This document shows, in pieces, positions 1 through 64,000 of a stretch of 64,000 nucleotides of DNA. The DNA lies in contig JAWAJB010000002.1 of NCBI GenBank assembly GCA_038888155.1, positions 128,001 through 192,000 of the forward strand, read 5' to 3'. A program made the translations under genes and the position numbers. Each line of letters opens with the position of its first letter. Positions within the stretch are counted from its first letter, which is position 1. The stretch is from Desulfurococcaceae archaeon. GTDB taxonomy: Archaea > Thermoproteota > Thermoprotei_A > Sulfolobales > Desulfurococcaceae. A model generated the notes under the pieces. That model did no database searches. It saw only the letters and a list, made by a program, of their open reading frames with translations, and was not told the origin of the DNA.

Positions 1-296
1 CATTAATGGAGAGACTGCACTTTGATGAGCACGGTAGGATATTAAACACCAATTTTACGGACTATGTTATACCTACAGCAAGGGATGTTCCCGAAATAAT
101 GAGACCGATTTTCATAGAGGATAAGTATAGGCACGGTGCTTTCGGCGCAAAAGGCGTTGGTGAAATGGCTTTAATTCCTGGCCCGGCCTCTATAGTTAAT
201 GCTGTATCATTTGCCCTTGGAGCCAACATAAACTCAACCCCCGTTACTCCATGGAAAGTTCTCAACGTGTTACGCTCTTTTAATACTGGGGGATAG
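1..296 (+). CDS. Xanthine dehydrogenase family molybdopterin-binding large subunit, C-terminal part (begins before window)
   Basis: NTNFTDYVIPT and GAFGAKGVGE (catalytic Glu) motifs; followed by FAD and 2Fe-2S subunits. Confidence 0.85.
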   Translation, partial: LMERLHFDEHGRILNTNFTDYVIPTARDVPEIMRPIFIEDKYRHGAFGAKGVGEMALIPGPASIVNAVSFALGANINSTPVTPWKVLNVLRSFNTGG

Positions 297-298
297 GT

Positions 299-1189
299 AT
301 GTATAGAATTCCCGAATTCAAATATTTTAAAGTTACCAGCTTAGGTGAGGCACTGGAATTACTGAGCAACCTAGACGATGCACGAATCCTAGCTGGTGGA
401 ACAGACTTGGTATTGGACATGAAGACCAATAGGTGCAGACCTAAGTTCGTGATCGATATAGGCGGGTTAAGTGAGTTAAGGTATATAAAAGACATTGATG
501 GCGCTTTACATATAGGATCTTTGACAACTATACAGGAAATATACGACTCGCCTCTAGTTTCAGCCAAGTTACCATTGTTGAAGAGGGCCTCTGAGGAGTT
601 TGCATACTGGCAAGTGAGGAACATGGCTACCATAGGCGGCAACCTCTGCAACGCTTCCCCAGCTGCAGACACCGCACCTCCACTTCTCGTACATGAAGCA
701 GTAGTAAAAGTCAGAAGCGTTAATGGGGAGAGATTAATCCCGCTCGAGGATTTCTTTAGGGGACCTAGGGTGACCGCACTCAACAGAGATGAGATCCTCG
801 TAGAGGTTATTGTGCCTTACAAGAGCTTAGAAGGGGGAGGATTTTCATACATAAAGGTCGGCAGGAGAAGAGGTCATGACATATCCATAGTTGCCGTAGC
901 TACAGCTGTTAGGTTAAGCTACGACATAATTAGTGACATTAGGTTGGCATTGAACTCTGTGGCCCCCAAGCCTATTAGGTCTCGTAGCGTGGAAGGTAAG
1001 CTCATCGGCCAAAAAGCCATTTTAGAGAAGTTCGAGGAAGCATCGTGGAGCGTTGAAAATGACATATCCCCAATAACGGATGTAAGAGCTCCGGCGGAGT
1101 ACAGGCGATATATGGCAAGGCTACTTGTGAAGGAAACCCTACTCGAGGCAACTAAATCCCTTTCAAGAGGGGAAAGCATATGCATGTGA
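299..1189 (+). CDS. XDH/CoxM-family FAD-binding medium subunit (copy 1)
   Basis: ILAGGTDL, RNMATIGGNLCNASPAAD and DVRAPAEYR motifs. Confidence 0.92.
   Translation: MYRIPEFKYFKVTSLGEALELLSNLDDARILAGGTDLVLDMKTNRCRPKFVIDIGGLSELRYIKDIDGALHIGSLTTIQEIYDSPLVSAKLPLLKRASEEFAYWQVRNMATIGGNLCNASPAADTAPPLLVHEAVVKVRSVNGERLIPLEDFFRGPRVTALNRDEILVEVIVPYKSLEGGGFSYIKVGRRRGHDISIVAVATAVRLSYDIISDIRLALNSVAPKPIRSRSVEGKLIGQKAILEKFEEASWSVENDISPITDVRAPAEYRRYMARLLVKETLLEATKSLSRGESICM
611..765 (+). repeat. 155-bp exact direct repeat, copy 1 (identical to 4357-4511)
   Basis: caagtgaggaacatggctacc...gatttctttaggggacc compared base by base with copy 2. Confidence 0.95.
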
Positions 1190-1650
1190 AGTTTAAATTA
1201 AATGGTAAACCTGTTGAGCTTGAAGTAGAGCCTTGGGAGGTATTAATCAACACTCTCAGATTCAAATTGAAGATAAAGAGCGTAAAGCGTGGATGTGAAA
1301 GAGGCGAATGTGGAAGTTGCACTATCCTCCTCGATGGAATGCCAGTTACTTCGTGTATGATTTTAACGGCGCAAATTGATAGAAGGGAAGTAACTACCGT
1401 CGAGGGCCTCATGGGGGATAAGTTATATGAAATCCTTATCAAAAAATTTATTGACAACGGCGCGATACAGTGCGGCTTCTGTACACCGGGAATACTATTG
1501 ACAGCTTGGGCTGGTATCGCACATAAAAGAATGAAGACGCTCGATGACATAAAAAAATATCTGGGAAACCTCTGTAGGTGTACTGGCTATGTTAAGATTT
1601 TAGAAGCCATAAACAAAGCAATAGCCGAGGTGTACAGTGGTGGAGACTAA
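1180..1650 (+). CDS. XDH/CoxS-family [2Fe-2S] small subunit (copy 1)
   Basis: GCERGECGSC, QCGFCTPG and NLCRCTGY cysteine motifs. Confidence 0.93.
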   Translation: MHVKFKLNGKPVELEVEPWEVLINTLRFKLKIKSVKRGCERGECGSCTILLDGMPVTSCMILTAQIDRREVTTVEGLMGDKLYEILIKKFIDNGAIQCGFCTPGILLTAWAGIAHKRMKTLDDIKKYLGNLCRCTGYVKILEAINKAIAEVYSGGD

Positions 1651-3997
1651 CTACAGGTATCTAGGTAGGAGGTCTCCAAGGAGTGATGCAACAGCTAAAG
1701 TTACTGGCTCGATAAAGTTCGTCAACGACTTAGAGATCCCCGGAATGCTATACGGCAAAATAGTAAGGAGCCCATACGCATTTGCGGATATTAGGAGGAT
1801 TGATGTTAGCAAGGCGCTGGAAATGGGGGCAATAGTTATAACACCAAACGACGTTCCCCATAGACCTTACAACCCCAGACTGGTAAGTATTGATGATGTA
1901 ACATTTAGAGACACCCAAATTCTAACTTATAGTCCAAGGTATATCGGCGAACCAGTGGCAGCTGTAGCAGCGTCCTCAGAAGAGCTTGCTCAGAGGGCAG
2001 CAGAAGCCGTTGAGATAGAAGTAGAGAGAGCGTATCAACCTATTTTGGACCCCATCGAAGCACTGAAGCCCCATTCTCCCAAAATACACGAAAAAATAAT
2101 GAAGGGGAACAAATGGATTGTTGTGGAGAACAATATTGCGTGTAAACTTGACTACAGTGAAGGAGACGTAGAAAAAGGACTAAAAGAAGCCGACATTGTA
2201 ATCGAAAGAGACTTTAAAACAGGTAGGAGATACCATATGCAACTTGAACCCAAAGCGGTGCTATGTGTACCCGAGGTCTCAGGAAAGTTAACCATTTACA
2301 CTACTACACAGACTATACATAATACGAGGATACTAATAAGCCAGATCTTCGGTATTCCAGAGAGCAAATTGAACGTTGTCAAGTTACCCATTGGAGGCTC
2401 ATTTGGCTCAAGCATACAGACGAACTACCTAGTACCGATAGCAGTGGCTCTTAGCTTAAAGGCAAAGAAACCAGTTAAAATAGCGTATACCAGAGAAGAA
2501 GATATCCTGGATCATTCCAACTTTACATTCAACTTTAAAATAAAGATCGGAGCTAAAAGAAGCGGAATTTTCACGGCAGCTGAGTTTGTGAACATACTGG
2601 ACATAGGTGCTCACCAGGTCCAGCCATATCCACTCCTAGGAACTAGCTTGGGGTGGTTTGTATCGATGTATAAGTGGAAGAATATAAGGTACAGTGGTAT
2701 AGCTGTTTACACTAATAAAGTCCCCGGATGCGCACTCAGAGGCTACGGTGCTCCCGAGGTTCAATGGGCTGTCGAAGAAATGGTCGACGAAATATCAGAG
2801 AGATTAGGCATGGATCCCGTCGAGCTTAGGCTTTTAAACTATGTAGGTAAGGGCGATATATTCTGGGGTCAGGGTCCTACAGTTAGATCAGTCATAAAAT
2901 CGGATGGTGTTCCGGAGCTTTTGCTTAAATGCAGGGAGATTATTGGATGGGATAAAAGGGGCAACCCGAGTGAGAAGAAAGGTAGGTTTAGGCGCGGTAT
3001 AGGATTGGGTAGGGGGTTCCACACTTCGGGCGCTGGAGGGCCAATTAGTGGTGAAGTCATAGACTATACTGGTTGCATTTTAAAGCTGAACGAAGACGGC
3101 ACGCTGGATTATCTTACTGCATTGCAAGATCATGGGGGAGGCACATTAGATGCCCATATAAAGATCATAGCCGAAGAACTTAAAATATCCCCAGATTTAA
3201 TCAACCTCTCTCTGGCTTCAACCGAAAACACTTTGTACGATGTATGTACTCATGCCTCAAGAGGGGTATACGCTGGCGGTGAATGCGCTAGAAGAGCGGC
3301 AAAATTACTGAAAGAAAAGATCCTCGATGCAGCTATAAGAATCATTGACCGAGCAGTGAATCGGGAGGCTTTAAAAATAGGTTACGATGAAAACAGCAAA
3401 GAAGCTTTCGTGTACGTTGAGGGAACAGATATTAAAATCCCACTCAAGTATATAGCGTGGACATCATGGCAAAGGAATTGGGGAACAATTTCTGCTGCGA
3501 TATCATATAGAGCTACTTCGGCTCCACCAAGCTTTACAGTATATTACGTAGAAGTCGAAGTAGATACGTGGACTGGTAAGGTAAAGCCCATACGTGTTGT
3601 AGCTGGTGCAGACATAGGCACGCCAATAAACCCCGATATGGCTGAAGGTCAACTTCATGGAGGTTTTGCAATGGCGTGGGGAATGGCATTTACCGAGAAC
3701 GTTATGTACGATCCCCAAACGGGGGATATAATGGGCAGAGGGCTAATAACAGACTACAAAGTAGTTACAGCAAAAGATGCTATAACGCCCGATGACTTTA
3801 AAGTGGTCTTTGCAACTACATACGAACCAGATGGTCCGTTTGGATCTAAGGGACTTGGGGAGGCTGCAATGAATCCTGCTGTAGCTGCAATACTAAACGC
3901 TGTTTACAATGCTATTGGAGTGAGATTCTACGAACTTCCAGTAACTCCAGATAAAATCATAGCAGCACTAAAGGAGCGAGGTGAGATTAAGTGGTAG
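1637..3997 (+). CDS. XDH-family molybdopterin-binding large subunit
   Basis: 786 aa; KVTG, GGSFG, ALRGYG, GQLHGG and GPFGSKGLGE motifs. Confidence 0.92.
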   Translation: MVETNYRYLGRRSPRSDATAKVTGSIKFVNDLEIPGMLYGKIVRSPYAFADIRRIDVSKALEMGAIVITPNDVPHRPYNPRLVSIDDVTFRDTQILTYSPRYIGEPVAAVAASSEELAQRAAEAVEIEVERAYQPILDPIEALKPHSPKIHEKIMKGNKWIVVENNIACKLDYSEGDVEKGLKEADIVIERDFKTGRRYHMQLEPKAVLCVPEVSGKLTIYTTTQTIHNTRILISQIFGIPESKLNVVKLPIGGSFGSSIQTNYLVPIAVALSLKAKKPVKIAYTREEDILDHSNFTFNFKIKIGAKRSGIFTAAEFVNILDIGAHQVQPYPLLGTSLGWFVSMYKWKNIRYSGIAVYTNKVPGCALRGYGAPEVQWAVEEMVDEISERLGMDPVELRLLNYVGKGDIFWGQGPTVRSVIKSDGVPELLLKCREIIGWDKRGNPSEKKGRFRRGIGLGRGFHTSGAGGPISGEVIDYTGCILKLNEDGTLDYLTALQDHGGGTLDAHIKIIAEELKISPDLINLSLASTENTLYDVCTHASRGVYAGGECARRAAKLLKEKILDAAIRIIDRAVNREALKIGYDENSKEAFVYVEGTDIKIPLKYIAWTSWQRNWGTISAAISYRATSAPPSFTVYYVEVEVDTWTGKVKPIRVVAGADIGTPINPDMAEGQLHGGFAMAWGMAFTENVMYDPQTGDIMGRGLITDYKVVTAKDAITPDDFKVVFATTYEPDGPFGSKGLGEAAMNPAVAAILNAVYNAIGVRFYELPVTPDKIIAALKERGEIKW

Positions 3998-4923
3998 GTA
4001 TGCCGTTCATTCCTCCAGTGAACATAACTGAGAGAAACACTAGGATCATACCGGTAGATTTCGAGTACTTCGAACCAAAGACCATAGAAGAGGCCTTAGA
4101 ACTCTTAAACGTGTATAGCAATGAAGCGAAAATCCTAGCGGGGGGAACAGACCTATTAGTGAAGATTAAGGTTAAACTTCTTCGGCCAAAGGTAATTATA
4201 AATATAAAGAGAATATCGGAGCTAAGATACATTGTAGAGGACAACGGTTACGTCAAAATTGGAGCACTAACTACTCTTCGAGATGTGGAGAGATCTGAAA
4301 TAGTCAAGCAAAAGGTCCCTGCTCTTTTCACTGCTGTAAATAACATGGGCAGTATTCAAGTGAGGAACATGGCTACCATAGGCGGCAACCTCTGCAACGC
4401 TTCCCCAGCTGCAGACACCGCACCTCCACTTCTCGTACATGAAGCAGTAGTAAAAGTCAGAAGCGTTAATGGGGAGAGATTAATCCCGCTCGAGGATTTC
4501 TTTAGGGGACCGGGAATTACTTCTATGGGGCCGAATGAGATGTTAGTTGAAGTAATGATCAAAAAGAGCCACCTTGGAGCCTCTGCTTTCAGGAAAATAT
4601 CTCGGGTCGCAGTGGATTTAGCTGTTGCAAGCGCGGCAGTGTATTTAGAGGTGAGCGAAGATACAATTACGGAGACTAGGGTATCACTTGGTTCTGTGGC
4701 GCCAACGCCGCTTAGAGCTAGGAAAACCGAGCTTAAATTAAAGGGCCTTAAAGTAGGTTCTAATGATCTACGTGAAGCACTAACTATGCTCGAACAAGAG
4801 GTATCTCCTATAACAGATACGAGGTCTACCGCAGAGTACAGAAGGTATATAATTAAAACACTAGTGTGGGATGCCTTAAACGATGCATATACAAGATTAA
4901 AGGAAGGGAGTGTGGAAAAATGA
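3991..4923 (+). CDS. XDH/CoxM-family FAD-binding medium subunit (copy 2)
   Basis: ILAGGTDL, ATIGGNLCNASPAAD and DTRSTAEYR motifs. Confidence 0.92.
   Translation: MVGMPFIPPVNITERNTRIIPVDFEYFEPKTIEEALELLNVYSNEAKILAGGTDLLVKIKVKLLRPKVIINIKRISELRYIVEDNGYVKIGALTTLRDVERSEIVKQKVPALFTAVNNMGSIQVRNMATIGGNLCNASPAADTAPPLLVHEAVVKVRSVNGERLIPLEDFFRGPGITSMGPNEMLVEVMIKKSHLGASAFRKISRVAVDLAVASAAVYLEVSEDTITETRVSLGSVAPTPLRARKTELKLKGLKVGSNDLREALTMLEQEVSPITDTRSTAEYRRYIIKTLVWDALNDAYTRLKEGSVEK
4357..4511 (+). repeat. 155-bp exact direct repeat, copy 2
   Basis: Identical to 611-765. Confidence 0.95.
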
Positions 4924-5390
4924 AGGTTTCCTTTAAAGTGAATGGGGAGCCATTTACAGTGGATGTTAAGCCCAATGAACTTTTGATCAATACATTACGA
5001 GAGAGATTGAGAATATTAAGCGTTAAGTACGGTTGTGGTATAGGTGAGTGCGGCAATTGTACAGTACTAGTAAATGGCGAACCAGTGCTTGCATGTCTAT
5101 TTCTTACAGTAGATGCAAATGGATGCGAGATAATTACTGTTGAAGGAATATCAAAGAATGGATTAACCGAAATTCAGAGAGCATTCATAGAGGAGGGGGC
5201 AATACAATGTGGTTATTGTACACCTGCGCTCATTTTAATGTCAGAGTATCTAATAAGAGAAAAGGCTAGGCCATCTATTGATGACGTAGGGGAGTACTTA
5301 AAAGGAGTTCTTTGTAGGTGCACTGGCTACATTAATGTATTTAAAGCAATCATCAAAGCATCTGAGCGTAAGGCCGGTGCAAATACTTGA
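4920..5390 (+). CDS. XDH/CoxS-family [2Fe-2S] small subunit (copy 2)
   Basis: GCGIGECGNC, QCGYCTP and LCRCTGY; ATG at 4920 overlapping the upstream stop (MKVSFKVNG) preferred over the ORF-track start 4866. Confidence 0.92.
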   Translation: MKVSFKVNGEPFTVDVKPNELLINTLRERLRILSVKYGCGIGECGNCTVLVNGEPVLACLFLTVDANGCEIITVEGISKNGLTEIQRAFIEEGAIQCGYCTPALILMSEYLIREKARPSIDDVGEYLKGVLCRCTGYINVFKAIIKASERKAGANT

Positions 5391-5656
5391 TAAAGGTAAG
5401 GGTAAGATTTTCGGGTTTATTTGCAGACATCGCTGGCAAAGAGAGCGAAGAAATAAGCGTGCCCAATGGAACATGCCTGAACAACTTTATAAAGATAGTA
5501 TTAGCAAACAACAGATCTCTTGGAGAATGGTATGACAAAGTCCCCTATATACAGATTTTTCTAAATGGAGTCGAGGCTACAGGAAGGGAGGCTCAGAGCT
5601 GTTTAAATGAAGGGGATGAGGTTACGCTTTCACCTCCGCTACATGAGGGAGGATAA
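5387..5656 (+). CDS. MoaD/ThiS/SAMP family ubiquitin-like sulfur carrier
   Basis: 89 aa beta-grasp pattern, LNEGDEVTLSPP, C-terminal GG. Confidence 0.85.
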   Translation: MIKVRVRFSGLFADIAGKESEEISVPNGTCLNNFIKIVLANNRSLGEWYDKVPYIQIFLNGVEATGREAQSCLNEGDEVTLSPPLHEGG

Positions 5657-5680
5657 TTAGGCCAACACTATTTGCTTCAA

Positions 5681-5687
5681 TTTTTTT
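5681..5687 (+). terminator. Oligo-T terminator candidate after the molybdoenzyme operon
   Basis: T7 run 25 bp after the stop of 5387-5656. Confidence 0.45.
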
Positions 5688-5896
5688 AAAATAATTACGA
5701 TTTAATTGTATCAAACAAGTTGTTCACGTAATCCTACCTGAATTAGCCGTGTAATAGAGCAACAATTGATAAAGCTGTAAACAATGTAGCTCGAAATTCA
5801 ACGAATACATATGGGTTCTTTTTTATGAACAATCTCTGATATGTTACGTTGGCATTGAGCGCAAGTAAAATGCGATGATCATGTCGGAATCTTAAA

Positions 5897-6919
5897 TTAA
5901 ATGAGAGGTATTGCCTTTTCAATGCCAAAATTCACAGGCATCCCCGGCTTTACCTCTTTGCGTGTAAATAAAACTAGCTCTTGATCTCTATAAGAAATTA
6001 GCGCTACGTAGTGACTTAATCCGAGCTTATGAACACTAACAACTTTTCCCCTTAGAGGCCCTTTTTCGGACACATTTACATATTTTGGTAGTATTAGAAC
6101 TTTCCTTGTTTTTGCCCCTTTGATTGGTCCAGCGTAAAATTCATACCCATCTATTAAAGCCTCGCAAGGTCCGTATTCGCTACACTTCAAGTCATCAACA
6201 AGAATGGTTGTCCCCAGCCAACTTTTAGCGCTTAGAGGCAGAGAACTTGTTTCTAGCTCAGAGGGAGGTCCCTCATATATTGACTTGCCACTGTGTAGAA
6301 TGCACAATCTATTAACAATAGCTATGAACTCTTCGAAGTTATGAGTGGCCAAAACTATGGTTTTACCATTCTTTAAGAGCTTAAGCAAGCTCTCTTTTAT
6401 AATTCCCCACGATTGGGCATCGACACTAAGCTCTGGTTCATCCATTAATACTATATCTGCATCAACAACTAATGCACGCGCGATTGCCACTCTCCTTGCT
6501 TCACCGCCACTGAGTGTGGCGGGGTAACGATTTAATAAGTGTTTTATTTCAAGAGCATCAGCTATATTTTCAACTTTTTCTCTTATTTGCGACTCGGTAT
6601 ATCCCCGATCAATAAGCCCTATAGCTATATTCTTCCAAACGGTTAAAGCAGGCGATAAAGCATTTTTCTGGGGCACGTAAGACAAACCCCTTGAATGGCT
6701 CGCGACATTTCTAGCATTACTTCCATTTATGAAAACTTCGCCAACGTAGTCAATTAACCCAGCCACAACTTTTAATACAGTGGTTTTTCCAGAACCATTG
6801 GGACCTATAACTATTGACAACCCAGCACTAGGAAAAGATGCATTTATATTCTCCACGATTTTCTTGCCATGGGCATACACGCTTATATTACGCAGTACAA
6901 TGCTACTCAACAGCATCAC
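5897..6919 (-). CDS. ABC transporter ATP-binding protein with C-terminal TOBE-like extension
   Basis: GPNGSGKT, LSGGE, MDEP; beta-rich C-terminal extension. Confidence 0.9.
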   Translation of the reverse strand: MMLLSSIVLRNISVYAHGKKIVENINASFPSAGLSIVIGPNGSGKTTVLKVVAGLIDYVGEVFINGSNARNVASHSRGLSYVPQKNALSPALTVWKNIAIGLIDRGYTESQIREKVENIADALEIKHLLNRYPATLSGGEARRVAIARALVVDADIVLMDEPELSVDAQSWGIIKESLLKLLKNGKTIVLATHNFEEFIAIVNRLCILHSGKSIYEGPPSELETSSLPLSAKSWLGTTILVDDLKCSEYGPCEALIDGYEFYAGPIKGAKTRKVLILPKYVNVSEKGPLRGKVVSVHKLGLSHYVALISYRDQELVLFTRKEVKPGMPVNFGIEKAIPLI

Positions 6920-7661
6920 CCCTGCTCACTAGCCCTGTTAACCTTTTTTCAATAGTATCTATCAAGGAGTTAATCGCGAGTAAAGTCATGGATAAAACGA
7001 AAATTACGGCAAGCAAATGGCTCATCTTTAGCGAAGTTGCATATAGCAAAGCAATATAACCTAGTCCATTTGATAAGGCCAACATTTCAACCACGAAGAC
7101 GGTCTTCCACACCATTATTGCCTCGGTTTTTATTGATGGCAAGAGTAGTGTTAGTATATAAGGCAACACAATGTACCTATACTTAGTGAGTTTCTTCGTA
7201 CAATATACGTTAGCTATATCGAGTAAGTCCTTATCAAATACTCTAAAGGAATTAATTACTCCATAAAGTATTGGGGGGTATGAACACATAAATGAGGCAA
7301 CTAGCGGCAATGTAAGCTCGTTAATCCCAATAAGCACTATCAAAACAGGTATCCAGGCGACAGAGGGGACCGAAAACATCAACGTTGCTAATGGGGATAC
7401 GTAATCGACCATGTTCTTTCTAATTACCATGAACAATCCAGTTATCAAGCCAAAGAGCAATCCTGCAATAAATCCAAGCGTTGATCTAAACAAGGTTTTA
7501 ATGTAATGGTTTACTAGCGCAAGTATGAAATAGTAGTCAGCGAAGTTTCCGACAATTTCCGTGAGAGGGGGGAAAAGGGCAGGTAATTGAATAAAGTACC
7601 TCGCGAGTAGCTCCCAGAGAAGGGCAAGAATAGCTATAGATACAACGCTTCTTGAGTTCAT
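6903..7661 (-). CDS. NitT/TauT-family ABC permease
   Basis: FPPLTEI, SVPSVAWIP, EML...GLGY motifs; multiple TM segments. Confidence 0.85.
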   Translation of the reverse strand: MNSRSVVSIAILALLWELLARYFIQLPALFPPLTEIVGNFADYYFILALVNHYIKTLFRSTLGFIAGLLFGLITGLFMVIRKNMVDYVSPLATLMFSVPSVAWIPVLIVLIGINELTLPLVASFMCSYPPILYGVINSFRVFDKDLLDIANVYCTKKLTKYRYIVLPYILTLLLPSIKTEAIMVWKTVFVVEMLALSNGLGYIALLYATSLKMSHLLAVIFVLSMTLLAINSLIDTIEKRLTGLVSRGDAVE

Positions 7662-7667
7662 ATGGGC

Positions 7668-8618
7668 TCACTCGATGTTAGTAACAACTATCTCGTTTGC
7701 ATCGAGCCTTTTCTCGAGAATTCTGTGTCTAAACATGAAGTCAATGTATTCCTGGATCTCATTTATATGTATGTCCGATGTCCATTCTATAGCCTCTACG
7801 GACCTCAACGCTGTGTCAGTGTCTATCTCCAATTCCCTAGAGCTAGACATTGCAGCGAGGGATTTGTTCGCCGATGCAAGCCTCAACGCCGTTCTCGTTA
7901 TTTCAACAAGCATTCTTACAGCCTCCCGCCTCTCTCTTAAAGCATCGCCACGGACAACTAAGTAGCTACCGGGCATGTTAGGCCATATATCCTGGGCTCT
8001 CAGCAAAATCTTCATTCCTAGAGACTCAGCCAAGCTTGCGTAGTGCTCAGGCAAGGATACGGCGTTAATTTGACCTGCAATTAACATTGATAAAGCCACT
8101 TGGGGGTCTCCGATCGGTCTGATATCGAAGACAAGTCCACGTAAGTCTTGTAATTTTAAAAGCAATAAGGTTGTAGGGGCCACAACGCCACCTATTGAGT
8201 ACACAACTGATCCATTCAGCTGGTCAACACTTTTAATTCTATCGGGCTTAACTACAATTGCATATCCATAATTGTGGGTTTTCAAGACAATTTTCACATC
8301 TACCCCAATATCTATTAAGTTTAATATTGGGCCCAGACAAGAATACCCAGCATCTACTTCTCCTCGAGCAATAGCAGATGCAAGCTCTACTCCGCTTCTG
8401 AACTTAAAGAGCCTTGAAATGTTTAACCCATATTTGGCCGGAAGATCCTCATATATTGCGATCCATATTGGCGTGGAATGGGCATTGAGCTCCACTCCCA
8501 ATTTGATGCTATGAACTTTGATCTCCCCCTTCTCACGATACGTTTCAGTTACAACGTTAATACAAACAATTCCAACTAACATTATAACAATGAGAATGCA
8601 TGTATACTTCGTGCTCAA
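7668..8618 (-). CDS. NitT/TauT (SsuA/NMT1-like) ABC substrate-binding protein
   Basis: N-terminal membrane anchor; FRSGVELASAIARGEVDAGY; LPEHYAS. Confidence 0.8.
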   Translation of the reverse strand: MSTKYTCILIVIMLVGIVCINVVTETYREKGEIKVHSIKLGVELNAHSTPIWIAIYEDLPAKYGLNISRLFKFRSGVELASAIARGEVDAGYSCLGPILNLIDIGVDVKIVLKTHNYGYAIVVKPDRIKSVDQLNGSVVYSIGGVVAPTTLLLLKLQDLRGLVFDIRPIGDPQVALSMLIAGQINAVSLPEHYASLAESLGMKILLRAQDIWPNMPGSYLVVRGDALRERREAVRMLVEITRTALRLASANKSLAAMSSSRELEIDTDTALRSVEAIEWTSDIHINEIQEYIDFMFRHRILEKRLDANEIVVTNIE

Positions 8619-8619
8619 C

Positions 8620-9639
8620 TTATTTCGCCTTTTCTTGTCTTATTTCAAGGAATGACCGCAATAGGCCACCTTCTCCCAAGGACAGCACATAATCCTTTGG
8701 GATCTTGACTCCAGCTGAAATCCAAGGTAAGACTATGTCTAGTATATTTTCATTGGGATATTTAATTATACCTGAGGATACACCTATTACAGGTTTATTG
8801 TCTATATAGGCTATCATGCTCATAGTAGTCGGCTTAATAGGTATGCCATAAGCCACTATTTCGCTTGCTATAAGCTCAATTGATTTCGGGGTGTAATCGG
8901 TGGGATCAACGCTCATGCCCCCGGTCACAACAACTGCATCGTAAGTTTTAATGAATGAAACTATTTTGTCAGCTATCTCTTTTAGATCATCTCTAGCAAA
9001 GTCCACGTCGGCTAATTCGCAGTCATATTGTTTTAGCTTCATAGCAACTACCGGTGTACACATATCTTCGCGCACTCCTTCGACAATTTCTGTGCCAGTA
9101 ACTAATAACGCAACCTTTGGTTTCTTTGAAGGAACAACCCTTAATAAAGGCCCATTAACCACTCTTTTTTGGAGTTCGTCCAGAGATGATTTCTTAACTG
9201 TTAATGGAATTAAGTCTACGACTCCAATTAGGTCTCCCCTTTTGACATAGCTACCATTTCTCAGAGTTACTACTACAAACAAGCCAGACGAGTTCAACTT
9301 ATATAATCGGCTAGACTCTACTAACAATAACCCATTTGCTAGTGCATGAAGATTTGCTTTACCCTCCTCGAATAATTTCACTTCAACGTTTTCTCCAGAA
9401 ATTATTTCGCCAAGCCATTTTACGGCCTCCACTTCGTGGACGTAATCTCCACTAGCAGTATTATCTACCTCAATGTAAACATAGTAGTGCCCGCAATTCT
9501 TTAGAACCTCTACATCGCCATGATTTATGAGATCTCCTCGCCTTTTAACTGCTCCCTTATATCCGGGCTCAATACATGTATAATCATGTGCCAATCTTTT
9601 CCCAACGGCATCCGTGACTCTAACGGGTACTATCAACAA
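8620..9639 (-). CDS. MoeA-like molybdopterin-binding protein
   Basis: AVGKRLAHDYTCIEPG N-terminus; VTGTEI and TGGMSVDPTDYTP Moco-biosynthesis domain motifs. Confidence 0.85.
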   Translation of the reverse strand: MLIVPVRVTDAVGKRLAHDYTCIEPGYKGAVKRRGDLINHGDVEVLKNCGHYYVYIEVDNTASGDYVHEVEAVKWLGEIISGENVEVKLFEEGKANLHALANGLLLVESSRLYKLNSSGLFVVVTLRNGSYVKRGDLIGVVDLIPLTVKKSSLDELQKRVVNGPLLRVVPSKKPKVALLVTGTEIVEGVREDMCTPVVAMKLKQYDCELADVDFARDDLKEIADKIVSFIKTYDAVVVTGGMSVDPTDYTPKSIELIASEIVAYGIPIKPTTMSMIAYIDNKPVIGVSSGIIKYPNENILDIVLPWISAGVKIPKDYVLSLGEGGLLRSFLEIRQEKAK

Positions 9640-9684
9640 TCGTCACCATGAATTGATTGACGTTTCCTTTTAATTATTAAATTG

Positions 9685-9706
9685 ATGTCTATAAAATTAT
9701 GGACAT
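9685..9706. promoter_or_regulatory. Inverted repeat operator candidate upstream of the MoeA-like/ABC operon
   Basis: ATGTCTATAA-AA-TTATGGACAT, 10-bp arms with 1 mismatch, about 45 bp upstream of start. Confidence 0.5.
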
Positions 9707-9914
9707 ATAGCAGAGACCTTACTAGAGATAGTACCCCTTAATCCTCTAGAACAGTATAGTCTACACTATCCAAAGTACGAGGAGCCCGATCGCTCATTAA
9801 AAGCTATAATACAGATATGAAGTAGTTTGTTTAAATAAATACTATTGTTCTAAAATTAGTCATTACAGATTTTATTGCTTAACAAAGTACAAAGAGGGCA
9901 TGCAATCGCTAGAA

Positions 9915-9937
9915 AATTCACAGAGTAGCTGTGAATT
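9915..9937 (-). terminator. Hairpin just downstream of the radical SAM gene
   Basis: AATTCACAG-AGTAG-CTGTGAATT, perfect 9-bp arms, 14 bp after the stop. Confidence 0.4.
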
Positions 9938-9950
9938 AATAATGTTGTTT

Positions 9951-10934
9951 TTATGGCGCAGAGCTAAGTTTAGGACATAGAGGATCTCCAGCGTTTAGCC
10001 CTCCCTTTAAGATGTAGGATCTAGCAAAGCACCCTCCTCTGCATCCTAATGATATATTGCACATTTTACATGCAAGGGGCAACTGAGGAGGATTTCTTAC
10101 TGTTTTAACCAGAACGCTATTTCTAAAGTCACTATATACATCTATGAGGCGTCTTCCTCTTATATTAGTGATCTTAAAATCAAGTATGTCACACAGTAGA
10201 ACGTTTCCAGCGGGGTCTATATCCATTCCACTCATATTCCTACAGAAGGAAGATCCAATTCCTAGGCCTAGCGAAGGTATCCAAGGGGTACACCAAGCAG
10301 ATACTTTTAGCCCATATTCGTGTGCTCGTTCAAGTGTTTTCTTAAGCGCCTCTAGGTATTCATTAGCAGAAATAAATATCTTCGTTTGGGTAGCCCTTCC
10401 AGACGGCATTACTGGTATTAATGCAAGCTCATCGGCGTCTATTTTAACAGCATAATCCACAACTTCGTATAGTGACCTATAGTTAATTTTATTAACTGTT
10501 GTAACAATGGAAATAGAGCCTAGGCGTCTTTTCAACAGCTCTACGCCGCTTGTAGTCGCCTCATATGTCCACTTACCTCTAATATCGTTGTGAATATGTT
10601 TTGGTCCCTCAACTGTTACAAAAACATACGTTTCGGTCTTATAGAGCAAGTTTGCAATGTCTTCGGACACTACCGTGCCATTTGTGATAATGCTTTTATC
10701 GACGTCGTAGTCGCTCAACGACTCCAGTATGAAGGACAAATGTGGATGTATTAGTGGTTCTCCTCCCGTTAGATTTACGTATTCAACACCAGATTCGCCT
10801 ATTTCTCTAGCCAGCCTCAGCTTTTCTGTGAGGTCAAGCTCTTCAAGGTTCCGAAATCTGTGGGTATAGCAGTGTAGACAGTCTAGGTTACACATTGCAG
10901 TGAAAATCCATATAATGTGCTCAGGTTTATTCAA
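9951..10934 (-). CDS. Radical SAM protein with SPASM domain
   Basis: CNLDCLHC, TGGEPL, C-terminal CKMCNISLGCRGGC...DPLC. Confidence 0.9.
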   Translation of the reverse strand: MNKPEHIIWIFTAMCNLDCLHCYTHRFRNLEELDLTEKLRLAREIGESGVEYVNLTGGEPLIHPHLSFILESLSDYDVDKSIITNGTVVSEDIANLLYKTETYVFVTVEGPKHIHNDIRGKWTYEATTSGVELLKRRLGSISIVTTVNKINYRSLYEVVDYAVKIDADELALIPVMPSGRATQTKIFISANEYLEALKKTLERAHEYGLKVSAWCTPWIPSLGLGIGSSFCRNMSGMDIDPAGNVLLCDILDFKITNIRGRRLIDVYSDFRNSVLVKTVRNPPQLPLACKMCNISLGCRGGCFARSYILKGGLNAGDPLCPKLSSAP

Positions 10935-11068
10935 GCTTTCATCCTTATAACTACTTAAATTGACCAGAATGCCACTTTAAAATACATATCTTAGAGATTA
11001 AAATATACAGTTTATAAGGGAAGAGAACAATAATTCAGAAGTACGTGGAAAGTAAGCGCTTGATATAG

Positions 11069-11884
11069 GTGTCCTTGATAATTTGTTATGAATATAATTC
11101 AAAGATAAAACTCTTTAAGAAGGTCAGCAAGTTCGCTACCTTCTTAAAGGTTAGTTTCATTAAGTTTGCTGTATCATTTGCCAACAGGAGGCTTGTCTTC
11201 ATAATACCTGTTGCCATCGTGGAAAAAGCGCTAGACAATCTTTCACATGTCTTAGTAGATTGCGACTACTTCCACGTCAAAAAACTAACACCCAGCGATG
11301 GTCATTTAATTATTGATGGAGGAGCATTCCTAGGATACTACACAGTAGCTTCTTCCGCACTATCTAATAATAAGGCACTTGTGATCTCCTTTGAGCCGAA
11401 CACGGAGATTGTTCCAGTCCTCAGCATGAACGTTGAATTAAACAAGGCCCGTATAGCGAAAATATACCCATATGCTCTTTGTCCTCAAAGTGGTAGCACG
11501 AATCTTTATGTAGGCGCATACCCAGCAGTATCCTCGGTTATAAGGGAACACGTTGAAAATTACACAAGTGTTGAAAAAACTATAGAAGTTAGATGTGTTA
11601 AACTTAGCTCTCTCTTAAGTTTTCTATCTTATGTCGATTTGCTGAAGCTTGACATTGAGGGACTAGAGTTAGATGTAATTCGTGAAGCAGGAAGAGAGTT
11701 GACCCGAGTGGGGGGAATGGTGGTAGAAATTCATAAGGATATCGTCGAGCCCTATGAGGTAGAAAACATTGTGAGAGAACATGGTTTTGATGTAGCCGTT
11801 CTATATACTTCAAGCGAGATGGACGATCAAGCGATCCTCTATGCTTATCGAAGCCGAACTCCCGGCTATCTGCTTTGGAGGTAG
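11069..11884 (+). CDS. FkbM-family SAM-dependent methyltransferase
   Basis: IDGGAFLGYY, SFEPN, LLKLDIEGLE. Confidence 0.85.
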   Translation: MSLIICYEYNSKIKLFKKVSKFATFLKVSFIKFAVSFANRRLVFIIPVAIVEKALDNLSHVLVDCDYFHVKKLTPSDGHLIIDGGAFLGYYTVASSALSNNKALVISFEPNTEIVPVLSMNVELNKARIAKIYPYALCPQSGSTNLYVGAYPAVSSVIREHVENYTSVEKTIEVRCVKLSSLLSFLSYVDLLKLDIEGLELDVIREAGRELTRVGGMVVEIHKDIVEPYEVENIVREHGFDVAVLYTSSEMDDQAILYAYRSRTPGYLLWR

Positions 11885-11921
11885 TTAAGTGTTAAGCCAT
11901 TTTCTCATGTCTGTGTAGCTC

Positions 11922-12380
11922 TTATTTGAATATATTAAGTACATTGGGCTTTAGGTATTTCATTAAATCTGATGTTCTGACCTTGAACAATTTATTAAGA
12001 GCGCCACCACCGCATAAAATGTGCTCTTTCTCCAATACATAGGGGTCTAGTACAACTTTGACGCCTCTGACCTTAGATGATATGGGCGTAACAGCACCCA
12101 CTTCAACGCCAAGAACTTCGCTAACTTCTTTTGGGTTAGCTAGCACTAAATTTGTTCCTAATAGCTGTGTTGCTTTCTTAAAGTCTATTTTCCTGTCTCC
12201 TCGTGCAATAGCTATGAAGTAGTTATGATTGCCCCTCAATAATATGGTCTTGATAATGCTATCGGGGCCCTCATTACTGAGCCTACTTGCCTTCTCTACA
12301 GTCTCGACAGTATCGCTGAACTCCAACACTTCAACTTCAATACCTTCAACAATCGCTTTCTCCCTCTTTATCAAAGCCAT
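11922..12380 (-). CDS. YbaK/EbsC family aminoacyl-tRNA deacylase
   Basis: TVEKAS, IIKTIL, GVEVGAVTP, CGGG. Confidence 0.88.
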   Translation of the reverse strand: MALIKREKAIVEGIEVEVLEFSDTVETVEKASRLSNEGPDSIIKTILLRGNHNYFIAIARGDRKIDFKKATQLLGTNLVLANPKEVSEVLGVEVGAVTPISSKVRGVKVVLDPYVLEKEHILCGGGALNKLFKVRTSDLMKYLKPNVLNIFK

Positions 12381-12609
12381 TTTAAAACCCCTTTCAATAT
12401 AACAAAAAGCGTTGAATCGATATAAATGTTGTAACTAGGATTTGCAATAGACAATGTTTAGATCACAACTATTAACAGCAAATCAAGAGCAGATCACGGG
12501 AATACACGGATTATAGTAGAGCAATAATCTAACGGCCTCATAAAATTAGAATTCATTCCAAACAATGTAGAACTTTGATAAAAATTGATCTAAGTTAGCA
12601 GTTGTCAAA

Positions 12610-13776
12610 TTATTTCTTGCCTTTAACCATATGTCCACGAGGAGTTTCTTGTATAATAATTTCCCTTATACCCCTTTCCTCGAGCATTATTCTCAGCTCC
12701 CTTAGCGCCCTAGTAGCTAAATCTGTGCCATAGGATCCTTTCTCAAAATCCTCGTCAATTGAACGCTTAATTGCTACAGATATTTGCTGTGCAATAACTG
12801 GACCATGCCTTTCCCTAATTCTGGCCATGATCATTTCAACCGCATTTTTTAAGTTCTCCTTTTCAATTAGCCTAATGCGGAATCTTATCTCTACTGTTGT
12901 ATTTTCGAGTTCGTGTATTATTTGTCCCAGTTCTTTGATCTCCCCGCTCTCAACTCTAGCCCTGAACATCTCCCTCACTCTTAGGGGCAATTTATCCAAA
13001 ATGTACCTGATCGGCGGTTCCCTACACTGGAGCGCGGCAGAAGTTATTGTCTCCCTTTTAGTGAATTGTTTGAATGTTAAGATCATCAGGCTGTGATAAG
13101 CCCTAACATACGTTCTAAAACCTACAACAGCATATTTAAAAGCTAGCGTTATATTTCCATCCTCTAGCAACTGCTTTGCACTACTTATCTTCTGATCTCC
13201 CGTTGCGAGTATTTCCCATGTTAGAGAGGTATTGTAGCCATTGGTTTCAGCGTACTTAATGGCATCCACCAATATTTCCCTTAGATCTTCACTTACATTA
13301 ATTCCCGCCTCCACAGTCTGGGGGATCACTGTGTTGTTCTCTCCAAGGTTGCTTGTTATAACTCTACCTAGGACAGCATTTGCTAGTGCGGGAGCATGGC
13401 TGTAATGAATTGAGGCCACAAATCCATACACAACAGCTTTCTTTGGTGCAACGCCACTGGTGTTTAAAGCTCTCTGAAGAAACGCGTCCCCTAACTCTAG
13501 CTGTACGATTGCTGATTTTACATCGTAGTTTGATTCCCATAAGAATAAGCTATAAGTTAAATTTCTAATAGTGTAAGCCAAATCAATCATCTGGTCAAAG
13601 CCTATATCAGACACTGTTTCTGTGTTGAGAACACCCCAGTTTCCTTCAAAAACAATCTCTGGTTTATCGATTGATGGACTTCCTTCAGCTGTAGAGGGGA
13701 TGGATATTAGCAAGCTAAACAATACCATCGATAACGCTAGAAGGCCTATATTTTCTTTACCAATCAATTTTCTCAC
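12610..13776 (-). CDS. Hypothetical secreted/membrane-anchored helical protein
   Basis: 388-aa ORF with N-terminal signal-like hydrophobic segment. Confidence 0.7.
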   Translation of the reverse strand: MRKLIGKENIGLLALSMVLFSLLISIPSTAEGSPSIDKPEIVFEGNWGVLNTETVSDIGFDQMIDLAYTIRNLTYSLFLWESNYDVKSAIVQLELGDAFLQRALNTSGVAPKKAVVYGFVASIHYSHAPALANAVLGRVITSNLGENNTVIPQTVEAGINVSEDLREILVDAIKYAETNGYNTSLTWEILATGDQKISSAKQLLEDGNITLAFKYAVVGFRTYVRAYHSLMILTFKQFTKRETITSAALQCREPPIRYILDKLPLRVREMFRARVESGEIKELGQIIHELENTTVEIRFRIRLIEKENLKNAVEMIMARIRERHGPVIAQQISVAIKRSIDEDFEKGSYGTDLATRALRELRIMLEERGIREIIIQETPRGHMVKGKK

Positions 13777-14059
13777 CCAAAACCCACTACGCGTTTGTTA
13801 AAAATAAGGGTCGACGCGGGAATTAGGTTGAAACTAAGACCTAGGAGGGTTGCAGATCGGATTAGTCTGTTTAAACGTCTTGGAACAATCGCTATAACTT
13901 TGATTTCAAGCTCGGCATTACAATGAAGGCATTTAAGAGTTATCTCTTAAACTCTTTAGCGCGAAATAACCTGGAGACGTCACTAATTTTGGAAGAGTAC
14001 CAACAATAAAAAAGTATTTCTCAAGACCTAGTCCAAGCAACTCTTACTTATTCCATTTG

Positions 14060-14476
14060 CTACTTGTTTTGCGTATCCGAAACTTTTTTTGCCCTTTCAG
14101 CGAACCTGCCTCTGTGAACTATAAAACGCTCATGTATGCCCTCTCCGATTAGTATATCTCCGAAATAAGCTTTCACTTCACAAGTAATTCGTCTACCGTC
14201 GCGTGCAGCTATCTTTGCCTCCACTTTAATTGTTGACCCAATAGGTGCTGGTTTTAAGTGCCTGACGTTAACGAGCGTGCCGACTGTAGTGTATTCCTGG
14301 GGCAGATGCTTATGAATGCAGCTAGCGGAAGTTTTCTCTATGAAAGCTATCATAGATGGGGTCGAAAGCACAGATGCCTCTCCGCTACCAATATGTCTTG
14401 CAGCATGCTCCTCTTTGACGAGGAACTCATCTACACAGACTGATCCAATTGGGATTTCAAAATCTATGCTGCTCAT
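14060..14476 (-). CDS. Hotdog-fold thioesterase (FlK-like)
   Basis: HIGSG, VLSTPSMIAFIE, TVGTLVNVRHLKP, GIHERF; ATG 6 nt after GGTG. Confidence 0.85.
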   Translation of the reverse strand: MSSIDFEIPIGSVCVDEFLVKEEHAARHIGSGEASVLSTPSMIAFIEKTSASCIHKHLPQEYTTVGTLVNVRHLKPAPIGSTIKVEAKIAARDGRRITCEVKAYFGDILIGEGIHERFIVHRGRFAERAKKVSDTQNK

Positions 14477-14932
14477 GCAATTCACCAAGTTAGTACATAA
14501 TATAACATAATCCTATCAATTATATTTAAATCCTTAACAGTTTATTAGTTCGGCTGTTGCACATTATTCGCTGTTTCTATAAGAGAACGACCATAGTGGC
14601 TTAACAATATTTCACATATATTGTTTAGTCCCCAAGGTGATCTCATGACTCCCTAGGAAACGTCATCTAGAGCTAGAGCGACATTTTAATGGACTTAAAT
14701 ACCGTTGAGCCCGATCCAAAAATTTACATCTTCTCTATACGTATCTTAGCAGTTTTATGGTATTTGGCATAACACGCCTGAGCTCACAACCTAGAATTTT
14801 AAATAAGCCGCAAAGGTGCAAAAGATGCTAAAGCTATCTCCTGTTGTATTCAACGTTTTCTTAAATCCGAGAGGATCTTTCTCGGAAATTCGCGAATTTT
14901 TCAAAGATACCCAAAGAAGGTAGTGCTGAAGA

Positions 14933-14939
14933 TTTATTA
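14933..14939 (+). promoter_or_regulatory. TATA box candidate for tRNA-Val
   Basis: TTTATTA about 30 bp upstream of the mature 5' end. Confidence 0.5.
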
Positions 14940-14966
14940 GGTTCTGCTGGTAGTCTTAATGATTCA

Positions 14967-15041
14967 GGGCCCGTCGTCTAGCCTGGTATGGACGCCGCCC
15001 TCACACGGCGGAGGTCCGGGGTTCAAATCCCCGCGGGCCCA
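14967..15041 (+). tRNA. tRNA-Val (CAC), CCA not encoded
   Basis: GGGCCCG/CGGGCCC acceptor stem, CCGCC-CTCACAC-GGCGG anticodon arm, TTCAAAT T-loop. Confidence 0.95.
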
Positions 15042-15331
15042 TAGTTATAGTTGCATTTTATGTTTTGCCGGGCTCTTGAAACATTGGTGGATTTAAGTTA
15101 TGACTTTTTGACATCAAAAAAGGTTTTCCTGTCAAATTCCCCACTAAAAGTTGGAGCTGTTAATCTTGCCAGCTTAATCGAATTATATTCAGCTCAGCTA
15201 TATATAAATCTCACTAAAACTCCTGTGTGTAAATCTATTAAACATCGGAGCGTCTAAAGCACATAACTTAAACGCTGGTATATGCACGAGGATTTTATCT
15301 ATTTTAATGTGCCGCTGTCACTAAATTCTTG

Positions 15332-15865
15332 TTAATTTTGTACAGACTTGTGGAATTTTTTGCTTTTGAGCAACTTAATTAACAGCTCTTCGTGTTCCTT
15401 CTCTTCAATAATTATTTTATTCAGCAAGCTTTTTACGAAATCAGCGAGATCTTTGTTCAATCGACATTGTTCTATGTTAGCCTCAATAAGTGGCAATAGC
15501 AACCTCTGGTACGTCTCCTCTCCAATCGCACCCTCGATCCAACGCTGCCTATCTATGAAACTTTCTGGGCTCATATTTACCCCCTTTGATAGATTTAAGT
15601 GCATTTCTTCAAGGTCCTTCCATAGACTACCTAAGTGTTCCTCACAATTCGCTTTCTCGAATAACCCTAGCGACAAACCTATAAGCTCAAGGTATTGAGC
15701 ATGTTTCTCACTTTCAATCCCAATTTCTTTAAGTGATAGCCTTAGCAATACGTCATCCACTTTATTTCCGTAGAGGTTCAACAATTTTGAAATTGAAATT
15801 TCTAGTTGGTGTGCGCAATAGAAATTCATTTTGATCTCATGGCACAGATCCAAATCTATCTCCAT
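15332..15865 (-). CDS. Ferritin-like di-iron protein
   Basis: Paired E...ExxH motifs (ESEKH, EEKEH). Confidence 0.7.
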   Translation of the reverse strand: MEIDLDLCHEIKMNFYCAHQLEISISKLLNLYGNKVDDVLLRLSLKEIGIESEKHAQYLELIGLSLGLFEKANCEEHLGSLWKDLEEMHLNLSKGVNMSPESFIDRQRWIEGAIGEETYQRLLLPLIEANIEQCRLNKDLADFVKSLLNKIIIEEKEHEELLIKLLKSKKFHKSVQN

Positions 15866-16455
15866 CTCGATGTTAATATTAACCCTTTAATAATTTAGGT
15901 TCTTTTGCAAAATGTTCCACCGCTCATCAGCTGGTTGCTAAGATCTAACCTTGATGGCTGCCTATGTTCATTTATAGCTGTTTCTCACTTATAGCATGGT
16001 CACTGCTTAAAAGCTCCTTGCACCCATTTCTGCAATATTTAACTCGGGATGGATAGTGGGATAGATTGAATTGAAAACAAAGCCTTTTAATCTTAACATT
16101 AAGAGAAGTCTAGATCGAGCTAGAACTCGTCGATACATGTTATTGATTTGATCATCTAGTTCGCACACCATTTTCTTGTGTAAAGTATTCGGTTTAATAG
16201 GGAACATCAACGTCTTCCCATCATGTTCTATCAAACTGCCCCTTCGTCAGTCCTACTTATGTTGATCTCAGTTATCAACTTACCAAATCAGATACCAGCA
16301 TTAAAGAATTCCTTTTTCAGCTATCTTACTTCGAACGAATATTTCGACTCTTAGTTCAATATATATTTTGAGAAAAACCAGGACAGTTTAGGTGTTCTTT
16401 ATAAGTTTTTAAATTTTACTATATAATAAGAATAGCGAGGTGTGAGGATGAACTC

Positions 16456-17454
16456 TTGTTTCACAGCTTAGACGGCAGGCATGTTCTTGTGAGAGCGCCA
16501 GCATCTATAGCCAATATAGGTCCAGGGTTTGACATCCTCGCAATGGCTATAAAAGGCCTTTATGATGAAGTGCTAGTTTCGATCAAATCGGGTTCGGGGA
16601 TTATAACAGTTACATCACAGGGGTTTAATGTTCCATCGGGGAAAGATAATGTTGCCTATGCGGTAGCTAACGAGTTTATTTCGAGATATAACATAAAGGA
16701 TGTTGACACATACATTGAGGTTCGCAAGGGGATCCCGACGTCCTGCGGACTGGGTAGCTCGGGAGCAACTTCTGCAGCGGTTGCATATGCTCTCTCCAAG
16801 GTATTCTCGTTGAATTTAAGAGACGATGAACTCTTAGATCTTGCTAGTGTAGGAGAATTTCACGTTTCCGGCTCTAAACACTATGACAACGTCGCAGCAA
16901 GTTTGTACGGCGGGTTAACTATTGTAGAACCTACTACTAGGAATGTCTTTAAATATGTGCCAACAACTCCTATAAATATTGCTGTTATTATCCCCTCAGT
17001 AGTTGAGCTACAAGGCATTAAAAAGACTAAGTATTCGCGTTCACTTCTTCCACAGCAAATAGGGCTTGACACACATGTTAGGCAGACATCGGCCATTGCT
17101 TTGCTAATATATGCCCTTTTCACTAACAACGTAGAGCTACTTGGAAAGGCTGTGTCCGTGGACTACATTGCAGAGCCGCACAGGTCTAAAATTATCCCAT
17201 ACTACTCAGAATTAAAGGATCTGGCCCTACAGGGCGGGGCACTGGGCTTTAATATATCTGGTGCGGGGCCTGCAGTATTTACTATACACAGAAATATGGA
17301 TGATGCTAAGAGGGCAGCTAGCCGACTTGCAAAGTTCCTTGAATTGAAAGGAGTAAAAGCGTATGCGTATACGACAACAGTATCTTCATCTGGTGCAGAG
17401 CTACTTGCTCGAGAACTCAATAGAGCCGAGAACTTAGACACTCTTTTCCAATAA
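16456..17454 (+). CDS. thrB: Homoserine kinase
   Basis: APASIANIGPGFD, GLGSSGA, HYDNVAAS, ISGAGP. Confidence 0.93.
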   Translation: MFHSLDGRHVLVRAPASIANIGPGFDILAMAIKGLYDEVLVSIKSGSGIITVTSQGFNVPSGKDNVAYAVANEFISRYNIKDVDTYIEVRKGIPTSCGLGSSGATSAAVAYALSKVFSLNLRDDELLDLASVGEFHVSGSKHYDNVAASLYGGLTIVEPTTRNVFKYVPTTPINIAVIIPSVVELQGIKKTKYSRSLLPQQIGLDTHVRQTSAIALLIYALFTNNVELLGKAVSVDYIAEPHRSKIIPYYSELKDLALQGGALGFNISGAGPAVFTIHRNMDDAKRAASRLAKFLELKGVKAYAYTTTVSSSGAELLARELNRAENLDTLFQ

Positions 17455-17503
17455 TGTTCAATATATTAAAAGCCTGGAATTAGATGTTCATTGAGGGCAT
17501 TTA

Positions 17504-18727
17504 CTATGCACTGATTTTTTCAGGGCTAAGAATTTTAAACACAGCATCAGGATCTTTAAGCACGTGTCCAGTCCCAACCAGCACAACTGTTTCGCTTTTA
17601 GTTAATATTCGATCTTCAAGGGATTTAATATACCCGGCGAGAGTAGTCGCGCTTGCAGGTTCAACTCCAACACCTTCCGTAACTGCAAGTTTCTTCATGG
17701 CGTCTTTTATTTCACTATCGGAGACTGATATAAATGATCCGCCCGACTCGTTAACCGCATTCAATGCTTTAGGCCAATTAACCGGCTTGCCTATTCTAAT
17801 TGCTGAAGCAATTGTTCTTGGAACAGAGACAGGCAATAAACTACTCGATTTGCTTCTCCACGTTAGTACTAAAGGAGAAGCGCCCTCCGCCTGAACACCA
17901 ATCATTCTTGGAACAGATTCTATTATACCGTTCTCGTGGAGTTCTTTGAAACCTTTCCATACTGCATAAATGTTACCCGCGTTTCCAACGGGGACAAATA
18001 CTGCATCAGGTGATTTGCCGAGTTCTTCCACGATTTCGTACGCTATTGTTTTTTGACCTTCAAGTCTCCATGGATTGTATGAATTTAGGGGATATAGATC
18101 TCTCCGTCCCTTTGTTACAACTAATTCTAAAACATTATCTAGCGCCTCATCAAATAATCCGTCGACTTCAACAACCTCGGCACCGTAAAGCATTGCTTGG
18201 GCCAATTTACCGATCGCCACGGACCCCTTCGGTAAGACCACAACGCATCTCAACCCGGCCCTCGCAGCGTATGCTGCGGCCGAAGCCGCGGTGTTTCCCG
18301 TGCTAGCGACTATTACTCCTTTAACTTCAATATGCCTTGCTATTGTAATGGCAACTGTCATCCCCCTATCTTTGAAGCTCCCCGTCGGATTTGAGCCTTC
18401 AAACTTCAAGTAAACTTTGTTATTTCCTGCTTTAGTAATAGGGATTAGCGGAGTGCCGCCCTCGCACAGAGTAACCGGATCGATCGAGTCACTAAGTGGC
18501 AGAAGCTCTCTATATCTCCATACGCAAAATTTTCGTTTTCTGAGGTCTTCCCAGCGAATCAACAGTCTCTCTATGGTGAGAACTTCAAGTGGACGTTTAC
18601 ACTTGGGACAGAAGAATAGCCATGGATCTGGAGGATAGATCGAGTTACAATATATGCATTTTAGCTTCACACCTGGTTTAAATAGGATGACATTTGAATG
18701 CTTATTTATGTTTCCAAAATAATACAC
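17504..18727 (-). CDS. thrC: Threonine synthase
   Basis: Zn-ribbon N-terminus, NPTGSFKDRG with PLP Lys intact, ASTGNT, PVGNAGN; true start possibly GTG at 18670. Confidence 0.93.
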   Translation of the reverse strand: MYYFGNINKHSNVILFKPGVKLKCIYCNSIYPPDPWLFFCPKCKRPLEVLTIERLLIRWEDLRKRKFCVWRYRELLPLSDSIDPVTLCEGGTPLIPITKAGNNKVYLKFEGSNPTGSFKDRGMTVAITIARHIEVKGVIVASTGNTAASAAAYAARAGLRCVVVLPKGSVAIGKLAQAMLYGAEVVEVDGLFDEALDNVLELVVTKGRRDLYPLNSYNPWRLEGQKTIAYEIVEELGKSPDAVFVPVGNAGNIYAVWKGFKELHENGIIESVPRMIGVQAEGASPLVLTWRSKSSSLLPVSVPRTIASAIRIGKPVNWPKALNAVNESGGSFISVSDSEIKDAMKKLAVTEGVGVEPASATTLAGYIKSLEDRILTKSETVVLVGTGHVLKDPDAVFKILSPEKISA

Positions 18728-18983
18728 CTCGTGCCAAATTACTAAACTGCAAAGGTTAATAAGTTTTTATTTGCTTTCCTGACCAAGCGAATCCTCTAAT
18801 CTTAGCTATTACATATAAAGCAAATCGAGCGACATTCAATACTGTTTGTTAGGATACCTATCAAAACCAGCTTTCCTTCCCAATAAGTCATTTTTTGATT
18901 TATTCCTCGCGGATTTCTAGTGAGGAACGATTTCTTTTACTTTTATCATATCCACGCATTTCCCTGCGACAGGAGCTAGGACA

Positions 18984-20261
18984 TCAATTTTTAATAATAT
19001 CTTTTATCAAGTTTACCTCTTGGTCCATTATTTCTTCCCATTTTTTTAGAATTTTTGGCTTCTCGACACGAACATTTTTCTTCTCAATTGTTTCAATGGT
19101 TTTTTGGGCTAGCGCATCTAGATCGGATTCTCTGACTAGGGTCACCCCTTCAAGGCCGCTGTAGTAGATTCTGAGCGCTGGAATATCGTACGCAATAACT
19201 GGTGTATTTAAGTAGATGGACTCCAATACGGCGTATGGGAAAGCATCAACATGGCTTGGATAGAGCATTGCAATAGACTTAGCAACTATGGACAGGCGAT
19301 CCTCCCGCGGAAGAAATCCGTAGAAAATAACATTATCTTTAATTCCTAACCTATCACAAAAGGCTACAATCTTCTTCAAGTTTTCTCCCGAAATTCTACC
19401 AGTAATTGCAAGCTTAAGATCTTGACCACAACTCTTTCTTACCTCTCTAAACGCCATTAAGGCCTCGATCAACCCTTTCTCTGGCGATGGTCTCCCCCCA
19501 AAAACCACAACTCTCTCTTTCCCTCTTCTTCTTTTTACTATGCTAGTGATTAACGACAAGTCCTCAAGTGATAAACCCACTCCAGGATCTAAAGCGATCA
19601 CCTTTTTAGCCCAATCCTCGCCCATCTCCATTGGTATTGATTTTGAAACTGCCAATATCAATTCGAAATTGCTTAGTAATCGCCTTAAGTGCTTTGAAAT
19701 GCCCCTATCGATCTCTCTGTTTATGCCCCAAAAAGCGCGTGTTCTAAAGTCCTCTAAGGTCTTTAACCAAAGGTAGCTCGACTCTTCGATGTTCTTAATG
19801 CGTTTAGAATCTCCGTAAAATGGAGGCAATTGTAAGAGCGCTATGCGTTTGAGGGAAAAAACTTCACCAATTCTATGGCATGTCGCAATCGCATCTATCG
19901 TCTCGTGCATGCTCATTACGCAATGAGATTTAGACAGAACATTTTTATCTATTTCAACTTCAATGAGAGAGAGGAAGGTTGATGTACAGACCGCCAAGCT
20001 CCTTCTCAGGGGAAAATTGTAAGAGAATACTCTTGGCAATACAGATTTCCCGTAGACGCGAAGACCCTCCTTTAGAAGGTCTCGTAACAAGGATAACTCT
20101 TCTTGGGGCGTAAATTGAAATTTTATGCTCCACGGCAAGACTAGAAAATTATTAATTCCGCGGGTCTTATACTCTTTAATTGATAACAGAGCCCGATACC
20201 CGCCACCGCCGGTATTAGGAAAGGGCATAGCAACCGTAATCATATTAATTTCGCTGGGCAT
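18984..20261 (-). CDS. GT4-family glycosyltransferase
   Basis: GGGGYR, GRPSPEKG, YPSHVDAFPYAVLES. Confidence 0.88.
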   Translation of the reverse strand: MPSEINMITVAMPFPNTGGGGYRALLSIKEYKTRGINNFLVLPWSIKFQFTPQEELSLLRDLLKEGLRVYGKSVLPRVFSYNFPLRRSLAVCTSTFLSLIEVEIDKNVLSKSHCVMSMHETIDAIATCHRIGEVFSLKRIALLQLPPFYGDSKRIKNIEESSYLWLKTLEDFRTRAFWGINREIDRGISKHLRRLLSNFELILAVSKSIPMEMGEDWAKKVIALDPGVGLSLEDLSLITSIVKRRRGKERVVVFGGRPSPEKGLIEALMAFREVRKSCGQDLKLAITGRISGENLKKIVAFCDRLGIKDNVIFYGFLPREDRLSIVAKSIAMLYPSHVDAFPYAVLESIYLNTPVIAYDIPALRIYYSGLEGVTLVRESDLDALAQKTIETIEKKNVRVEKPKILKKWEEIMDQEVNLIKDIIKN

Positions 20262-21026
20262 ATATTCACCTCCAGATATTTATCTTCGTCGGGCCCTAAA
20301 CATGTTTCCACTTGGCTGTTCCTAAAAATTTACTGTCGGTCGTTTAATTGAATGAGATTAAATTAAAGAGAGATTTCAGAAAAGCTTGTAATGGTTTTCA
20401 ACGGGGCTCTCAATGAGTAGGATAATCTCTACAAGGAGATCATCTTTATGCTTAGAACTTCCCAGAGAACACAGTCCTGATGCATATTCCATCGGCCAAT
20501 CATTTGTGGTTTCGAGCCGTGCATGGTGTTGATAGGAAGGACTTCTAGAAGTAAAGCCAATGTAGATAAAGTAATAACGAAACAATATTATCTTTTTTCA
20601 CATAAATTCAAGATCACAGAAGAAAATTGAACCAAACACGCTCACATTATTTGAACAATTGACGATAATGTAAATTTAATTCGAGTTTGGCTTTAAGCGC
20701 GATGGGGATTAAGAATTTTCCGATATGTGAAAAGAGACCAATAAAGCGCCACCCCTCCGTCACATTAAAACTACGTGGGCTAGCAATGGACATGCAATCA
20801 TCTGGAGAAAAGCCACACAAATTCAAGAGGGACCGGCCGTTCTATATGCTGTTAAAGGTTAACACATTCTAACGGCACAATGAGTGTTTAATTTAGCTTG
20901 AATCCAGGAAGCTCGTATTATTAAGATTCATTCAAGTAATTAGCTAGATATTAAAATGCTAAAGGGCATTAAGAAGCATTATATTCAAAGGACATCTTAG
21001 TACGAGCGGTGAAAATATCATATCGG

Positions 21027-21218
21027 TTACACTTTATATAAAGTTAGGCGTCGTGCAACACGGGGGATCTCTTTAACGATCATTGCTACAGCTCTATCTA
21101 ATTCATCTCGCGTTTCGGCAAGCATGACATCAGCTACTTAAAAATTAGGCACAACCTGATAAGTACCGGGGTTACTACCAGGGTTTATCGTATTGAATAA
21201 AAACGATATTGATGACAA
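21027..21218 (-). pseudogene. Possible degraded Lrp/AsnC ligand-binding-domain gene
   Basis: One frame reads LSSISFLFNTINPGS...NF*VADVMLAETRDELDRAVAMIVKEIPRVARRLTLYKV with an internal TAA; similarity judged by eye only. Confidence 0.3.
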
Positions 21219-21402
21219 ATCTTCGACTGTGTTCCATAGTTAGTGTTTGGGCAGATAAATAATCAGGGCATTTACCTATGAATGAGGTTGCAGCCGTTGG
21301 ACTGGGTTAACCTTGTCTGTGGAAAATATACATCCGGCCTTACGATCTTTAATAAAGCCGATCGCATGCAACTTAGATAAATTGTCGAGTAAAATTTTAA
21401 AA

Positions 21403-21720
21403 CTATTGCTGTTTAGAACAGAGTTTTCTGACCTCATTTATAGCATTTTCAAGCACCTCTTCTATGTCATTTGATGTTAAACCGCACAACTCTAAGCCAA
21501 TTTCTTGAATAAACACCATGACGTATTTTACCAATTCATCTATCGGCACTTTCGATCTTGCCAATGTCTTTAAGGCTTCTTCGAACTCCTCGATCGGTTC
21601 AACGAAAAAATCTCCAGTCAAAATGACCCCGTCCACATAGCAATTCTTTAACTTGAGACAAATTTTTATTAATTTACCTCCAGCGCGTTTTTTCTCTTTA
21701 CATATAACATCAACTCTCAT
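21403..21720 (-). CDS. Lipoate-protein ligase accessory (C-terminal domain) subunit
   Basis: GGKLIKI, LTGDFF motifs; directly downstream of the ligase catalytic subunit. Confidence 0.8.
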   Translation of the reverse strand: MRVDVICKEKKRAGGKLIKICLKLKNCYVDGVILTGDFFVEPIEEFEEALKTLARSKVPIDELVKYVMVFIQEIGLELCGLTSNDIEEVLENAINEVRKLCSKQQ

Positions 21721-21724
21721 ACTT

Positions 21725-22582
21725 TTACACCACCAATGTTTCAAGCACTTTTTCTTGCTCTGAGCTAGGTTTTCCTATTTCGTATAAAGCTCGGTACTCC
21801 TCATCGGTTATTAATGTTCTTAATTCCTCTGTATATGCCAGATTCCAATCAATCCTAGAATACCTAGTTTTATAGAGCTCTACGGCCAGAGCCGCTTCCC
21901 TCTGTCTGTAACTGCCCCACTCAATTTGTACACCGAGCTTTTTTGAGAGCGATTCTCCGATAACATTTAAAATCTCGGTTATATTTACGGCCCTACCTAA
22001 AGCCTCCTCCAAGTTTACTACTCTTTTTACGCGGCTACTCGTGAACTTTTTATCCGAAAGTTTTTCCTTAGATATTTTGAGAACTCTCCACATAATGTCT
22101 GTGTTACTAGAGACAAGCATTGATCCATGGACAAATAAACCGAGCGGACTCCTCGTTGCAGCCAAACCGGAGATCTTTAATCCCTCTACCTCTATGTCAT
22201 TGAGTGGCCTATAATAAGCGTCTTTCACTCCGAGTGCCTTAAGCGAGTCTGCGACAGCCTCACCGACTAATTTAAAACCCTCCTCAAGGCTTAACTTGAA
22301 GCCTGGTAGGCTAATAGCATAGTTAACATTACCTAGGTCCTGATATACAGCGCCACCACCCGTAAACCTTCGCACAAGTTTTATGCCGTGATTAAAGGCT
22401 TCAATAGCATTAATTTCTAGTATGGGCGATTGCAATCTGCCTATAACAATAGCTCTATCATTTCTCCAAAACCTTATAGTTGGCTCATTAGCTGACCTAA
22501 ACAGGGCCTCCTCAAAAGCGATATTAAAGAATTGGTTACTAGGCCACTCGCAAATAATAGCCCTTACAGCTTTATTTGTCAT
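21725..22582 (-). CDS. lplA: Lipoate-protein ligase A catalytic subunit
   Basis: RRFTGGGAVYQD, NDIEVEGLKISG, HGSML; ATG 6 nt after GGTG. Confidence 0.88.
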   Translation of the reverse strand: MTNKAVRAIICEWPSNQFFNIAFEEALFRSANEPTIRFWRNDRAIVIGRLQSPILEINAIEAFNHGIKLVRRFTGGGAVYQDLGNVNYAISLPGFKLSLEEGFKLVGEAVADSLKALGVKDAYYRPLNDIEVEGLKISGLAATRSPLGLFVHGSMLVSSNTDIMWRVLKISKEKLSDKKFTSSRVKRVVNLEEALGRAVNITEILNVIGESLSKKLGVQIEWGSYRQREAALAVELYKTRYSRIDWNLAYTEELRTLITDEEYRALYEIGKPSSEQEKVLETLVV

Positions 22583-22827
22583 AGAATGCACCACACAAAA
22601 ATCCATTGTACATTTTTCTGTTTTTAGCTTATATTATTGGAATTTTACAATTTTTCGTGATTTCATTGGGGCGCTTACTAAGTAACTTTAGTAATTTATC
22701 TAGATCCTTTTGATGTAAGATCACATTATTTACAAGGCCTTTAAAGGCAAAGCTACCTTATTAGATCCATTTAACTATACTGCCAATGCTCTAAAGCGCG
22801 ACTTCATGCTGTAAACTATAGCGCTAA

Positions 22828-23580
22828 CTATTTAATTATTAGCGTAATTTCCCTTTGATCGCTAGGAACACCCCTTAGCGATTGTAGCATTCCCTTAATA
22901 GTTGAACTAATTATGTTTTTAACAAAAGCGTTCAGGGGCACCTCTATGCCGTTAACTATCAACTTCACACCTGAAACAGCTGGGCACCAATCTGCCTCGC
23001 CACGCAGGAAAGCTAGCAGAAGTTCATAGCAACTAAAACGGCTACACATTTGGCAGTTAGTCCTCGGAAGCTGATCAAAAAAGAAATCAAGTGCTCTTTT
23101 CTCTATTAATTGCGTCAGTTCACTCTCGTCACCAAATTTAAAAAATCTCAATTCGCTAGGTATGTATGATAGATCTGCTTGAGATACTACGGCAATAGCG
23201 CTACTTACATGGCTGTGTAGCTCTTCTAGCTCAACTTGATTACGCACTATGAGAACAGCGTCGCCCAGTATTTCGCCTTTGTAGCCCTCGACTATTACTA
23301 TCGGTGTTTTGAGAAATTGAACAGAGCTCTTAAGCGCATCTAGGTGATCTGCCTTGTATATTATTGCTAAATTAGGTGACGATACAACGACAACGTCGGC
23401 ACCTCCTTCGAGATACTCACTGCTGTCTTTTTCCTCTAGAACTATGCCGTGGCTACAGTGTTTAATGACCCCAACTAAGTAGCCCCTTCGCTTTAAGAGC
23501 TCGAGAACTCTCCTTGCTACTCGCGTTTTTCCTGCCCCCGATCCCATTGACACAAACCTCACAACATACGGAAAGGGCAT
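22828..23580 (-). CDS. mobB: Molybdopterin-guanine dinucleotide biosynthesis protein B with C-terminal Fe-S domain
   Basis: SGAGKT, IKH, IVEGYK; CQMC-x4-C...CP. Confidence 0.85.
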   Translation of the reverse strand: MPFPYVVRFVSMGSGAGKTRVARRVLELLKRRGYLVGVIKHCSHGIVLEEKDSSEYLEGGADVVVVSSPNLAIIYKADHLDALKSSVQFLKTPIVIVEGYKGEILGDAVLIVRNQVELEELHSHVSSAIAVVSQADLSYIPSELRFFKFGDESELTQLIEKRALDFFFDQLPRTNCQMCSRFSCYELLLAFLRGEADWCPAVSGVKLIVNGIEVPLNAFVKNIISSTIKGMLQSLRGVPSDQREITLIIK

Positions 23581-23665
23581 CCTATTGCCACCATGTTATT
23601 TAAACGTAATTATTGTCAAATTATTTAAGATACGGACTCTAGAACAAGGTCCCTAGGGAAAATAT

Positions 23666-23691
23666 ATAAGTTACTTAACTAAGTAACTTAT
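23666..23691. promoter_or_regulatory. Perfect inverted repeat (operator candidate) overlapping the TATA region of the ABC-2 exporter operon
   Basis: ATAAGTTACTTA-AC-TAAGTAACTTAT; TATA-like AATATATA at 23661-23668. Confidence 0.7.
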
Positions 23692-23715
23692 TAATTAACG
23701 ATTAAGGCGGTTCAA

Positions 23716-24696
23716 ATGGATGAGATCGTAGTCGTTGACAACTTGGTCAAGAAGTTTAAGGACGTGATCGCGGTAAATAAAGTATCCTTCAAGATCCGCA
23801 GAGGGGAAGTGTTCTCTCTCTTAGGTCCAAATGGAGCAGGAAAAACAACGACCATATACATCATATCAACCTTGCTTAAACCAACATCGGGTCACGTAAT
23901 GGTTAACGGTTTTAACGTGGCTAAGGAACCCGATAAGGTTAGAAAGGAAATAGGACTCGTATTTCAAGATCCTAGCCTTGACCTGAATCTTACAGTATAT
24001 GATAACATGTATATCCACGGTAGACTGTATGGGCTTAGAGGTTATGAACTAGATAGAAAAATTACCGAGCTTTTAGAATTCGTGGACCTCAAGGATTACA
24101 TGCACAAACAAGTTAGGTATCTGAGCGGAGGGATGAAGAGGAGACTTGAAGTAGCGCGCGGACTATTGCACGAACCAGAACTACTGATCCTCGATGAGCC
24201 CACAATAGGACTAGATCCACACTCGCGAGCGAAAATATGGGACTATATAAGATACTTGAGGAAAAAACGCGATTTGACATTATTGCTAACCACGCATTAC
24301 ATGGATGAAGCCGAAGAACTATCAACGAGAGTTGCAATTATGGACTATGGAAGGATTATAGCTCATGGCAACGTGGACGAGCTAAGAAGCCTAGTAGGCG
24401 AAGACGTTATTTTGGTAACTGGTAGAAGCAACTTAAGTAAACTTTGCGACAACCTTTTAGACGTAAAGTCTTGCAATTTGATCGGACCAAATCGAGTGGA
24501 GATTTTAGTGTCAGATGCCCCCAAATTATTACCAGAGATCATACGAAAAGCTGATGAGCATCGATTAGAGATATTGGAGATTAGTTATAGAAGACCTTCT
24601 CTGAATGAGGTTTTCTTGCATTTAACTGGTAGAGAACTAAGGGATGTTCTTGATAGTCAGCCCAACTTGCTAATGGGACATCGAATTTTCAGGTGA
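23716..24696 (+). CDS. DrrA-like ABC-2 exporter ATP-binding protein
   Basis: GPNGAGKTT, LSGGMKRR, LDEPT, TTHYMDEA, PSLNEVFL. Confidence 0.92.
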   Translation: MDEIVVVDNLVKKFKDVIAVNKVSFKIRRGEVFSLLGPNGAGKTTTIYIISTLLKPTSGHVMVNGFNVAKEPDKVRKEIGLVFQDPSLDLNLTVYDNMYIHGRLYGLRGYELDRKITELLEFVDLKDYMHKQVRYLSGGMKRRLEVARGLLHEPELLILDEPTIGLDPHSRAKIWDYIRYLRKKRDLTLLLTTHYMDEAEELSTRVAIMDYGRIIAHGNVDELRSLVGEDVILVTGRSNLSKLCDNLLDVKSCNLIGPNRVEILVSDAPKLLPEIIRKADEHRLEILEISYRRPSLNEVFLHLTGRELRDVLDSQPNLLMGHRIFR

Positions 24697-24702
24697 TCCA
24701 GA

Positions 24703-25554
24703 GTGCAGGATGCCCTTGTTTCAATGGTTTACAGACAGTTGAAGAGGTGGATTAATTCTCGATCAAGGCTTTTATCAGTTATATTTCAACCTCTCCTTTG
24801 GCTAATTTTCCTTGGAGTGGGCTTTGGAAAAATATTTGACCCATCGAACCTTGACTCATCCAACCTAGGAGTAAATGCTACAGCTATACCGGCAGTAAAA
24901 GAAATTGTGTCTAATTACTTTAGTGCAATCTTCGGGGGTCTTGATTATGTAACTTTTCTGATAAGTGGGATGATCGCTATGACAGCTTTCATGGGGAGCT
25001 TCATATCTGGAATTAGCGTTATATGGGATAAACAATTCGGTTTCCTTAAAGAGACGCTAGTAGCACCAGCTCCTCGTAGCGCCATTATTATTGGAAGAAT
25101 AGTTGGAGACTCATTAATCACTACAATACAATCGTTAATAATCGTTTTACTCGCTTTTGTGTTCACGGGAAATATAAATATTTTAGGCATACCACTAGCA
25201 ATGATGTACATTTTCATGATGTCGATTGGCCTTACAAGCATAGGCACGGTTATATCTCTGAAGTTTCAGAGCGTCGAAGGATTTCAAATATTAGTTAACA
25301 TTATCATAATGCCATTTATGTTTGCGAGCGGTGTATTTTACCCAGTAAACTTTATGCCAGAGTGGATGAAACTGTTCTCCACAATTAACCCGCTCACATA
25401 TGCCGTCCACGGCACAAGGTACTGGCTAACTAAAGCAAATGTGGGACTGGATTACCTAAATCCAATGATAGATGCAACAGTTCTCCTAGTGACTGCTGTT
25501 GTATCCATGTGGGTAGCTAAAATTACGTTCGAGAGGACTACAATAGAGGATTAA
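24703..25554 (+). CDS. ABC-2 type permease
   Basis: WDKQFGFLKETLVAP, SGVFYP, NPLTYAV. Confidence 0.9.
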   Translation: MQDALVSMVYRQLKRWINSRSRLLSVIFQPLLWLIFLGVGFGKIFDPSNLDSSNLGVNATAIPAVKEIVSNYFSAIFGGLDYVTFLISGMIAMTAFMGSFISGISVIWDKQFGFLKETLVAPAPRSAIIIGRIVGDSLITTIQSLIIVLLAFVFTGNINILGIPLAMMYIFMMSIGLTSIGTVISLKFQSVEGFQILVNIIIMPFMFASGVFYPVNFMPEWMKLFSTINPLTYAVHGTRYWLTKANVGLDYLNPMIDATVLLVTAVVSMWVAKITFERTTIED

Positions 25555-25600
25555 TAGCTTATGTTTGGCGTTGGTTATCAAATTATATATACTTTATCGA

Positions 25601-26299
25601 TTACAACGTTGTAACTAATATGGTAGCAACCGAGCCTACAATGAGCAAAAACGTATATACAGAGTTTTTATTTAATTTTAATGGAGTTTTTACGCCTGTC
25701 TTGAGCCTCCAGTAACAGTACTCATCAATGAAACGACCTATTTCAATCATGCTAGCGACAGCGGGAGGAATCCTCTTAGTTACCTGCTCCCCCTTAAGGC
25801 TTCCTACACTAAGCGAATCCATGAAGTTTTTCAAGCCATATGGTACCAATCTCCAAAGTAAAAGAGGAAAAACGCAAGAACGCTTAGACCTTAGAAAGTA
25901 CAGCAAGTTATGAATTTCTATAGGCGAAATAGTTGCAAATATAAATATTAAGGAAAGCGAGAACCCAATTGCACGACCGGCAATTTCAAGTATCTGCAGC
26001 GTTTCCATGTAATAGAGTCCTGTAAATGAGAGGATATATGCTGAAATCGATAGATACAATCCAGCCAAAGAGGAAAGTATAGTTGACGCCAAAATCCACT
26101 CAGGGTGGGGGCTGAGAAGCCCGAGCGGTATAATTATAAACGACATTAAATAGGCCCGCTCCGGAATAGTCATCATCAACAGCAAAACAACTGAGACGAA
26201 TATTATCTTAGATAAGTAGTGAGCTTTTCTATAACCTTCGTCTCCAAACAGGAAAAAGGATTTATATACAATTGAAACAAGCCATCCTATGAAGCCCAT
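25601..26299 (-). CDS. ECF transporter T component (putative)
   Basis: Hydrophobic protein downstream of ECF S and ATPase genes; TISPIEI motif. Confidence 0.65.
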   Translation of the reverse strand: MGFIGWLVSIVYKSFFLFGDEGYRKAHYLSKIIFVSVVLLLMMTIPERAYLMSFIIIPLGLLSPHPEWILASTILSSLAGLYLSISAYILSFTGLYYMETLQILEIAGRAIGFSLSLIFIFATISPIEIHNLLYFLRSKRSCVFPLLLWRLVPYGLKNFMDSLSVGSLKGEQVTKRIPPAVASMIEIGRFIDEYCYWRLKTGVKTPLKLNKNSVYTFLLIVGSVATILVTTL

Positions 26300-26311
26300 G
26301 CTAAACCACCT

Positions 26312-27631
26312 CTATGTGGACAATTTAATCAAATAATCTACATAGCTCATGATCCTATCATCGTGAGAGGCAACCACAACTGTTTTTTTCTCCGAAACGA
26401 GGTCAAATAGAGCGTGTAAGACCTCCTTACAATTATCATAGTCTAGACCTCCTGTCGGTTCATCTATGAAATACCCCTCAAACCCCGCAAGATAAGCTGA
26501 AGCTATTGCGAGCCTTCTTCTCTCGCCGCTACTAAGCTTCGCCAAAGGTTTATCTAAAACTTTATTTAGATTAAACCTATCAGTTATATCGCGAACAGAG
26601 TTTTCGTTCCCCCTAGCTGAAGCAAGTAGTTCCTCTCTTGGAGTTGGCATGGTGAAGTAAAGTAGTGGATTTTCAGGTATGTATATAGAGCTCCCCCTTC
26701 TCGTTATTCGTCCTCTGGAAGGCTTTAAGGCGCCAGCTGCAAGTTTTAAAATAGTTGATTTACCAGACCCATTAGGTCCCGTAATGCATGTGAAGGTGCC
26801 CTTATTGAAGGATCCGCTAAAATTTTTGAGTACGAAACTACCGCCGGGATACTTAAACCAGACATTTTCAAATTGAACGAATAAATCGCCGCTAACGCGA
26901 GAGGCTCTCTTTTCCGAAACACCCAAATTTTTTATAACTTCCTGAGTCCACTTACCATAGTAGACCAGCCTCCCGTCTTCTAGGTAAATTAAAGTTGGTT
27001 GAAGAGGCTCCCAGAAACTTGGGTTATGATCTACTGCGAGAATGCTAACTCCGAGATTCAGCGCTTTTTTAGCGAACAATATTACTTCATTTCTTGCCTC
27101 ACGATCTAAATATACCGTTGGCTCATCGAGGATCATTAGTTTTGTGTTAACTAATACAGACTCGGACCACAAAACTCTTTGGATCTCGCCCGCACTTAAA
27201 GTATAAGTCAACCTTCCCAGGAGTCTCTCTACGTCGAACGGAATTATGTTCATATTTGTGCAATTTACACCAGCCAGAGAGAGAAACTGGCATATTTCTG
27301 CATACACGGTGTGTCCTATGAATGCGTACCAGGGTTCTTGGGGAATATATGCCATTGTGCGAAAGACCTCTTCGGCATTCATGCTTTCTATATCCCTACC
27401 ACCCAGGAGGATTTTCCCGTCTATGAATCCGCCCGCAGCTTTAAGCGTCCCAGTTATGGCCCTAACTAATGTTGTCTTTCCGCTACCTGATCTACCAGAT
27501 ATCACTAATATTTCACCTTCGTCTATCTTGAAGCTTATATCACGTAGTTGAAAGCCGTCCTTGTAGCCACAGCAATTTATTTTGGATTCTAGTAGGCTCA
27601 AAGAATCAACACCATTAATATTAGTTGACAT
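26312..27631 (-). CDS. ECF transporter ATPase with two fused ABC domains
   Basis: GRSGSGKT/LSAGE/LDEP and GPNGSGKS/LSSGE/IDEP. Confidence 0.88.
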   Translation of the reverse strand: MSTNINGVDSLSLLESKINCCGYKDGFQLRDISFKIDEGEILVISGRSGSGKTTLVRAITGTLKAAGGFIDGKILLGGRDIESMNAEEVFRTMAYIPQEPWYAFIGHTVYAEICQFLSLAGVNCTNMNIIPFDVERLLGRLTYTLSAGEIQRVLWSESVLVNTKLMILDEPTVYLDREARNEVILFAKKALNLGVSILAVDHNPSFWEPLQPTLIYLEDGRLVYYGKWTQEVIKNLGVSEKRASRVSGDLFVQFENVWFKYPGGSFVLKNFSGSFNKGTFTCITGPNGSGKSTILKLAAGALKPSRGRITRRGSSIYIPENPLLYFTMPTPREELLASARGNENSVRDITDRFNLNKVLDKPLAKLSSGERRRLAIASAYLAGFEGYFIDEPTGGLDYDNCKEVLHALFDLVSEKKTVVVASHDDRIMSYVDYLIKLST

Positions 27632-27671
27632 GATTGGTGGATATTAAAAATACATGAAAGCGCGCTGGCTA

Positions 27672-28418
27672 CTACTTAAAGTAGCCGGCCTTTCTTAGCC
27701 AAGCAGCTAACGGCAGAGATATTGAAATCCCCGCTACTAGCTGTCCAATGTTTACGGGAACCTCGATTAGAGCTCCAATAGGATCTCTTCCCGTTAGCGG
27801 GTTGCTTACAAAGTATTCATACATGAAGTAGCCTAACACCATTATTATTCCCGCTGTAAATAATGAAATGACTTCGCCCGCTGTTATGTTTTTCTTTGTA
27901 AGCATTAACATGATAAGAGCACCTAGAAATATACCAACAGTAACCCAAATAGCTATAGAGATCTCTAAATATGGCTGATCAAAAGTGAAAGTTAACCACT
28001 GAGGCGGACCGATGTATATGCCGCCTGACCATAAAACTGTAGACACTGTTAAAAAGGCAGCAGTTGATGCTCCACCTGCAATAAGGGCCTGCCAAAAACC
28101 GTGAAGCCCCCTTAACTTCTTCACCAACAGCCCAGCAATATAGCCCTCAATGAATTTTATAATTAGTGTGCCAGGCGCAAATACTGCATAACCTGTTGAT
28201 AGGTCTGCAAGCGCGGCTCCTATGCCTCCGGCTATGCCTGCGACTAATGGTGAAGATACTAGGGCTGCAAGGTATATTATTGCCTCCCCAACGTTGAAAT
28301 ATCCACCCGTAACTGGTTGGTATATCTGTAGAACGATTGTGGCAACATAAACAAGTACTGTAAAAACTACTAATTCAATGGTGTTCGTTCTTACGAGCGG
28401 CATGGGGAGTCTCCACAC
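27672..28418 (-). CDS. ECF transporter S component (HmpT/PdxU2-like)
   Basis: GGYFNVGEAIIYLAA, GGIGAALADL..GY..FAPGTLIIKFIEG, PVNIGQ. Confidence 0.82.
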   Translation of the reverse strand: MWRLPMPLVRTNTIELVVFTVLVYVATIVLQIYQPVTGGYFNVGEAIIYLAALVSSPLVAGIAGGIGAALADLSTGYAVFAPGTLIIKFIEGYIAGLLVKKLRGLHGFWQALIAGGASTAAFLTVSTVLWSGGIYIGPPQWLTFTFDQPYLEISIAIWVTVGIFLGALIMLMLTKKNITAGEVISLFTAGIIMVLGYFMYEYFVSNPLTGRDPIGALIEVPVNIGQLVAGISISLPLAAWLRKAGYFK

Positions 28419-28437
28419 CTTTATTTTGTATTTATAC

Positions 28438-28459
28438 TCTTAAAGTTTATCCTTTAAGA
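28438..28459. promoter_or_regulatory. Perfect inverted repeat in the ECF operon promoter region
   Basis: TCTTAAAG-TTTATC-CTTTAAGA; one arm coincides with the minus-strand TATA-like TTTAAG. Confidence 0.55.
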
Positions 28460-28481
28460 AAATCTTTCAATATAATGTAAC

Positions 28482-29792
28482 TTATGGAAGATAATACCTT
28501 TTTACGTCCCCTTCTTGAACAGCCCTAATATAGCCCCTATCCGTTAGCTCTTTTAGGTGTTGATATACAGCCTGTGGCGTTATATTCAAGTCCAGATTTC
28601 TCCAAATCTCATAACCAGTTAATCCCTTGTGCGTTTCAAGGACCCCAAGTATAAGCCTCTTTGTAGCACCAATAAATGGCTGTGTAAATCTCCTGCGCAA
28701 GGGTCTAGTGTAACCAGAAGCAGATTTTAGGCCGTGGCTAAAAAGCACTATAACAGAGTCTTCGAGCTCCGTTTTTAAATAGCCTGCAACGACAACAGCA
28801 GATGAAATCTCAGTGAATAACCCTTCCTGTAGTGCAAGAATCTTGGCTGCTCGTATCGTCTCTCGTGATGATACAACAACTAGATCTCCGTGTTTTCTGA
28901 GTATATCGATGACAGAGTTGAATATTGGTGGAGCGTAATACCTGAGCCCTGGATAAGGTTCCTCCATACACTTCTTTGAAATTCCTAAAAAGGAAGCATA
29001 CTTGGGGTTTCCACAATGCTCCACGCCAATAATTTCAGGCACTTTGTTTATGAATCCTCCCTCTAATAGCTCTTTGAATCCGTAGTGAAGAGCTAGAAAC
29101 GTTAAGCCGCTTCCGATTGGAACATATATTCTCCGAGGTACGGAACCGAGTTGCATGTAAAGTTCATACGAAAGTGTTTTCAACCCTTCCATGGACAGAG
29201 CGTTGTGTGTACTCGAGGCGTTATACGCTTTTACTCTACTAGAATATCCGTCAACTTCTTTTAAGAGAGCATCAATGCCTTTATCCTCTATTACAAGCTT
29301 AGCGCCGTAAGTTTTTATTAGAAAGATCTTCTCCTTTTCAATCCACGATGGGGCATATATGCTTGCCTTTAGACCAGCCCTAGTAGCGTATGCAGCTACG
29401 CTAACACCCATATTTCCGTCACTAACTGCGATAACTCTCTTATAGCCTTCTGAGCTCGCGTGACTAACAACTAAGCTAGCAGCTCTATCCCTAATACTAC
29501 CAGTCGGGTTACATCCCTCATTCTTAAAATATACGTTTTTTCCTTTTGCTATCCTCATCGACCTTAACAGAGGAGTATTTCCTTCTCCAAGCGAGATCTT
29601 TACTTTCAAGGGTGGAAGCATGTTGCTGTATCTCCAAATTCCGGGCAACGAGGAGGATTCTTTGAATGTTTTAATATAATTAGCTTTTACAAGTCCCCCG
29701 CAATAAGGACAGATTAGTTTTGGGGCGTTCAACAATTCGTTGCAATTACTACATTTAAATAATGGCATTGAAGCATTCATAGTACCTTGCAT
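28482..29792 (-). CDS. Threonine-synthase-like protein lacking the PLP lysine, fused to a C-terminal winged helix-turn-helix
   Basis: NPTGSIRDR instead of NPTGSFKDR; C-terminal GLTGYEIW...TPQAVYQHLKELTDRGYI. Confidence 0.8.
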   Translation of the reverse strand: MQGTMNASMPLFKCSNCNELLNAPKLICPYCGGLVKANYIKTFKESSSLPGIWRYSNMLPPLKVKISLGEGNTPLLRSMRIAKGKNVYFKNEGCNPTGSIRDRAASLVVSHASSEGYKRVIAVSDGNMGVSVAAYATRAGLKASIYAPSWIEKEKIFLIKTYGAKLVIEDKGIDALLKEVDGYSSRVKAYNASSTHNALSMEGLKTLSYELYMQLGSVPRRIYVPIGSGLTFLALHYGFKELLEGGFINKVPEIIGVEHCGNPKYASFLGISKKCMEEPYPGLRYYAPPIFNSVIDILRKHGDLVVVSSRETIRAAKILALQEGLFTEISSAVVVAGYLKTELEDSVIVLFSHGLKSASGYTRPLRRRFTQPFIGATKRLILGVLETHKGLTGYEIWRNLDLNITPQAVYQHLKELTDRGYIRAVQEGDVKRYYLP

Positions 29793-29892
29793 AAAGGTTT
29801 CCTTAAAAATCTCTAAGAATTACCAAGTATAAAATATTCCCCTACGAGCCTTATATGTAATTTAAACAGTTTTTGTTGTATTAATGCAAAAA

Positions 29893-30372
29893 TCACTGAG
29901 TGAACTCGTGGTTAATCCCCTCAAGTGGTAAAGTATTTAAACCATATTTCTTAATTCTCGAAACAAGAGACCTTACAGTCTTAGATATCTCTTTTATGCT
30001 GGCCAGTTCATCTATTTCAAACCAAGCTACATCAGCAGCATCTCCACCTGGCTTAAGCTCTCCGCGAACTGTGTCGGGGTTAAATAATATATCCACTATG
30101 AGGTAATGATACAACACTCGCTTAGATTGATCGTAAACAACGTTGTTCAACACCCATAGTATACCTAGCGGGTCTGCATCTAGTCCAGTTTCTTCTTTGA
30201 GCTCTCGCCTGGCAGCCTCCTCTAGTCTCTCCCCAGCTTCAATGACACCTCCGGGTAGAGACCATCTTCCCAGCCCGGGAGGGTGTCCGCGCTTAACTAA
30301 AAGGATCTTATTTTTATTGACTAATACTGCAGCGACAGAAGCTATTGCGTACCTTGGGTACACTCTCTCCAA
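29893..30372 (-). CDS. NUDIX hydrolase (ADP-ribose pyrophosphatase-like)
   Basis: GGVIEAGERLEEAARRELKEETGL Nudix box. Confidence 0.9.
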   Translation of the reverse strand: MERVYPRYAIASVAAVLVNKNKILLVKRGHPPGLGRWSLPGGVIEAGERLEEAARRELKEETGLDADPLGILWVLNNVVYDQSKRVLYHYLIVDILFNPDTVRGELKPGGDAADVAWFEIDELASIKEISKTVRSLVSRIKKYGLNTLPLEGINHEFTQ

Positions 30373-30469
30373 AAAGATCACCTTTATATCATGTTTGAAT
30401 AAGTTGAGGAACTATAAATAAGCATGCTTACATGCTTCTCTTGAGGGGTCATCATTTGGGGTGATTTTC

Positions 30470-31198
30470 ATGGAGTACAAACCTAAAGTATTGATTATAC
30501 ACAGCTCGCCAAGAAGGTATGGTGCCTCTTCCCAGCTTGCAGAAATTGCCGGGATAGGCGTAAATGATGCAGGCGGTTTAGTAGAGAGAATTTTCCTCTA
30601 CGACTATAACATAAAGCCCTGCATAGGATGCGTCTCGGATGGGATAGCTTATTGTAGGTTTCCTTGTATAATTCGCGATGATGACTTTAACTACGTTGCA
30701 AATAAGATAATGGAAGCTGATGGCTTAATAATAGCTACACCAGTTTACTGGTATGCTCCTAGCGGTATTCTGAAGAACGTGCTCGATAGGTTAACAAGTA
30801 TGGAGAACATGATCTTTCACAAGAGTAAGAGCCTGTTAGAAGGGAAAGTGGCTGGATTCATTGCAACAGGTCTCGATAGCGGAGTAATGACATCGATAGC
30901 ATACTTGATGGCTGTATTGAATAGTATGGGTGTTATCATACCTCCATGGAGTATGGCATACTCGCACGTCGAGGAAATTGTCAAAGATGAGAATGCACTT
31001 AGAGATGCTTACAATGTGGGTTACTTAGTTACCGAGGCTTTGAAAGCGTTGAAAGCTTACGATAAACCCTTGGGTTATAAGCCGGACATCGAAGTTAAGA
31101 AGCTCACGGAAACTCTCAAGAACTATAGTGTAACGAAATCGTCTGAGAGGGAAATAAGGTTAAAGTTGCTTAACTCTCTGCTCGATCAGAACCGCTGA
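30470..31198 (+). CDS. Iron-sulfur flavoprotein / NADPH-dependent FMN reductase family
   Basis: SSPRRYG, CIGC..C..PC, ATPVYW. Confidence 0.85.
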   Translation: MEYKPKVLIIHSSPRRYGASSQLAEIAGIGVNDAGGLVERIFLYDYNIKPCIGCVSDGIAYCRFPCIIRDDDFNYVANKIMEADGLIIATPVYWYAPSGILKNVLDRLTSMENMIFHKSKSLLEGKVAGFIATGLDSGVMTSIAYLMAVLNSMGVIIPPWSMAYSHVEEIVKDENALRDAYNVGYLVTEALKALKAYDKPLGYKPDIEVKKLTETLKNYSVTKSSEREIRLKLLNSLLDQNR

Positions 31199-31889
31199 GA
31201 CACACCATTTTCCTTAGGTCGTTGAATATGCTGGTGCTACTCCATGATCCCACGCGCTGAGCAATTTTTAAGACTTTTACATCGTCTAAACCGCGCTCCA
31301 TTAGGGCACTAGTTAGTTCACTTGGAGTGATCCACTGATCTGGTCCTAAAACAACTATATCTGGCTTTATGTTAACTACAGGCTTAAGGAAGTCCTCTTC
31401 GTCCCCAATAATTGCAGAAGAGACATACCTTACACTTTTCACCACTTCAAGCCTATCGCGTTCGCTTAGAGCTGGTTTTCTTCCCTTGAATTTCTCAAAG
31501 TTCTTATCCCTCGACACAACTACATAAACCTCTCCATGCTGCCAGGCCAGTTGTAATAAGTTTATATGACCGGGATGTAGAAACTCAAAGCTCCCTGCAA
31601 CCAACACTCTCGGTCTTTTAAGCAATTTACTTATAGGTTCCCAATGCACTCCTTTGATGTAGCCCATGATCCTCAGGGAGTCTAGTAGCCCTTCGGCATA
31701 AGCTATACAGGAAAGACTAGTCTCAAGATCCCCCTTCTCATAGTAATACTTGGCATCACTCAAGTATGATTTAGCCAGCTCTATAACCGCTTTTTGCTCC
31801 TTCGGAAGAAAATCCCACGCTGCTTTAGCGATGAAAGCTTCAACGCTATCTATGTAAAGCTTTACTCTCTTCTCTATAGGAATCCCCAA
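31170..31889 (-). CDS. DUF357 domain fused to archaeal FAD synthase (RibL-like nucleotidyltransferase)
   Basis: N-terminal YLSDAKYYYEKGD...AYAEGLLD; C-terminal AGSFEFLHPGH, KPDIVVLGPDQ. Confidence 0.8.
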   Translation of the reverse strand: MGIPIEKRVKLYIDSVEAFIAKAAWDFLPKEQKAVIELAKSYLSDAKYYYEKGDLETSLSCIAYAEGLLDSLRIMGYIKGVHWEPISKLLKRPRVLVAGSFEFLHPGHINLLQLAWQHGEVYVVVSRDKNFEKFKGRKPALSERDRLEVVKSVRYVSSAIIGDEEDFLKPVVNIKPDIVVLGPDQWITPSELTSALMERGLDDVKVLKIAQRVGSWSSTSIFNDLRKMVCLSGSDRAES

Positions 31890-31974
31890 AGCAGACACCT
31901 TTCATAAGCTTCAATACTGTCCATAAATAAAACATAGCGCGTATCTTAATAATATTTAATAGGCGTGAATACCA

Positions 31975-32349
31975 TTGTGCACCGAATGGGGGAGCCCAAT
32001 GGGGAGATCCCACACGGTGCCTTACGTGAGCCCATCTTCTACAGTGCTTATTTTGGGTAAAGTTAACGAAACTCTCTTAGGTAGATTAAAATCATTGCTT
32101 AGCTTGCACAAGTCTCGAGGCATGAAAATAGTAATAGCTTCTACAGATACGCCGCGGGAATTAAAGGGTTTAGGGGAGCTCCTCTATGCTGTTCATGCAT
32201 CTACAATAGAGGTTTACACTATTGACTCAAATGAAGTGGGCGACCTAGTAAGAAAAGAGGGCGCAAACATTGTAGCCATTTTATCAACAGATCTAGACTC
32301 AGTTAAGGGATTACCGGAACAGCTAAGAAGCGTTATTGAGGTGATATAA
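31975..32349 (+). CDS. Hypothetical protein
   Basis: ORF abutting the radical SAM gene; start uncertain. Confidence 0.55.
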   Translation: MCTEWGSPMGRSHTVPYVSPSSTVLILGKVNETLLGRLKSLLSLHKSRGMKIVIASTDTPRELKGLGELLYAVHASTIEVYTIDSNEVGDLVRKEGANIVAILSTDLDSVKGLPEQLRSVIEVI

Positions 32350-33864
32350 TTGGTTTTTGACGTTATTATAACAACCGACAGAACAATGATGACAAATCAC
32401 CATGGCAAGGAATTCTTAGGCTTCATTTCTACCGGGCCTTCTTTAGGTATGCCCGAGTGGCTTTGGATGTCTATCTGTGCTCCCAAGATAAAAGTCGACG
32501 ACTTGGGTAGACCTAAAGAAGCACCATATGGTCTTAGGAAAATCGAGAGCGCTCTTATTGATGCGGGTTTTAATGCATCAATTGTTGACCCAGATCACCT
32601 AGATAAGCATTCAAATAGCGCGAAGGTTGTTTTGATTGGGCACCACGATTATTTTGGATATGGTCCTCCAAGCAGCGAATGGTGGAGTCTGACTCAACTT
32701 GAGCCCATCAACCGCAGAAGTTTTATTAAATTCATGTCTAGCTATTCAATAAAGAAGATCAAAGAGAGAGGCGCAAAGATCATAGTAGGTGGACCTGCTG
32801 CGTGGCAATGGCTGTATGAAATCGAATTAATGGAAATGTGGGGCATAGATACCGTTGTCGACGGCGAGGGAGAAAAAGTTGTGGTTGATCTTGTCAGTAA
32901 GGCTTTAGCGGGCGAAAAACTCCCTCGCTACGTCTACGTGGGACCGGAAAATGCACCGAATGTTAAAGAGATACCGGTGATTAAAGGCGCAAGCATAAAT
33001 GGACTAGTTGAGATCATGAGAGGTTGCCCTAGGGGGTGTAAATTCTGCAGTGTTACATTAAGACCGCTCAGATTCATACCCATGGAGCAAATTCTCTTAG
33101 AAATAGAGGTAAACTTAAGAGCTAAGGTGAAGAGCACAATATTGCAAAGCGAAGACGTATTACTCTACTGCGCGGACGGCCTAAAGCCGAGACCTGAGCC
33201 AGTAGTTAAACTTCACAGAGAGATATTGAAGAAGATTGGTGATGAGGGTATAATAACTTGGGCACATTTAAGTTTAGCTGCTTTAAAGTACGCTGAGGAG
33301 AATTATAAGTTAATATCGAAGTTGATGCAGGAATACATACTCAATGAACATAGGAGATTTCTAGGGGTAGAAGTTGGGATCGAGACCGGTAGCCCAGAGC
33401 TAATGGAGAAAATCGCGTACGCAAAATCTCTCCCCTATAAACCTAAGGAGTGGCCAAATGTAGTTGAGGAGGCTTTTAGAATAATGCATGATAACATGAT
33501 TATACCAGCCGCTACAGTTATTCTTGGGCTACCTGGCGAAACAACAGAGGATGTAATAAAAACTATAGAACTTGTCGAGAGACTTAGACCTTACAGAAGT
33601 CTAATTATCCCAATGTTCTTTGTCCCTATGGGCGCTTTGAAGAGGGGTAAAGGATTTTTCAGGGATAACTTAAGACCTGAACACGTAGATGCTCTAATGA
33701 AAATGTATGATCACACAATCCACTGGGTTAATAACATATTAGACCTTTATTTTACTTCGCCCGCCCATATTCCTTTAAGGTTTATTCTCAGGTACTTAGT
33801 TTTATTCGTCAGGAAGAAAGTAAATAGATATCGAGGATTGTTGGAAGAAATGATTAAAAGATAG
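32350..33864 (+). CDS. B12-binding-domain radical SAM protein
   Basis: APYGLRKIE, IIVGGPAAWQ, RGCPRGCKFC, GIETGS. Confidence 0.85.
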   Translation: MVFDVIITTDRTMMTNHHGKEFLGFISTGPSLGMPEWLWMSICAPKIKVDDLGRPKEAPYGLRKIESALIDAGFNASIVDPDHLDKHSNSAKVVLIGHHDYFGYGPPSSEWWSLTQLEPINRRSFIKFMSSYSIKKIKERGAKIIVGGPAAWQWLYEIELMEMWGIDTVVDGEGEKVVVDLVSKALAGEKLPRYVYVGPENAPNVKEIPVIKGASINGLVEIMRGCPRGCKFCSVTLRPLRFIPMEQILLEIEVNLRAKVKSTILQSEDVLLYCADGLKPRPEPVVKLHREILKKIGDEGIITWAHLSLAALKYAEENYKLISKLMQEYILNEHRRFLGVEVGIETGSPELMEKIAYAKSLPYKPKEWPNVVEEAFRIMHDNMIIPAATVILGLPGETTEDVIKTIELVERLRPYRSLIIPMFFVPMGALKRGKGFFRDNLRPEHVDALMKMYDHTIHWVNNILDLYFTSPAHIPLRFILRYLVLFVRKKVNRYRGLLEEMIKR

Positions 33865-33918
33865 TTTAAAATAATAGCTTCATTATGAGATTTATGGGTC
33901 GCTAATTGGTGTATTACG

Positions 33919-35451
33919 GTGGAGACGTTTTACATTACAACGCCAATATATTACCCAAATGCAGAGCCACATATCGGGCACGCATACACAACTGTGTTCG
34001 CTGATGTCATTGCTAGGTTCAAGAGGCTGATGGGCTTAAACGTATTTTTCCTGACCGGGAACGATGAGCATGGATTGAAAATACAGAAAGTTGCAGAGAA
34101 GCTCGGTAAACATCCCAAGGAATTTGTTGATGAAATGGCAACAGTCTATAAGAAATTCTGGGCCAATTTAGATATAGGCTATGATTACTTCATTAGGACA
34201 ACGAATGCACAACACGAGAGTGTCGTAAAGGAGGCCTTTAATTACATATACAAAAAGGGCCTGATATACAAATCCCAATATGCCGGGCTGTACTGCGTTG
34301 AATGCGAAAAATACTATACTTCAGGTGAATATGTAGAGGTCAATGGTAAACCTCATTGCCCGCTCCACAACAAGCCCCTCGAGCACATGGAAGAGGAGAC
34401 ATATTACTTCAAGTTAAGCGAGTTCAAGGATTACGTTCTTGAGGTCTTAAGGGAAAGAAACAGAGTATATCCACGTAGCTATGCAGATGAAGTTATATCT
34501 AAAATAGAAAAAGAGGGCCTAAAGGATCTCTCGGTTGCAAGACCAATAGAGAGGGTTTGGTGGGGAGTCCCAGTTCCATTCGATGATAAATACATTGTAT
34601 ATGTATGGTTTGATGCGCTGTTAAATTACATTAGCGCCATAGGATACTTAGAGAACAAGGCAAGGTTTGAACAATTTTGGAACGAGGCACACCACGTTAT
34701 AGGCAAGGACATATTATGGTTTCATACAGCTGTGTGGTTCTCCATACTCAAAGCACTGGATGTTGAGCCACCCAAAAAAGTAATAGTCCACGCATTTCTA
34801 ACCTCAAAGGGGTCGAAAATGAGCAAGAGTATTGGAAACATCATTTCAATTGAAGATGTGCTGTCAAGGTATGGGGGCTCGGACGCAGTTAGATACGTGA
34901 TAATGAGAGTATTTAACATGGATAAAGACAGCGAAGTAGATTTCAACATTTTGGATAACATATATACAAGCGAACTAGTTGATACTTATGGAAACTTAGT
35001 GAGACGAGTAGGTGTACTTGCACAGAAAAAAGCTGGCGGAAAGGTATATAGAAGAAGCATTGACGCGAAGCTCTTAAACACTTTGAATGCCAAGCTTAAT
35101 TCATACCTGGATGCCATGGAGAATTTCGAAGTGTCGCGGGCAGCGGTAGAGGCTGTAGATGTAGCAAGGTTGGCCAATCAATACCTTAATGAGACAAAGC
35201 CATGGGAGAAAAGCGATCCAAGCAAAGAGCTATATACGGTACTGGAAGCAATCAGGCTCACCACACTGATGCTTTATCCATTCACCCCAAAATCCTCAAT
35301 AACAGTGGCTAAATCGCTCGGATTCATTATTGACAGCCCCATCAAGGCCGGCCTAGAATCCCATGAGAGATATAATATTGCCAGCGCGCCGATATTATAC
35401 GCAAAGCTTGATGCCAGGAGATCCTCGATTAAAGGAGAGGGAAATAGTTGA
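33919..35451 (+). CDS. metG: Methionine--tRNA ligase (no C-terminal tRNA-binding domain)
   Basis: HIGH, KMSKS, YVWFDAL, GKDI. Confidence 0.95.
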   Translation: METFYITTPIYYPNAEPHIGHAYTTVFADVIARFKRLMGLNVFFLTGNDEHGLKIQKVAEKLGKHPKEFVDEMATVYKKFWANLDIGYDYFIRTTNAQHESVVKEAFNYIYKKGLIYKSQYAGLYCVECEKYYTSGEYVEVNGKPHCPLHNKPLEHMEEETYYFKLSEFKDYVLEVLRERNRVYPRSYADEVISKIEKEGLKDLSVARPIERVWWGVPVPFDDKYIVYVWFDALLNYISAIGYLENKARFEQFWNEAHHVIGKDILWFHTAVWFSILKALDVEPPKKVIVHAFLTSKGSKMSKSIGNIISIEDVLSRYGGSDAVRYVIMRVFNMDKDSEVDFNILDNIYTSELVDTYGNLVRRVGVLAQKKAGGKVYRRSIDAKLLNTLNAKLNSYLDAMENFEVSRAAVEAVDVARLANQYLNETKPWEKSDPSKELYTVLEAIRLTTLMLYPFTPKSSITVAKSLGFIIDSPIKAGLESHERYNIASAPILYAKLDARRSSIKGEGNS

Positions 35452-36425
35452 GATACTATATAGCTCTTGATATCGGGGCAACAAAAATAGGATTGGCTCT
35501 TTGTAATCGCGAGCGAATACTGGATAAGATAACCCACAGGACTCCTAGAGACGAACAGCCTAATAGTATTAGTGAATTAATAGTAAGGCTAATTAAGGAG
35601 AAATGGAGTAGTTATTTAACTAATGTCGATGCCATCGGAGTTGCCACGATAGGACCTTTAGATATAGCAAAGGGCGCAGTTGTGAATACTCCCAACATTC
35701 CGTCCCGTTCTTTTGAAATTAGGAAGCCTTTAGTCGAGGAGTTCAAAAAACCCACGCATGTAGTAAACGACTGCGTCGCAGCTGTGTGGGGCGAGAGATT
35801 ATATGGAGATGCAAGAGAAGTAGATAACGTAGTGTACTTAACTCTAAGTACAGGGGTAGGAGCAGGAGTGATCATTGATGGGGACTTAATTTTAGGTAAA
35901 GCTGGTAATGCACACGAAGTTGGACATATAGTAGTAAATTTTAACTCAGATCTACCCTGTGGATGTGGAGGGAGGGGCCACTGGGAATCATATGCAGGTG
36001 GAGCAAACCTTCCACGCGTTGCTGCATACATCGCGGAAAAAGAAAGAGTTAAGTCAAAATTGGCGGAAAAAGTTCTATCTAAAGAACATATAGATGCAAA
36101 GACCATATTTGATTACTATAGGGTAGGAGACGCATTAGCGAAGAAAGTCGTTGAGCTATACATTAGCGCAACGGCGGCTGGATTGGCATCTGTTATTAAC
36201 GCATATGATCCAGAGCTTGTATTGCTTGGGGGCGGCGTTTTTCTAAACAACGTTGATGTGCTCTACAAACCCATGGTTTCGCTTATCAAATCAAATGTTG
36301 TAACCAAAATGCCTGCAATTAGGCCAACACGGTTCGGCGACGATGTAGCGCTCTACGGTTCTCTAGCAATAGCCACTAATCCACCATTGAAGCTAATAAA
36401 GATACAAGAGTCTTTTCAAGGTTAA
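35448..36425 (+). CDS. ROK-family sugar kinase (glucokinase-like)
   Basis: DIGATK, STGVGAG, EVGH, CGCGGRGHWE. Confidence 0.88.
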   Translation: MRYYIALDIGATKIGLALCNRERILDKITHRTPRDEQPNSISELIVRLIKEKWSSYLTNVDAIGVATIGPLDIAKGAVVNTPNIPSRSFEIRKPLVEEFKKPTHVVNDCVAAVWGERLYGDAREVDNVVYLTLSTGVGAGVIIDGDLILGKAGNAHEVGHIVVNFNSDLPCGCGGRGHWESYAGGANLPRVAAYIAEKERVKSKLAEKVLSKEHIDAKTIFDYYRVGDALAKKVVELYISATAAGLASVINAYDPELVLLGGGVFLNNVDVLYKPMVSLIKSNVVTKMPAIRPTRFGDDVALYGSLAIATNPPLKLIKIQESFQG

Positions 36426-36428
36426 ATT

Positions 36429-37805
36429 TTACAAAAGAGCAACTGTGAAGGCCTCTACTACAGCAGCCAAAAAAAGGATAACAACACCTGCTACGATGGT
36501 TTTGAGAAACCTGTCCCAATTTCCAAAATGAGAAGAAGCTGACAACAGGAGAGCATATGACAATACTTCGAGTACTGCGTGGGGGTATATCAAAACAGAC
36601 AATGAAGCTAGCGGATTCTTGGTTCCACTGGCTATTACAACGCCAATTATCAAGCCAGCATTATGTGTCCCATAAGTAAGTAACGAGCCCCCAACGTAAG
36701 GAATAATTGCAGGAAGCGAAATAACAAAATTGTTTATAAATAAGTATAGAGCCAATTGAGCTGTACTCATTTGATAAAGATTCTCAAAGTTTTTACTCAA
36801 AATATCTGGCACTGAAATATAGATTTCGTAGCCAACTACACCAGATAGGATCCCCCCAATAATTACTGAATATAGCAGAGTAAATATGAGGATTATCGTA
36901 ATTATGGCGCTTTTACCTTTTCTTAACTGCGCAAAAGTGCTCAAAGCAATTCCCAAAGCCAAAACAATATGTATGGAGGAGAGTAACCCAATGTAGGTAA
37001 GTAGCACGTGCGCGCCTAGCGCAATCAAAATCAAGCCCGAAATTAACCCTTCGCTTATTTCGCGCTGTTGAATGATTACTTCATGAATAGTGTGTTTCGG
37101 TGGACTAGGGTGAGAGCTGTGTATCGTATCTATGTGAAAATTAAATGTCCTCGAGCTTCTATATCCTAAGTAGGCCGTGTAAATCCCAAAAGTGAATAGG
37201 GTTAAAATGATGTCTAACACGATCGAGACTCCTCTATATTCTCTAGTAATTCTAGCCTTGAACAAAGCGCATTCCTCATAGGCCGCATGCTCTCTCAAGG
37301 CTCTCTCAATGATACAGAGAATAAGGGGGTACGCTAAACCGGCAGTTAAGAAGATAATAAAGAAACCAGTTATAGGGGAAGGTAAAGTACTTTGAACCAG
37401 CACGGATCTCAAGTATTGAGTTGCGCCCTCAACGCTTGACCCTCCTGTGAAATAGTGTATCGTTATACTACTGGAATACAAGTGTTCTCTTACCTCCCTC
37501 AGAACAAAAAATATGGAGATCATAGCTGCAATGGTGTATCCCAACAATGAGATAATCCCCCACGCCAACGGCTGAAGGGCAGGCATTAATTGATAGGGCG
37601 CTAATACGTCTTCGGCAATACTCCCTGCCCTCAATAATTGAGCATAGCCATAAGCTAGCAGGATTGAAGATAGAGTAGCAAAAATTGACGGTAGAACCAA
37701 ATACCAAGAACTAATTTTGTGAAAAGAGAAGCTTTCAACTATTTCTTGAAGTGTATTTTTCGTGGAATCTTTGCTCTGAGACTCCAAGGCTAACTCCACG
37801 AGCAT
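36429..37805 (-). CDS. Membrane protein with C-terminal SpoIIM-like domain
   Basis: LFINN, PHAVLE, AAVVEA motifs; many TM helices. Confidence 0.7.
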   Translation of the reverse strand: MLVELALESQSKDSTKNTLQEIVESFSFHKISSWYLVLPSIFATLSSILLAYGYAQLLRAGSIAEDVLAPYQLMPALQPLAWGIISLLGYTIAAMISIFFVLREVREHLYSSSITIHYFTGGSSVEGATQYLRSVLVQSTLPSPITGFFIIFLTAGLAYPLILCIIERALREHAAYEECALFKARITREYRGVSIVLDIILTLFTFGIYTAYLGYRSSRTFNFHIDTIHSSHPSPPKHTIHEVIIQQREISEGLISGLILIALGAHVLLTYIGLLSSIHIVLALGIALSTFAQLRKGKSAIITIILIFTLLYSVIIGGILSGVVGYEIYISVPDILSKNFENLYQMSTAQLALYLFINNFVISLPAIIPYVGGSLLTYGTHNAGLIIGVVIASGTKNPLASLSVLIYPHAVLEVLSYALLLSASSHFGNWDRFLKTIVAGVVILFLAAVVEAFTVALL

Positions 37806-37846
37806 TATTTTAACTCATATCACTAATATATTATTACGGGATTTTT

Positions 37847-38833
37847 ATGACTAAAGCCCTTGTACTTCATGGCGGAGCAGGCGCGTGGGGAGCTAGACCC
37901 GGCGTCAAAGAGGCTATAGATGATGTAAAGGAATGCACAGAGCGTGGATGGGCAATTTTAGTGAAGACAAATAGTGCAATGGAGGCTGTGATAGAGTCTG
38001 TTAAATGTATGGAGGACTCAGGTTTCTTAAATGCTGGCTATGGCTCGGTTCCAAATTTGCTAGGAGAAAGGGAATTAGATGCTGGGTTAATGACCTCTAC
38101 TGGAATAATGGGAGCTGTAGCAGCAGTTAAACAAACTAGGAACCCCATTCTATTGGCAAGAATAATAGCAGAGAATACACCTCACGTTTTGTTAGCCGGC
38201 GAAAATGCGGATAAACTTGCTATAATCTTCGGTTTGCCTCCATTGCCCCCACCGCCGCCTTTAGCCATAGAGAGATACAGGGACACACTTAAGAAGGTTA
38301 TGGTTGAGGAACCTCGTGACAATTATTATAAGGTTCTCAGGGACTTTGTAGAACGGAACTCAGTATACTCAGAACTAATTAAAAGAATAATAGATATTTA
38401 CGATACGGTCGGTGCAGTTGCCATAGACGATAGAGGAATACTGGCTGCTGCCACCAGTACAGGCGGCGTTTCACTCAAGTTGCCTGGAAGAGTGGGCGAC
38501 ACCCCTATACCTGGGGCCGGTTTCTATGCTACAACGAGAATCGCATGTAGCGCCACAGGCTACGGCGAATTTATTATAAGGTCAATGCCATGCTTGAGAC
38601 TAGACCTCGAATATGAGGCCACGGGCAATATTGAGACCTCGCTTCGTAAAGTAACAGAGTTCGTTGAGAAAAGCGTTGGTCCCAACACTTTGGGCTTTAT
38701 AGGCGTCGATACTCGTGGAAGAATTTTCTATGCGTATAACACAGAGGCCATGTTAATTGGCTACGTTAAAGAAGGTAAAGTAATTGTTGATCTAAAGCCA
38801 GAGCCAAAGGTAAACGTCATTGTAATAGAGTAG
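37847..38833 (+). CDS. Isoaspartyl peptidase/L-asparaginase (Ntn hydrolase)
   Basis: HGGAG, DTVGAVA nucleophile, STGG, GRVGD, TGYGE. Confidence 0.92.
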   Translation: MTKALVLHGGAGAWGARPGVKEAIDDVKECTERGWAILVKTNSAMEAVIESVKCMEDSGFLNAGYGSVPNLLGERELDAGLMTSTGIMGAVAAVKQTRNPILLARIIAENTPHVLLAGENADKLAIIFGLPPLPPPPPLAIERYRDTLKKVMVEEPRDNYYKVLRDFVERNSVYSELIKRIIDIYDTVGAVAIDDRGILAAATSTGGVSLKLPGRVGDTPIPGAGFYATTRIACSATGYGEFIIRSMPCLRLDLEYEATGNIETSLRKVTEFVEKSVGPNTLGFIGVDTRGRIFYAYNTEAMLIGYVKEGKVIVDLKPEPKVNVIVIE

Positions 38834-38840
38834 ATCAATT

Positions 38841-39425
38841 ATGGATTATAACAACTGTGTATTAGCAATAGACATAGATGGAACATTGGTTCCTATAGTG
38901 GTTAACTTTGACGATCTTCGTGCCAAGATTAGGAAGTTGTTGGGGATAGACCATACGCTAAGACCACTTGCCGAGAGTTTAAACAACTTACAATTGGATA
39001 GAGAATTAAAAGCAAAGGCGTGGAGTTTAGTGGATCAAGCCGAGCTAGAGTCCATTGATAATATTAAACTTGAGGATGTAAGAGAAAACTTAAGTGCTAT
39101 CAACCAGCTAATAACCAACAGCTCAGTTGAAGTTGTGTTTGTAACCATGCGAAGCAACAAGAGTGCGTATCCACTTCTATTAAAACTAGGACTTCTACAA
39201 CTTGCTGAAAAAGTCATAACGAGAGATGATTATAATACAAGGCGAGAACAACTAGAAGGCATAAAAAACCAATCTAGAAATAAGAAAATAGTCTTTATAG
39301 GAGATACTTCACATGATGAGAAAACAGCGAGCGAAATTTCGCTTCCATTTGTTAAGGTGAGTAGTTACAAAGAGCTCCCGTTAGCGTTGGCTAGAGCATT
39401 AAACTTGTGCTCTATCTGGCTTTAA
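38841..39425 (+). CDS. HAD-superfamily hydrolase
   Basis: DIDGTL, VTMRS, IGDTSHD. Confidence 0.85.
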   Translation: MDYNNCVLAIDIDGTLVPIVVNFDDLRAKIRKLLGIDHTLRPLAESLNNLQLDRELKAKAWSLVDQAELESIDNIKLEDVRENLSAINQLITNSSVEVVFVTMRSNKSAYPLLLKLGLLQLAEKVITRDDYNTRREQLEGIKNQSRNKKIVFIGDTSHDEKTASEISLPFVKVSSYKELPLALARALNLCSIWL

Positions 39426-39516
39426 TGGTATTTTATTATTTATTTTAATTTTTTAAAATAATTCATTAGAATTGAATTACACAAAAATAGGTGAACCGAG
39501 TTAAAGAATATAAAAA

Positions 39517-40932
39517 TTAATGATCGGTCTTTATGTTTCTGTTTCTCTTCTTGGTTGCAACAATGAACTTTGATTTGTTCCACAGTTCCTCAATGTTCCT
39601 GGACCCGGCATAGCCGAGTCCTGCCTTAATTGCTTCGACCATTTCTCCAACTAACCCATATACACTGCCCCTGTATGGCACAAGACCCTCAACTCCCTCT
39701 GGAACCTTCTTATTAACTCTTGAATACCTATCAACAGCGAAACGCCTTTCCATAGCGCCCCGGCTAGCCATCCCTCTATACGGTTTATACGCGTTTTCTC
39801 CAATATTTATGAACGGAACGGGGGCTTCATCTGTTCCAGCTAGCATATAGCCGAGCATAACGCTACTCGCTCCAACAGAGAGGGCCTTCACTATATCTCC
39901 CGTCCCTCTAATTCCTCCGTCTGCTATTACAGGGATTCTGGCGTTGTTTTTCTTCAACGCGTCCTTTACAGATGCCACAGCCCAAAGGGTAGGGGAGTAA
40001 GCTCCAGTTATCTCGGGAGTAGTACATATCGATCCTCCCCCTATTCCTACTCTAAAGCCATCCACCCTCTCTACAATAGATAGCGAGTCTTCAACGGCTT
40101 GTTCAGAACCAATATTTCCTGCGACAAAATCGATCGAGGTTTCAGATACTACTTTCTTAGCATTTTTTAAAACTTCAACGTTGTGGAAGTGGGCAACATC
40201 TGAAACTATAGCATCAACGTACTTATCTAGAACTTTAGCGCGCTCTACATCAAAAGGTGAAATAGCGGCTGCTACAATTAATCTTCCCATGTTATCTAGG
40301 ACAGGCATGTACTCTTCTATAACGTCACTGTATACTAGTGTGCCTAGGTATTCACCACTTCGCGACACTATAGCAAGACTGTCATACTTACCTTTAATTA
40401 TGTTTTGAGAGGCCTCTCCTATCTCGGAGACCCTAAACGACTTACCCGGTGCGACGTAGTTCTTTATCGGTGTAGTAAAGTTACGGCATTCACTTAAGTT
40501 CTCTATATGTATGTACCCAACGGGAAATCCTTTATCAATTACAGGCAAATTCCTCAGTGCCATCTTCCTTAAAATTTCCACGGCCCTAATACAAGGCTCA
40601 TCGATATCTGCGTACAGCCATCTGAGTTTAATTGGAGGGTATTCCTTTACTTTTTTTGCAATCTCGAGTTGTCTCTCGCGCTCCATGTTTCTGTGAATAA
40701 CTCCTATACCACCCAAAAGCGCCATCGCAACAGCCATATCAAGCTCTGTAATAGTATCCATTGGCGAGGAAACTAGGGGAATCTTTAGAGGTATGCTAGT
40801 TGTAAACATTGTTGTTAAATCTACTTGGCTCGGCTCAATTGGAGATAGTGATGGCAAGATGTATATATCGTCAAACGATGGAACTTTAATAGCTTCTTCA
40901 ATTTTCTCTTTAAACAAGGTCAATTCACCCAA
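39517..40932 (-). CDS. guaB: IMP dehydrogenase
   Basis: SSPMDT, GIGGGSICTT catalytic Cys, ADGG, YRGMAS, PEGVEG. Confidence 0.93.
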   Translation of the reverse strand: MGELTLFKEKIEEAIKVPSFDDIYILPSLSPIEPSQVDLTTMFTTSIPLKIPLVSSPMDTITELDMAVAMALLGGIGVIHRNMERERQLEIAKKVKEYPPIKLRWLYADIDEPCIRAVEILRKMALRNLPVIDKGFPVGYIHIENLSECRNFTTPIKNYVAPGKSFRVSEIGEASQNIIKGKYDSLAIVSRSGEYLGTLVYSDVIEEYMPVLDNMGRLIVAAAISPFDVERAKVLDKYVDAIVSDVAHFHNVEVLKNAKKVVSETSIDFVAGNIGSEQAVEDSLSIVERVDGFRVGIGGGSICTTPEITGAYSPTLWAVASVKDALKKNNARIPVIADGGIRGTGDIVKALSVGASSVMLGYMLAGTDEAPVPFINIGENAYKPYRGMASRGAMERRFAVDRYSRVNKKVPEGVEGLVPYRGSVYGLVGEMVEAIKAGLGYAGSRNIEELWNKSKFIVATKKRNRNIKTDH

Positions 40933-41169
40933 TGATCTCCTAGGTGAAATGTATTGTAATATAAAAATTCAAAGTCCCTTTTATTGTTGTATTCTTTAAA
41001 GCCTACGACACACTCGACAAATTACCAGCTAGAAGACTGCATCGTTTTAGGGGATTTTTGCCCCATTTATACAAGAACATAGTTTGTTGAAGTTAACAAC
41101 CAGATCATGCTTTTAAACTTTTTATCAATCTTTCTAAATCAATAAACAAAAATTTTCCTGTACTCCCTT

Positions 41170-41964
41170 TCACAATGCGGGGTTGGGCTCCTCTGTGTAA
41201 TAATCCTCGCCACCAGCGATTACTCGCTGGATAGCAGCGTATAGATCATCAAAGCCTTCGCTGGTTTTATTAGACACGGGGATTGTAGTGAACACAGACA
41301 ATTTTTCTAGTATATTAAACACCTCGTCAATGTCCCACATTAGCCCTGAATCTTTTTCACTGGTAATGCTCGTTGCCAGCTGTGCTGGATCCTCTAGCAT
41401 TTCAAGGATCTCATCTAGTTTGCTTGGTTGCAGTAAATCAATTTTTGAGATCACGTTCAATAAGGGCATTTTTAACCTAATGTGCGTAGATGCTGCCAGC
41501 AGTAATGCAGAGAATAGGTTAGAATAACTGGTCATATACGTTGAATCAATAAGAAACAAGGAAACCGATTTGGCATCGCTAATTATGGCCTTCAGCACTA
41601 TAGGACCCGTTTGCCTAAAAGCAAAAAGCTCCATTTGACCGGGAGTATCTACTACTACATAGTTGGCTTTATAGCTCCAGACCTCTTCTTTAACCTCTTC
41701 GATATTTGTGAGGAGAAGGTCTATCGAGGCTATTAAAGCTCCATTCGGTCCCAAACCCGTCTTTCTGACAACTTCTCTAATGTCTACGTAATCCCTTACA
41801 TCGACATCTGGCTCATAGGGTAGCTCTTCAACTGCTGGATCAAGATTAACTAGTATAGCATCGAGTTGATGGCTCATTAAGTAAGTATGGAGCATGCTTG
41901 AAAGGGAAGTTTTCCCGCTTCCAGCGGTGCCTAAAACTACAATAAAGTAGGGCATTTTATTCAC
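41170..41964 (-). CDS. GPN-loop GTPase
   Basis: GTAGSGKT, NLDPA, GPNG, DTPGQME. Confidence 0.92.
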   Translation of the reverse strand: MNKMPYFIVVLGTAGSGKTSLSSMLHTYLMSHQLDAILVNLDPAVEELPYEPDVDVRDYVDIREVVRKTGLGPNGALIASIDLLLTNIEEVKEEVWSYKANYVVVDTPGQMELFAFRQTGPIVLKAIISDAKSVSLFLIDSTYMTSYSNLFSALLLAASTHIRLKMPLLNVISKIDLLQPSKLDEILEMLEDPAQLATSITSEKDSGLMWDIDEVFNILEKLSVFTTIPVSNKTSEGFDDLYAAIQRVIAGGEDYYTEEPNPAL

Positions 41965-43049
41965 AGAAATAGACTTTTATATCTCCTACCTTGGAACGAA
42001 CCACGAAAGTTTAGCCTGTAACCGCAGCTGATGCACGTGAAATCTTCTTTTAGGTTCCACTTAAAAATAAAGAAGCCTCTCCTTTCAACTGCAAGGTTAC
42101 CGCACTTAGGACAATAAGTATTCTCGAGGGGATGTCCCCACAAATTTCCAATATAGACGTGCTTTAGGCCCTCTTCAAAAGCTACTTTTGCCAATCTCTC
42201 TAGAGTTTCGATAGGCGTTGCTGGAATCTCTTGGAGCATATAGTCTGGGTGAAATCTTAGCAGGTGTAGTGGCGTTTCTTCGCCAAGGTTTTCAACCATC
42301 CATCTCGCAAGATTCTTAACATCTTCCACTCTGTCACCAATTTCAGGTACTACTAGGTTCGTTATCTCAATCCACCAATCTTCTCTCTTCATTGCAATTA
42401 AGCTATCAAATATTGGGGCAGGGTCAGGCACCCCCATGTACTTTGCATAGAAATGCTTGTTTCCTCCTCCCTTAAAGTCCACAGTAGCTGCATCTACGAG
42501 GCCTCGTAGCTCTCTTATGCCCTCGGGGGTTATGTAGCCGTTGGTAACCATAGTGTTAAATAAACCATTTTTCTTAGCCAACGCGGCAACATCGTACATG
42601 AACTCGAAGAAAATAGTTGGTTCATTGTAACTGTAAGAAATCCCCTGGCACCCACTATGTTTTGCCTGATCTATTACGTCTTCAGGCTCGTATGGCTCTC
42701 CAAATACATTATTTTGTCTACTCTGGCTCAAAACCCAATTATCGCAAAACTTACAATAGAAGTTACAACCTGATGTCGAAATTGTGAAAACGGATGCCCC
42801 TGGATTAAAGTGCATTAATGGCTTTTTCTCGATTGGATCTGCATTGGCAGCCGTAAGTATACCATATACTAGAGTATACAAGTCACCATTATGATTGTAT
42901 CTTACTCCGCACGCCCCAAAAGAGCCAGGCTCTACAATACATCTGCGGTAGCAGAGATTACATCTTGCCCTTCCGTCTTGGCTCCTTACCCAAATTCTAC
43001 CTGGTAGAACGCCGGGCCTTTTAGGATCAAAAGCTACAGGGTTATACAT
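41961..43049 (-). CDS. AmmeMemoRadiSam-system radical SAM enzyme
   Basis: DPIEKKPL, GCNFYCKFC, YNEP, RFHPDY, C-terminal Zn ribbon. Confidence 0.88.
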   Translation of the reverse strand: MYNPVAFDPKRPGVLPGRIWVRSQDGRARCNLCYRRCIVEPGSFGACGVRYNHNGDLYTLVYGILTAANADPIEKKPLMHFNPGASVFTISTSGCNFYCKFCDNWVLSQSRQNNVFGEPYEPEDVIDQAKHSGCQGISYSYNEPTIFFEFMYDVAALAKKNGLFNTMVTNGYITPEGIRELRGLVDAATVDFKGGGNKHFYAKYMGVPDPAPIFDSLIAMKREDWWIEITNLVVPEIGDRVEDVKNLARWMVENLGEETPLHLLRFHPDYMLQEIPATPIETLERLAKVAFEEGLKHVYIGNLWGHPLENTYCPKCGNLAVERRGFFIFKWNLKEDFTCISCGYRLNFRGSFQGRRYKSLFL

Positions 43050-43112
43050 TGATTTATCCCACGCCTTAATTACCCAACATTTTAATTTCTATAACTCACT
43101 AATATCTTTGGG

Positions 43113-44024
43113 GTGATTTATTTGGCCTTCGTTGTAGGCGTTCCTGGCTACTGGCTCGCCAAGGAGGTAGCTAATTTGTCAGGTTACTACTTTATTAATA
43201 GTCAAGAAAAGGAATTCCCGGACGGCGAGCTATATATTAGAGTCACCGAGCCGGATAAAATACATGATAATGATGGATTGATTGTCTCAACTTTTTACCC
43301 ATCTCAGGATAAAATGTTTTTAAAGACTCTTCTGCTAGTTAACGCCGTAAAGAACAGTGGTGCAAAAAAGGTATCAGCCCTTATACCCTATCTTGCCTAC
43401 TCCAGGCAGGATAAGGCATTTATGCCTGGAGAGCCTATATCATCTTGTGTAATTGTAGAATCCCTCAAGGCAGTTGGTGTGGACGTCCTGGTAACTGTTG
43501 ATGTTCACAGCCCTCGTGTGTTAGAGTGCTTCAAAGGCAACTCTATAAACGTAATTGTCTCAGACATTCTTATTAGGCGAGCTATGAGCAGCCTTGAAAA
43601 CCCTGTTGTTATTGCGCCAGATAGGGGAGCAATCGAGCGAGTTTCTTTTGCAGCTAATGCTTATGGGTTAGAATACGATTACTTAATTAAACAGAGGGAT
43701 AGAATAACGGGCGAGGTTACTTACACTCCTAAGGAGCTAAGCGTCAAGAAAAGGGATATCATAATGGTTGATGACATTATAAGTACAGGTGGCACAATAG
43801 CTGAATCGGCCAAGATTCTCCTGAGAAACGGAGCTAGAAGAATCATCGTTGTAGCAACTCACGGCTTGCTCGTCGGAAACGCGTTAGAAAGGCTTGAGTC
43901 TGCGGGAGTCCAGAAAGTAATTTTGGCCGATACACTAGGGATGAGGCACGTGCACTTCCTAGTGGATTATGTGAACATAACTCAGAGAATTGTAGATGAA
44001 TTAAAAAGAGCACTTAACTATTAA
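43113..44024 (+). CDS. prs: Ribose-phosphate pyrophosphokinase
   Basis: FPDGE, YSRQDK, VDDIISTGGT; likely TTG start at 43122. Confidence 0.93.
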   Translation: MIYLAFVVGVPGYWLAKEVANLSGYYFINSQEKEFPDGELYIRVTEPDKIHDNDGLIVSTFYPSQDKMFLKTLLLVNAVKNSGAKKVSALIPYLAYSRQDKAFMPGEPISSCVIVESLKAVGVDVLVTVDVHSPRVLECFKGNSINVIVSDILIRRAMSSLENPVVIAPDRGAIERVSFAANAYGLEYDYLIKQRDRITGEVTYTPKELSVKKRDIIMVDDIISTGGTIAESAKILLRNGARRIIVVATHGLLVGNALERLESAGVQKVILADTLGMRHVHFLVDYVNITQRIVDELKRALNY

Positions 44025-44086
44025 ATTATTAATAATTAATCATAATAAAATTTAAAAGTACGAGCTTCACACGAAATATAGATTCT

Positions 44087-45115
44087 ATGTTGGGAATAAT
44101 CTTTACACACTTGTGCGATTTAAATAGGTGTCAATTATTGAAAGTATACTATGTATTGAGTGGCAGTAATGAGCACCTTGCACAAGGCGAGTTGAGGGCT
44201 CTACTCGACGTATACGACCCAAATTCTAAGCTAGAGTGCTATACAATGGTATGTACGTCTACAACTGGTATTGACGTGGCCTCAAGAATTATTAAAAGGG
44301 CAGGATTCGTAAAGGAAGCAGGCATTTTGCTTGACATCAAAGAGGCTTACCTCCCATCAGAGGCTAGATTTGCAGGGGAAATCTTCGAGGATAGAGAAGT
44401 TCAAGTCACTGTAAATAAATCAACAGTTAGTGAAAAAGCCGTAAAAGCGTTCCTCGAGGAGGCCAGATTGAGAAAGAGAATTTACGGAGATTGCAATCGA
44501 AGGCTTATTTTCTCTGAAGGGCTCGTCTTCATTGGCGTGAAAAAGCTCGTGTATAACTCCAAAATTAAGTCTATGTTTTCTAGGATAAAGCCTTTTAATA
44601 GAAGTGCCGCAATTCCACCAGACATCGCACAGGCATTGGTTAATCTATCGAGGGTACATGAGAGGGATATAGTAGTCGATCCATTCGCAGGAACTGGCAG
44701 CATTCTACTCGTTGCGTGGCTAATGGGTATTAGGGGGATTGGTGTTGATATCGATTGGAACCTTGTTAATGGAATGAAGACCAATTTGGAATTCATTAAA
44801 GCTAATAGCTTGGCTATCTGCGGCGACTCCCAACAACTCTCCTACAGGGAGATAGAACATATAGCCACCGATTTACCATATGGAAGAAGTGCGGGCACTC
44901 ATGGATCCGAAATAAGAGCTCTTTACAAATCCTTTATGAATAAATTAGACGAGTACATGGGAGAGGGAGGATATGCCTGCTTTATGGCACCTCACTGGCT
45001 TGAGGACTACATTGACGAACTCGTTAGCTCTCATAGTTTAAAGTTAAAAAACAGATATTACGACTATGTTCATGGATCACTGACAAGGGTCATCAATGTG
45101 GTGTCGAGGCATTGA
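44087..45115 (+). CDS. tRNA (guanine-10) N2-methyltransferase (Trm11/TrmG10-like)
   Basis: DPFAGTGS, GVDID, TDLPYG, YVHGSLTR; start probably further downstream. Confidence 0.8.
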   Translation: MLGIIFTHLCDLNRCQLLKVYYVLSGSNEHLAQGELRALLDVYDPNSKLECYTMVCTSTTGIDVASRIIKRAGFVKEAGILLDIKEAYLPSEARFAGEIFEDREVQVTVNKSTVSEKAVKAFLEEARLRKRIYGDCNRRLIFSEGLVFIGVKKLVYNSKIKSMFSRIKPFNRSAAIPPDIAQALVNLSRVHERDIVVDPFAGTGSILLVAWLMGIRGIGVDIDWNLVNGMKTNLEFIKANSLAICGDSQQLSYREIEHIATDLPYGRSAGTHGSEIRALYKSFMNKLDEYMGEGGYACFMAPHWLEDYIDELVSSHSLKLKNRYYDYVHGSLTRVINVVSRH

Positions 45116-45861
45116 ATGCTCGAATACACTTTCTCGGAACAGGCGCAGCTATGCCAATAAAAAGGTCTTTGCCGTGCATTGTAATAAAGGTAAATTCGGA
45201 CCTATACGTACTTGATCCAGGTGAAGGATGTCAATATAGGATGTTCAAGAGGGGACTTAGTCCACTAAAGATAAAAGCCATATTCATTTCCCACGGTCAC
45301 GGAGATCACTACCTCGGGATGCCAGGACTAATACAGACAATGACTCTATCGGAAAGAAAAGATCAATTGATGATAGCTTTCCCGACTTCGTTAAAGCAAT
45401 CATTACAGAATTTCGTCTTGTCGGGCTTAATAAAACCTTGCTTTAAGCTAGAGCTGGCCGAGGTGAATAGCTCCTTTACTTATGCCGATCAAAAAATACA
45501 AGCTAAGGCATTTCCTGTAGATCATGGAGTAGAGGCCTATGGATATTGGTTCTCAATAGGAAAGAAAACAATTTGTTATTCGGGAGATACTGCTCCGACC
45601 CAAAGCGTAGTAGAGAACTGTCGAGGGGTAGATATTTTAATACATGAAGCTACTTTTACAAATGTGTATGAAAAAGAGGCATATGAACAAAAGCACTCCA
45701 CTGCCGGTAGCGCTGCAAGAACAGCTGCACTATCTGGGGCTAAAATGCTGATACTAGTGCACATGAGCGCAAGACACGAGAATGGCGAGATTTTTTTTGA
45801 TGCATATAGATTTTACAGAAACACAGTTGTTGCAAACGATGAAATGATAGTCATATTGTAG
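45112..45861 (+). CDS. rnz: Ribonuclease Z
   Basis: LGTG, HGHGDH, SGDT, HEATF, HST. Confidence 0.9.
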   Translation: MNARIHFLGTGAAMPIKRSLPCIVIKVNSDLYVLDPGEGCQYRMFKRGLSPLKIKAIFISHGHGDHYLGMPGLIQTMTLSERKDQLMIAFPTSLKQSLQNFVLSGLIKPCFKLELAEVNSSFTYADQKIQAKAFPVDHGVEAYGYWFSIGKKTICYSGDTAPTQSVVENCRGVDILIHEATFTNVYEKEAYEQKHSTAGSAARTAALSGAKMLILVHMSARHENGEIFFDAYRFYRNTVVANDEMIVIL

Positions 45862-45872
45862 CGTTGAAACAG

Positions 45873-46277
45873 TTAATCCCTTTCACTGGTTAGGTAGTCG
45901 ATTAGCTTTTCAAGTTCTTCTGGCCTTCCTCTAGCCTCGATCTTTATTGGTCCTAGCGGAGACTCCTTCTCGCTGTCTATTAGCGAAATCTTATCGGCAA
46001 AAGCAGCTTGTTTGTGAAGTAAAAGGGTTAATTCGCCATTTGAAATGTGCTTATACGAGTAGTTTCGCACTGCAGGCCCTATCTGCTGAGCCTTTATTTT
46101 TCTTCTAAAGGGCTCCAAACAATCCATGACTTGACATTTAATTCTTACTAGCTTAAAGCCGCTGAAGATCTCTTCGATTTCAATATTTTCGAGAAAAACT
46201 AAATTCGCCAAGGCCCTCTTTACTTTATCCACAGACTCTGTTGGCTTTACATGGGTTTCAACAATGATCTCCACCAT
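45873..46277 (-). CDS. DUF54/UPF0201 RNA-binding family protein
   Basis: PTESVDKV, LHKQAAF, ESPLGPI. Confidence 0.85.
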   Translation of the reverse strand: MVEIIVETHVKPTESVDKVKRALANLVFLENIEIEEIFSGFKLVRIKCQVMDCLEPFRRKIKAQQIGPAVRNYSYKHISNGELTLLLHKQAAFADKISLIDSEKESPLGPIKIEARGRPEELEKLIDYLTSERD

Positions 46278-46842
46278 TATCTTTCACCAACTTGGATGAT
46301 ATATCACTTAAAATAGACCTCATTACGATTTTTGCTTCGTCTATAGTACCCTCGTTAACAATCATGTAATCGGCAAGGGCTATAACGTTTCCCAAACCGT
46401 AGCCTAGTTCGATTAAGTCTCTGCTAGAAAATTCTTCATATGTTGACGGATCCCCAGGCCTTTTTCTTTCTAATAGTCGCTTAAATCTTGTCCTAGGAGA
46501 CGCGTGTACAGCTATTACAACAGTCTCACCGCGCGCCCTAAAGGCCTCTACTTCTCCTAGGCTTCTCACACCATCTATAAGTACAACACTGTGTTGACCT
46601 TCAATTTTTGATAAAGTTCTCAGCGCTATTATATCATCCCCCCACTCTCTGCGCAGATCTACCGAAGTCCCAACCATTAAATCGGGTGTTATCTTGCCAA
46701 ACCTCTTCAAGGTCTCTTCTCTAACAACATCGCCCATCGTGTAAACAGGTATCCCCATCTCTCTCGCTACCTCGGTTAAAATACTTTTGCCTGCCCCCGG
46801 CATGCCCGCAACAAGTAAATAAAGATTAGCCATGGGTCCCAC
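46258..46842 (-). CDS. UPF0200 P-loop kinase (dephospho-CoA-kinase-like)
   Basis: GMPGAGKS, MGDVVR, DGVRS, ADYMIVNE. Confidence 0.85.
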   Translation of the reverse strand: MGPMANLYLLVAGMPGAGKSILTEVAREMGIPVYTMGDVVREETLKRFGKITPDLMVGTSVDLRREWGDDIIALRTLSKIEGQHSVVLIDGVRSLGEVEAFRARGETVVIAVHASPRTRFKRLLERKRPGDPSTYEEFSSRDLIELGYGLGNVIALADYMIVNEGTIDEAKIVMRSILSDISSKLVKDNGGDHC

Positions 46843-46979
46843 AGAAGGTCTATCCTGCAGACAAAATTCATATTATCGCTTAAATAAGATAAGTTTTCAT
46901 TATTTTACTTGTAAGTGCGCAGTAGTCAGGGAATTACTGCGGGTGGGTTGAGCTCGAAGCATCATCATCGGTGAAGCAT

Positions 46980-47546
46980 ATGAGTGAGCTTATAAGGACA
47001 TTTATAGCTATTGAAGTCGAAAATAGGGAAGTCTTAGAGAAGCTCGTCGAGGTTAGAAATCAACTACTGGAATCGGGAGCTGATATTAAACCTGTAGAAG
47101 ATAAGAACATTCACTTGACAATCAAGTTCATAGGTGAAGTACCTCAGAGCACTGTAGAGCTACTGTGTAGCGAAATATCTAAGATAAAGTACCCGCGATT
47201 CTATATACATATTAAAGGTATAGGCGCTTTCCCGACCGAATATCGCCCGAGGGTTATATGGGCTGGTGTAGAGGAGGGATCAGATAAGGTTGTCGATCTT
47301 TTCAAAGTTGTTGACTCGATCGCACGAAAAATTAAAATTACGGGTGAAAAGGAGGAGTTCACACCGCATATAACCATAGCTAGAGTGAAAACCTCGAAGA
47401 ACGTAAACAGGCTAGTTGCCAAACTAAGAGATCTTGCGAATGTGGATTTCGGTAATAGTAATGTAAGCGGCATACACGTTAAAAGAAGCGTACTAACTCC
47501 AAGTGGACCAATCTATAGCAACTTGTGTAGTGTCTATTTCTCGTAG
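46980..47546 (+). CDS. thpR: RNA 2',3'-cyclic phosphodiesterase
   Basis: HLTIKF and HITIAR 2H motifs; RTFIAI. Confidence 0.92.
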   Translation: MSELIRTFIAIEVENREVLEKLVEVRNQLLESGADIKPVEDKNIHLTIKFIGEVPQSTVELLCSEISKIKYPRFYIHIKGIGAFPTEYRPRVIWAGVEEGSDKVVDLFKVVDSIARKIKITGEKEEFTPHITIARVKTSKNVNRLVAKLRDLANVDFGNSNVSGIHVKRSVLTPSGPIYSNLCSVYFS

Positions 47547-47549
47547 AAT

Positions 47550-48971
47550 ATGTGGTCAAGGATGCACAGTCTAAGCGATTTAGAGCGGCAAATTTTAATG
47601 AAAATCAAGCCCTCTCACGATGAGTATAGGCTCATACTAGGCAGTTTTGAAAAAATATCTGATGTTATTAAGGCAGTACTCGCCGAGAATAACATCAGCG
47701 CCGAAGTAACTTTACAAGGTAGCGTCGCACACGATACATGGCTCTCCGGGGACTGGGATCTGGACATCTTCGTTCTTTTCCCGGAGAAATGGACACGCGA
47801 AGACATCGAGAAAGAAGGATTTCGACTGCTTCTAGAATCAGCCAAGAGGATTGGAAATTATGAACTTAGGTATGCCGAGCATCCCTATATACGAGTAAAA
47901 CTTGGAAAAGTAGAAGCAGATTTAGTCCCCGCGCTAAATTTAAGCGATCTATCTGCAACAAAAACTTCTGTTGACAGAACGCCATTTCACACAAAGTACA
48001 TAAATGCAACACTAAGTGACGAACAGAAAGATCATGTTAGATTACTTAAGAAATTTATGAAGGCAATTGGTGTATATGGGGCCGAAGTTAAAACACATGG
48101 TTTTAGCGGATATGCAGTAGAGCTTTTAATTGGTGTATATGGAGACTTTAAATCAACTCTAAAAGAGGCATCTACGTGGCAACCTCCCATCTTTATAAAT
48201 ACCATGGGCGAAAGTTTCACTAAGGAAATTAAAGACTTACTTTTGTCAAGATATCCAGACTCATACATCTACATGCCAGATCCAGTTGATCCAAGGAGAA
48301 ATCTTGGAGCTAGTGTAAGTTTGAAAAGTTTGGCAACCTTTATCCTTGCTTCATGGTGCTATATGAGAAACCCAAGTGTAGAGTTTTTTGTGGAGACAAT
48401 AGAGCCCTCATTGGAAGATCTTGTCAATATTTTAGATAAGCGGTGCATTTTATTCGTCATATACGAACTACCTGAAGCTTTGCCTCCAGATGTAATATGG
48501 GGCGAAATCCAAAGAGTTTCGTCCAGGCTGTCCAACTACCTAGAAATATTTGGGCTAAACGTGGTCGATCATTCTGTTTGGAGTAATGGCAAAGATATAG
48601 CAATAATAGGAATTGAATTAGAGAGCTGTTGGTTGAGTAGCTACAAACTTTACAGGGGACCTTGCATATCTCACGAAAAGGAGAGGATAACGAACTTCAT
48701 CCAAGCACATCTCGGAAAGGGTTACGGACCTTGGATCGATAGGGATGGATGTTTAAGTTCGTTAGATAGACGTAGGTATACTGATGCAGTCGAGTTAATT
48801 ACTTCAAGGTGGAAGGATTACAGCGTTTCTCCTCACTTAAAGAACTTAAAGCCCACAGTAGAGGTGGCAAGTAAAGATGTAGTAATAGACTTATTAATGA
48901 AGGGTGCAGGTGCATGGCTTTCAGAGTTCGCTTCGAAGATGCCGAAGTGGATGGAGAAGTGCATTTCTTAG
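47550..48971 (+). CDS. cca: CCA-adding enzyme (class I)
   Basis: GSVAHDTW..DWDLD, YAEHPY, VDRTPFH, GFSGY, DPVDP. Confidence 0.95.
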   Translation: MWSRMHSLSDLERQILMKIKPSHDEYRLILGSFEKISDVIKAVLAENNISAEVTLQGSVAHDTWLSGDWDLDIFVLFPEKWTREDIEKEGFRLLLESAKRIGNYELRYAEHPYIRVKLGKVEADLVPALNLSDLSATKTSVDRTPFHTKYINATLSDEQKDHVRLLKKFMKAIGVYGAEVKTHGFSGYAVELLIGVYGDFKSTLKEASTWQPPIFINTMGESFTKEIKDLLLSRYPDSYIYMPDPVDPRRNLGASVSLKSLATFILASWCYMRNPSVEFFVETIEPSLEDLVNILDKRCILFVIYELPEALPPDVIWGEIQRVSSRLSNYLEIFGLNVVDHSVWSNGKDIAIIGIELESCWLSSYKLYRGPCISHEKERITNFIQAHLGKGYGPWIDRDGCLSSLDRRRYTDAVELITSRWKDYSVSPHLKNLKPTVEVASKDVVIDLLMKGAGAWLSEFASKMPKWMEKCIS

Positions 48972-49723
48972 GTGGTGAAGACTCTTTTATACAACAAGTG
49001 TTATGTTACCCTAGAGCACAATGCGTAGAAGCAGAGGATAGAATCGAAGCTCTAAAAAGCGACGGATTTGAATACTTAATCGAAAGTGGTAAAAATATAT
49101 GTGGTTTAAGGGTCCTTGGGAGAGGCTACAGGGCCATCGTTGTTCTAGCTTACCATAAAAGACATGGGTTGGGCTCGTTAAAAATATTGCGACTTGATAG
49201 CACAAAGAGTAACTTATTGGAAGAAGTCAATATGATGAATAGAGCTCAGCCATTTCAGTTGCCGCCAAAGCTTTACTCTTATGGTGATTTCTACATATTC
49301 TCAGAACTTATACCAGTTCAAAAGTGTAGAGAGTTCTCAAAGGCTCTTCAAAATTTAATCAAATCCTCCAATGAAAAGGAACTAATCAAGTTACTCAAAA
49401 GAACAACGGAATCACTCTACAAGTTAGATGTTGCTGGCATTAGTCACATGGAAATAAACAGACCCGATGGACACATATTCTGTTGTAGAGAAGATTTGAA
49501 AATAGTTGACTGGGGTAGCGCACGCTTAACAAAAAAGCCATCTAATCTAACTTCGCTTGTTTCATTTTTGTTATTTAGATTCGAGCTCTCCAACGATTTG
49601 GGGAGAATTCTGGGGTTTAACAAAGAGAAGGTAGTTGATGCTATGCGAGAATATAAGAGAAGTTATAATATCGAAGAATTTAGGAAGGTATTGGCGGCAC
49701 TACATCTCGATGAGACATCATAG
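48914..49723 (+). CDS. Ser/Thr protein kinase-like protein
   Basis: LGRGYRAIV, LKILR, HMEI, VDWGSA; follows cca. Confidence 0.75.
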   Translation: MAFRVRFEDAEVDGEVHFLGGEDSFIQQVLCYPRAQCVEAEDRIEALKSDGFEYLIESGKNICGLRVLGRGYRAIVVLAYHKRHGLGSLKILRLDSTKSNLLEEVNMMNRAQPFQLPPKLYSYGDFYIFSELIPVQKCREFSKALQNLIKSSNEKELIKLLKRTTESLYKLDVAGISHMEINRPDGHIFCCREDLKIVDWGSARLTKKPSNLTSLVSFLLFRFELSNDLGRILGFNKEKVVDAMREYKRSYNIEEFRKVLAALHLDETS

Positions 49724-49958
49724 GCGTTGGCAATGCTTTGCGAGCTTGTGGTTGTGGATGCCCGATTGATGTCTTTACAACTATAGTCTCCTTGAAGTTT
49801 CGCGATGGATTATCTAGTGTCTTTTTGCACGAAGGACAAATGTACCCTATAAGTTTCACGACCTCGATGGGCGTTGGTACACCAATGTAACTTTGACCAA
49901 CTCCCTTGAATTCGTAGAGTACTTGTCCACAGTGTTTACACTTATACCTTATAACCAA
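49680..49958 (-). CDS. Small Zn-ribbon hypothetical protein
   Basis: CKHCG...CPSC; TTG start (MVIRYKC) after GGGG. Confidence 0.7.
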   Translation of the reverse strand: MVIRYKCKHCGQVLYEFKGVGQSYIGVPTPIEVVKLIGYICPSCKKTLDNPSRNFKETIVVKTSIGHPQPQARKALPTPMMSHRDVVPPIPS

Positions 49959-50185
49959 AGAAATCCCCCTGACTTTTGCAAATAAGCATATGAATGATTT
50001 TGGGCTAAATTGTAGTATTGGTAATACATGTATTGACACAATTAAATGGGACCAAGTATAGTCGATTGGTGTTATTTAGATATTTACACATTGACATAAA
50101 GCATTATAGGGGGGAAGCTTTAAGTATAGGTAGGAATAGCCGAAAGTATTTTTGAATTCAGCATAGTGGAATATAATAGTTAAAC

Positions 50186-50193
50186 TTTTAAAT
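50186..50193 (+). promoter_or_regulatory. TATA box candidate for tRNA-Pro
   Basis: TTTTAAAT about 30 bp upstream of the tRNA. Confidence 0.5.
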
Positions 50194-50219
50194 TGCCCCG
50201 AGAATACCTAAAAGCGCTG

Positions 50220-50324
50220 GGGGCCGTAGTCTAGCCTGGCTAGGATGCCGGCCTGGGGGGAACGCCCCCGATGCCAGGTTTCCCGGAACGCCGGTGATCC
50301 CGGGTTCAAATCCCGGCGGCCCCA
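50220..50324 (+). tRNA. tRNA-Pro (GGG) with 30-nt intron at 37/38 (50259-50288)
   Basis: GGGGCCG/CGGCCCC acceptor stem; CCGGC/GCCGG anticodon stem; BHB central helix CUGG:CCGG. Confidence 0.92.
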
Positions 50325-50379
50325 TAACAAAACATATATTTAAGACCCTTTGGAGTGGTGTTTTTGGAGGAGGATGTTT

Positions 50380-50640
50380 ATGGACAGAGAAGCGAATGAA
50401 GTAAAATTTGCAGTCAAAGTAGGCGAAAAAGAGATTTACCTCAATGAAGATGTACTCAGGACTATCCACGAGTACATAAAAACACCCATGAGCCTTGAGG
50501 ACTTGGCAAGAAGGTTAAACCTAGAGAGTTGGGAGGAAGCATACGACTTCATAAAGGCGATCCCCCTATGGGTTATATGGACCCCCCCATCGCTGTGGGG
50601 CTATAGGGCTAAATGGGTCTCGAAAGAAAAGCAGCCTTAA
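50380..50640 (+). CDS. Hypothetical protein (small, HTH-like)
   Basis: GGAGG SD; MSLEDLARRLNLESWEEAYDF. Confidence 0.7.
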   Translation: MDREANEVKFAVKVGEKEIYLNEDVLRTIHEYIKTPMSLEDLARRLNLESWEEAYDFIKAIPLWVIWTPPSLWGYRAKWVSKEKQP

Positions 50641-50784
50641 TTCATTTTCAGGACCTAACTTTCAAACTTCTATGAGCTTAATAGGTTAACTTTCGAAACT
50701 TTTACCTTGTGAAGAAAATAAATTTAACTGTTATCTTGGGCGATCAACCCTGCATATTTCGATGTACAACTTATAAATCTCTTG

Positions 50785-53700
50785 CTATCTCACTCTTGCT
50801 ATTCTACCTATTTTAGGGAAGTATATTTCGCCGCTCTTCTTGAGTTCGTCAATCACTTCCAGTACGAAATCTTTCTCGAAACCCTGTTCCTGTGCTCTTT
50901 TGTATAACTCGTTCAGCTCAATCTCGCCTCCAACTTCATCCAGTAGTTTGGATAGGAAAGAGGCAAACCTCTTCTTTTTCTCTCTGCGCGATGCTGAGAC
51001 ACCAGTTTCAAGGATGTCTATATCTATTTTTCCACTTTCAATGTCAAATCCAACCCTAGATAGAGTTGCCATTACCAACCTAATTGCTTCTTCGGCATCC
51101 TCAATTGTGGCCTTAGATTTAAGGGCTATTTTAGCGTGGGCTTCTGCGAGTCTAATCAATGCTTCTAGTTGTCTAGGTGTTATTGCTATTGCTGAGGGAC
51201 CTCCTTCGCTAGTCACCAAAGAAGCCTGTCTCAAGTTAACATAAAATTCTTCAATAAGCTTGATTGCTTCAGGTGTTAGTTGTGGCCTAATGTATCTCCT
51301 AGCATAGCTAATGTATTTTTTTAGGAGCTGGGAGTCGACAAATCCCCTTGCCTTTTCAGCCTCGGTATGTATCCCTAATATGTGCTTGGCAAGCCTTCTA
51401 TCATGATCCGCATTTGGTATATCCTGTACTATGAAAATTAAGTCAAACCTAGAAAGTATTGTTGGAGGGAGATCAATATTCCTGCTTACAGGTTGCGTTG
51501 AATCATACCTTCCATACTTTGGGTTTCCAGCGGCGAGTACAGATGTCCTAGCATTTAGCCTTGCTACTATACCTGCTTTGGCAATGCTAACAGTCTGCTG
51601 TTCGAGCGCCTCATGAATAGCACTTCTGTCTTCATCTCTCATTTTATCGATTTCATCAATACAATTGTGGACTATAATCCCTTCTGCCAAATAGTTGTGT
51701 AAACCCGGAACGTATAGATCATATACGAAGCCCTCGAACTCAATGTAACTCACATCAGTTACCCTGTCAACGTAGTAATCCCTACTAGTTACCAAAGTTA
51801 GGAGATTTAGGACCTCCTCGGGGAGAGCATGCAAGAGCTTAACTCTAAGTCTGTTCAGCCATCTTTTTGTAAGGGCTAGCTCGCCTCGAGAAGCCCTGTA
51901 TATCACTTCCCTCAGTCCGCTCTCAGTCAGCGCTTTGGGCTGAACTTTATTTATTATCTCTTTAGCCAAACCTATAGAAAGCACTTTTGGAATAGTTTCT
52001 TCTCCCAAAGGCTTGGGCTTTTTCGTTGATATTATCCGAACGTTCTTGCTAGGCGTGCTATAGGGTTTGATAATATCAACTATCTCGCTTAGGTCATGGT
52101 CTTCGCTTACTCTTAGGATTACTTTATCTTTTTTACGCATAATTTTTGAGCATATATCAAATCTCCTCAAAATTATGGATATCAACCTGGCCTGATCAAC
52201 ACTTCGTAGCTCAATATCGAGGTATGAAATTTGGTCGCCCTTGTTTGCACTATTCTTGCTAGTGACGTAGAAAAGTCCTGCAGAGTCAACTAGGCCTGCA
52301 ATGAACCCCCTTAAAGCATCGTCGGGCAATTTAAGCAGTCTTGTCCATTCTCTTTCGGCGAGGTATTCAAACAAATGAGACAATATAGAGGACTCTATAC
52401 GCAAGCCAATAAAATTGGACCTATCTCCAGGGTCTGCTTCATTATTCTCAACAACGATCGTTGGCCTCCGGCTCGTTATCTCGGTCAAGAATTTAATCGC
52501 AGCTTCACAAACTACCTTATAATCACTGGGAAGTTTGATTGAGACTTCTCCTCTCTTGCTGTCTGTTGTTGACTTAGAATTCCCCAGGAAGAGACCTAAC
52601 AGATACGCTAGCTCTGGGGTGACTTTACTGACAGAAAGTTTTTCTACCCTGTTTTCTATTAAGTAGGTTAACGTTCTCCTTCTCCAATCTTCATATTTAC
52701 CAGCATCTTTGAGAAGCCCTCGCAATAACTCAACTTCTATATAGAGTCTGCTTTCATTTTCATAGATCTTCTTATTCGAGTCTCGAGCGAGTTTATGAAC
52801 GCTACCGTAAAACTTGCTTATGACTTCATAAAGTTCTTCCTTCTCGTGGGCATCTATGATGACTAACCAGTTGTGGGGTATAACGTCAAGTATGTAGATC
52901 TCATTGTTGTGACCTAATACTTTACGCAAGGATAGTACTCTGTTTCCGGGCTTAAGTTCCTCGGCCTTTTTCCATTCGAGTGTTTCACCGTCAATTAATA
53001 GGTGCTCAGGTGTCAACAAAATTTCATTACCGCTTTCAAAGGTCAATTTAATGAGCTTTCCTTTCCATGGCTTTCTTCTGATGCAAGTTGCTGTTGTCCT
53101 CTTCGAAGATAAATCGCTGAGGTCTATGCTAACAGTTTCATTTTTTGTGTAATTAAGCTCTACCAGCTCGCCATTAGACAAAGCCTTAATTGCACTTTCA
53201 GGCCTGAATAAGTCGCCTATTTTAACCCATTCTTTATCGATAATCACGTGCGTATCTGGGTGCAGACAAGCTATTCCCCCATCGGCTAGGACGAGAGCTC
53301 CTGCTTCTAGGTAGTATTCCCCTGTTATCTTATCTCTTAGAACTGTTGCAGTTAATCCTGCTGCCGTTGAACCTTTACCACTTGTATAAAGACCCCGCGG
53401 CGCCAATCTAGAAGTGAACTGAAGCAGTTGAGATTTCGCTGTTCCTGGGTCTCCGGTTATAAGCACGTGAATGTCTCCCCTAATTCTTGTCCCATCTGGA
53501 AGGATCTTGGGTGTTCCACCGAATAGCAAAAGGGCTATCGCTTCCTTGATATCCCAATATCCATATATCCCTGGGGCAATGCTTGAAATTATTTTCTCTC
53601 TAATCCATGGATCCCTGGCAAGTTCTCTAATTTTCTCTTCGTCCTCACGAGTAATAGTTATTTCTTCAAGCACTTTTTCTTGCACATCTATGTGGTTTAC

Positions 53701-54492
53701 ATCAATATAGAAGGAGAAGATCGTTCCTGACCCCCTCCTCTCTGGAAGACCCGTTAACGCCAGAACCCGCAAAATTCCCGACACAATCACTCGATCTCCA
53801 GGCCTTACCGAGTCTACAATATCGCCTGTTAAAATCGTTTCAATGGACCTTGGAATTTGTCCGCCAGGAACCTCTTCGGGTCTTTCCTGCACGACTATTT
53901 TTTGCCAGTCAATAAAGTCGCTCTTTTCTACAACAAGTTCAAATTTACCGGGTTTATGGCATATCGGGCAATAGGGAGGTCTTTCAACTCTCTCTCCAAT
54001 ATAGCCCTCAGGAGGATAGTCGAACTCGTGCTCTCCGCTTTCTGTGAAGTGTCTGTACTTAGCTCTTAAAAGTTTGGCATCAACCCTAGTTACCCTAGTA
54101 ACTATGCCCTCAACTGAGACCAATTTTCCTATGTGATCACTGTTTAACTCTCTGATCTTCATCAATAAGGGCGGGTTTCTAATTCTTACATAAAACTTTT
54201 TAACTAATTTCGCGAACTCGGGATTTTCCCTTAATATAATCTCCAGTAAAGCTTGGTTAAAACTTTCAAGAACCACTGATGGGTTTTCAACGACTCTATC
54301 TGCAAGTGAGGGGTCATATAGAATTAGGTCAACGAAGTCTACAACTAAGCTTTTCTGGCCCATTTTAATTAATTGCCACAATCTCTCGTAATACTTAGGA
54401 ATTCCCTCCTTTGACTTAAATGTTTCTATGAAGTTCTTAAATGAAGTTATGTAATCAAACGGAGGAGCTTCAACGGGCGGGACTTCAGCTAT
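50785..54492 (-). CDS. mcm: Replicative helicase MCM with intein; probable ATA start
   Basis: GDPGTAKSQ, CIDEIDKM, ILSRFDL; MCM-like N-terminal helix continues in frame upstream of 54381 to ATA at 54492. Confidence 0.93.
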   Translation of the reverse strand: MAEVPPVEAPPFDYITSFKNFIETFKSKEGIPKYYERLWQLIKMGQKSLVVDFVDLILYDPSLADRVVENPSVVLESFNQALLEIILRENPEFAKLVKKFYVRIRNPPLLMKIRELNSDHIGKLVSVEGIVTRVTRVDAKLLRAKYRHFTESGEHEFDYPPEGYIGERVERPPYCPICHKPGKFELVVEKSDFIDWQKIVVQERPEEVPGGQIPRSIETILTGDIVDSVRPGDRVIVSGILRVLALTGLPERRGSGTIFSFYIDVNHIDVQEKVLEEITITREDEEKIRELARDPWIREKIISSIAPGIYGYWDIKEAIALLLFGGTPKILPDGTRIRGDIHVLITGDPGTAKSQLLQFTSRLAPRGLYTSGKGSTAAGLTATVLRDKITGEYYLEAGALVLADGGIACLHPDTHVIIDKEWVKIGDLFRPESAIKALSNGELVELNYTKNETVSIDLSDLSSKRTTATCIRRKPWKGKLIKLTFESGNEILLTPEHLLIDGETLEWKKAEELKPGNRVLSLRKVLGHNNEIYILDVIPHNWLVIIDAHEKEELYEVISKFYGSVHKLARDSNKKIYENESRLYIEVELLRGLLKDAGKYEDWRRRTLTYLIENRVEKLSVSKVTPELAYLLGLFLGNSKSTTDSKRGEVSIKLPSDYKVVCEAAIKFLTEITSRRPTIVVENNEADPGDRSNFIGLRIESSILSHLFEYLAEREWTRLLKLPDDALRGFIAGLVDSAGLFYVTSKNSANKGDQISYLDIELRSVDQARLISIILRRFDICSKIMRKKDKVILRVSEDHDLSEIVDIIKPYSTPSKNVRIISTKKPKPLGEETIPKVLSIGLAKEIINKVQPKALTESGLREVIYRASRGELALTKRWLNRLRVKLLHALPEEVLNLLTLVTSRDYYVDRVTDVSYIEFEGFVYDLYVPGLHNYLAEGIIVHNCIDEIDKMRDEDRSAIHEALEQQTVSIAKAGIVARLNARTSVLAAGNPKYGRYDSTQPVSRNIDLPPTILSRFDLIFIVQDIPNADHDRRLAKHILGIHTEAEKARGFVDSQLLKKYISYARRYIRPQLTPEAIKLIEEFYVNLRQASLVTSEGGPSAIAITPRQLEALIRLAEAHAKIALKSKATIEDAEEAIRLVMATLSRVGFDIESGKIDIDILETGVSASRREKKKRFASFLSKLLDEVGGEIELNELYKRAQEQGFEKDFVLEVIDELKKSGEIYFPKIGRIARVR
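51664..53268 (-). mobile_element. 535-aa intein with degenerate LAGLIDADG endonuclease, inserted at the MCM Walker B motif
   Basis: GGIA|CLHPDT...VYDLYVPGLHNYLAEGIIVHN|CIDEIDK. Confidence 0.93.
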
Positions 54493-55111
54493 GTCTGCTC
54501 ACCTCGAAGATCTTACTATTAAAGATCTCTAGGATAGACCTTACAATAGCATATAAGTACTTCTCTTCTTCGCTTAAATTAGATAGTACCTCAGGGCTAA
54601 TATCCTGGACGCTAACCAAACTGAGGATCTTGCTGAGTCGCACCCTGTAGAGATTTCTAGTGGCTGTAACAAGACTAGTGATCGATTGGGCTATTTCGTG
54701 AGCCTTTTCAAGGTCATCAACGCTCTTATATTTTTTCATGATATAGGCTACCTGTGATCTGATTTTGCTAAAGAAATAGCCACCAAGCTTCTCGAACTTG
54801 ATTTGCCCCCTGCTTCTGCTCTCGTTAAAAGAAATCCTTGTCACTGAAATGTAGTCTATTTCTTCGCTGGAAAGTCTTGCCATCTCTTTTTCTTGGAGTA
54901 TTTGAGCGATCCAGCGAGGTAAAGTGTATTCCGAGCCTCGAAAGAGCTCGACATAGTCGTCTTCTATGAATACTTTAGCCGGCTTGCCTACATAAGCCAC
55001 TTTTACTTCCTCTTCTTCGAAATCTCTATTCACATAATTTACAACGAGTTGGCCCAGGAGCTCTATCAGCCCATTCAAGACAACATCCTCCACGCTTCTT
55101 AATCGGTTCAC
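54485..55111 (-). CDS. GINS complex subunit (Gins23)
   Basis: LPRWIA, RLSKIL, LSEEEK; directly upstream of mcm; start uncertain. Confidence 0.85.
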   Translation of the reverse strand: MNRLRSVEDVVLNGLIELLGQLVVNYVNRDFEEEEVKVAYVGKPAKVFIEDDYVELFRGSEYTLPRWIAQILQEKEMARLSSEEIDYISVTRISFNESRSRGQIKFEKLGGYFFSKIRSQVAYIMKKYKSVDDLEKAHEIAQSITSLVTATRNLYRVRLSKILSLVSVQDISPEVLSNLSEEEKYLYAIVRSILEIFNSKIFEVSRHS

Positions 55112-55148
55112 CCCTTTATTACCTACATTGAAAGTATAGTTTTAAGGA

Positions 55149-56138
55149 ATGTGTTTAGAGGTGTTTGCACTGAGTGAACTCCTTTGGATAGAGAAATACA
55201 GGCCCCGCTCATTAAGCGACGTTGTGAACCAAAAGGAAATTGTGGAGAGGCTTAAAAAGTTCATTATAGAAAGAAATATACCTCACTTATTGTTTACAGG
55301 CCCCCCTGGCACAGGTAAAACCACTGTGGCCCACGCATTAAGCCACGACTTCTTTGGCGATAACTACAGGCAGTACATGCTGGAACTAAATGCCTCTGAC
55401 GAGAGAAAAATTGAGGTTATTAGAACCAAGGTAAAGGAATTTGCAAGATCGAAAGTTGTTGGAGAAATACCATTCAAGGTAATTTTACTTGATGAGGCAG
55501 ACAATATGACTGCTGATGCTCAGCAGGCATTAAGGAGGTTAATGGAGTTATACTCTGCGAGCACGAGGTTTATACTAACTGCAAACTACCCTAGCAAAAT
55601 TATTGAGCCTATACAGAGTAGGTGCGCTGTTTTTAGATTCGCGGCGCTGAAGAAAGAAGACTTGGTTCAGAGACTTATAGATATTTGCATTAAGGAGAAA
55701 GTCAAGTTCAACGAGAAAGCCCTCGAAACAATATACGAGATTTCAGAGGGAGATATGAGGAAAGCTATAAATACCCTTCAGGCCGCTGCAGCTATTGGCG
55801 AGGTAACTGAGGAGTCAGTTTACAAAGTAGTAGGCCTGGCTCATCCTAAAGAAGTACGAGAAATGTTACAGTTATCCCTAGGGGGCAACTTTATAGAGGC
55901 AAGGAAAAAGCTAAGGGACTTAATGGTTACTTATGGATTGAGCGGCGTAGACATAATTAAACAAATTCATAGAGAAATCTTTAGCGGCGAGATTAAAATA
56001 CCTGATGACCTTAAAGTAATGATCTCAGATTACGCAGGCGAAATACAGTTTAGATTAGTGGAAGGTGCTGATGACGAAATTCAATTAAATGCGTTTCTTG
56101 CCCGCCTAGCCCTAATCGGCAAAAAAATCAAGGTGTAG
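55149..56138 (+). CDS. rfcS: Replication factor C small subunit
   Basis: WIEKYRP, GPPGTGKT, LNASDER, DEAD, SRC. Confidence 0.95.
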   Translation: MCLEVFALSELLWIEKYRPRSLSDVVNQKEIVERLKKFIIERNIPHLLFTGPPGTGKTTVAHALSHDFFGDNYRQYMLELNASDERKIEVIRTKVKEFARSKVVGEIPFKVILLDEADNMTADAQQALRRLMELYSASTRFILTANYPSKIIEPIQSRCAVFRFAALKKEDLVQRLIDICIKEKVKFNEKALETIYEISEGDMRKAINTLQAAAAIGEVTEESVYKVVGLAHPKEVREMLQLSLGGNFIEARKKLRDLMVTYGLSGVDIIKQIHREIFSGEIKIPDDLKVMISDYAGEIQFRLVEGADDEIQLNAFLARLALIGKKIKV

Positions 56139-56141
56139 CGT

Positions 56142-57416
56142 TTGAGTTCAACCAATGTGCCGTGGATCATAAAGTACAGACCTAAGCACATAGACGAGGT
56201 GGTGGATCAAGATAATGCTAAGGAGAAAGTATTAGAGTGGCTAAACCTCTGGGGACAGGGCGTCCCCAAGAATAGGGCTCTCATTTTGTATGGACCTCCT
56301 GGGTGCGGAAAGACAAGCCTGGTTGAAGCCATTTCAAAGACATATGGATATGAATTGTTTGAAATGAATGCTAGCGATAACAGGAGGAGAGGCGACATAG
56401 AGAGATTGGCAAAAATGGCATCTCAAACAAGTGGGTTGAGTGGGAAAAAAAGATTGATCTTGCTGGATGAAGTTGATGGTTTAGACCCAAGGGCAGATGC
56501 GGGGGGCATCGAGGCCCTTTGGGATGTTATCAGGAACACTAGAAACCCCGTAATAATGACTGCTAATAATCCGTATAGAGAACACTTAAGGCCCTTACGG
56601 GAGGTTTCTGAAATAGTTGCCATGGATAGACTCAAAGAAAAGCACGTTTTATTGATCCTCAATAAAATATGCACAGCCGAGAATCTTAAATGCGATAAAG
56701 AGGCGCTGGATGAGATAGCTAGGAGAAGCGAGGGCGATATAAGAAGCGCTATAAATGACCTCGAAGCTGTGTCCGCTCTCAACAAGCTGGTGACCTTAGA
56801 TACTGTCAAGGCAATTACCACGTATAGGGATAGAATTTACGCTCCTTGGGATGCCCTTAGGAAGCTTTTTACCGCGAAGTACTTATTTCAAGCAAAAAAT
56901 GCAATCACCTCATCCGATCTATCACCCGATGAGATCATTACATGGGTAAATGAACACATTCCATCATACTACGAGTCGGATATCGAGGTTTGGAGGGCCT
57001 ACGAGGCATTAAGCAGGGCTGATGTATACCTGGGTAGGATAATTAAAACGCAAAACTGGGATCTGCTCTCCTTTGTTACGGATCTAATGGGACCTGGAGT
57101 AGCTTTTGCTAGGACAACTTACAAGTATAGGTGGGTAGCTTTCAAAATGCCAGAGAGAATAAGGCTCTTGATAGAGACTAAAAAATCAAGGGAACTCAGG
57201 GAGACAATAGCTACATATTTAGCTAGTAGATTGCAAATGAGCAGAGCAAGCTTTAAAAGCGAAGTATTGCCCTACTTAAGAGTAATATTCACTTCTAATC
57301 CAAGGTATGCCGCCCGAATTGCTAGATCTTACGGCTTACCAGAAGAGCTCGTTACATGGATATCTGGACCTAAAGCGCGTGAAGTGATAAGCTACATGAA
57401 AAAGCACGAAAGCTAG
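56142..57416 (+). CDS. rfcL: Replication factor C large subunit
   Basis: WIIKYRP, GPPGCGKT, NASD, DEVDG. Confidence 0.93.
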   Translation: MSSTNVPWIIKYRPKHIDEVVDQDNAKEKVLEWLNLWGQGVPKNRALILYGPPGCGKTSLVEAISKTYGYELFEMNASDNRRRGDIERLAKMASQTSGLSGKKRLILLDEVDGLDPRADAGGIEALWDVIRNTRNPVIMTANNPYREHLRPLREVSEIVAMDRLKEKHVLLILNKICTAENLKCDKEALDEIARRSEGDIRSAINDLEAVSALNKLVTLDTVKAITTYRDRIYAPWDALRKLFTAKYLFQAKNAITSSDLSPDEIITWVNEHIPSYYESDIEVWRAYEALSRADVYLGRIIKTQNWDLLSFVTDLMGPGVAFARTTYKYRWVAFKMPERIRLLIETKKSRELRETIATYLASRLQMSRASFKSEVLPYLRVIFTSNPRYAARIARSYGLPEELVTWISGPKAREVISYMKKHES

Positions 57417-57462
57417 CAATCCACTTGAACACTGTTCATAGCTGAGAAATTTGAAATTTGTC

Positions 57463-58920
57463 CTATCGGCTTAGGGAATACCCCCTTAATCCTCCTTTAA
57501 GACTGTAGGCCATTACTCCATTTTCCCTAAACATTTTGGCTAACAAATAGCTAATGCTACCGGTCTCGCATACGACAATTACTATCTTGTCCCTAGGAAG
57601 CTCCGGAGGGCTCACCTTGCTTATTGGTATGGCATTTGCTGGCAGTTTTCCTATCTCCGGTCTTGATCTTGCATCTATTACAATCGCATCTTCTGGGATA
57701 AAATCTATTTCGATATCATTGGTTAATATTATATCCTCTGGTCTAGCTTTACTTACATAGAATATTTTAGCTGAAGACGCTGCACTTTCTATAACGGAAT
57801 GATCTATTTTACTTAATTGTTCAACTATCTCGTTCGGCGTCGTAGAGGTTACTACTCTTTGAGGTGCAATAGCACAGGACTCTGTTACCTTTGACGATAA
57901 GTCAAATAAGCCAAGAACCCTTGATACTTTAATTATCTCCTCTTTATCAAGGCTGATAAGTGGCCTGAATATAGGTAAGGAGGGCTTAATGGCCGCCTCT
58001 ATTGAAGAGATGTTTTTAAGAGTTTGACTCGATGCTTGCCCAATGGACTCGCCGGTAACAATACCATCGTAGTTCATTTTATTAGCTAGCTTAAAGGATA
58101 TAATGTACATTAACGCTCTTAAGATCACCTGTCTATAGGCCCACTCTACTTTTTTGGATATCTCCATGATGACGTTCGTAAAATCTACAACAATGAACTT
58201 TGATCCGTATCCATGAAGCCACTCTTGGGCAAGTTTTCGAGCTACCATAAAAGAGTAATACGATGCTTGAGAAGACCCCATCATATAATGAAGGAAATCT
58301 ACTTGAATCCCCCTCTTGGCCATAAGCCATGCAGCAACGGGGGAATCAAACCCACCAGAAAACAGAACAAGGGCCTTCCCCTCTACGCCTAATGGAAGAC
58401 CGCCTGGACCACTTAGAGACTCTTTGTACAGAAAAGCAGTATCTCCGTGAACCTCAACCTCTAACTCTATCTCTGGGTTATCCAAGTCAACCCCACTAGA
58501 TAGTGGTTTCAGAAGAGCTCCGGCCTCCCTTGCAACGTCAACTGATCTAAATGAATGTACTCCGCTTCTTTTAACTCTAATAGCGAACTTTTTATCCTTG
58601 ACTATGTCCTTTGTGTTCTCAAAGATCCACATTGAAAGATCTCGCAGGTCTTTGAATTGGTAATCTATTACTCTCGCAACCCTATGAACGCCAAACACTC
58701 TTGATATGTTAAGCAATGCCTCCTTATCCGTCACAATAAGTATTTTTGCGTTGATAATTTTATTCTCAAGTACGTTTGCACCCCCTCTCCTCACAGCATC
58801 GCCAATATTTTCAAGTAGAACCCTGTAGAATTTAGGCCTTGTTCTACTTGTTCTAAGAGGTATTTCCCCACTAACAGTAATCAAGTACACCGGCAAATCA
58901 GTCACGCCACAACTTAGCAT
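57463..58920 (-). CDS. thiI: tRNA 4-thiouridine synthase with THUMP and C-terminal rhodanese domain
   Basis: PGGLPLG, SGGFDS PP-loop, GESIGQASSQT, VVCETG rhodanese Cys. Confidence 0.92.
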   Translation of the reverse strand: MLSCGVTDLPVYLITVSGEIPLRTSRTRPKFYRVLLENIGDAVRRGGANVLENKIINAKILIVTDKEALLNISRVFGVHRVARVIDYQFKDLRDLSMWIFENTKDIVKDKKFAIRVKRSGVHSFRSVDVAREAGALLKPLSSGVDLDNPEIELEVEVHGDTAFLYKESLSGPGGLPLGVEGKALVLFSGGFDSPVAAWLMAKRGIQVDFLHYMMGSSQASYYSFMVARKLAQEWLHGYGSKFIVVDFTNVIMEISKKVEWAYRQVILRALMYIISFKLANKMNYDGIVTGESIGQASSQTLKNISSIEAAIKPSLPIFRPLISLDKEEIIKVSRVLGLFDLSSKVTESCAIAPQRVVTSTTPNEIVEQLSKIDHSVIESAASSAKIFYVSKARPEDIILTNDIEIDFIPEDAIVIDARSRPEIGKLPANAIPISKVSPPELPRDKIVIVVCETGSISYLLAKMFRENGVMAYSLKGGLRGYSLSR

Positions 58921-59181
58921 TAATATAGATGAAATTCAGGTTAATTAGTGCAAATATCCGTCACATGCTTGTGTTAAGTGAAGCGATTGAGGCTGACCTC
59001 GATTAAGTTAAGTTTATATAGCAAATAGGTCAAGGCCCAGAAATACCCCGATTAGATCAATTGAAGTCAATATTTTCTTCATTCATTAAAAAGACAACTA
59101 ATATAAGCGTGGTAGACATCATTAACATGTATTGAGTACGTAAAATAAAAATTCACTAAAATGCATAAGTGGGTGTTGAGC

Positions 59182-60195
59182 GTGTTAACATTATTAGTGG
59201 GTGGCTTTTTCGGCGATGAAGGAAAAGGAAAGATAGCCGCATATATATCGCTCGCAAAGAACTATAGATATGCAGTTAGAACTGGTTCAATAAACGCCGG
59301 TCACACTGTCGTATATAAGAACAAAAATTACAAGCTTAGGTCAATACCCGCAGCCTTTATCAACCCTGAGGCCAAGTTGCTTATACCCCCAGGAGCACTA
59401 ATTAAACTGGATGTATTCTTTAAGGAGGTCGAATCGCTGGGCGTTGAAAAGAGAGTAATCGTCGATTACAAGACAGGCATCATCGAGGAAAATCACGTTG
59501 AAAGAGAAAAGTCAGATGCAGTATTATCGCACATAGGGTCAACTTTTCAGGGTGTTGGCTCAGCTACCTCAGATAGGGTTTTAAGGAGGTTAAAACTTGC
59601 CGCAGACTTCAAGGAGCTTCAGAGTTACTTATGCGATGTACCTACCACTTTAAATAATGCATTAGAAAATAACGAAAAAGTAATTATAGAGGGAACACAA
59701 GGAACATTTCTCTCTCTATACCATGGAACCTATCCATATGTCACAAGCAGGGACACCACTGCTGCAGGACTACTCTCTGAGGTAGGGTTAGGCCCCAAGA
59801 AAGTTGACGAGATCGTAATGGTTTTTAAGGCTTATGTTACGCGAGTAGGGGAAGGTCCATTACCCGGAGAACTAAGCCAAGAGGAGATAATAAAGCTTGG
59901 TTGGATAGAGCGAGGAACAGTAACAGGAAGGCTGAGGAGAGTAGCCCCATTTAACTACGATCTTGCCTTGAGGGCGATAAGATTGAACTCTGCAACTCAG
60001 ATAGCTATTACTAAACTTGATTCGATATTTCCTGAGGTTCGGGGCATTAGAACATGGGACAAGTTACCCAGTACTGCTAAGAGATGGATTGACAATATAG
60101 AATCACAGCTGAAACTACCTGTAACCCTTATCGGCACTGGCGAAGAGGTAGAAGATATTGTAGATAGAACGCTGGAGTTGGGTGTCGAGCTATGA
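59182..60195 (+). CDS. purA: Adenylosuccinate synthetase (short archaeal type)
   Basis: GDEGKGK, NAGHT, EGTQG, YPYVTS, GTVTGRLR. Confidence 0.95.
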   Translation: MLTLLVGGFFGDEGKGKIAAYISLAKNYRYAVRTGSINAGHTVVYKNKNYKLRSIPAAFINPEAKLLIPPGALIKLDVFFKEVESLGVEKRVIVDYKTGIIEENHVEREKSDAVLSHIGSTFQGVGSATSDRVLRRLKLAADFKELQSYLCDVPTTLNNALENNEKVIIEGTQGTFLSLYHGTYPYVTSRDTTAAGLLSEVGLGPKKVDEIVMVFKAYVTRVGEGPLPGELSQEEIIKLGWIERGTVTGRLRRVAPFNYDLALRAIRLNSATQIAITKLDSIFPEVRGIRTWDKLPSTAKRWIDNIESQLKLPVTLIGTGEEVEDIVDRTLELGVEL

Positions 60196-61616
60196 AAGAA
60201 TATGATGTAGCTATAATTGGTGGAGGGCCGGCTGGGATATACGCAGCAGTTGAATTAATTAAACTCACAGGTGGATCATTGAAGGTAGCCCTATTTGATC
60301 GAGGCGCTAGAGTTGAGGAAAGATCATGCCCGATAACCCGGGAAGCAATAGATACATCGGGTTCTTATACAGGTAAGCTTTTAAACTGTGGCTCATGCGT
60401 TATTTGTCATATACTATATGGAATAGGAGGGGCAGGAACTTTTAGCAGTGGAACTGTTAATTTAAGGCCTGATATTGGTGGAGACCTAGATAAGTTACTA
60501 GGTAGTTGGGAGAAAGCGGAGGAAGTCATTAAGTATGTAGACAAGATCCTCTTAGAGTTCGGTGCACCTCAGGAAACACTTCTAGAGCCTGATTTAAGGA
60601 AGATTCGTAGTATTGAGAGGCTAGTTGCCAAAGCGGGGGCAAAGTTCATCCCTGCAACTCAAAGAGTTCTCGGCTCTGAGAATGTTATCAAAGTTGTTTA
60701 CAACATAACTAAATTTCTCGAGGAAAACAACGTTAAGATATTTTCTTTTACATCCGTAATTGACATAGCTAGTGACCAGAACATTTATAAGCTGAACACC
60801 AGTAGTGGGGATTTTTATGCACACAAAGTGCTTTTAGCTCCCGGTCGCGGAGGTGCTCGCTGGTTTAAGGACATTGCTGAAAGATTGGGGATCGAGGTTG
60901 AACCTGGGCCTTTAGACATTGGCGTCCGCGTGGAAGTTCCGTATTATATAACTGAGCACATCGTTAAAGTAAATTACGATCCTAAAGTAGTGATGTACAC
61001 AAGGTCCTATGATGATATGGTCAGAACATTCTGCACTAATCCCCAGGGTTATGTGATAAAGGAGATGTACGATGATGGAACTGTAGGCGTAAACGGGGAA
61101 TCATATAATACTGTTAAATCGAAGAACACTAATTTTGCACTGTTAGTAACTCTGAAGCTCACCGTTCCATATACGGATGTCCTTGAACTAGGCAAATCTA
61201 TTGCTAGGATAGCTACTAAAGTAGGTATAGGTAAACCAATTATACAAAGGCTCGGAGATCTCGAAAAGGGCAGAAGAAGCACCTGGGATATGATATCGAG
61301 AAGCGTTATAACACCTACGCTTAGAGATTCAACGCCTGGCGATATTAGTTTGGTCCTACCGCAAAGGGTAATGGAGAACATTCTCGAGGCCATTGAAAGG
61401 CTAGATGTCCTTTATCCAGGTTTAGCCTCCCCGCAAACACTTCTTTATGCACCTGAAATAAAATATTACAGCGTTAAAGCCAAAATAAACGAAAATTTTG
61501 AGACAACAGCCCCCTCTGTTTATGTGGCAGGGGATGGCGTAGGGCTGTCAAGGGGTATAAATGTAGCTGCGGCGACCGGCGTCCTCGCAGCAAGAGGGAT
61601 CGTGAGAACACTATAA
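60192..61616 (+). CDS. Uncharacterised NAD(P)/FAD-dependent oxidoreductase (COG2509-like)
   Basis: GGGPAG, GIGGAGTFS, GVRVE, RTFCTNP, PEIKYYS, AGDG. Confidence 0.85.
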   Translation: MKEYDVAIIGGGPAGIYAAVELIKLTGGSLKVALFDRGARVEERSCPITREAIDTSGSYTGKLLNCGSCVICHILYGIGGAGTFSSGTVNLRPDIGGDLDKLLGSWEKAEEVIKYVDKILLEFGAPQETLLEPDLRKIRSIERLVAKAGAKFIPATQRVLGSENVIKVVYNITKFLEENNVKIFSFTSVIDIASDQNIYKLNTSSGDFYAHKVLLAPGRGGARWFKDIAERLGIEVEPGPLDIGVRVEVPYYITEHIVKVNYDPKVVMYTRSYDDMVRTFCTNPQGYVIKEMYDDGTVGVNGESYNTVKSKNTNFALLVTLKLTVPYTDVLELGKSIARIATKVGIGKPIIQRLGDLEKGRRSTWDMISRSVITPTLRDSTPGDISLVLPQRVMENILEAIERLDVLYPGLASPQTLLYAPEIKYYSVKAKINENFETTAPSVYVAGDGVGLSRGINVAAATGVLAARGIVRTL

Positions 61617-61617
61617 G

Positions 61618-62988
61618 GTGATTACAGTGGCTGAACATGTGTGCGTTTTTAACTGGAGATACGGTTCCCAAGAGTTAAGGGGCCTGTTTACAGTGGCAAA
61701 TATAGTGAGAACATACGTAAATGTGGAAGTAGCTTTGCTCAAAGGGCTCGTGTTGGCAGGTTTAGCGCCTGCACGTTGCTATGAGGAGGTCAGAGTATGC
61801 GCGGAGAAGCTAAAGCCCATGGAAATGTATGAAATGGAGCTTATAACAGGACACGATATTGCCTCCTTAGCGTTCATTTTAGGTGAACGATGTGGTGAAT
61901 GCGGTAAATTCATTCACTTAGGGGCCACGAGTTACGATATAGTAGATACCGCGTGGGCCCTCATACTTAGAGAAGCACTTCGAATTATTAAGGATAAGAT
62001 AAAACGAGTTATAGACACTTTAATGGAGCTTGCAGAAAAGCATGTCGATGATTATGTAATTGGTAGAACTCACGGCCAACACGCTCTACCAATTACATTC
62101 GGATTCAAGTTTGCTAACTATGCGTATGAGCTATCCAGAAGCTACGAGAGGTTAATTGAGCTGGAGAACAGGCTTGTTAAGTTAAAGATGAGCGGCTCTG
62201 TGGGCACGATGGCGTCGTGGGGTGAGAAGGGGATATTAGTTGAGGGGATGGTTGGAAAAGAGCTTTGCTTGGAACCACACCCCATAACTACTCAGGTGGC
62301 GCCTAGAGATAGCTTTGCAGAATTAGCAGTTGATCTAGCGATACTCGGATCTCAGCTAGATAGATTAGCGCTGGAAGCTCGAGAGCTCTCTAGGACAGAA
62401 ATAGGCGAAATATATGAGGCAGTCCAAAGGATTGGAAGTAGTGCTATGCCGCATAAAAGGAACCCAGTTATTGCAGAGAGAGTATCGAGCTTGGCTAAAA
62501 TTTTAAGAGGGCTGTCTCTCAGTTCCCTTGAGAATATACCATTGATGCACGAGAGGGACCTAACCAATAGTGCCAGCGAGCGCGTAATAATTCCTCACAT
62601 AATCCTCACAATAGATCAAATGCTCGAGGATACAATAAAGCTATTGAAAACTATTAAACTTGATACTAATGCTTCACGAAGAAACCTAGAACTTACAAGA
62701 GGGGGTATTTATAGCGAGATAATAGTCTCAGAGCTCGTTAAGAAAGGGTGGCATAGAAATGTAGCCTATGAGAAAGTGAGAAGTTTAGTGCCACCCGTTA
62801 GTAGCGAGGAGACCCTCTTTGGGGCTATAATGAAAGATCCAGAGCTGTCTCATTACTTTAGTGAAGAAGAGTTAAAAGCGATAATGACGCCAGAATACGT
62901 TACAAAGAACGTTAGGAAGATTGTGGAGAGAGCTCTGGATTTCGCTAAAAAAGCTATCAGCAAAGAGCCTGGAAATAAGTGTACTTAG
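61618..62988 (+). CDS. purB: Adenylosuccinate lyase
   Basis: GATSYD, GRTHGQHA, SSAMPHKRNP; likely GTG start at 61627. Confidence 0.95.
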   Translation: MITVAEHVCVFNWRYGSQELRGLFTVANIVRTYVNVEVALLKGLVLAGLAPARCYEEVRVCAEKLKPMEMYEMELITGHDIASLAFILGERCGECGKFIHLGATSYDIVDTAWALILREALRIIKDKIKRVIDTLMELAEKHVDDYVIGRTHGQHALPITFGFKFANYAYELSRSYERLIELENRLVKLKMSGSVGTMASWGEKGILVEGMVGKELCLEPHPITTQVAPRDSFAELAVDLAILGSQLDRLALEARELSRTEIGEIYEAVQRIGSSAMPHKRNPVIAERVSSLAKILRGLSLSSLENIPLMHERDLTNSASERVIIPHIILTIDQMLEDTIKLLKTIKLDTNASRRNLELTRGGIYSEIIVSELVKKGWHRNVAYEKVRSLVPPVSSEETLFGAIMKDPELSHYFSEEELKAIMTPEYVTKNVRKIVERALDFAKKAISKEPGNKCT

Positions 62989-62992
62989 GTGA

Positions 62993-63610
<618 letters not shown>

Positions 63611-63647
63611 TTTAAAAAGCCTATATTGCATATAAATTAGCGGGCAT

Positions 63648-64000
63648 TTGTTAGTATTAGCTCTTGATCCACCGTTTGGTTCAAAAGAGGAAAACAGCAG
63701 CTTTATAAGAATAGTTGAGGAGACTAAGGACTACGTTTTAGGGTATAAAATAGGACTTCCATTGATACTCCAAGAGGGTGCAGGTGTAATTTCTCAAGTC
63801 AAGAAAATATCTCACAGAAAGGTTATTGCAGACTTAAAACTAGCGGACATCGGCGATATAATGGTCTCTACGCTGAGAAAACTCTCTAGTTTCGAGGTAG
63901 ATGCAGTTATTGCTCATGGCTTTATCGGAGTCGATGATGGCATTGATAAACTCGTAGAAGAGTCTCGCACTCTAGGCATAGATGTTATAATCGTTGCCTC
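63648..64000 (+). CDS. pyrF: Orotidine 5'-phosphate decarboxylase (partial, runs off window; absent from the ORF track)
   Basis: Manual translation: LVLALD...YKIG...IADLKLADIG (DxKxxD motif). Confidence 0.88.
   Translation, partial: MLVLALDPPFGSKEENSSFIRIVEETKDYVLGYKIGLPLILQEGAGVISQVKKISHRKVIADLKLADIGDIMVSTLRKLSSFEVDAVIAHGFIGVDDGIDKLVEESRTLGIDVIIVA

Follow-up and report, generated by a model that had tools for sequence, protein, structure and literature searches.

A threonine synthase-like pseudoenzyme fused to a winged helix as a probable regulator of an ECF importer in a Desulfurococcaceae archaeon

The question raised by this locus is why a threonine synthase-like gene that lacks the catalytic lysine and carries an additional C-terminal domain lies directly upstream of the genes of an ECF importer. 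The window, that is the whole stretch of 64,000 nucleotides that was analysed, has in its ORF list four minus-strand ORFs in the same orientation (28482-29792, 27672-28418, 26312-27631 and 25601-26299), of which the first, here called R, is separated from ecfS by 63 bp (28419-28481). These coordinates agree with the gene order described in an earlier sequence-only reading, which placed R upstream of co-oriented S, A-A and T genes, the T component being only probable. We suggest that R is a disabled threonine synthase that regulates the importer in response to a B6 ligand, and give this reading as a whole a probability of about 0.6, a figure weighted to the regulator part. The features concerned are the following:

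28482..29792, minus strand: R, putative regulator gene; 436 aa, with a Zn ribbon, a ThrC-fold pseudoenzyme domain, a linker and a C-terminal winged helix
29700..29753, minus strand: N-terminal Cys4 Zn ribbon of R (C14, C17, C28 and C31, from the translation)
29490..29492, minus strand: Schiff-base lysine position of R, AGG (Arg101), from the alignment with intact thrC
28743..29597, minus strand: fold-type-II PLP-enzyme domain of R, residues 66-350 (PALP match; cofactor scaffold kept, lysine excepted)
28485..28676, minus strand: C-terminal winged helix-turn-helix of R, residues 373-436, PadR-like in relatives
28464..28469, minus strand: third half-site-like hexamer TGAAAG, 12 bases start-to-start upstream of the left arm of the palindrome
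28439..28458, no strand: candidate operator in the R-S spacer, perfect inverted repeat CTTAAAG-N6-CTTTAAG
27672..28418, minus strand: ECF S (substrate-capture) component, 248 aa, PF07155
26312..27631, minus strand: fused A-A' ATPase of the ECF module, 439 aa, two ABC domains
25601..26299, minus strand: probable, divergent ECF T component, 232 aa; conserved position, CbiQ in some orthologues
17504..18727, minus strand: intact threonine synthase paralogue thrC, outside the R-importer system and given for context

R retains the scaffold of a threonine synthase. The motifs LGEGNTPL, NPTGSIRDR and EGLKTLSYEL are all present, and so are VSDGNM and PIGSGLT, the two substitutions pointed out by the sequence-only reading. 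The Pfam PALP model covers residues 66-350 (E 3.6e-61), the four cysteines of the Zn ribbon are at least 90% conserved in a 63-sequence family alignment, and the AlphaFold2 model (pLDDT 92.5) has the threonine synthases 6nmx, 2d1f and 1v7c as best Foldseek matches. The paralogue at 17504-18727 has the same Zn ribbon and no C-terminal extension, and is intact as had been claimed, with the motifs SFKDR, ASTGNT and PVGNAGN. The genome encodes two more lysine-type paralogues in addition to this thrC.

The AGG codon of R aligns with the lysine of SFKDR in this thrC, which bears out the arginine read earlier at the Schiff-base position. An assembly error does not account for this codon: four runs (two studies, one run being a possible source of the window) gave contigs that span it with no differing letter. 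All 13 closest orthologues of R carry arginine here, and the lysine codon AAG was seen neither in the read-derived contigs nor in these homologues. The 22 family members found among 41 related genomes all lack the lysine (13 Arg, 7 Ile, 1 Phe and 1 Thr). In a first set of homologues the lysine was absent from 69 of 70 proteins with the winged helix and present in 50 of 50 without it. A further 143 homologues, taken as 50%-identity representatives, comprise 81 with the winged helix, 79 of them without the lysine, and 62 lacking that domain, with lysine in 50, a position that was not readable in 10, and arginine in 2, of which one is a fragment of 247 aa and the other was matched in part only. 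Lysine loss and winged helix, whose joint survey had been proposed, thus co-occur almost perfectly in both sets. The arginine itself, pointed out in the earlier reading, is not special, since the residue varies across the family (Leu 28%, Ile 22%, Arg 20%, and also Val, Met and Thr).

The fused ThrC-fold and winged-helix proteins form a large archaeal family, found in the Desulfurococcales, Bathyarchaeia and Asgard lineages. Its members are labelled by the sources as "threonine synthase" or "pyridoxal-phosphate dependent enzyme", and it could be argued that R is, as the databases say, an active threonine synthase or other PLP enzyme, the more so as the NCBIfam equivalog NF004170 ("PRK05638") spans the whole architecture. 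This we consider extremely improbable. The Schiff-base lysine is replaced across the family by chemically unrelated residues, the scores of R are under the curated cut-offs for NF004170 (394.7 bits against 421, aligned residues 12-434) and TIGR00260 (97.4 against 167.1), and the genome already has its intact thrC and the two further lysine-type paralogues. Moreover, NF004170 aligns at profile positions 2-428 of 442 and so covers the winged helix; the model therefore appears to describe the fused family, though it is named for the enzyme. A large archaeal family is currently filed as ordinary enzymes, under the NCBIfam name "threonine synthase". Our literature searches found no description of a protein fusing a ThrC fold to a winged helix.

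Judging from the aligned residues, the fused family has conserved the rest of the PLP pocket to the same degree as the enzymes have. Equal conservation in 80 fused representatives and 49 lysine-bearing enzymes is seen at D, R, G-N, G-x-G, E and T-G. In the T-G-x-G-L-K motif the threonine is 96% conserved in the family but is Phe in the R of the window, which may weaken cofactor binding in this genus.

The C-terminal winged helix proposed by the sequence-only reading is borne out by profile searches, AlphaFold2 and Foldseek, the Pfam scores for R itself being below every cut-off (F-93_WHD, HTH_11, HTH_24 and MarR_2 at residues 379-435). Residues 374-434 of the model form a helix-helix-helix-hairpin, which is also obtained when the domain is modelled alone (pLDDT 84), with Foldseek matches to MecI, ArsR-type proteins, AspA, F-93, LmrR and the PadR-DNA complex 5x11. 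Among the relatives, 20 of 25 aligned C-terminal domains match PadR (PF03551; best 9.9e-13). Most relatives carry a C-terminal helix after the wing, which is missing in the R of the window, and the recognition-helix motif QAVYQHL is nearly invariant in the family. R is modelled as a dimer through its ThrC domain (ipSAE 0.85, best control 0.00; contacts agreeing at 53% or more, pLDDT at least 85). Among proteins of solved structure, 20 of 30 pairs and 1 of 23 single chains attain the ipSAE mark, and since solved ThrC dimers exist the result for R may reflect likeness only.

The S gene matches PF07155 at 74.2 bits (cut-off 26.7) and is the sole PF07155/PF12822-type gene in the genome. The A-A' ATPase has two ABC_tran stretches (E 2.5e-43) and scores 152-153 bits against the ECF_ATPase models, under their cut-offs. 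The T gene had no family match of its own in Pfam and other profile searches; its position is conserved, and 3 of 12 positional orthologues match CbiQ (PF02361, best 6.7e-7).

The link between R and the importer extends across phyla. S lies directly after R in 13 of 22 R-bearing relatives. We also retrieved 80 loci from a species-genome collection by a peptide pattern from the winged helix, so that the presence of this domain there is by design, the lysine count being unaffected. In 52 of them S is immediately downstream on the same strand, in 3 it is 1.1-1.5 kb downstream, in 5 it is on the opposite strand, and 14 have no S although at least 1.5 kb of downstream DNA is available; of the Asgard loci, 3 of 8 have S. 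In Bathyarchaeia S follows R with no A or T genes after it, which indicates that the linkage is to the substrate-specific subunit. The ECF linkage put forward earlier therefore holds for the R-S pair, the S gene alone being the conserved partner. R is dispensable, S occurring without it in 11 of the 31 relatives that have S.

The spacer between R and S contains the candidate operator, mapped at C2:156440 of G000 (window position 28440), whose arm closer to S also serves as a TATA-like box, so that the palindrome overlaps the S promoter. The core TAAAG-N6-CTTTA, with 0-1 mismatch, precedes S in all 13 regions taken from related genomes with R, whereas all 10 related genomes with S but without R show at least two mismatches. 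It is upstream of S even where R and S are unlinked (G017), and in one locus (L077) it occupies a divergent spacer. The TGAAAG hexamer, which the spacer of the window shares with those of L031-L034, L036 and L070-L072, may act as a further half-site. In Bathyarchaeia another palindrome, of 22 bp (TAGTATAGTT-NN-AACTATACTA), lies between S and a TATA-like box; it goes with S where S is displaced from R (L130 and L135). All 5 genomes searched have a single copy of it (reversed-pattern control 0, 0, 0, 1 and 0). Palindrome searches of the genomes found no extended regulon that could name the ligand.

It might be objected that another factor binds the palindrome and that R is a binding or chaperone protein for the transporter or its compound, with the winged helix contacting protein. 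A metabolic partnership would equally suit the gene pair taken alone, and the winged helix of the window is sub-threshold and without the PadR C-terminal helix. We regard this as quite improbable: the palindrome tracks the presence or absence of R exactly within one genus, two R clades have two different palindromes, the recognition helix hardly varies, and the domain model resembles DNA-bound repressors. Lysine loss with the winged helix, R-S linkage and a palindrome that tracks R together argue that R is probably the DNA-binding regulator of ecfS. The sequence-only proposal of a fold-type-II pseudoenzyme with a winged helix controlling an ECF importer is thus supported by comparison, less so on the ligand side.

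The ThrC-fold domain, its covalent PLP tie gone and its pocket kept, would bind a small phosphorylated ligand reversibly. R would pair through this domain and set its two PadR-like winged helices on the palindrome at 28439-28458, over the TATA-like box of the ecfS promoter, where it would block TBP/TFB. Operator position and the usual logic of vitamin importers suggest that an abundant ligand most likely makes R repress the S-AA'-T importer. The likeliest ligand would be a B6 vitamer phosphate (PLP or PMP), with the importer likeliest carrying a B6 vitamer.

That R senses a form of B6 is a tentative proposal, to which we give slightly less than even odds, and draws on the conserved PLP pocket and on a weak likeness of S to HmpT/PdxU2. 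PdxU and PdxU2/HmpT are PF07155 members according to PMC9997740. Among PDB sequences S has a single match, 4hzu_S (E 2.1e-4, residues 10-129), and among the four pocket residues that can be aligned Glu41 alone is shared, H84, Q87 and Y120 being K, E and F; the claimed resemblance to HmpT/PdxU2 is thus weak. PdxS is absent from the genome, although PLP enzymes, thrC among them, are encoded there. Archaea are reported to lack MocR-type PLP regulators (PMC5320631), and on that account the role of a PLP regulator would be left vacant there.

ThiC and RibH are also absent, so the sole S could serve another vitamin, and the distribution of PdxS, RibH and ThiC over the genomes does not favour any one vitamin. 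The main rival to a B6 vitamer phosphate is the thiamine pyrimidine: with the same regulator and operator, S would take up hydroxymethylpyrimidine (HMP) or thiamine, and the signal sensed by R in the former PLP pocket would be HMP phosphate or a thiamine phosphate, which we judge unlikely. The genome has no ThiC but does have a ThiD-ThiN fusion (Phos_pyr_kin 304.8 bits, ThiN 146.7 bits) and must therefore obtain the pyrimidine moiety from outside, its one candidate S component being that of the window; HMP-P is also similar in shape to PMP. The closest solved S component was originally called HmpT after HMP, yet its ligand proved to be pyridoxamine and not HMP (PMC4860826). After S, 33 of 80 loci carry a ThiL-like gene of the AIR-synthase family, which in G028 is divergent beside S. 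This operonic gene was rejected as ThiL (64-98 bits, cut-off 184), and a canonical ThiL is found elsewhere in all five Bathyarchaeia genomes tested (at least 246 bits). ThiC occurs in 8 of 22 R-bearing relatives, about the share of PdxS (7 of 22), so there is no anticorrelation, and the pocket of R retains PLP-site residues.

Regulators derived from enzymes often retain the substrate site, and R could instead sense an amino acid or phospho-amino acid (O-phosphohomoserine, threonine, homoserine or serine), the importer carrying a related compound. The sensor does derive from an enzyme of threonine synthesis, and homoserine dehydrogenase is upstream in 6 of 80 loci. Nevertheless Met and Ser stand in the R of the window at the positions of ThrC T146 and R221, which we take from the T. 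thermophilus structures to be substrate-phosphate binders, and without the lysine there is no internal aldimine from which external aldimine chemistry starts. Moreover PF07155 ECF S components are known for vitamins (PMC9997740), and we consider amino-acid sensing improbable.

One of the closest known systems is ThrC (NF004170, TIGR00260), which shares with R the Zn ribbon, the fold and nearly all scaffold motifs and provides its closest solved structures; R differs in the absent catalytic lysine, the added winged helix and scores below the curated cut-offs. With PadR repressors (B. subtilis PadR, LmrR) R has in common the winged-helix fold and a palindromic operator, in R a candidate one. R departs from PadR in carrying its winged helix after a large sensor domain and in its predicted dimer interface, which is formed by the ThrC domain; in addition, the PadR C-terminal helix is lacking in the R of the window.

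In the archaeal ThiR (ThiN domain) and RbkR (riboflavin kinase domain) a DNA-binding domain is attached to an enzyme domain from a cofactor pathway, and these regulators control cofactor synthesis or uptake genes via promoter-overlapping palindromes. R would have the same design, with a different sensor fold and a different DNA-binding domain; no ThrC-fold member of this kind was found in our literature searches. In bacterial MocR regulators an N-terminal GntR domain is joined to a fold-type-I aminotransferase-like domain whose lysine binds PLP covalently. MocR/PdxR/GabR and, as proposed, R are one-component regulators with a PLP-enzyme fold as sensor, but R carries its PadR-like domain at the C-terminus, has a ThrC domain of fold type II and lacks the lysine, and the two arose independently. 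PdxR governs the synthesis and salvage of B6 as well as the pdxU importer (PMC5320631).

The S component resembles HmpT/PdxU2 of L. brevis (PDB 4HZU) in its PF07155 family, 4HZU being the sole solved structure with a chain matched by sequence. The likeness is slight (E 2.1e-4), and the archaeal protein is longer (248 against 166 aa). In the window the A-A' (fused) and T module is a dedicated one, whereas the L. brevis HmpT/PdxU2 uses a shared one.

The four co-oriented minus-strand open reading frames (ORFs) that the sequence-only reading had described as a regulator followed by an importer were recovered at exactly the stated place. These are R, which combines a threonine synthase-like domain with a C-terminal winged helix, and the S, AA' and probable T genes of an ECF importer.

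Regulator and importer region (window coordinates)
28482-29792, minus strand, R, ORF of 436 aa
28439-28458, no strand assigned, candidate operator in the 63-bp spacer between R and S, perfect inverted repeat CTTAAAG-N6-CTTTAAG
27672-28418, minus strand, ORF for the ECF S component (PF07155)
26312-27631, minus strand, ORF for a fused A-A' ATPase, 439 aa
25601-26299, minus strand, ORF for a membrane protein in the T position, 232 aa

Residues 66-350 of R match the PALP family (E 3.6e-61), and a Foldseek search with the structure model gave 6nmx, 2d1f and 1v7c as the best hits (target TM-scores 0.81-0.83). Threonine synthases are the nearest solved relatives of R both by sequence and by fold. Alignment with the intact paralogue thrC (17504-18727) bore out the proposed loss of the catalytic Lys, since R has NPTGSIRDR where thrC has NPTGSFKDR, together with the drift of two further motifs (ASTGNT has become VSDGNM, and PVGNAGN has become PIGSGLT), and R is longer by about 65 C-terminal residues. 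The codon at the Schiff-base Lys site of the S-F-K-D-R motif is indeed AGG (29490-29492, Arg101), and the contigs of four runs, all of hot-spring metagenomes from two studies and one of them possibly the window's own source, showed no differing letter there. The scores of R are also below the curated cut-offs of the equivalog models (NF004170, 394.7 against 421; NF005035, 189.2 against 301; TIGR00260, 97.4 against 167.1), and without the Lys a function as threonine synthase (EC 4.2.3.1) is very unlikely. R and one Bathyarchaeia member both align to NF004170, a "threonine synthase" equivalog of 442 positions, along their winged helices too, and both score about 394.6 bits, just below 421; judging from these alignments, it is apparently the fused family without Lys that this model captures under the name of the enzyme.

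The winged helix claimed for the C-terminus is present in the structure model, with high confidence, as three helices followed by a hairpin.

Winged-helix elements of R (structure model, in agreement with a separate domain model)
374-387, first helix
393-400, second helix
406-419, third helix
423-427, first strand of the hairpin
430-434, second strand of the hairpin

Winged-helix families of Pfam matched this part of R only below threshold, and PadR (PF03551) did not match R itself at E <= 0.01 or E <= 0.001. Three relatives (L040, L045 and L046) nevertheless reached 42.7, 37.3 and 27.1 bits in whole-protein scans (cut-off 27), and 20 of 25 aligned C-terminal domains of relatives matched PadR at E <= 0.001 (best E 9.9e-13). 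By fold, the domain resembles repressors that bind DNA, among them MecI, ArsR-type proteins, AspA, F-93 and DNA-bound PadR. It differs from PadR in having no C-terminal dimerisation helix after the wing, as R and its nearest relatives in the family alignment stop two residues past it (28485-28520). Most relatives outside the window's genus carry 15-25 more residues, which form a further helix with the consensus ...T.kG...L......L..LL, as is also seen in short PadR proteins. A homodimer model of R reached an ipSAE of 0.85 (best control 0.00), beyond a mark passed by 20 of the 30 proteins whose structures were solved as pairs, and by one of 23 solved as single chains, with contact agreement of at least 53% and pLDDT of at least 85. 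Contacts between the two chains are made by the ThrC domain, and the model supports the formation of a homodimer through this domain, although the pass may reflect mere likeness, because ThrC dimers have already been solved.

The coupling of a Lys-to-Arg change with the winged helix was upheld in one part only: loss of the Lys tracks the winged helix, but Arg is one of several replacements. Among the homologues listed from a collection of 5.8 billion proteins, 69 of 70 with a winged helix had no Lys (the exception is P0045), and all 50 without a winged helix kept it. An index-free profile search added 143 new representatives at 50% identity, of which 81 carried the winged helix, and 79 of these 81 had no Lys; its place was taken by Leu (22), Ile (18), Arg (16), Thr (6), Val (6), Met (4), Phe (2) and, once each, Tyr, Ser, His, Ala and Asn. 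The remaining 62, without a winged helix, comprised 50 with Lys, 10 unreadable by the pattern and two with Arg, these two being one fragment and one partly matched protein. Moreover, a family member was found in 22 of 41 related genomes, never with Lys, and none of the 76 readable members from 80 one-genome-per-species loci had it either (71 Arg, three Leu, one Ser, one Val). A functional replacement of the Lys by Arg, for instance paired with the Asp of SDGN, was rejected, as the residue across the family is mostly Leu, Ile, Val, Met or Thr. Three winged-helix proteins (P0045, P0123 and P0128) keep the Lys (NPT[SN]SFKDR) and fall inside the Arg-type group of a quick tree; they could be reversions, or they may have retained covalent PLP binding. 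An Arg codon and a Lys codon are one base apart.

On a FastTree phylogeny built from 148 catalytic domains after removal of the winged helix, the winged-helix label needed three changes, at least one of them due to the mislabelled P0084, against a mean of 45.4 with shuffled labels. The tree holds two family groups, an Arg-type group with the window protein and Bathyarchaeia and an aliphatic-type group. Given that this tree was quickly built and has no rooted test, we take it to show clustering of the winged-helix members and claim no single origin.

With the Lys set aside, 80 fused representatives conserve the cofactor scaffold no less than 49 Lys-bearing enzymes do.

Conservation of scaffold residues in fused representatives (thrC numbering)
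D120 and R121, 100%
G144, 99%
N145, 85%
G248, 94%
G250, 100%
E356, 98%
T386, 96%

Purifying selection on the pocket combined with a freely varying anchor residue would be expected in a reversible binder but not in an enzyme. The R of the window has Phe at the position where 96% of the family have the Thr of the T-G-x-G-L-K motif.

The S protein matches PF07155 clearly (74.2 bits, cut-off 26.7) and is the only PF07155/PF12822-type component of the window's genome. Its likeness to HmpT/PdxU2 was confirmed only in part: there is a weak match to 4hzu_S (E 2.1e-4), and only one of four alignable pocket residues is kept. The conserved pocket residues given for HmpT (PMC4860826) are E41, H84, Q87, Y120, N140 and Q143; in the phmmer alignment S has Glu at E41, Lys at H84, Glu at Q87 and Phe at Y120. 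Residues N140 and Q143 lie outside the aligned stretch. The A-A' protein contains two ABC_tran stretches in its 439 aa and scores 152-153 bits, under the cut-offs, with ECF_ATPase equivalogs. The T protein of the window has no CbiQ/EcfT family match; three of its 12 positional orthologues match PF02361 (CbiQ), and a profile of the 12 found no match among solved chains.

The association of R with S is conserved across genomes, as had been anticipated. Among the 22 relatives with R, S follows directly in 13, is unlinked in seven, and R is cut by a contig end in two. The 80 one-genome-per-species loci were collected with two peptide patterns, one of them derived from the recognition helix, so that a winged helix is present in all of them by design; the Lys count and the gene neighbourhood are unaffected by this selection. 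Of the 80, S is immediately downstream on the same strand in 52, 1.1-1.5 kb downstream in three and on the opposite strand in five. In another 14 S is missing although the downstream DNA reaches 1.5 kb or more, and in six it is missing but the downstream DNA is too short to decide. By label, S was present in 44 of 46 loci of Bathyarchaeia, 11 of 15 of Desulfurococcales/Thermoprotei, three of eight of Asgard archaea and two of 11 others. Because S follows R in Bathyarchaeia without any A or T gene, the conserved link is with the substrate-specific subunit. R is missing from 11 of 31 relatives with S. Both genes are present in Thermosphaera chiliense and Thermogladius, which are cultured hosts.

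Other neighbours were seen as well. Immediately upstream of R, and on its strand, is a Nudix hydrolase gene (29893-30381; PF00293, 5.5e-25), an order repeated in G001, in G013 and also in G026, where the Nudix gene is divergent. In two relatives (G035 and G039) in which R is not beside S, a gene for a metallo-beta-lactamase fold directly follows it (L046:2553-3266 and L051:7273-8013), and a biotin carboxylase gene is near R in L049 and L051. In some genomes of the window's genus R is flanked by S and by a gene for an oligopeptide-type ABC ATPase; in other genomes of the genus R and the palindrome are both missing from that spot (L052, L055 and L057, of G015, G002 and G008, versus L031 and L032, of G003 and G006), as if regulator and site had been lost together.

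The arm of the palindrome nearer S resembles an archaeal TATA box, and beyond it, towards S, lies another TATAAATA. Its core, TAAAG-N6-CTTTA, was found 17-55 nt from the start of S in all 13 regions from same-family genomes with a close R (12 without mismatch, one with a single mismatch), among them that of G017, where R and S are on different contigs. Some orthologues have the variant TATAAAG-N6-CTTTATA, in which both arms are changed together, and where R is divergent from S-AA'-T (L077) the palindrome is in the shared spacer. Upstream of S in ten genomes without R, seven of them of the window's own genus, the core was absent, the best matches deviating from it at 2-4 scattered positions. 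In Bathyarchaeia the stretch from a TATA-like box to the start of S holds another palindrome, of 22 bp (TAGTATAGTT-NN-AACTATACTA), which remains with S when S is displaced from R (L130, L135) and occurs once per genome in five of five genomes (reversed-pattern control 0, 0, 0, 1, 0). Two R clades therefore have two types of predicted operator, each overlapping or directly following the core promoter, a pattern of a dimeric repressor co-evolving with its site. Sequence-specific DNA binding by R is thereby predicted, with indirect support from palindromes that track the regulator. An extra right half-site, ACAACTATACTA, directly follows the palindrome in five Bathyarchaeia R-S spacers (L106, L118, L141, L144, L147), which suggests that more than one dimer may bind.

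A search for a wider regulon gave no hint of the ligand. In the 2.42-Mb genome three sites fit the strict window-type palindrome (0-1 in shuffles); the two besides the candidate operator fall within an ORF or a spacer that is uninformative, and the single-copy palindrome of the five Bathyarchaeia genomes was no more informative. A riboswitch upstream of S was rejected, as 25000-30600 has no match to any Rfam family at E <= 1.

We are inclined to suggest that the ligand of R is a form of vitamin B6, with a probability of roughly 0.45. This is favoured by the preserved PLP scaffold of the R family, by the lack of a PdxS match in the window's genome, which does encode PLP enzymes, and by S being its only component of this type, in a family (PF07155) that includes PdxU and PdxU2/HmpT (PMC9997740), HmpT binding pyridoxamine (PMC4860826). 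The assignment is not firm, however, because the match of S to HmpT is weak, with a single alignable pocket residue kept, and because ThiC and RibH likewise have no match in the genome. A ThiD-ThiN fusion (C2:89707-91089, L157) moreover implies pyrimidine salvage; the thiamine pyrimidine as ligand we consider unlikely. An amino-acid-type compound appears more improbable still. Phyletic patterns name no vitamin: PdxS, RibH and ThiC are alike in distribution among the 41 relatives (19, 20 and 17), and most of the ten genomes without S have all three pathways (seven, six and six). A 202-aa ORF beside thiDN, considered as a ThiR-like regulator, matched no family. The organism looks auxotrophic for several vitamins, to judge from its gene content. 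Its assembly (2.42 Mb, 134 contigs, 6.4% contamination) is larger than those of most genus relatives (1.2-1.5 Mb), and may be a mixed bin.

A gene of about 330 aa from the AIR-synthase family, resembling ThiL, follows S in 33 of the 80 loci, mostly in Bathyarchaeia.

AIR-synthase-family genes
L088:8228-9253, example after S, with 32 further loci alike
C3:90829-91812 (L158:4330-5313), gene of the window's genome, outside the window

In G028 it adjoins S divergently, and a paralogue was found in 38 of 41 relatives. It was rejected as ThiL itself, since it reaches 64-98 bits with the ThiL model, whose cut-off is 184, and canonical ThiL genes are present elsewhere. Its position points to an ATP-dependent processing of the imported compound, for which the protein may be a kinase.

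We rate R as a probable enzyme-derived one-component regulator, an enzyme made into a sensor by a simple route, the loss of one Lys and the gain of a winged helix. Open-licence papers and preprints searched in full text contained no description of a ThrC-PadR fusion regulator or of its link to ECF S genes, although an earlier mention is possible. Proteins of the R family are called "threonine synthase" in hundreds of genomes, a systematic naming error that can distort how threonine synthesis is reconstructed for Bathyarchaeia and Asgard archaea. Regulator, predicted operators in two lineages and importer form a triad that can be tested. Taken as a whole, the wider proposal is rather doubtful, namely that the family comprises the first archaeal B6 (PLP/PMP)-responsive transcription factors, widespread in Thermoproteota and Asgard archaea and made by removal of the Schiff-base Lys. 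If it were true, this removal would have turned a cofactor site into a reversible cofactor sensor, the one-gene regulon of R would identify an archaeal B6 importer, and the AIR-synthase-like gene downstream of S in Bathyarchaeia would encode a novel type of kinase for the vitamer taken up.

To our knowledge, little is known about the regulation of vitamin B6 in archaea. Transporters of B6 are poorly charted in general (PMC9997740), and MocR/PdxR regulators are reported as absent from Archaea (PMC5320631). R can be likened to these regulators in its way of working, but it is not a member of the group: MocR/PdxR proteins have an N-terminal GntR winged helix, a fold-type-I aminotransferase-like domain and a PLP-binding Lys, none of which is found in R, so that R departs from the group in the order of its domains, in both folds and in lacking the covalent Lys. 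R is an invention independent of MocR/PdxR.
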